24,099 nt of DNA from a virus. Taxonomy: Duplodnaviria; Heunggongvirae; Uroviricota; Caudoviricetes. The translations under genes were made by a program, and so were the position numbers. Shown piece after piece: positions 1-24,099 of the stretch (position 1 is the stretch's first letter; every line of letters starts with the position of its first letter). Location: IMG/VR virus record IMGVR_UViG_3300031963_000058, positions 1-24,099 of that record, one strand, 5' to 3'. The notes under the pieces are model-generated. The model saw only the letters and a list, made by a program, of their open reading frames with translations, did no database searches and was not told where the DNA came from.

Positions 1-126
1 GTCATCAGGCTCTTCTGGCACATCTGGCTCATCTGGTTCGAGTGGTTCAAGCGGGTCATCAGGCTCTTCTGGTACATCTGGCTCATCTGGTTCGAGTGGT
101 TCAAGCGGGTCATCAGGCTCTTCTGG
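1..126 (+). repeat. 54-bp tandem repeat (2 full copies plus a partial third) in the GXS coding tract
   Basis: gtcatcaggctcttctgg recurs at 1, 55 and 109. Confidence 0.85.
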
Positions 127-982
127 CTCATCTGGTTCGAGCGGTTCGTCAGGCTCTTCTGGTACTTCTGGCACATCCGGTAGGTCAGGATCTTCTGGTA
201 CATCAGGATCTTCTGGCTCTTCAGGTTCAAGTGGTTCATCAGGGTCTTCTGGCTCAAGCGGATCATCAGGTTCGAGTGGTACATCAGGCACATCCGGTAG
301 GTCAGGATCTTCTGGTACATCAGGATCTTCTGGCTCTTCAGGTTCAAGTGGTTCATCAGGGTCTTCTGGCTCAAGCGGATCATCAGGTTCGAGTGGAACA
401 TCAGGTACATCCGGTAGGTCGGGATCTTCTGGTACATCAGGATCTTCTGGCTCTTCAGGTTCAAGTGGTTCATCAGGGTCTTCTGGCTCAAGCGGATCAT
501 CAGGTTCGAGTGGAACATCTGGCACTTCGGGAACATCACCAGCACTTACAGGTATAACCTCAATATACCCAATTTCAACAGGAACAACAGGCTCTGCGGG
601 TTGGGGTATGATAACCAGATTTACTGCTGGTGAATCATTAGCGTTTGGTGATGTTGTATATATTGACGCAACACTTGGTCAATTTAAAAAAGCTGACGCA
701 GATACGGGCTCTACAGCTCCTGCAATAGCTTTATGTCTTGAAACAAGCTTAAGTAGTGGTGCAGCAGGAAACTTTTTGATGCACGGGTTTGTAACAAAAG
801 TGTCTTCAGGTGTTGGAGCATATGGTGGTCCTAATACTATTTGGTATTTAAGTACTACAGCAGGAAATATAACTACAACACCGCCATCAGCCAAAGATGA
901 CGTAGTACAGATAATTGGCGTAGCTTTAAGTGAATATACATTATATTTCCATCCACAATTAGTTTTCACTATATTATCATAA
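2..982 (+). CDS. 5'-truncated Gly-X-Ser collagen-like fibre protein with C-terminal capsid-cement/decoration-like (DUF2190-like) domain
   Basis: Frame +2 reads SSGSSGTSGSSG... without a stop, continues through GTSPALTGITSIYPISTGTTGSAGWG into the 608-982 ORF (MITRFTAGESLAFGDVVYI...KADAD) and ends at TAA 980-982. The C-terminal AGE-x-L-x-x-GDVVY...KADA pattern resembles cement/decoration domains (by eye). Confidence 0.85.
   Translation, partial: SSGSSGTSGSSGSSGSSGSSGSSGTSGSSGSSGSSGSSGSSGSSGSSGSSGSSGTSGTSGRSGSSGTSGSSGSSGSSGSSGSSGSSGSSGSSGTSGTSGRSGSSGTSGSSGSSGSSGSSGSSGSSGSSGSSGTSGTSGRSGSSGTSGSSGSSGSSGSSGSSGSSGSSGSSGTSGTSGTSPALTGITSIYPISTGTTGSAGWGMITRFTAGESLAFGDVVYIDATLGQFKKADADTGSTAPAIALCLETSLSSGAAGNFLMHGFVTKVSSGVGAYGGPNTIWYLSTTAGNITTTPPSAKDDVVQIIGVALSEYTLYFHPQLVFTILS
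174..524 (+). repeat. 117-bp (39-aa) tandem repeat, 3 near-identical copies
   Basis: catccggtaggtc recurs at 174, 291 and 408. Each unit encodes 13 G-X-S triplets, exactly one of them GRS. Only a few substitutions separate the copies. Confidence 0.9.
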
Positions 983-1019
983 AAAAAATGTGGCAGTTAA
1001 TTCTGCCACATTTTTTTTT
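981..1019. terminator. Bidirectional intrinsic terminator between convergent genes
   Basis: A8-TGTGGCAG-ttaatt-CTGCCACA-T9 is a perfect inverted repeat with a U-tract on both strands. It abuts or overlaps the stops at 980-982 (+) and 1018-1020 (-). Confidence 0.9.
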
Positions 1020-1383
1020 ATTTGTAAGATTTTTCTTCAACAAATAATGAGTTATATTTTATATTTATTTCTTTTTTTATAACGGATCTTTTGTCGTTTG
1101 TAATATAAACTTTTCTAGCTAAATCGATAAACTCATCATCGAATGATTTATCGATTTCTTTTTTTCGTATATGATCTTCAATATCCCACAAGCTTTTATT
1201 AATAATTAAAAGATTATAATAATCGTCATCACTGATTTTAAGCTCATTGAATACAATATCATGTAAATAACTAAATTCATTATTTACGTTATACAATTTA
1301 TTAACATCGGATATATTTTCTTTTTTTATTTGTAAAATAGATAACTTATCTACAATTTCTCCAATTGATACCTCAATTTTCAT
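1018..1383 (-). CDS. DUF6165-like protein
   Basis: The N-terminus MKIEVSIGEIVDKLSILQIK and the LWDIEDHIR...LARKVYITNDKRSVIKKEIN...EEKSY motifs match my recollection of DUF6165. It overlaps the upstream GT stop by 11 nt. Confidence 0.75.
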   Translation of the reverse strand: MKIEVSIGEIVDKLSILQIKKENISDVNKLYNVNNEFSYLHDIVFNELKISDDDYYNLLIINKSLWDIEDHIRKKEIDKSFDDEFIDLARKVYITNDKRSVIKKEINIKYNSLFVEEKSYK

Positions 1384-4300
1384 ACTTAAATATGTCTTTT
1401 TTTATTCTTTGAAACACCATATCTGGCGTTATAGATTTATGGCATTCAAATTGCCTAGGAGTATTTTTATGTTCTGGACACCAGTTCCAATCTGATTTGT
1501 CGAATTTAAATAATGGGTTATTCCAACAACTGTTACATACTGATTTATTAATAATTCTAGTACAATTTGATTTAAATTCTTGGTCCTCATCCGTGAAATT
1601 AGCGATCATAACAACATGTTTATCTAATGCCCAAGCAAGCCATGATAGACCGCTAGATAAACCGATTAAAAACTCACTATGATGAATCACATTCATAGTA
1701 TTTTCTATTGATGTATCGGATAAGTTTATAACCCCATTAATTTTAGACGCTTCTTTTGAGACAGAGATAACTTTATATCCGCAATTTTGAAGATACTCAC
1801 AAAGTATTTCCCAACCTCTAGGATAATTCCAATATTTTAGTTGGGCTGTAGAATCTGTTGCTATGGTAACGTATCTAGATTCAATAGGTCTTTTCCCCGG
1901 ATTAAATTTAATCCTTGGAGAAATTTCATGGTAATTTAATCCTAAAATGTTTGTTGCCACCTTTTGCAAGGGTATTATTTGAGGGTTTTCTGGGGCACTA
2001 TTATTATCATAATAATATCCTATGTTATACATCGCGTATAAGTCATAAACAATATCACCAGGAGTTACGAACTCAATTTCAGGGTAAACATCAACAAATA
2101 ATTTATTCCAAAATGTTGATACAATCAAATAACAATTGTGTTTTTTCTTAAATTCTAAGCAATATGGCATCCAAGCAATTGTATCGCCTAACGAGTTACT
2201 ATCGAATGCGATATAAACTCTTTCATTTTTTAATGATAATGTTTTTGAATATATAATTTTATCATCAATAGATACATTAGTTTTCCATTTTGTATAATAT
2301 TTTCGGTTAAGTCTTATCCAAGTATTTGTGGTGATATTTTCAGAATAAACAAGTGTGTTATTTTCATCAATAAATTCTACGTGATATGTGTTATTATCCT
2401 TTCCTTTTATTTCAAAATAAGGTTGACCAACAAATGATTGAGCTATATCTAATTTATATTTGGATTCTTTGTTTTTTAAATTTAGATATAAATTAACATG
2501 TTTTTCCGCAAAAGAATTCTGTTCATTAGTTGCTGTATATGAAAATAATTTTGAATTTACAATTTTTTCTAATTTATTTTTTGTGTCTAAAATATTATCA
2601 TCTATTGGTATAATATATTGTGAGTATGTGTCTAAATAAACATTTAGATCTCTTGCTAATATTTTCAATCCAAAAGATATAGCTTCTTTTAGAGTTATTG
2701 GGTTACACTCAAATGTTGAGTTAAATATTAAAACATCAGAAGCTGCCATAAATGCATGAACGTCATTTCTTTCACCCCATACAGTTATGTTCTTAGGTAA
2801 ATTTTCAACAATTGGGCCCCAATAGTCTTCAAAATTAGGTGCTAAGGAACCAATAGCATGAAAATGTAAATTGTTATTGTTTTCAAACAATTTTGCAATT
2901 TCTACGAATTCTTTTTGATTTTTACCTGGTGTCCAAATACCGACATTTAATACGTGTCTTACTTCAGGATCTAAATTTAAACTTAATTGCGCTTTTAATT
3001 TTTCAGCTTTTGTTTTTTTGAAATTTTCAATCGGATATTCAATTAACTCTAAAATTTCTTTTTCATCAGCAAAAGTTACATTTTTATGATATTTTGAGCA
3101 TAAAGCATATGCGTCAGGATGAAATTCTTTTGATTGTTTAGGATTAAATACAACATTATGGCATGTTTCGACAATATTCCAAGATCTGTCCTCAGAATAT
3201 AGTAGGTTAATTAAATCTCTTGGCACAGGATTAAATGAGTCAAAGCCTTCAATTGGTTCATCAATATGTACTACGTCTATATTATTATATTTAATAATAT
3301 CCAATAACTTGTATTTATTATCAATAGGTTCACCTAAATATCCTAAGGAATAAAACTTATCAGAATCGATCATAGTTTTTATCATATCTTTTTGCACTGA
3401 AAATGCATCGCCATAATTTGTATATTCAACAACAAAAATATTAAATTCGTCATTATAGTATTTTTTTATGGCCTCAATTCTTTTTAGTAGAAAAGCTGGC
3501 ATACCACCTGTTGATAAATGAGGGGCTAAATACAATATATTTGTTTTTTTTCCGCTATCTCGGTTTTTTATTTCATCAATTTTATTTATCATATCCATAA
3601 TAATATTTGGTCTTTTTTCACCATGTATAAAATACACAGAATTTTTCTGGGGAGGTAGTTTAAACCATTCTTGTATTTCGTTTTCAATACCTAAATAATT
3701 TTTGTTATCATTGATAATATCAATTCTATCTAACGATCCGTTAACATATATTAAAGGCAAACCCTTATCTATTTTATATTTCCATAATAAGCAGTTTAAT
3801 ACGGTTTCTTCGTTATAAGGGGCATAAATTGCATGGTTCCTAAATATTATATCCATTCCGCAAGTAATATACCATTCATTTAAAAATGGTATACTCTTCT
3901 GGCCTGATATATAATAACCAGATTGCCTATAACTTGTATTTAGCCTAAATGATTGATCAATATTCAATAATTCGCATAATTTGTGTTCAACGGTATTTTC
4001 TAAACCGTCTTCATGACCAATTTCGTTATATGCTAAAAAATCATAAATGCCTTTGGTAAAATAAGGAATATTTTCATTTTCTGGATATAAATCAAAAAAA
4101 ATGTCAATATTGTTGAATATAACTGAGTCGGCATCAATAAAGAATACTGTTTTAGCATAATTTTCTAAGGCATGTATTGTTATAAATGGTTTTTGGATTA
4201 ATATTGAATATATGTGAGGGTTTTCTCTTTTAATATAAAAATTAGATTCATCCAATCCTTTAATGTATAAATCATCATTATTTTTATGCCTTAAATGTAT

Positions 4301-4483
4301 ATTATACATTACTTCACAATATACGTCATTATTAGATGTTTCAAATTTTTTATTTATAGAATAAACTATTATCGGTAATTTAGAGAACTTCCTAATACTA
4401 GTTATAGTACATTCTATTACTGGAAAATAATTTTCGGTTGCATACAAAATATACGCTTTATCAAATTTAAGTTTATTATTCAT
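1373..4483 (-). CDS. Three-domain glycosyltransferase: GT-A (DxD) + GT4 + TibC/Aah-like (BAHT) protein O-heptosyltransferase
   Basis: aa ~1-305: FFIDADSV DxD motif and NEETVLN. aa ~310-670: ILYLAPHLSTGGMP...GERNDV...SDVLIFNSTFECNPITLKEA (GT4 E-x7-E). aa ~675-1036: beta-rich spacer, VYIAFDSNSLGDTIAW, IGLSSGLSWLAWA and CNSCWN...WCPEH...QFECHKSI. Confidence 0.85.
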   Translation of the reverse strand: MNNKLKFDKAYILYATENYFPVIECTITSIRKFSKLPIIVYSINKKFETSNNDVYCEVMYNIHLRHKNNDDLYIKGLDESNFYIKRENPHIYSILIQKPFITIHALENYAKTVFFIDADSVIFNNIDIFFDLYPENENIPYFTKGIYDFLAYNEIGHEDGLENTVEHKLCELLNIDQSFRLNTSYRQSGYYISGQKSIPFLNEWYITCGMDIIFRNHAIYAPYNEETVLNCLLWKYKIDKGLPLIYVNGSLDRIDIINDNKNYLGIENEIQEWFKLPPQKNSVYFIHGEKRPNIIMDMINKIDEIKNRDSGKKTNILYLAPHLSTGGMPAFLLKRIEAIKKYYNDEFNIFVVEYTNYGDAFSVQKDMIKTMIDSDKFYSLGYLGEPIDNKYKLLDIIKYNNIDVVHIDEPIEGFDSFNPVPRDLINLLYSEDRSWNIVETCHNVVFNPKQSKEFHPDAYALCSKYHKNVTFADEKEILELIEYPIENFKKTKAEKLKAQLSLNLDPEVRHVLNVGIWTPGKNQKEFVEIAKLFENNNNLHFHAIGSLAPNFEDYWGPIVENLPKNITVWGERNDVHAFMAASDVLIFNSTFECNPITLKEAISFGLKILARDLNVYLDTYSQYIIPIDDNILDTKNKLEKIVNSKLFSYTATNEQNSFAEKHVNLYLNLKNKESKYKLDIAQSFVGQPYFEIKGKDNNTYHVEFIDENNTLVYSENITTNTWIRLNRKYYTKWKTNVSIDDKIIYSKTLSLKNERVYIAFDSNSLGDTIAWMPYCLEFKKKHNCYLIVSTFWNKLFVDVYPEIEFVTPGDIVYDLYAMYNIGYYYDNNSAPENPQIIPLQKVATNILGLNYHEISPRIKFNPGKRPIESRYVTIATDSTAQLKYWNYPRGWEILCEYLQNCGYKVISVSKEASKINGVINLSDTSIENTMNVIHHSEFLIGLSSGLSWLAWALDKHVVMIANFTDEDQEFKSNCTRIINKSVCNSCWNNPLFKFDKSDWNWCPEHKNTPRQFECHKSITPDMVFQRIKKDIFKYEN

Positions 4484-5421
4484 ATGATTTTCATAATTGT
4501 TTCGTAAACATCAATTACCGATGGGTGGCATTCAAATTCAGGTTTATTTTCTAAGCAGCCAATTAATGGGGGAACACCATGTATTGTACCCCATTCTCTA
4601 ACACCATATTTCATGTCTGAAGCACAAAATATTCCACAAGGACCTGAGATATAATGGTATTTGTAATCTTGTGACATATATCTATATGGGGCTCTAAATT
4701 CGTTATTTATGGAGCTTCCGAGTTGAATTATTTCGGCATCTGTTGTTCCTGCTAAATGCAGCAGTCCTGAATCCATTGTTACAAAACAAGAAGATTTATC
4801 AATTAAGTGCCAGGTTTGCGATATATTACTTTTGTTTGATAAATCTAAAACCAAGTCTTGTTTTATGCTAAATATTTTTTTTGTAATGTGAAAAAATCCA
4901 TATTCCTCGGTGTTTTTACCTGTAATAACAACATTTATATTATTTCCGCATAATAAATTAACAAGATCGGCCCATTTGTCTTTATCCCAGGTTCTTGAGG
5001 GCCAATTTTCTGCGGGATGGATTAAAACGAATTTTTCTGGTAGTCCATCAATTGGTATATATTCATCGGGTTCATATTCTGTATACAAATCATCTTCAGA
5101 TAATTGAAAGCCAAGCGTCATAGCATGATATTGTCTTATATCACATACATTACTTTTAAATTCAACACCAAACTCATTTTTCTTACCAACATTATTGAAT
5201 GATGAATGATATATCTGTGTTGATTTTACATTTTCTATATTAATTGCATTTACATAATAAGCTTTTTCAACATTTCTGTTATTATGGAATAACTCAGGAT
5301 AATTCGTTATGACATATATTTTGGAACCATATGATTCTTTTAATTTCCTAATAACAGGGGTTGCTGATAGCGTATCACCTAAGCCTTTTGCTTCGGATAA
5401 ATCTAGGAATACTTTTTTCAT
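4480..5421 (-). CDS. GT9-family (heptosyltransferase-like) glycosyltransferase
   Basis: GLGDTLSATPVIRKLK, VLIHPAENWPSRTW and FVTMDSGLLHLAG are typical GT9 motifs. Its TGA overlaps the ATG of the 1036-aa gene (ATGA). Confidence 0.85.
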   Translation of the reverse strand: MKKVFLDLSEAKGLGDTLSATPVIRKLKESYGSKIYVITNYPELFHNNRNVEKAYYVNAINIENVKSTQIYHSSFNNVGKKNEFGVEFKSNVCDIRQYHAMTLGFQLSEDDLYTEYEPDEYIPIDGLPEKFVLIHPAENWPSRTWDKDKWADLVNLLCGNNINVVITGKNTEEYGFFHITKKIFSIKQDLVLDLSNKSNISQTWHLIDKSSCFVTMDSGLLHLAGTTDAEIIQLGSSINNEFRAPYRYMSQDYKYHYISGPCGIFCASDMKYGVREWGTIHGVPPLIGCLENKPEFECHPSVIDVYETIMKII

Positions 5422-5451
5422 TTTTTGTTAAAAAAATAATGTTTTTTAATT

Positions 5452-5459
5452 CAAAATTA
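5452..5459 (-). promoter_or_regulatory. Possible Bacteroidota -7 element (TAATTTTG) for the glycosyltransferase operon
   Basis: Matches TAnnTTTG 30 nt upstream of the 5421 ATG. No clear -33 element, and a chance match in AT-rich DNA is plausible. Confidence 0.3.
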
Positions 5460-5513
5460 AATAAATTAGCTTATTATTTTTCATTGATTTTATCAAAAAA
5501 ATTAAATTCTAGT

Positions 5514-5521
5514 TATTTATA
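5514..5521 (+). promoter_or_regulatory. TATTTATA motif, putative phage late promoter
   Basis: Intergenic, 16 nt upstream of the structural-module ATG at 5538. The same heptamer lies in three other intergenic regions. Its reverse complement is TATAAATA (T4 late consensus), facing the GT operon. Confidence 0.45.
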
Positions 5522-5537
5522 GTATAAAACATTATTC

Positions 5538-7328
5538 ATGGCTTGTCTATCTGGTGTAACTAATTCTAGCTCCTGGCAATATACAGATTGTTGCGGTTAT
5601 TTCCAAAGCGGATCTACTATTGGTACACCAATTTGTTTAAATGACGATTACTCATATTCTGGAATAACATTAACTGACATGAGTTGTAGTCCAGCCTGTG
5701 CTAGTTATCAATACAATTTTACGGATTGTTGTGATAGTGGCATAACATTTACAGTTAGTGGTATTCCGGCACAATTAGTTTCTAACTTTTATCACGTTAC
5801 TGTTTCAGGATATACTGGTTGCACCTATATAGATAATTTAGGTGGAGGAACAGTATATGATGGGACAACAGGTATATTTGTCCAGCAAGTTAGTTGTGAA
5901 GGCTGCATAACATGCCCTACACCTACACCAACACAAACGCCTACACCTACACCATCACCAACACCGACACCTACGTATATAGGGCCTGAATGTCCGATTA
6001 ACCAATATTGCTTAGATACTAATAATTATTTTGATAATGATGGGACCTATAATAAAGTTGGTAACTATAATGGATATGCGTATTATACTGGGGGTACAGA
6101 TCAAATAGGGTATTTATATAATACAGGGTATAAATGGTGTTTATCTGATAGTTTGGGTGGAGATTGTTTTTTATTTGGTAAAGTTCCTTGTTACGAAAAT
6201 TGCCCAGACATTTCATTATCTGAATTAACAGAAGGAGTTTGTGTTGTAACACCAACGCCAACACCTGCAATATGCGACGATTTTGATTTTAATGCGTATT
6301 TTAATTGTGAGATAATAACACCAACACCAACAGCAACAATAAGCCCTACACCGACATCTACTCCAACACCAACACCGACACCAACGCCGACATCTGATTG
6401 TTCGTTATCTAGTATTTCTTTAAGTGCTACAACATTACCTACACCAACACCTAGTGCGACACCTACGGCAACACCAATAACGGGTTATAGCGTTTGCTTT
6501 AGTGGTGATGTAACATATACTTTAGTTGATGATACATTTACAGATACTAAAACAAAAAAACTAGTTGATTGTATATCAGGAGACACATACTATGTTGTTG
6601 ACTCATTGGTATTTTCAGGATTATCAATTGAGACTGGAGTTACATTTAATTGTGTAATAAATGGCGTTTCAAAATGTGTAACATACGAGTCATTATCAAG
6701 TAATTCGTCAAATGCTATCCTCAATGACATAATATGGGTTTTAGGTCCAGGTTGTGATAACTGTTCAATAACTCCAACGCCAACACCTACACCGACAATA
6801 ACACCAACAAGCACGATATCACCAACACCTACATTATCTCCAACGGCAACAGGCCCAACTTCGACACCTGCTCCGGCACCAACAAGCACTCCTACGAATA
6901 CACCGACTTCAACACCAACACCAACACCGACAGACGTTATCCCAACATTATATTTAACAATGGACAATATATCTAGTTCATCGTTCCCAATATTTGTTGC
7001 GGAACTAAATACACCTATAACAGGTAACTTAACAGTTTCAACAGTTTTTGGTGATGGTTATGATGATATAGGTTGTACATCAGGTGTTGCTGGTGCTCAA
7101 TATAATAATCTGAGCAGTCTAGTAACATTTAACACTGGTAATTCTGGGATAGTATCTTTAACTCCAGACACTAAAACAGGTTATTGGAATTCAGGAGGAG
7201 GAGGCACTCCGATTAGATACACATTATATAATGTAAAAATAAATGGAACATCCATACCGTCTAGTGGGTCAACAATATTAATAGGATCTACTGTTGTGAC
7301 AATAGTTTGGGGAACATGTGTAAGTTAA
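5538..7328 (+). CDS. Cys-rich, Pro-Thr-linker modular protein, putative virion fibre/adhesin
   Basis: 596 aa with about 30 Cys (DCC, CxxC, CxxCxxC). Five (PT)n tracts separate beta-rich modules. No signal peptide; structural-gene context. Confidence 0.75.
   Translation: MACLSGVTNSSSWQYTDCCGYFQSGSTIGTPICLNDDYSYSGITLTDMSCSPACASYQYNFTDCCDSGITFTVSGIPAQLVSNFYHVTVSGYTGCTYIDNLGGGTVYDGTTGIFVQQVSCEGCITCPTPTPTQTPTPTPSPTPTPTYIGPECPINQYCLDTNNYFDNDGTYNKVGNYNGYAYYTGGTDQIGYLYNTGYKWCLSDSLGGDCFLFGKVPCYENCPDISLSELTEGVCVVTPTPTPAICDDFDFNAYFNCEIITPTPTATISPTPTSTPTPTPTPTPTSDCSLSSISLSATTLPTPTPSATPTATPITGYSVCFSGDVTYTLVDDTFTDTKTKKLVDCISGDTYYVVDSLVFSGLSIETGVTFNCVINGVSKCVTYESLSSNSSNAILNDIIWVLGPGCDNCSITPTPTPTPTITPTSTISPTPTLSPTATGPTSTPAPAPTSTPTNTPTSTPTPTPTDVIPTLYLTMDNISSSSFPIFVAELNTPITGNLTVSTVFGDGYDDIGCTSGVAGAQYNNLSSLVTFNTGNSGIVSLTPDTKTGYWNSGGGGTPIRYTLYNVKINGTSIPSSGSTILIGSTVVTIVWGTCVS
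6770..6932 (+). repeat. Longest Pro-Thr low-complexity coding tract (others at ~5915-5975, ~6250-6265, ~6318-6392, ~6430-6478)
   Basis: Encodes TPTPTPTPTITPTSTISPTPTLSPTATGPTSTPAPAPTSTPTNTPTSTPTPTPT using mixed acN/ccN codons. Confidence 0.85.
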
Positions 7329-7334
7329 AATAAT

Positions 7335-7553
7335 ATGAAAGAGATAACTATTACAGACTTAATCGGAACACAACCATACACAGTATATATTTGTGACAAT
7401 ACATATAACATGTGTGCATACGTTACAACAATAAATGATGCTGACATACCATATTCTTTTTTAGTTCCAGAACCATACAATAATTTAAGTGAAGTTGGTA
7501 TCCGGGTATTAGATGGGAATAATTGTGTGATAAAATCTTTAATTGTAATATAA
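7335..7553 (+). CDS. Small beta-rich hypothetical protein (72 aa), structural module
   Basis: ATG after an A-rich spacer; fills the gap between neighbouring genes. Contains the motif ITIT-x3-GT-x-PYTVY. Confidence 0.75.
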   Translation: MKEITITDLIGTQPYTVYICDNTYNMCAYVTTINDADIPYSFLVPEPYNNLSEVGIRVLDGNNCVIKSLIVI

Positions 7554-7558
7554 ATTAT

Positions 7559-8473
7559 ATGAATTTAAGTAGCTATGTTACAGGATGCTGTGATAATCAA
7601 ATATATAAAATAAAATCAGGAACAAAATACACTGTTGGTAATTTATTAATCAGCAAGCCAATTAATTTTTGTTACAAAGTTATTGAAGAGCCAGATATTA
7701 AGGTATATTTTACCATTCTAAATGATGATATACCTTTGGTTGATGCTGGATCTGGTATGACATGTTCATATTCAGGATGCTTGCCATGTCCAGGGCCAGA
7801 GCCAACGCCATTACCTCCACCTCCGATACCAGGGGTTTCATATAACGAATGTGAACCAATAACATTATTTCCATTAGGTGCTCAGTGTATTGCAATAAAT
7901 CCTGACGTTAATAGTCCTAATAGTGGAATATTATCTTTAGCAATAACTGGGGGTACAGCACCATATTATGTTGTATGGTCATTACCTAATAATACCACAG
8001 CTACTGGTACAACAATATATAACTTGAGTGCAGGTACATATAATGCCACAATTACTGATAAATATTATGACTTTATAACAACCGTTAGCTGCGAATTAAT
8101 AGAACCATTAGATTGTATTTTTTCTGGCTCTGTTAGTGAACTTAACTATTTGTTATTAGGTAGCGGAACAACTATCTTGTCATCATGTTCTGGTGAAACA
8201 AAAGAATACTGGTCAACAGTTTCACAAATATTTGAAATGCAAAGTGGGGATATCATTTATTATGATTATGAATTAACAATGCCTGTAGTTGAAGGGTATT
8301 ATTCAAACGGTATTTATTGGATACAAACAAATTCTTTGGGGTCTGTTTTAAATATTGGCACTTGTTCAATACCAACAATATCTCCTAGCCCGACACCAAC
8401 ATCAACACCAACACCTACAGTTAGTCCTACTCCGACATCAACACCAACACCTACGCCAACTCCGACACCATAA
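7559..8473 (+). CDS. Putative virion protein with SprB-like repeat, polyproline linker and C-terminal Pro-Thr tail
   Basis: ATG at 7559 is preferred over the overlapping track start at 7523. Contains SGILSLAITGGTAPYYVVWS...NLSAGTYNATITD (SprB-like) and PEPTPLPPPPIP, and ends ...PTPTPTPTP-stop. Confidence 0.75.
   Translation: MNLSSYVTGCCDNQIYKIKSGTKYTVGNLLISKPINFCYKVIEEPDIKVYFTILNDDIPLVDAGSGMTCSYSGCLPCPGPEPTPLPPPPIPGVSYNECEPITLFPLGAQCIAINPDVNSPNSGILSLAITGGTAPYYVVWSLPNNTTATGTTIYNLSAGTYNATITDKYYDFITTVSCELIEPLDCIFSGSVSELNYLLLGSGTTILSSCSGETKEYWSTVSQIFEMQSGDIIYYDYELTMPVVEGYYSNGIYWIQTNSLGSVLNIGTCSIPTISPSPTPTSTPTPTVSPTPTSTPTPTPTPTP
8384..8470 (+). repeat. C-terminal Pro-Thr/Ser coding tract with an internal duplicated SPTPTSTPTPT unit
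   Basis: Encodes SPSPTPTSTPTPTVSPTPTSTPTPTPTPTP directly before the TAA. Confidence 0.8.
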
Positions 8474-8474
8474 T

Positions 8475-9851
8475 ATGAATAGGATATTTAATATAACAAT
8501 AACAGCAGGAACTCCTGACGGAACTTTTTCGGTGTATTATGATAATATATCATCTAGTAGTTTGGCTACTAAATATTTAACAACAGAATTTGCTACAGGA
8601 TTAACTTTTTCGGAGTTAATAACAGGGGTTTTAGTTGTAGTCCCAGATACAAGTAAAAAAATATTATTATATAACAATTTATGTGGCTTGTATAATACAA
8701 TAAACATTTCAGATCCAATTAAAACATATCCTTGTTTTTGTTTATCAATTACAAATTCAAGAACAAATACGCTTAAAAGATATACATTTTGTTATAACGG
8801 CAACTCTTATAATGGTAAACCTGAGTATTTTACGACAATAAATCTGATAAACTATTATGCCAGATGGAATTTTATAAATCAATATTGGGAGCTAGACCCA
8901 ATACCTGATTATCCTAGCTTAATTATACGAAGCTCAGACCCGAAAGATACCCCATTGACAGGATGGTTTGTCTTTGGTAATAACGCTCAATTTTTTAGTT
9001 GTAAATCAACAGAGGGTCAATGTCAAAGTGCAGATAAGACATATAGTATAAAGTGTAATTTTAATAGTCCATCATGTGTAAACGAAAATGATGGGTCAAT
9101 AACTTCGGTGGCAACTGGTGGTAATCCTCCTTGGCAATATTCTTTAGATAATGTTAATTTTATTAATGTTGGGATATTTAATGGGTTATTTTCTGGGGCA
9201 TATACAGTCTATGCTAAAGATTCATCAGGTAATACAACTAGTTGTGACGTTACACTATCACCATCTCAACCAAAAACTTATGAATTACCGATGGTTGTTA
9301 CTGCTGGCCCGGATAGAGTTGGTACAACTATAAATGACTTAACAAAATACAAAATCGACTTTACTATTGATACATCATTATTGCCTGTAGGTGTTAATAT
9401 TGAGTTTGATTATGTTGTAACATACACTAAAACCTATTCTGAGCCTGGAACAGTTAGTTTTATAACAACAGGGCATAGTATTAGTGTGAATAATATTCAA
9501 AAAACAATGTCAATAATAGATAGTGGGCCATTCATCAATATATCTACGTCACAATGTAATCCGATACATGATGTATATGCTGCATATGATATATATTCTG
9601 CTACAGCCATAACAGGTAATAACACATCAAATATTGTTGGTTACATTGAATATACAATAGATATTGATCCTGGCTTCACATTCGATCCATTATGTTATAC
9701 AAGAGGTACGGTTGGGATAAATGCTTATTTGTCAAATATTACGGTGGATAATGATTGTGTTATAATTCAACCAACAACAATAATTGAGAGTACCACGCAA
9801 ATACCTCAACAAATACCGCAGCAAGACCCTAATAACCCACCTAGTGGCTAA
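8475..9851 (+). CDS. Putative virion/tail protein with SprB-like repeat
   Basis: True start is probably ATG 8475, 1 nt after the previous stop; the track extension from 8355 is a shadow of the PT tract. Contains PSCVNENDGSITSVATGGNPPWQYSLD...GLFSGAYTVYAKDSSG. Confidence 0.78.
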   Translation: MNRIFNITITAGTPDGTFSVYYDNISSSSLATKYLTTEFATGLTFSELITGVLVVVPDTSKKILLYNNLCGLYNTINISDPIKTYPCFCLSITNSRTNTLKRYTFCYNGNSYNGKPEYFTTINLINYYARWNFINQYWELDPIPDYPSLIIRSSDPKDTPLTGWFVFGNNAQFFSCKSTEGQCQSADKTYSIKCNFNSPSCVNENDGSITSVATGGNPPWQYSLDNVNFINVGIFNGLFSGAYTVYAKDSSGNTTSCDVTLSPSQPKTYELPMVVTAGPDRVGTTINDLTKYKIDFTIDTSLLPVGVNIEFDYVVTYTKTYSEPGTVSFITTGHSISVNNIQKTMSIIDSGPFINISTSQCNPIHDVYAAYDIYSATAITGNNTSNIVGYIEYTIDIDPGFTFDPLCYTRGTVGINAYLSNITVDNDCVIIQPTTIIESTTQIPQQIPQQDPNNPPSG

Positions 9852-9870
9852 TAATTTACATTAAATAGGA

Positions 9871-9877
9871 TATTTAT
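9871..9877 (+). promoter_or_regulatory. TATTTAT motif, putative late promoter
   Basis: Lies in the 30-nt intergenic gap, 4 nt before ATG 9882. Confidence 0.4.
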
Positions 9878-9881
9878 CGTT

Positions 9882-12089
9882 ATGGCATATATAATAAAAA
9901 ATACATCAGGTCTATTAAATACAAGGTTTACAGATACCGGTAGATTAAAGCTATCTAAAGGTAAACTAGATATTCGTTATTTCCAAATTGGGGATAGTGA
10001 AGTGCTATATAATCAGATACCAGGTTATAATCAAACAAACAATAATATAATAGAGGCCGCATATAATGCTCAAAATTCTAGTCAGAATCCAGAGACAAAT
10101 AAAATGCATATAAAATATCCATATTATGTATCTGGTTCATCTGGCAATACATATGGTTTAGCGTTTGAGGACTCACAAATTTATTCGGTATTCAACACAG
10201 CAGCACCAAGAGGCTTTTTTAGTGGTTCGGCTAATTCATGGACGGCAAAAACTTCTTCAGCATACACTATTAGTTCTAATTACATTTTGGACCTTTGTTC
10301 AAATAGTGGTAATACTATAACATTAACAGACGATTTTTGTTCTACAACAACAGGAGTAACATTTTCCGGTCATTTTGCTACGATTTATTATGATGGGGTT
10401 GGTTCATGTAATAGTGGGTTAACTGCAAACTTTCCAATTTTAACTTATAAAATACAATCAGTATCAGGTAATACACTAACTTTGGATAGGAATATACCTA
10501 ATTATTCTGAGTCGGGTTGTTGTGGAACGGCTAGAGTATTAATATACCCTTCAGGTATGACTGAGTTATATGATTACAATACGCCTGAAGGATACTGGCC
10601 ACCTGATGTTATTAACTTTGAATCTATTTGTGATTTAGGTAACACCGATGTTAAAATTTGGAATATGAATATTCCTTGGTCAGTAAGTCCGGCAGGTGTG
10701 GTTTCTACTTTGAATGAAGATTTCACAAAATATAATTCACGAACATATCTTGGTAGTAAAGAATATTTTGGCTATCAAGAACTAAGCGGTCAAACATTTT
10801 GGGTTTCACCTGCATTAACTGCTGAAACAACAGATACTTATTATTTTAATTCATATCAAAAACCTGTTTATCAAAATCCTAATGAGCAAAAGGCTATTGC
10901 TATAGTTCATTATACAAACAATGCTATTGATAGTTTTTATGGTGAAAAATTTGCGTTAAGACCATTCGATCCGCAAAGTTTAGAGACGACTGGTTTTGCT
11001 AGAAACTTTAAAGTTTCAATACCTTGGCTAATGTGGCATAAGTCATCTACCGGTCAAATGGGGGAGACTTTTTATGTTGATCCGGATGTTGGGGTTCAGG
11101 GATTATTCCAAGTCAAATATATGAAATCTGCTGTGGATAATGATATGAATAATCCAGGGCTAAGATACTATCATTTGTGGGATACACATGTAAATAACTT
11201 AGGTACACCAAATAGAGTAGGAAAAGTATTTCCTGATATAAAAACTATTGTGTTTGACGATGACGAAATCGTAGCAGCCTTATCGTATAAATCAAATAGA
11301 AACTGGACATTACCTGCACCATCTTTGTCTTTGGTTGCCCCCAATTTGTGTGATGCTGACGTTGATGACTTTGGTGTTATAGGTAATAACCAAGAGTACA
11401 TGTATATTACGTATAGATTTAATTCAACATTTGGATTTACTGACTCATTGCATTGTAATTATTATTCTAAAGTGCAAGGTCCTAGTGATGAGTGTAATCA
11501 AGACAGGCAAAACGTTGCTATTAAATTTGGTGAGGAATTTCCTTTTATGAATTCTGGTTGCACTTGTTTTAGTGGATTTAATGCGAATGAATTTATGGTA
11601 TTAGCTCAGTTGGTTTCTGGTTCTACAACACAACCTTCGCCTGGAGCTTGGAAAAAAATTGATTTTACTTATAGGGTGAGCGGTGATACTTGCAATGGAG
11701 CAATTTCGCCTTCTGCTATGACATCAAATACATTCATTATTAGCTACGATATGTATAATAATGCCGATACATATGATTTAGCAGATTATTTACCTTTACC
11801 AGAACCATCAGGGCAAGAAGATCTTTTGAATTTTGGTGAGGAGTATTTTTTTTATGGAAATATCGAGACAGATATTGAGGCAACTATTTATGAAATGAGG
11901 TTTTTATGTAATTTAGTTTCAACACAATTTACAAACACAACTAACCCAACATGGGTTCCAGGAACAAATAGTTTTATAACTGAAGTTGGTTTGTTTGATG
12001 TCGATAAAGATTTGGTTGTAATAACAAAGTTGCAGTCACCTATACAAAGGCAAGGTACTCAGCAATTTGCAGTAAGATTGGATTTTTAA
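9882..12089 (+). CDS. Tail/baseplate protein with tail-collar-fibre-like N- and C-terminal segments
   Basis: The N-terminal FTDTGRLKLSKGKLDIRYFQIGDSE and C-terminal FITEVGLFDVDKDLVVITKLQSPI resemble the two halves of the phage tail-collar fibre domain (LTxxGRxxLA...IGD; TEIGLFDxxGxL). Confidence 0.65.
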   Translation: MAYIIKNTSGLLNTRFTDTGRLKLSKGKLDIRYFQIGDSEVLYNQIPGYNQTNNNIIEAAYNAQNSSQNPETNKMHIKYPYYVSGSSGNTYGLAFEDSQIYSVFNTAAPRGFFSGSANSWTAKTSSAYTISSNYILDLCSNSGNTITLTDDFCSTTTGVTFSGHFATIYYDGVGSCNSGLTANFPILTYKIQSVSGNTLTLDRNIPNYSESGCCGTARVLIYPSGMTELYDYNTPEGYWPPDVINFESICDLGNTDVKIWNMNIPWSVSPAGVVSTLNEDFTKYNSRTYLGSKEYFGYQELSGQTFWVSPALTAETTDTYYFNSYQKPVYQNPNEQKAIAIVHYTNNAIDSFYGEKFALRPFDPQSLETTGFARNFKVSIPWLMWHKSSTGQMGETFYVDPDVGVQGLFQVKYMKSAVDNDMNNPGLRYYHLWDTHVNNLGTPNRVGKVFPDIKTIVFDDDEIVAALSYKSNRNWTLPAPSLSLVAPNLCDADVDDFGVIGNNQEYMYITYRFNSTFGFTDSLHCNYYSKVQGPSDECNQDRQNVAIKFGEEFPFMNSGCTCFSGFNANEFMVLAQLVSGSTTQPSPGAWKKIDFTYRVSGDTCNGAISPSAMTSNTFIISYDMYNNADTYDLADYLPLPEPSGQEDLLNFGEEYFFYGNIETDIEATIYEMRFLCNLVSTQFTNTTNPTWVPGTNSFITEVGLFDVDKDLVVITKLQSPIQRQGTQQFAVRLDF

Positions 12090-12092
12090 TAA

Positions 12093-12123
12093 TTCACAAT
12101 TACAACATATTTAACTATTATTG
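12093..12123 (+). promoter_or_regulatory. Putative sigma-70-type promoter for the recombination/replication module
   Basis: TTCACA (12093-98), N17, then TATTAT(TG) (12116-23), in the intergenic gap before ATG 12141. Confidence 0.45.
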
Positions 12124-12140
12124 TATCAATAATTTATTAT

Positions 12141-12743
12141 ATGAGTGAAACTATTGTAAATAACCCAAAAATTCTAGGATTGGACGTTTCAACTAAAACT
12201 ATTGGGATCGCATTATTTGATATTGCGACTAAAGAATTATTAGAATTAACGCATGTATCCCCCAGGCCAAAACCTGAAGTTGGAAATAAACTGGAAGAAC
12301 TAATATTAAAATCTAATATGTTTAGATCAAAGTTAGAAGCGTATTCTAGTTTAAATATCACACATGTTGTTATTGAAGAGCCGTTATTGAACTCTAATAA
12401 TGCATATACAATAGGTACGCTACTTAGGTTTAACACTCTAATATTTAGAGAGGTTTATGAAGTATTAGGTATTGTTCCTGATTTTATCACAACATATGAA
12501 TCCAGGAAAAATGCCTTTCCTGAACTTTTACAGAAAAATGATAAGGGTAAAAATGTCTTGTTTGGTGGGTATCCAAAGGATGTTGATAAAAAAATGGTAA
12601 TATGGGAATTAGTCTCTAAACGTGAACCGCAAATTCAATGGTTATTTACTAAAAATAATACGTTGAAAAAAGAAAATTTCGATAGTACTGATGCGTATTG
12701 TTGTGCGTTAGGGTTCCTAAAAAAGGAAGGCATTTGGAGTTAA
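12141..12743 (+). CDS. ruvC: RuvC-like Holliday junction resolvase
   Basis: KILGLDVSTKTIGIALF, VVIEEP and DSTDAYCCAL supply the RNase H-fold D/E/D/D catalytic set. Confidence 0.8.
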   Translation: MSETIVNNPKILGLDVSTKTIGIALFDIATKELLELTHVSPRPKPEVGNKLEELILKSNMFRSKLEAYSSLNITHVVIEEPLLNSNNAYTIGTLLRFNTLIFREVYEVLGIVPDFITTYESRKNAFPELLQKNDKGKNVLFGGYPKDVDKKMVIWELVSKREPQIQWLFTKNNTLKKENFDSTDAYCCALGFLKKEGIWS

Positions 12744-12776
12744 ATTTATTTCTTGTTTTTTTTATTGAAATTAATT

Positions 12777-12787
12777 TATTACCTTTG
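12777..12787 (+). promoter_or_regulatory. Bacteroidota-type -7 element TATTACCTTTG
   Basis: TAnnTTTG consensus, intergenic, 4 nt before ATG 12792. An identical 11-mer lies at 18938. Confidence 0.6.
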
Positions 12788-12791
12788 TTCT

Positions 12792-13706
12792 ATGGAAGAG
12801 CATGATGTAATAATAACCTTGTTGGATGATCTGTTGGGTCAGCATAAAGCTCACTATCCCAACAAATCCCAGATATCATATGATTGTCCAAATTGTTCAG
12901 AATTAAAAGGATTAGAATCTGGGGATGGGAAAGGCAACCTAGAAATATCGTATTCTAAACATTTATTTCACTGCTGGTCTTGTGGGGATTATAGCAAAAT
13001 GCATGGTCCTCTGGGTAAGCTATTTGAATTATATGGTGATAAAAGGCTAAAAAAACTTTACAATTTAATAAGACCGAAAGATTCGGAACAAGTTACGCAT
13101 TTTAGGAAGAAAATAAAACTACCTGAAGATTTCGTGTTATTAAGTGAATCAAATAAACGGTATCCTCCGTATCTTGAGGCTATAAATTATTTGAAGTCTA
13201 GAGGTATTACAGAAGAAATAATAAACAAATATAAAATAGGTTTTGCGGCCAAAGGAGATTACAAAGGTAGAATTATAGTACCGTCATACGATAGTAACAA
13301 TGAATTAAATTATTATATTGGAAGATCTTGGAACACAAAATCACGAGCAAAATATAAAAATCCTGAGGCTGAAAAGGAGTTGATTATTTTTAATGAACAC
13401 CTTATTAATTGGTCCGATGATATTTTTTTAGTTGAGGGGGTGTTCGACTCTTTTTTTCTAAACAATAGCATTCCCTTGTTAGGTAAACATTTACCAAATA
13501 TTCTTTTTGAAGCATTATATAACAAGGCAAAGGGTAATATTACTATATGCCTCGATGGAGATGCTTTTGATAACGCACTAAAACTATATCATGAGCTAAA
13601 TGGGGGGGTATTATACGGTAAGATTAGGGTTTTAAAACTACCGGCAGATAAAGATGTCTGCGATTTGAGGGGAAAAATAAACGAATATTATTATGAAATA
13701 AAATAA
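12792..13706 (+). CDS. DnaG-type DNA primase (Cys4 Zn finger + TOPRIM)
   Basis: CPNC...HCWSC zinc finger, YLKSRGI, GRIIVP, KYKNP, LVEGVFD and CLDGDA. ATG 12792 is preferred over TTG 12753. Confidence 0.88.
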   Translation: MEEHDVIITLLDDLLGQHKAHYPNKSQISYDCPNCSELKGLESGDGKGNLEISYSKHLFHCWSCGDYSKMHGPLGKLFELYGDKRLKKLYNLIRPKDSEQVTHFRKKIKLPEDFVLLSESNKRYPPYLEAINYLKSRGITEEIINKYKIGFAAKGDYKGRIIVPSYDSNNELNYYIGRSWNTKSRAKYKNPEAEKELIIFNEHLINWSDDIFLVEGVFDSFFLNNSIPLLGKHLPNILFEALYNKAKGNITICLDGDAFDNALKLYHELNGGVLYGKIRVLKLPADKDVCDLRGKINEYYYEIK

Positions 13707-14564
13707 ATGATGAATATAAATGACACGGCTAATGAGCTTAGAAAAGTTTTTGAAACAAAAAGAGAGGAACTTTCACTAAAGTTTTTTGAAGATACACACA
13801 TCTACCATATGATAGATTCTAATGGTAATATACGTGATAATTATCCTTCCGTTACTAAAGTTATTAAAAAATTTTATGACGAGTTTGATGCCGAACAAAT
13901 TTCTGAACAAATATCAAAAGGTAATACACAGAAAAAGAATGAACTATTACTTAAATGGAAAGAATCAGGAGATAAAGCTGTCAATCTTGGTAATCGTGTA
14001 CATTATTTTTTAGAGCAAACTTCTGTAGATCTTTTTAATTTAAGAAAAACTCTTAGAGAACCTGTTTTTGAATGTGATAGATACCAGTTATTAGCTAGTG
14101 ATAAAATGATATCCGCCGGTAACAAATATCTTAAACTTATGAAAGAACGTGGTGGTATATTATTGGATACTGAGATGGTAATAGGTCATCCTGAATTGGG
14201 GTACGTTGGTCAACCAGATAAAGTATGGTTATTTGAATCTAAATCTAGAGGTGAAATTGGAATTGCTATCACAGACTGGAAAACGAATCAATCTAAGAAT
14301 TTTGTTCCTAACAAATATACTAAAAAGTTAAAACCACCTTTTGACGATATAGACGATACTGCTTTAGGGCACTATTATTTACAGTTGCCATTATATGGGA
14401 AATTGCTTCTAAAAATGCTTGAAGGAACTGAATTTGAAAATACAAAATTATTAGGTTGCATTGTGGTTCATTTGAATGAGGACTCAATGTATTCTGAGTA
14501 TAGGGTTCCTCAAAACATAACAAATCGTGTTTTACAATACGATTTTAAATTACACAAAATTTGA
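13707..14564 (+). CDS. PD-(D/E)XK exonuclease (RecB/Cas4-like phage nuclease)
   Basis: YPSVTKVI, GNRVH, GYVGQPDK...ITDWKTN and YYLQLPLYG motifs. Start is 13707 or 13710. Confidence 0.85.
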   Translation: MMNINDTANELRKVFETKREELSLKFFEDTHIYHMIDSNGNIRDNYPSVTKVIKKFYDEFDAEQISEQISKGNTQKKNELLLKWKESGDKAVNLGNRVHYFLEQTSVDLFNLRKTLREPVFECDRYQLLASDKMISAGNKYLKLMKERGGILLDTEMVIGHPELGYVGQPDKVWLFESKSRGEIGIAITDWKTNQSKNFVPNKYTKKLKPPFDDIDDTALGHYYLQLPLYGKLLLKMLEGTEFENTKLLGCIVVHLNEDSMYSEYRVPQNITNRVLQYDFKLHKI

Positions 14565-14589
14565 CAATAAACTAAAAATAAATTAAAAT
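14561..14589 (+). promoter_or_regulatory. Near-consensus sigma-70 promoter TTGACA-N17-TAAAAT
   Basis: TTGACA at 14561-66 overlaps the nuclease stop, followed by a 17-nt spacer and TAAAAT at 14584-89. The ATG at 14594 is 4 nt later. Confidence 0.6.
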
Positions 14590-14593
14590 TACT

Positions 14594-14845
14594 ATGGATT
14601 CAAAAATTGATTTAAGATCACAACCTAATATATCTTGCGAAAAATGCGGATCGAAACTCTTCAAAGAAGCTTTTATACTGAAAAAAGTGTCTAGGATTAT
14701 GCTTGGGGAGAGTCAAGATGCTATTGCACCTATTAGCGTTTATTGTTGTAATCAATGCAACCACATAAATAAAGAATTTAATATTTTTGACACACAAGAA
14801 TCTAATGATAAAGAAAATAATTCACTTCTCGGACTTACACCTTAA
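14594..14845 (+). CDS. Small zinc-ribbon protein
   Basis: CEKCGS...CCNQCNH, two CxxC knuckles; 83 aa. Confidence 0.75.
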   Translation: MDSKIDLRSQPNISCEKCGSKLFKEAFILKKVSRIMLGESQDAIAPISVYCCNQCNHINKEFNIFDTQESNDKENNSLLGLTP

Positions 14846-15584
14846 AATATATAAAGATCACGAATTATATCGTTTATTATTAAATAAAGCCTTTTCTGAG
14901 TGGCGTGGACATAATCCTGATAGAATTGTTTTTTCTGGTGACTTGGTTCATTCTAAAAACCAAATGTCACCAGAATTGATAGACATGATTGCTTGGGTAT
15001 TGGTGGAATGTTCTAAAATATGTAAAACAATTATCATACCAGGTAATCATGACTTTTTGGAGGCAAATATGGGTCGACTAGACGCTATAACTCCTGTTGT
15101 TGAATCTTTAAATAATAAAAATATTGTTTACTACAAAAATAGAGGCATCTATGAAGATTCCAATGTTAATTGGTGTGTATATTCATTAATGGACCATAAT
15201 ATACCACCTGACTTTGTTTTTTCAGATAAAAAAAACATAGGTATATTTCACGGTGCGGTTCATGGGTTAAAAACAGATGTTGGCCACGTTTTTACTGAAG
15301 GTTATGATACTAATAAATTTTCAGGCTGCGACGTAGTATTATGTGGCGATATACACAAAAGACAAGTTTTTAATATTCCTAATAATAAGAAAGCATATAT
15401 GGTTGGCTCTTTTATTCAGCAAGATTATGGTGAGTCAGTTAGTTATCATGGCTATGGCCTTTATGATCTAGAAATTGATGAATATACGTTTTTTGACATT
15501 AAAAACCCCAGGTCTTATCTTTCTTTTAAAATTACTAGTATTGATGATATAATTAATGGAGATGAAAAACTTATCAATTCATAA
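14805..15584 (+). CDS. sbcD: SbcD/Mre11/gp47-like metallophosphoesterase nuclease (core only)
   Basis: HFSDLH, FSGDLVH, PGNHD, FHG and CGDIHK are the five phosphoesterase motifs. Likely ATG 14805 (MIKKIIHF). Confidence 0.85.
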   Translation: MIKKIIHFSDLHLKIYKDHELYRLLLNKAFSEWRGHNPDRIVFSGDLVHSKNQMSPELIDMIAWVLVECSKICKTIIIPGNHDFLEANMGRLDAITPVVESLNNKNIVYYKNRGIYEDSNVNWCVYSLMDHNIPPDFVFSDKKNIGIFHGAVHGLKTDVGHVFTEGYDTNKFSGCDVVLCGDIHKRQVFNIPNNKKAYMVGSFIQQDYGESVSYHGYGLYDLEIDEYTFFDIKNPRSYLSFKITSIDDIINGDEKLINS

Positions 15585-15990
15585 TGAATTGTATTCTACA
15601 ATTCAGGAATATTGTCACTTAAATTCAATATCTGATATTGAAAAGTTTTTACTTCAATGTTTAAAACAAGGTTTTGATATTAAAAAATATGGATTATTAG
15701 GTGGATCAGAGCCTGAAAAACAAATCGAGATAATAGAAAAGGAGGTTATTAAATATGTAGACAGGGAAATTATTAAAGAGGTGTCGGTGATTCAAGATAA
15801 AGATTGTAGTGAGCTTGTCGAAAAAGAAACGTTAGACTTACGAGATAAAATGTCTAAGTTGTCAAATACATTACAAACCCTGAGATCTGAATTGCAAGCT
15901 AAAGAAGATGAGCTATCGGCAATAAAAACTAAATCAATATCTCAATCAGCAACGTTTTTGAGAACAACAAATTTAAAAGATCAATTATGA
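15562..15990 (+). CDS. Hypothetical protein with C-terminal coiled coil
   Basis: Open frame overlapping both neighbours, with the heptad-like LRDKMSKLSNTLQTLRSELQAKEDEL. Start is 15562 or 15556. Confidence 0.75.
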   Translation: MKNLSIHNELYSTIQEYCHLNSISDIEKFLLQCLKQGFDIKKYGLLGGSEPEKQIEIIEKEVIKYVDREIIKEVSVIQDKDCSELVEKETLDLRDKMSKLSNTLQTLRSELQAKEDELSAIKTKSISQSATFLRTTNLKDQL

Positions 15991-16355
15991 TTAAATTACT
16001 TATTTGGATTTTTATCGCATACGGTTGTACAAACATTTTGGTATACGGTTCCATTTTTAATGGATTTAAAAACTTTTTAAGGGAAAATAGGATACCTGTT
16101 ATATCAAATATTAGTACCTTTGTGCTTCAGCTACTAAGCTGTGTTATGTGTACATCAACATGGGTTGGGTTCTTCTTATCATTCGTATTGTTCTCACCAT
16201 ATATTTCTTATATTGATGAATACAGACATTTTGGTAGTGGAATCGATTCTATACTGAAAGAAAGCCTTGTCGTCTTTGTTGATGGCTTATTCGCCTCAGG
16301 AAGCGTTTGGGCATTAAACAGTGTAATCGAATGGTTCGAAGAAAATAAAAAATAA
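15987..16355 (+). CDS. Membrane protein, DUF1360-like
   Basis: About three hydrophobic segments and LLSCVMCTSTWVGF (CxxC-x-x-x-W), reminiscent of DUF1360. ATGA coupling to the upstream gene. Confidence 0.65.
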   Translation: MIKLLIWIFIAYGCTNILVYGSIFNGFKNFLRENRIPVISNISTFVLQLLSCVMCTSTWVGFFLSFVLFSPYISYIDEYRHFGSGIDSILKESLVVFVDGLFASGSVWALNSVIEWFEENKK

Positions 16356-16369
16356 AAAAAACTAAAACT

Positions 16370-16576
16370 ATGGCAAAATCAAAAAACAGAAAAGGTCACA
16401 AACAACGTGTTCAAAGTAGGAACCAAAGAATTTCAGAGGATATTAATCGGCAGCGTAAGGCATTTAAAACTCTTCTAGAGTCAATTGAAAAGAATAAAGC
16501 CTCGGCTGAAACAGAGCTAACTTCAGAAGTTGAGGAACAACCCTCACCCCAAATAAACGTCCAGCAAAACCTTTAA
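16370..16576 (+). CDS. Small protein with basic N-terminus and acidic C-terminus
   Basis: MAKSKNRKGHKQRVQSRNQR...ETELTSEVEEQ, with an A-rich upstream region typical of Bacteroidota starts. Confidence 0.75.
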   Translation: MAKSKNRKGHKQRVQSRNQRISEDINRQRKAFKTLLESIEKNKASAETELTSEVEEQPSPQINVQQNL

Positions 16577-16585
16577 TTAAGAAAA

Positions 16586-18922
16586 ATGAGCAGCGAAGTA
16601 ACTGATATTGAGGAAAAATATACACCTAACGTACAAGTTATTTGGGAAGATGAACCACATAACTTCACACAAGAACGCATAAAAAGCGTTAAGCAATACT
16701 TTTCTAAAAAGTATGGTACAACAAATATAAATGTTATCACAGTGGACTCTAGTCAGGACGATGAGATGACCATGCAAACAATTGATGTATCATACAATAT
16801 CATGGATAAGAATTATCAGAAGTCGTTAATTGATATGTATTTGGACTCTAAATCATACAATGATTTCGCTGCTGACGTTTACTTATTGGATAAACAAGTA
16901 GAAGATCTACTCATTTCTAGGTATGAAGACATCTCCGCATTTAAAAAATGGTCATTAAAAAGAATTGAATTTTCTAATTTTATGTCCTTCGGTGAGAATC
17001 AAGTTATTGACTTTACCAAATACAATGGTATTACAGTTATAACCTCGAATCCACCTAACTTTGGGGGTAAAACAGTCCTGGCGGTAGATCTTCTGCTTTT
17101 TCTATTCTTCAATACGACAACTAAAACGACAAAAAATGAGGATATATTCAATAAGTTTACAGACAAAAACAAAGTAGTTGTTAAAGGTGAGGTTACTATT
17201 GATGGCGATGATTATTTTATTATTAGGACTCTTGAGCGTAAAAAGAACAAGAGTGGGGATTATTCAGTAAAAGCGGAATTAGATTTTATAAAGAAAAATA
17301 AAGACGGATCTTTGCAAAGTTTAACAGGTGAGCAACGTCGTGAAACAGAAAAATTCATAAAATCATCGATTGGAGAACAAGAGGACTTTTTGATGACAAT
17401 CCTTACGACAGGATCAAATCTAGAAGATTTGATTGAGTCTAAACCAACAGCCAGAGGACAAATTTTAAGTAAGTTTTTAGGGTTAGAATTCTTAAAAAGA
17501 AAAGAAGAAATCGCCAAAGAAATATACTCTACATTCTCTAAGGGATTAATCTCCAATATATATAACAAAGAAACTCTAAAACAGGATATTGAAAAAAACT
17601 TAGAGTTTATCGATACATTTCAAGAATGTCTAGAAATAGACAAAAATGCTTTATCTGAAATTGAGGAAAAGATTAAAATAGGGACATCATATAGGGAGGA
17701 GTTGATGGCTTCTAAACACACAGACATTGATTCGGTTTTGGCTGCAACAAATTTGGATACATTAAATTCTGAGTTAGAAAAACTAAATATCCAATATAGC
17801 AATACAATTAAAGAAATGTCTAATCTTTACCTTGTTAAACCTGATCAGTTTTATGATGAACAGGTTTACGATAAATTGAATGATGCGTGTAATGATATAT
17901 ATGTTGAGTTGACAACTATTGATTCTAAGATATCAGAGTTAGAGGAGTTAAAAAACTCTGTTGATGGTGGTATAAAGTGTGAACATTGCGGTATTGATAT
18001 TATTAATGCCATTCTTGTTAAAAACAAATTGATGGATTTGGAAAAACTCTATCAGAAGAAAAACTCTTTAGTTCTTGAACTTGAAACATGTAAAAAAGAA
18101 AAAAAAGCTCTTATTGTATTAAGAGAAAAGTTTGATCTTTATGAAAAAAATTCATTAATTTATTCAAAATATGAGATAACAAAAGAATCTTTAGAGCTAA
18201 AAATAAATTCAGCTAAAGAAAAAATTTCGGATTACCTTGAAATCCAGGAAAAAATTAACAAAAATAATGAGATAGAGTCAAAACTTTTGAAAGCTAAATA
18301 TCGTTTAGAAGAACTTACGCAAGCTAAAAGGAAACTTGATGAAAAAATAACATTTGCAATAGTGCAAATTAAAAATCATCATGATAAAATAGACTCTAAT
18401 TACAATTTTATCCGGCAAATAGAAGAGGAAGCTGAGAAAGAAAAAATATATAAAATATATCTAGAGTTGTTTGGCAAACATGGTATTAGTAAGTATATAA
18501 TGAAAACTATGTTACCAATAATAAACAATGAGCTTCAAAGATTGTTAAAAGATAGTGCACCATTCAAAGTTGAAATCAAGATTTCAGATAAGAATGATGT
18601 TGAGTTCTACATGATAGACAATTCTACGGGAATTGAAAAATTGCTTAATAGCGGGTCTGGATACGAAAAGACAATTTCATCTCTAGCCATAAGATCCGTT
18701 TTGTCTAAAATATGTTCGCTTCCAAAACCAAACATTATAGTAATGGATGAGGTGTTTGGTAAAATATCAAATGACAATTTAGAATTAGTTGGCAATTTTT
18801 TCTTCAAGATTAGAGAATATTTTGAAAAAATATTTGTTATCTCGCATAACCCAATGATAGACAATTGGGCAGACAATATCTGCCAGATTAAAAAATCTGA
18901 AAATATTAGTGAATTAATTTAA
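16586..18922 (+). CDS. sbcC: SbcC/Rad50/gp46-like SMC ATPase with ~120-aa N-terminal extension
   Basis: LKRIEFSNFMSFG, Walker A-like NPPNFGGKT, coiled coils with a CEHC zinc hook, signature-like SGSGYEK, Walker B IIVMDEVFG and ISHN. Confidence 0.9.
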   Translation: MSSEVTDIEEKYTPNVQVIWEDEPHNFTQERIKSVKQYFSKKYGTTNINVITVDSSQDDEMTMQTIDVSYNIMDKNYQKSLIDMYLDSKSYNDFAADVYLLDKQVEDLLISRYEDISAFKKWSLKRIEFSNFMSFGENQVIDFTKYNGITVITSNPPNFGGKTVLAVDLLLFLFFNTTTKTTKNEDIFNKFTDKNKVVVKGEVTIDGDDYFIIRTLERKKNKSGDYSVKAELDFIKKNKDGSLQSLTGEQRRETEKFIKSSIGEQEDFLMTILTTGSNLEDLIESKPTARGQILSKFLGLEFLKRKEEIAKEIYSTFSKGLISNIYNKETLKQDIEKNLEFIDTFQECLEIDKNALSEIEEKIKIGTSYREELMASKHTDIDSVLAATNLDTLNSELEKLNIQYSNTIKEMSNLYLVKPDQFYDEQVYDKLNDACNDIYVELTTIDSKISELEELKNSVDGGIKCEHCGIDIINAILVKNKLMDLEKLYQKKNSLVLELETCKKEKKALIVLREKFDLYEKNSLIYSKYEITKESLELKINSAKEKISDYLEIQEKINKNNEIESKLLKAKYRLEELTQAKRKLDEKITFAIVQIKNHHDKIDSNYNFIRQIEEEAEKEKIYKIYLELFGKHGISKYIMKTMLPIINNELQRLLKDSAPFKVEIKISDKNDVEFYMIDNSTGIEKLLNSGSGYEKTISSLAIRSVLSKICSLPKPNIIVMDEVFGKISNDNLELVGNFFFKIREYFEKIFVISHNPMIDNWADNICQIKKSENISELI

Positions 18923-18937
18923 TTATCAAAAAAAAAA

Positions 18938-18948
18938 TATTACCTTTG
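18938..18948 (+). promoter_or_regulatory. Bacteroidota-type -7 element TATTACCTTTG(CA)
   Basis: TAnnTTTG in the gap before ATG 18958. TTTA lies 19 nt upstream (18918-21) as a near -33 element. Confidence 0.6.
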
Positions 18949-18957
18949 CAGAACGAT

Positions 18958-19446
18958 ATGACTAGATACTACTTAATTTGTAATAAGACTGGCATTACGC
19001 AAAATGAAATCATGCAAACATTTGGTGAAATTGTTGAGATTATTGCACCAAAATTTGATATTACAAAACAAGATATTACGTTCTATAGGACTAGAGATTC
19101 AATCATGTTTCATTTTATGAGCGAGATGAATTGTCAACATATTGATAGTAAACTACGTGAGCCTCTAAATTCTATTTATAATGTTTATTTTTTGACTGTT
19201 GTAGATGATTCATCTGTGTTAAGCTTCCGTGATAAAGAAGAATATGAATTATTTATCAATATAACTAATCCAACAATCTTTGATTATTATGATGATGAAG
19301 ATGATGAGGATTATGAGTATAATACCATTTGTAACAACAATTTTACCGATGGTGTGTTCAATATGGATACTATCTTGGACAAGATAAATGAACAAGGCAT
19401 ATCCTCTCTCACAAATGAAGAAAAAAAATTTTTGGAACAAATATGA
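18958..19446 (+). CDS. Hypothetical protein with acidic tract and C-terminal DUF6576-like motif
   Basis: Ends MDTILDKINEQGISSLTNEEKKFLEQI, matching the ID-x-ILDKI-x3-G-x2-SLT-x2-EK-x-FL pattern I associate with DUF6576. ATG 18958 is preferred over TTG 18946. Confidence 0.7.
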   Translation: MTRYYLICNKTGITQNEIMQTFGEIVEIIAPKFDITKQDITFYRTRDSIMFHFMSEMNCQHIDSKLREPLNSIYNVYFLTVVDDSSVLSFRDKEEYELFINITNPTIFDYYDDEDDEDYEYNTICNNNFTDGVFNMDTILDKINEQGISSLTNEEKKFLEQI

Positions 19447-20243
19447 AAGAAAAGAAAACAACAATTCCATTTAATCAAGCTGAAATTTCCTCATATCTTA
19501 AAGATCTTAGAAAGATCGAAGTTATGACAACTGAGCGTGAAAAAGAAATTGCAGATTTGATGCGTTCAGGTACACTTACGCCTAGCCAGGTTTCAAAGAT
19601 TAACGAAGAGCTTGTTCGTGGTAATCTTAGATTTGTTATTACAATTGCTAAGCAATATCAGAACCAAGGTCTTGATCTTCCAGATTTGATCGCTGAAGGC
19701 AATATAGGTCTAATGAAAGCAGCTCAAAATTTTGACTGGAATAAAAACCTTAAATTTATTTCTTATGCTGTTTGGTGGATTCGCCAGTCAATCCTTTACT
19801 CTCTCAATGAAAATGCTAGAACGATAAGGCTTCCTGTAAATGTCGTACAAGATGTTCAGAAAGAAAAAAAAGCAATAGAGAACGGTACTGGATTTAAATC
19901 TGATAAATATGCTAACTTACCTAGCATGATTTGGCTTGATAAGCCAATAAATGAAGATGGTGATACTCTGGTTGATGTCATTTATAATAATGATGCTAGT
20001 AGACCGGATGAATCATTCAATAGTACCAAGGTTCTCAGGGATAAACTTTTTGAGCTTCTCGGTAGCTTGGATGACAGGGAAAGAACCATAATTGAAGATT
20101 ATTACGGACTAACAGGTTCATGTAGAACTCTTGAAGAGATTGGACAAGACTTTGATCTAACAAAAGAGCGTATTCGTCAGATTAAGGAGAAAGGATTGCG
20201 TAAACTTAGGAATGGTACGGCAATTCTTTTTGACTATATATAA
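19443..20243 (+). CDS. rpoD: Sigma-70 family RNA polymerase sigma factor, Bacteroidota RpoD-like
   Basis: NLRFVITIAKQYQNQGLDLPDLIAEGNIGLMKAA, KFISYAVWWIRQSI, RTIRLP and the region 4.2 motif TLEEIGQDFDLTKERIRQI. No region 1.1. Confidence 0.92.
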   Translation: MKEKKTTIPFNQAEISSYLKDLRKIEVMTTEREKEIADLMRSGTLTPSQVSKINEELVRGNLRFVITIAKQYQNQGLDLPDLIAEGNIGLMKAAQNFDWNKNLKFISYAVWWIRQSILYSLNENARTIRLPVNVVQDVQKEKKAIENGTGFKSDKYANLPSMIWLDKPINEDGDTLVDVIYNNDASRPDESFNSTKVLRDKLFELLGSLDDRERTIIEDYYGLTGSCRTLEEIGQDFDLTKERIRQIKEKGLRKLRNGTAILFDYI

Positions 20244-20253
20244 AAATAAAAAA

Positions 20254-20276
20254 TAGACTATTTATGTGATAGTCTA
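20254..20276. terminator. Hairpin after the sigma gene (possible terminator), overlapping a TATTTAT motif
   Basis: TAGACTAT-ttatgtg-ATAGTCTA forms an 8-bp stem, with an A-tract before and ATAATTTTCT after. TATTTAT occupies 20259-20265. Confidence 0.4.
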
Positions 20277-20306
20277 ATAATTTTCTAAACTAAAACTTTA
20301 AAAAAA

Positions 20307-20582
20307 ATGAGGCAATTCATTAAAAACTATTTTACAGAGATTGTGCTTGCGTTTATGATTATGACACTGCTTAGTGTTTGTTCGACGAAAGGTCAAATAT
20401 CTAAAATAAATAAAGATATTGGCAGGATAAAAGACTCAACTTACACTAAAGTTGAACTGGATAAAAAATTGACCATAATGGGCCTTGAATCTGAAAAAAG
20501 AATGATCCAAGCAACAGATAGAACACTTCTAGATGTTTCTCGTCAAAACGCGATTGACGAAGAGTTAAAAAAACTAAAGTAA
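20307..20582 (+). CDS. Small membrane-anchored or lipoprotein-like helical protein
   Basis: N-terminal hydrophobic segment ends in Cys (IVLAFMIMTLLSVC); the lipobox is imperfect. The remainder is helical and charged. Confidence 0.7.
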   Translation: MRQFIKNYFTEIVLAFMIMTLLSVCSTKGQISKINKDIGRIKDSTYTKVELDKKLTIMGLESEKRMIQATDRTLLDVSRQNAIDEELKKLK

Positions 20583-20584
20583 TT

Positions 20585-21367
20585 ATGAGTTGGATTAAAA
20601 GAAATTTTAAATCAATAATATATTTTTCGTTCATAGTACCAATAATCCTGGTAGCTTTGGTTTCAATATCACATGTCACAAATTGGTATGGTGTAACCAA
20701 TCCGGCTAGTTGGTCAATCTATTTATCTGTTGCTGTAGAAATTGCTGCCTTAGCTGCTTTGGCAGCAATTTCTGCTGAGATGGGTAGTAAGGTATATTTT
20801 CCGTTTGCTATTGTAACAATAATCCAATTCGTAGGAAATATCTTCTACTCATACACATACATTAATATAGAGAGTAAAGAATTTAAAGACTGGATTGACC
20901 TAATAACCCCTATTGCGGAGTTATTTAATATTGAAAAAACAGATATTGTTGGTCATAAAAGAATACTTTCTATGTTCTCAGGTGGAATGCTACCTTTGAT
21001 ATCGTTGTCATTCCTACATATGTTGGTTAAATTTAGATCTAGTAAAATGGAGCCAGCAGAAGTTGTTGAAGAAAAACAAAACGATGATGTATCTGGGTTA
21101 ATTGATAAAATTAAAGAGCTAGAAAAAAAATTATCTGAGTTGAAACGAGTCCCAAACCCAACAGAACCCGAAATTAAACCAGAACCAACGCCAGAGCCAA
21201 CACCAGAGCCGACTCCAACAGAAACTGAACAGGTATCCGTAGTTGATGATATACCATATACATCCGAAACAACACCTGAAGTTACACAACAGGAATTAGA
21301 GGTCCCTAAAGAGGATCCTCTTATACCAAAAATAAAGCGTTTAAGTTATACTAGGAGGAATGGCTAA
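20585..21367 (+). CDS. Integral membrane protein (~4 TM) with coiled coil and PEPT-repeat acidic tail
   Basis: Four hydrophobic segments in aa ~10-150, then LIDKIKELEKKLSELK and PEPTPEPTPEPTPT. Confidence 0.8.
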   Translation: MSWIKRNFKSIIYFSFIVPIILVALVSISHVTNWYGVTNPASWSIYLSVAVEIAALAALAAISAEMGSKVYFPFAIVTIIQFVGNIFYSYTYINIESKEFKDWIDLITPIAELFNIEKTDIVGHKRILSMFSGGMLPLISLSFLHMLVKFRSSKMEPAEVVEEKQNDDVSGLIDKIKELEKKLSELKRVPNPTEPEIKPEPTPEPTPEPTPTETEQVSVVDDIPYTSETTPEVTQQELEVPKEDPLIPKIKRLSYTRRNG

Positions 21368-21953
21368 TATCGTTGAAAACTACGTTTCTAACAATTACCA
21401 AAAGAGTAAAACTAAGAAACAGATCATATTAACACACACCTCCAGGAATATTACGGATTATCTCAATTCGGTACTTTATCGTAATAATGGCGATTACGAT
21501 AAGGTACCGAATTTTGTTATATCAAGGAATGGTGATGTATACAAGTTATTACCCGATAATGCATATACCAATTTTTTTAAAAAAACGGATATGAATAAAA
21601 ACTCTGTTATAATAACTCTAGAAAATTTAGGGTGGCTTGAAAAAATTCCCATAGAAACAGGATTTGTTAATTGGATTGGAGATATTTATAATGGAGACAT
21701 TTATGAGAAAAAATGGCGTGACTACTTTTATTGGCAGCCATACACACAAGATCAAATTAATTCTTGCATAGATGTCATAAGAGAAGTAACAAATAGTTTA
21801 AACATAAACCAAAAATTTATAGGCCATAATACAAAAATAGATTATGCCGAAAAATATGAGGGGGTTATAACGTATAGTAATTTTAGTATGGAAGTTACAA
21901 GTTTAAGCCCTGCTTTTGATTTTAAATTTTTAAAAAACCAATTAGAAAAATGA
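21360..21953 (+). CDS. N-acetylmuramoyl-L-alanine amidase (Amidase_2)-fold protein, probably catalytically degenerate
   Basis: QIILTHTS, PNFVISRNGDVYKLLP, NKNSVIITLEN, PYTQDQI, IGHN and SPAFDF follow the amidase_2 motif order, but several metal or catalytic positions are substituted. Confidence 0.75.
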   Translation: MANIVENYVSNNYQKSKTKKQIILTHTSRNITDYLNSVLYRNNGDYDKVPNFVISRNGDVYKLLPDNAYTNFFKKTDMNKNSVIITLENLGWLEKIPIETGFVNWIGDIYNGDIYEKKWRDYFYWQPYTQDQINSCIDVIREVTNSLNINQKFIGHNTKIDYAEKYEGVITYSNFSMEVTSLSPAFDFKFLKNQLEK

Positions 21954-22564
21954 GCGACTCAAGGTATGAAGAAATACGCGGTCTTTTATCTGCATCAAAA
22001 AGATTATTAGGTAAAGACAGAGTAAGCGAAAGTAATGAAATTCTTAGTAATTACTTATTGACAGAGCAAGACTCTTCAGATTTAAGACAAAGAATTAATC
22101 CTTTAAAAAGCATAAAAAAAAGCTTTAAAAAGGAAAAAGGTGATGAAGATACTGAAGATAAAAAAGGAGACAAACAGCAATCCTACAGAATTTCTGGTGG
22201 TATATTAACTATGCATGGAACTGATCGTTCGCAGTTGGAACTTACAACAGACGAGAAAATTGCGTTCCAGGAGACAATGGATGAATTTATAGAAGACGTT
22301 TCATCATTAGTTAATTTTGATGCCTTACATATTTATCAGAATGATGTAGAATGGGGGGGTAAGATTATTGATTTTGATTTAGATTTCTATTTTACGATAG
22401 GGGAAAATAATGGAATTTACATAAATGGAGATATGATCAAAATTGATGAAGAGTTCTTAGGTATGATAAATGACTTACAATCTTACTATGAAAAATTTAA
22501 AGCTAAGTGGTCAAAAGTAACTGCTGCTAGAAAAAGAACATCGCCTAAAAATATGGGAGTATGA
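21950..22564 (+). CDS. Hypothetical protein (possible head/internal protein)
   Basis: 204-aa open frame, ATGA-coupled at both ends, with a charged N-terminal half and a beta-rich C-terminal half. Confidence 0.75.
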   Translation: MSDSRYEEIRGLLSASKRLLGKDRVSESNEILSNYLLTEQDSSDLRQRINPLKSIKKSFKKEKGDEDTEDKKGDKQQSYRISGGILTMHGTDRSQLELTTDEKIAFQETMDEFIEDVSSLVNFDALHIYQNDVEWGGKIIDFDLDFYFTIGENNGIYINGDMIKIDEEFLGMINDLQSYYEKFKAKWSKVTAARKRTSPKNMGV

Positions 22565-22947
22565 AATTAAAATCTGCTAGCAATCTGCTAAATATAATAA
22601 TATATACTGTTGTTATTTTGAGCCTTTTATATACTGTGTATCTGCTACGCAAAATGAATAACGATAGTGTTGACAGTGCTGATGAAATAAAAAGAATCAA
22701 GACAGAATTGGATTCAATTCATTCTGAGAACAAGCACTTACTAACTAAGATTGAAACTTATAATTCTGAAATTACAGAGATAAATAACAAAATTGTTAGT
22801 ACATATTCTAAAATCGACATAATAAACAAAGATATATCAACAATAAAAACAAACACAAGTGAAAAAATTAATTCTATCGATAGTTTTAATAATTCAGACA
22901 TTTATATGTTTTTCTCAACCAGATACGAATACGATAAAAATAAATGA
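22561..22947 (+). CDS. N-terminally membrane-anchored coiled-coil protein (i-spanin-like)
   Basis: TM segment LLNIIIYTVVILSLLYTVYLL followed by about 80 aa of heptads. Confidence 0.7.
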   Translation: MKLKSASNLLNIIIYTVVILSLLYTVYLLRKMNNDSVDSADEIKRIKTELDSIHSENKHLLTKIETYNSEITEINNKIVSTYSKIDIINKDISTIKTNTSEKINSIDSFNNSDIYMFFSTRYEYDKNK

Positions 22948-23263
22948 GCAGACAGCAAAATTAATAATTAAAGAACTGATCGAGAAAGATTCTACCGAGA
23001 AAATATTAGGTAAATATGAAGATAAGATTTTAGTTCAGCAAGAAATTATCGGTTTGAAAGATAGTGTTATATTCATGATGGATAGTATTAATACAAACTA
23101 TTTAAAAGTTATAACAAATAATAAGGCACAAATGGCTCAGTATAAAGAAATAAATGAAATCGCATTTAATCAGCTAGAGCAACAAAAAAAGAATATGTTT
23201 TGGTACCGGCTTTCAGCTTTTTTTAACGTGGTTAGTACATTTGTGATTTTAATTATAAAATAA
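22859..23263 (+). CDS. Signal-peptide coiled-coil protein with C-terminal hydrophobic anchor (spanin-partner-like)
   Basis: GTG start inside the previous gene. MKKLILSIVLIIQTFICFS-Q is a convincing signal peptide, and the protein ends FWYRLSAFFNVVSTFVILIIK. Confidence 0.65.
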   Translation: MKKLILSIVLIIQTFICFSQPDTNTIKINEQTAKLIIKELIEKDSTEKILGKYEDKILVQQEIIGLKDSVIFMMDSINTNYLKVITNNKAQMAQYKEINEIAFNQLEQQKKNMFWYRLSAFFNVVSTFVILIIK

Positions 23264-23264
23264 T

Positions 23265-23510
23265 ATGGCATTAACAAATAGTGACATAAAAGATATTGAA
23301 GTGATCGTCCGCAAAGAAGTTAAAGATTTCTTAGGGCAGAATACTATTAAGCAATATGAGGATAGGCTTTTGGATACCATCTCAAAAGAAATTCGTGATG
23401 GGAAACTGGAGGGGGATGTCAAAGACATCATAATAAAAGTTTTTCGTGAGTTCTACTACCAAATGTGGGCTAATAGAGGTCAATGGGAGCCAAGATTAAA
23501 AAATGCGTAA
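23265..23510 (+). CDS. Hypothetical helical protein (81 aa)
   Basis: ATG 1 nt after the previous stop; TAATG overlap with the next gene. Confidence 0.75.
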   Translation: MALTNSDIKDIEVIVRKEVKDFLGQNTIKQYEDRLLDTISKEIRDGKLEGDVKDIIIKVFREFYYQMWANRGQWEPRLKNA

Positions 23511-24070
23511 TGTCAAATTTACTACAAACATTTAGTGATACGTTAAGGGAGAAAATATCTAATTCTGGGGCGTTATCCACGCCTGAGGGAGCCGGAATGT
23601 ATAACTCAATAACATCTAATCTATCTGAAAGAAAATTAGACTGTAAAGATCCTAAGAATAAAAAAGCCTGTGCTAAGAAAAAGTTAGAAAGTAAAGAAGC
23701 TACCGCTAGTGGGGGTTCTGGCCAATATTCTGCGCCTATAAATTTTGAATCGAAAAAAACTGAAGCGAAAGAAGCTGTAGGGGCGTCATCCTCTGGTTCA
23801 TATGAAACACCGGCAATGTGGGCTAAATCTACCAGTAAAAAAGATTGGAGGGGGGCTAAGAAACCTTTATATCCTGGGGGTAAATTTGTTACGGTTAAAA
23901 AGAAATGTAAAAAATATCCATACTGTAATCAAGGAGATATTAACGCATTAAAACTAACAGAAAGAAAACAATTAGTTAATATTTTGAATCGAATTTCAGA
24001 AGAAAATCAGATTAATTTTTTTCAACTGTATAAATTAGTAGAGAAAAATTTGAATAAAATATATCTATAA
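23510..24070 (+). CDS. Hypothetical protein with two E-A-x2-(S/A)-x2-SG-x-Y-x2-P motifs (putative head-associated)
   Basis: ATG 23510 (TAATG overlap) is preferred over 23483. Contains EATASGGSGQYSAP, EAVGASSSGSYETP and CKKYPYCNQGD. Confidence 0.72.
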   Translation: MSNLLQTFSDTLREKISNSGALSTPEGAGMYNSITSNLSERKLDCKDPKNKKACAKKKLESKEATASGGSGQYSAPINFESKKTEAKEAVGASSSGSYETPAMWAKSTSKKDWRGAKKPLYPGGKFVTVKKKCKKYPYCNQGDINALKLTERKQLVNILNRISEENQINFFQLYKLVEKNLNKIYL

Positions 24071-24072
24071 AC

Positions 24073-24088
24073 TATTTATATATAAATA
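24073..24088. promoter_or_regulatory. Perfect 16-bp palindrome TATTTATATATAAATA, putative late promoter or binding site
   Basis: Intergenic, right after the 24068-70 stop. An ATG at 24097-24099 ends the window. Confidence 0.45.
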
Positions 24089-24099
24089 ATTAATTGATG

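Follow-up and report, generated by a model that had tools for sequence, protein, structure and literature searches.

Why a phage should carry a sugar-transferase operon next to a gene for a collagen-like fibre is the question raised by a contig from an uncultured freshwater jumbo phage. This IMG/VR contig has a length of 91.7 kb and is 31% complete according to CheckV, implying a genome of roughly 300 kb. The window analyzed here, a stretch of 24,099 nucleotides, begins 85 nt in from one end of the record. The setting is that of a phage, with genes for a primase, an exonuclease, SbcCD, a RuvC-like protein, and a sigma factor. With regard to the host, SprB repeats and two MAG-binned contigs give a weak hint of Bacteroidota. 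To our knowledge, posttranslational glycosylation of virions has been documented for only a few actinobacteriophages. A sequence-only reading of the window had proposed that the locus builds an O-glycan on capsid and tail fibres and that the likely substrates are the Ser/Thr-rich proteins encoded on both sides of the operon. Arguing from co-location and homology, we think it probable that the operon specifies a phage cytoplasmic protein O-glycosylation system and that its main substrate is the adjoining proline-free Gly-(Ser/Thr)-Ser fibre.

Table 1. Coordinates of the features discussed in the text
Feature	Position	Strand	Basis or remark
Collagen-like fibre gene	2-982	+	PF01391 Collagen, 89.9 bits; 5' end cut by contig end
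Proline-free collagen-like repeat, proposed acceptor region	2-538	+	59 G-X-S triplets
Fibre C-terminal globular domain	560-982	+	Family probably related to Phage_cement_2 and A-1(L) gp82C
Perfect 16-bp hairpin flanked by A8 and T-runs	981-1018		Predicted bidirectional intrinsic terminator, from sequence
P0003, DUF6165 protein, 121 aa	1018-1383	-	PF19662
P0001, 1036 aa, GT-A + GT4 + BAHT fusion	1373-4483	-	Profile matches
BAHT domain of P0001, residues 698-1029	1397-2392	-	TIGR04414
GT4 (GT-B, Glycos_transf_1) domain of P0001, about residues 320-690	2414-3526	-	PF00534
N-terminal GT-A domain of P0001, about residues 1-310	3554-4483	-	Model and alignment
P0002, GT9-like transferase, 313 aa	4480-5421	-	PF01075
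AT-rich divergent intergenic region between operon and first Pro-Thr gene	5422-5537		Probable promoters
Cys-rich protein, 596 aa, eight Pro-Thr linkers	5538-7328	+	Neighbour of operon
304-aa protein, SprB-like module and C-terminal Pro-Thr tail	7559-8473	+	Neighbour of operon
SprB-repeat protein, 458 aa	8475-9851	+	PF13573, 30.6 bits (cut-off, 28)

Organization of the locus

The transferase operon (positions 1018-5421) is the sole minus-strand block of the window, and all other long ORFs are located on the plus strand (Table 1). That this inverted block is a coupled operon encoding a GT9-like enzyme, a triple glycosyltransferase, and a DUF6165-like protein, and that it lies between a Gly-X-Ser fibre gene and genes with Pro-Thr tracts, had been read correctly from the sequence, coordinates included. 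In the direction of transcription, the gene for P0002 comes first, followed by those for P0001 and, lastly, P0003, and the three are translationally coupled through overlaps of 4 nt (4480-4483) and 11 nt (1373-1383). The operon and the fibre gene are convergent, tail-to-tail, and the hairpin at their junction is predicted to be a terminator common to both; candidate promoters probably lie within the divergent region at the other end of the operon. PHROGs contains no family for any of the three operon proteins.

The transferases and the DUF6165 protein

The C-terminal domain of P0001 matches TIGR04414 (hepto_Aah_TibC) with 307.2 bits (cut-off, 200; E = 1.4e-91), and the TibC structure 4RAP aligns with the protein at an E value of 1.8e-55, covering TibC residues 40 to 379. 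The TibC/Aah-like domain suspected in the triple enzyme is thus a true member of the bacterial autotransporter heptosyltransferase (BAHT, TibC/Aah-type) family. In TibC, Asp110, Thr226, Lys230, and Trp305, together with the four cysteines of an iron-finger, were named essential (PMC4358343). The first four correspond to Asp767, Thr879, Lys883, and Trp948 of P0001, with Asp767 in the catalytic-base position and Thr879 and Lys883 in the phosphate site by alignment to TibC, and the cysteines (Cys339, -342, -358, and -370) correspond to Cys983, -986, -1002, and -1014, which form a putative iron-finger. None of the eight residues varies among the 57 phage copies.

Other positions have changed. TibC Arg286 contacts adenine N1 and is the basis of ADP-sugar use, and an R286A substitution abolished or largely diminished activity (PMC4358343). 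This arginine, the equivalent of which is kept in Aah and in a Paraburkholderia BAHT, is Thr929 in P0001, and the 57 phage copies have Thr (51 copies), Ala (3), Val (2), or Ser (1) at this position and never Arg. TibC Pro300 is replaced by Ser943. In addition, the beta-hairpin thumb (Phe265/Val266) that joins TibC dimers into a dodecamer ring (PMC4358343) is absent from P0001 and every phage copy shown, as a result of a 10-residue deletion. With both Arg286 and the thumb hairpin missing from the phage clade, the donor, the oligomer state, and the handling of the substrate may all differ.

Heptose is not secured as the transferred sugar. No gmhA or NTP-transferase genes were found in five related phage records, and searches of related phage records for gmhA, NTP_transferase, and Epimerase revealed no donor-synthesis genes near the enzyme. 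GmhA-like and RfaE-like enzymes are encoded in two Bacteroidota MAGs that include such contigs, so a similar host could supply ADP-heptose.

The profiles for TIGR04414, GT9, GT4, and DUF6165 that had been put forward for the operon all gave matches, the exception being the N-terminal GT-A domain of P0001, for which a Pfam scan returned no match. PF00534 aligns with residues 503 to 622 of P0001 (37.5 bits; cut-off, 26.4), and an E592-x7-E600 motif is present in this GT4 domain. The GT-A domain contains a D117-x-D119 motif that is invariant in the alignment. Foldseek searches with a model of this domain (pLDDT 88) gave E values of about 1e-7, with TM scores of only 0.45 to 0.5, to GT6, GT24, and WbbM, and an atlas search led to GT8; by this model, the domain appears nearest in fold to retaining GT6/GT24/GT8-type transferases.

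P0002 matches PF01075 (Glyco_transf_9) with 55 bits (cut-off, 22) and WaaF (1PSW) with an E value of 4.5e-4, and it weakly matches LPS heptosyltransferase models. The protein has a GLGD16 motif and a conserved Cx3C...C...C cluster (C262, C266, C289, and C298) and is without an N-terminal beta-barrel. As a separate observation, this cluster closes with an FECH motif, the same as in the BAHT finger.

P0003 matches PF19662 with 32.8 bits (cut-off, 27) and was modeled as a four-helix bundle (pLDDT 90). The DUF6165 alignment contains 33 invariant positions, most of them charged or polar. The gene adjoins that of the BAHT enzyme in 43 of 80 loci, the two are fused in loci L032 and L035, and elsewhere GT9 and FkbM-methyltransferase proteins carry the same fold as a fused part; DUF6165 is probably an accessory module of GT9-type transferases. 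A Foldseek search of the model against the PDB yielded generic helical bundles only, none at an E value of ≤0.001, and the idea of a MazG-like all-alpha pyrophosphatase was dropped after searches gave it no support.

The collagen-like fibre

The fibre repeat (nt 8-538) consists of uninterrupted G-X-Y triplets, exactly the 59 that had been estimated, with Y being Ser in 59 of 59 and X being Ser in 42, Thr in 14, and Arg in 3; over the whole contig, 69 triplets are visible. The proline-free G-S-S chain may form a collagen triple helix. The family of the end domain comprises 5419 representative clusters at an E value of ≤1e-3, mostly as C-terminal domains. PF09956 (Phage_cement_2) was matched by 21 of 30 aligned family members, the fibre copy alone giving an E value of 0.13, and the family profile matches residues 130 to 226 of gp82 in PDB entry 8keg with an E value of 1.5e-8. 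By this profile comparison, the fibre ends in a probable homologue of gp82C, the bead domain in the neck fibre of cyanophage A-1(L). The proposal of a glycan on capsid and tail fibres found no support at this point, as the end domain resembles a neck-fibre bead domain and no capsid or tail gene was identified among the genes at this locus.

Linkage of enzyme and fibre genes across phages

Close relatives of the enzyme are encoded on 161 viral contigs, a pattern-limited count over the whole collection of 2.9 million contigs. Among 55 nonidentical viral loci, 33 have a collagen-like G-(T/S)-S ORF, defined as one with at least 15 triplets, within 10 kb of the BAHT-clade gene, almost always downstream: 50 of 368 downstream ORFs are collagen-like, compared with 2 of 449 upstream ORFs. 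In nearly all of the paired ORFs, X is mostly Thr or Ser (commonly a fraction of 0.7 to 0.97) and Y is mostly Ser. The remaining 22 loci have no collagen gene in the available DNA, and many of these are on short or cut contigs. All Collagen-family matches on contigs of 215, 196, 177, and 109 kb are close to the BAHT gene, being adjacent in three and, in the contig of 109 kb, within about 10 kb. A complete genome of 322 kb has three collagen sites, one near the BAHT gene and two far from it. The pairing is kept across enzyme architectures of two to four domains at 48 to 63% identity. The fibre terminal domain recurs in just one other locus, and hence the repeats rather than the end domains are the common factor.

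For the reverse comparison, 43 viral records were picked solely by the DNA pattern (GGN WCN WSN)x6, and 12 of them have a TIGR04414 match, 10 above the cut-off. The other 31, three of which are 84 to 98% complete, are without the enzyme, so fibres of this type can do without it. A scan of genome contigs returned only two matches, both on MAG contigs, where the surrounding ORFs are of phage type (lysozyme-like and fibre-like, plus a collagen-like gene in one of the two); the scan thus gave no confirmed case of the pairing in an ordinary bacterial chromosome. The expectation that the operon would co-occur with its presumed substrates was thus borne out for the Gly-X-Ser fibre genes and not for the Pro-Thr genes, which are present at background level. 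Our literature search found no description of a phage BAHT enzyme paired with a collagen-like fibre.

Discussion

From sequence, we infer the following scheme for the acceptor and the sugar, for the succession of steps, and for what the system does. Late in infection, the BAHT domain of P0001, with Asp767 as the base, would transfer the first sugar from a host-made nucleotide sugar to the hydroxyl of the invariant Ser of each triplet and perhaps also to that of the preceding Ser/Thr. The other two domains of P0001 (GT4 and GT-A) and the free-standing GT9-like P0002 would then extend or diversify the glycan, with DUF6165 acting as a helper module for the GT9-type enzymes. The densely glycosylated stalk and the C-terminal trimeric bead domain may form a virion-attached fibre of the neck or whisker type, in which the sugars probably stabilize a triple helix devoid of both proline and hydroxyproline and shield or tune the fibre surface. 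A more specific version, which we put forward tentatively and would not count on, is that a widespread, retooled phage-specific TibC/Aah branch, thumb-less, with an altered nucleotide pocket and with further glycosyltransferases and DUF6165 fused to it, lays a dense multisugar O-glycan on every fibre triplet, glycosylation thereby replacing hydroxyproline as the support of the triple helix and defining the surface chemistry.

Pro-Thr linkers are classic O-glycosylation sites of secreted bacterial and fungal enzymes, and the two genes of the 91.7-kb contig that have P/T/S runs of at least 7 residues are both directly beside the operon and divergently transcribed from it. The first (5538-7328) encodes eight P/T/S runs of 6 to 18 residues and 30 Cys, the second (7559-8473) ends in two such runs of 13 and 16 residues, and the same Pro-Thr neighbours are retained in locus L016, the closest architectural relative. 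It is conceivable that these Pro-Thr and Cys-rich proteins, or other phage proteins, are glycosylated instead of or besides the fibre, but we consider this unlikely. Over the 55 loci, ORFs with P/T/S runs do not peak at the enzyme, accounting for 0 to 5% of the ORFs at every distance except in the outer bin with the fewest ORFs (1 of 13, 7.7%); their share of 2 to 3% near the enzyme equals the background of 2.3% (8 of 341 ORFs) in the complete 322-kb relative, and only 11 of the 55 loci have any such ORF. Homologues of the two Pro-Thr proteins were found in only 1 to 3 of 80 loci, and an atlas search with the 596-aa Pro-Thr protein and a 735-aa protein returned only phage clusters without a name. 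What persists of the earlier proposal of virion O-glycosylation is the BAHT fusion and its linkage to G-(T/S)-S fibres, without the Pro-Thr substrates and without capsid or tail.

Two further explanations, each of which we judge improbable, have the enzymes acting elsewhere. One is that during infection the products of the operon alter the envelope of the host, be it the LPS core, the capsule, or a surface protein, and thereby, for instance, keep out superinfecting phages in the manner of prophage GT9- or Gtr-type transferases. GT9 is chiefly a family of LPS heptosyltransferases, the models of which P0002 weakly matches, and glycans of the envelope are commonly made by GT4 and GT-A enzymes. 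However, the best-scoring domain of the operon is the protein-specific BAHT domain, above its equivalog cut-off; the gene list and domain matches of the operon include no flippase, ligase, lipid carrier, or membrane component; and LPS remodeling leaves the directional linkage to G-T/S-S fibre genes unexplained. Moreover, the phage-type BAHT clade was not found in 400 sampled Bacteroidota genomes, which argues that it is phage-borne and not a borrowed envelope gene. The other is that the two genes are adjacent only because both reside in a hypervariable "accessory fibre" island and that the target of the enzyme is unrelated, such as DNA or a small molecule. Aquatic phages have recombination hot spots in their fibre regions, where accessory genes gather (PMC10202952), and the 31 repeat-bearing records without BAHT fit such an island. 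It does not account for the strong orientation bias of the collagen-like ORFs, for a pairing that survives changes in enzyme architecture, or for a repeat chemistry that is conserved although the fibre end domains differ. DNA glycosylation as such was rejected because the best-scoring domain comes from a protein-specific family.

If the fibre is indeed the acceptor, this would be a second, unrelated, and environmentally abundant virion-glycosylation system, present in hundreds of freshwater phage contigs, and a new substrate class for the BAHT family. It would also explain the stability of proline-free collagen-like fibres, give DUF6165 a functional context, and provide, in compact form, an enzyme together with its acceptor for dense, repeat-encoded glycosylation of proteins. 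Donor specificity in the BAHT family becomes directly testable through the replacement of Arg286 by Thr.

Glycosylated Thr-rich collagen-like proteins are known from the Bacillus anthracis exosporium (BclA), from vent-worm cuticle collagen, and from Mimivirus fibril collagens. Their G-X-Thr/Ser repeats have little or no hydroxyproline, and O-linked sugars coat and stabilize the helix; these systems belong to cells or giant viruses rather than to tailed phages, and they use different enzymes and no BAHT.

Mycobacteriophages modify their own structural proteins with phage-encoded glycosyltransferases (Freeman et al. 2023, Cell Host Microbe, PMC10527164, as summarized in PMC12619734). In that case, capsid and tail-tube subunits carry the glycans on their C-terminal tails, and the transferases are not relatives of BAHT, whereas the putative acceptor here is a collagen-like fibre. 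The neck fibre of the Anabaena myophage A-1(L), formed by gp82/gp81/gp80 (PDB 8KEG; PMC10966104), has in gp82C a trimeric bead that is matched by the family profile of the fibre C-terminal domain, but it consists of bead trimers without collagen repeats, and no glycosylation was reported for it (PMC10966104).

The closest comparison is with the E. coli pairs TibC/TibA and Aah/AIDA-I (TIGR04414; PDB 4RAP and 4RB4; PMC4358343), which by HMM and pairwise comparison belong to the same family as the P0001 BAHT domain. TibC and P0001 share the catalytic Asp, the phosphate-binding Thr and Lys, the sugar-contacting Trp, and the four-cysteine finger. Unlike TibC, the phage enzyme has Thr in place of Arg286 and has lost the dodecamer thumb hairpin; its BAHT domain follows GT-A and GT4 domains in one polypeptide, and DUF6165 and a second GT9-like enzyme are encoded with it. 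The TibC/Aah substrates are hyperglycosylated on serine in the cytoplasm. Aah is encoded beside AIDA-I and the Paraburkholderia enzyme beside an AIDA-repeat protein; the neighbour of P0001 is no AIDA-type autotransporter. Known BAHT acceptors are serines in beta-helical autotransporter repeats, whereas the phage neighbour is a collagen-like G-S/T-S fibre; in both cases, however, the enzyme gene adjoins a gene for a long, repetitive, Ser-rich fibrous surface protein.

RESULTS

Gene layout of the window. The 24 kb lie at the end of a 91.7-kb IMG/VR viral contig whose completeness is put at 31% by CheckV, which implies a genome size near 300 kb. Its long ORFs are all on the plus strand, with the single exception of the P0002-P0001-P0003 block, and the description of this block as a coupled operon, made earlier from the sequence alone, held up: the three minus-strand genes overlap at their ends by 4 and 11 nt. 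A gene for a SprB-repeat protein is also located upstream of, and divergent from, the operon, and the remaining genes code for a RuvC-like protein, a primase, an exonuclease, SbcCD and a sigma factor. The hairpin between the operon and the fibre gene looks like a bidirectional terminator, able to end both transcripts. The first part of the ORF listed at 8355-9851 reads through the Pro-Thr repeat of the gene before it in a different frame; translation almost certainly begins at the ATG at 8475, one base past the upstream stop. Beyond the window (window-oriented ~43,300-52,700 and 75,300-91,600), the contig encodes ten ~300-aa and about fifty ~105-aa tandem paralogues.

Features of the glycosyltransferase operon and its surroundings
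Feature	Position	Strand	Remarks
Collagen-like fibre gene	2-982	+	Runs off contig end; convergent with operon, downstream side
Perfect 16-bp hairpin	981-1018		AAAAAAAATGTGGCAG / CTGCCACATTTTTTTT with A- and T-runs; exactly between both convergent stop codons
P0003, DUF6165	1018-1383	-	Operon member
P0001, three catalytic domains	1373-4483	-	Operon member; BAHT domain at 1397-2392
P0002, GT9 enzyme	4480-5421	-	Operon member
Two Cys-rich proteins with Pro-Thr linkers	5538-7328, 7559-8473	+	Divergent from operon, upstream side

The BAHT domain of P0001. Residues 698 to 1029 of P0001 matched the profile of the TibC/Aah-type bacterial autotransporter heptosyltransferase (BAHT) family, TIGR04414, with 307 bits (cut-off 200), bearing out the TibC/Aah-like domain that had been proposed without database searches, and aligned with TibC residues 40 to 379 (PDB 4RAP; E 1.8e-55). 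Taking functional residues as identified for TibC (PMC4358343), we aligned 57 non-identical phage copies with one Paraburkholderia enzyme and Aah, which comes from a plasmid and adjoins AIDA-I. The catalytic Asp, Thr226, Lys230, Trp305 and the four finger cysteines are invariant throughout, corresponding to Asp767, Thr879, Lys883, Trp948 and Cys983/986/1002/1014 of P0001. TibC Arg286 touches adenine N1, and TibC lost all or most of its activity when this residue was mutated (PMC4358343); in the phage branch (loci L003-L082, including the window), this position is Thr in 51/57 copies and Arg in 0/57. The phage copies also lack, through a deletion, the β-hairpin thumb that connects TibC dimers into a dodecamer ring (PMC4358343). 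The loss of Arg286 and of the thumb is a hint that the nucleotide sugar used, or the assembly state, is not that of TibC. TibC Pro300, the selector of D,D- versus L,D-heptose, is replaced by Ser in the phage enzyme, matching Ser294 of AAH (PMC4358343).

The other operon products. The GT4 domain of P0001 carries an E-x7-E motif. Its N-terminal domain gave no match in a Pfam search; the predicted fold is, with confidence (pLDDT 88), that of a GT-A transferase, D117-x-D119 is invariant in an alignment, and the model is nearest to the retaining GT6/GT24/WbbM enzymes, with modest TM scores of 0.45 to 0.5. P0002 is a GT9 protein (55 bits) with a GLGD motif and without the BAHT β-barrel. It has its own conserved four-Cys cluster (Cx3C...C...C) with the same FECH ending as the BAHT finger. 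The cluster resembles the BAHT iron finger, and P0002 could represent a second metal-finger transferase lineage. P0003 is predicted to form a four-helix bundle (pLDDT 90), and 33 positions, mostly charged, are invariant in the alignment of its family, which suggests that the protein binds a ligand or acts in catalysis and is more than a scaffold. In the AlphaFold DB, the DUF6165 fold is also a fused domain of a GT9-family protein, of FkbM methyltransferases and of TPR proteins; at two loci, L032 and L035, it follows the BAHT domain in a fusion protein. Entries with this fold are also found among giant viruses and the lancelet.

The fibre protein. The repeat consists of 59 unbroken G-X-S triplets with Ser at Y in 59/59 and no proline; the N terminus is missing, the gene being cut by the contig end. 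The C-terminal 140 residues belong to a very large family (5419 representative clusters), mostly of C-terminal domains, in proteins of 120 to ~1400 aa, and 21 of 30 aligned members matched Pfam Phage_cement_2. The family profile also matched residues 130 to 226 of cyanophage A-1(L) gp82 (E 1.5e-8); in that phage, gp82C is the trimeric bead unit of the neck fibre (PMC10966104). Based on this homology, the product of the collagen-like gene is most likely a trimeric fibre attached to the virion.

Linkage of enzyme and fibre. Close relatives of the BAHT domain are encoded on 161 viral contigs. With ORFs called by a simple longest-ORF script, on contigs many of which are fragments, and with loci that are not phylogenetically independent, 33 of 55 non-identical loci had a collagen-like ORF with 15 or more triplets within 10 kb of the enzyme. 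Its position was directional, 50/368 downstream ORFs being collagen-like versus 2/449 upstream. The predicted co-occurrence with G-X-S repeat genes was thus recovered. The largest of these ORFs reach 3192 aa and >900 triplets, and in nearly all, Thr/Ser predominate at X and Ser at Y. On contigs of 215, 196, 177 and 109 kb, all Collagen-family matches are near the BAHT gene: they adjoin it on the first three and are no more than ~10 kb away on the 109-kb contig. In a complete 322-kb genome, one of three collagen sites is likewise close. The terminal domain of the fibre is common to just one other locus, indicating that the repeat itself accompanies the enzyme. Over 80 loci, GT4 plus BAHT is found in 77, GT-A in 40, DUF6165 in 43 and a small GT9 in 24, and the domain order varies; the pairing therefore survives extensive rearrangement. 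Modular enzymes include ORFs of 1599 aa (L032) and 1585 aa (L035) and one at 2717-6067 (L205), with orders such as GT4-GT-A-BAHT-(~240 aa)-DUF6165; others begin with a SAM-methyltransferase-like motif.

In the reverse direction, 43 viral records listed were chosen solely by the DNA pattern (GGN WCN WSN)x6, and 12 of them had a TIGR04414 match (10 above cut-off), an enrichment of at least 50-fold even if BAHT was undercounted hundred-fold across the 2.9-million-contig collection. There are exceptions to the linkage: the enzyme is missing from 31 of the 43 listed, three of them 84 to 98% complete (G013, G023 and G027; set L083-L162). Such G-T/S-S fibres either dispense with the enzyme or use another transferase.

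Pro-Thr proteins. The sequence-only reading had also named the Pro-Thr proteins as substrates, and co-occurrence did not sustain this. ORFs containing 8 or more consecutive P/T/S residues, among them 3 or more Pro, were present in only 11/55 loci, with no peak beside the enzyme across distance bins (0 to 5% per bin; 7.7%, or 1/13, in the sparsest outer bin) and a background of 2.3% in the complete 322-kb relative. Both Pro-Thr genes of this contig, its only ones, adjoin the operon, and L016, the closest architectural relative, retains the synteny; here, the two proteins may be extra substrates. They match no known family, contain 30 and 12 cysteines, are without a signal peptide and have in common small N-terminal modules around a Cys-Cys pair (e.g., TDCCGYFQSG, TDCCDSG and TGCCDNQ).

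Donor sugar and host. No gmhA or sugar-nucleotidyltransferase gene was found in related phage records, and the donor must therefore be host-made. Among 185,579 species genomes, there were only two matches, on MAG contigs of which one is labelled Sediminibacterium and the other Bacteroides; both contigs look like phage DNA. The phage BAHT clade was not found in 400 other sampled Bacteroidota genomes and thus appears to be phage-borne. Genes for GmhA-like and RfaE-like enzymes, scoring near or above curated cut-offs, are present in both MAGs, which makes ADP-heptose a plausible donor, if a tentative one given the missing Arg286.

DISCUSSION

In light of these data, we propose as the more likely reading that the BAHT domain O-glycosylates the fibre serines in the cytoplasm, one repeat after another, that the GT4, GT-A and P0002 activities then lengthen the glycan, with DUF6165 as an accessory module, and that the glycan-coated trimeric fibre is assembled onto the virion. 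Glycosylated Thr-rich collagens include BclA and the vent-worm cuticle collagen, and by analogy, the sugars may stabilise the proline-free helix of the fibre.

We found no description of a BAHT-collagen pairing in phages in the literature searched. Virion glycosylation has been reported for mycobacteriophages (Freeman et al. 2023, as cited in PMC12619734), where the enzymes are unrelated to BAHT. By score and catalytic residues, the phage domain belongs to the BAHT family, but three family features are missing: the contact made by Arg286, the thumb and a neighbouring autotransporter. We therefore treat it as a separate phage branch, with a putative substrate class that is new.
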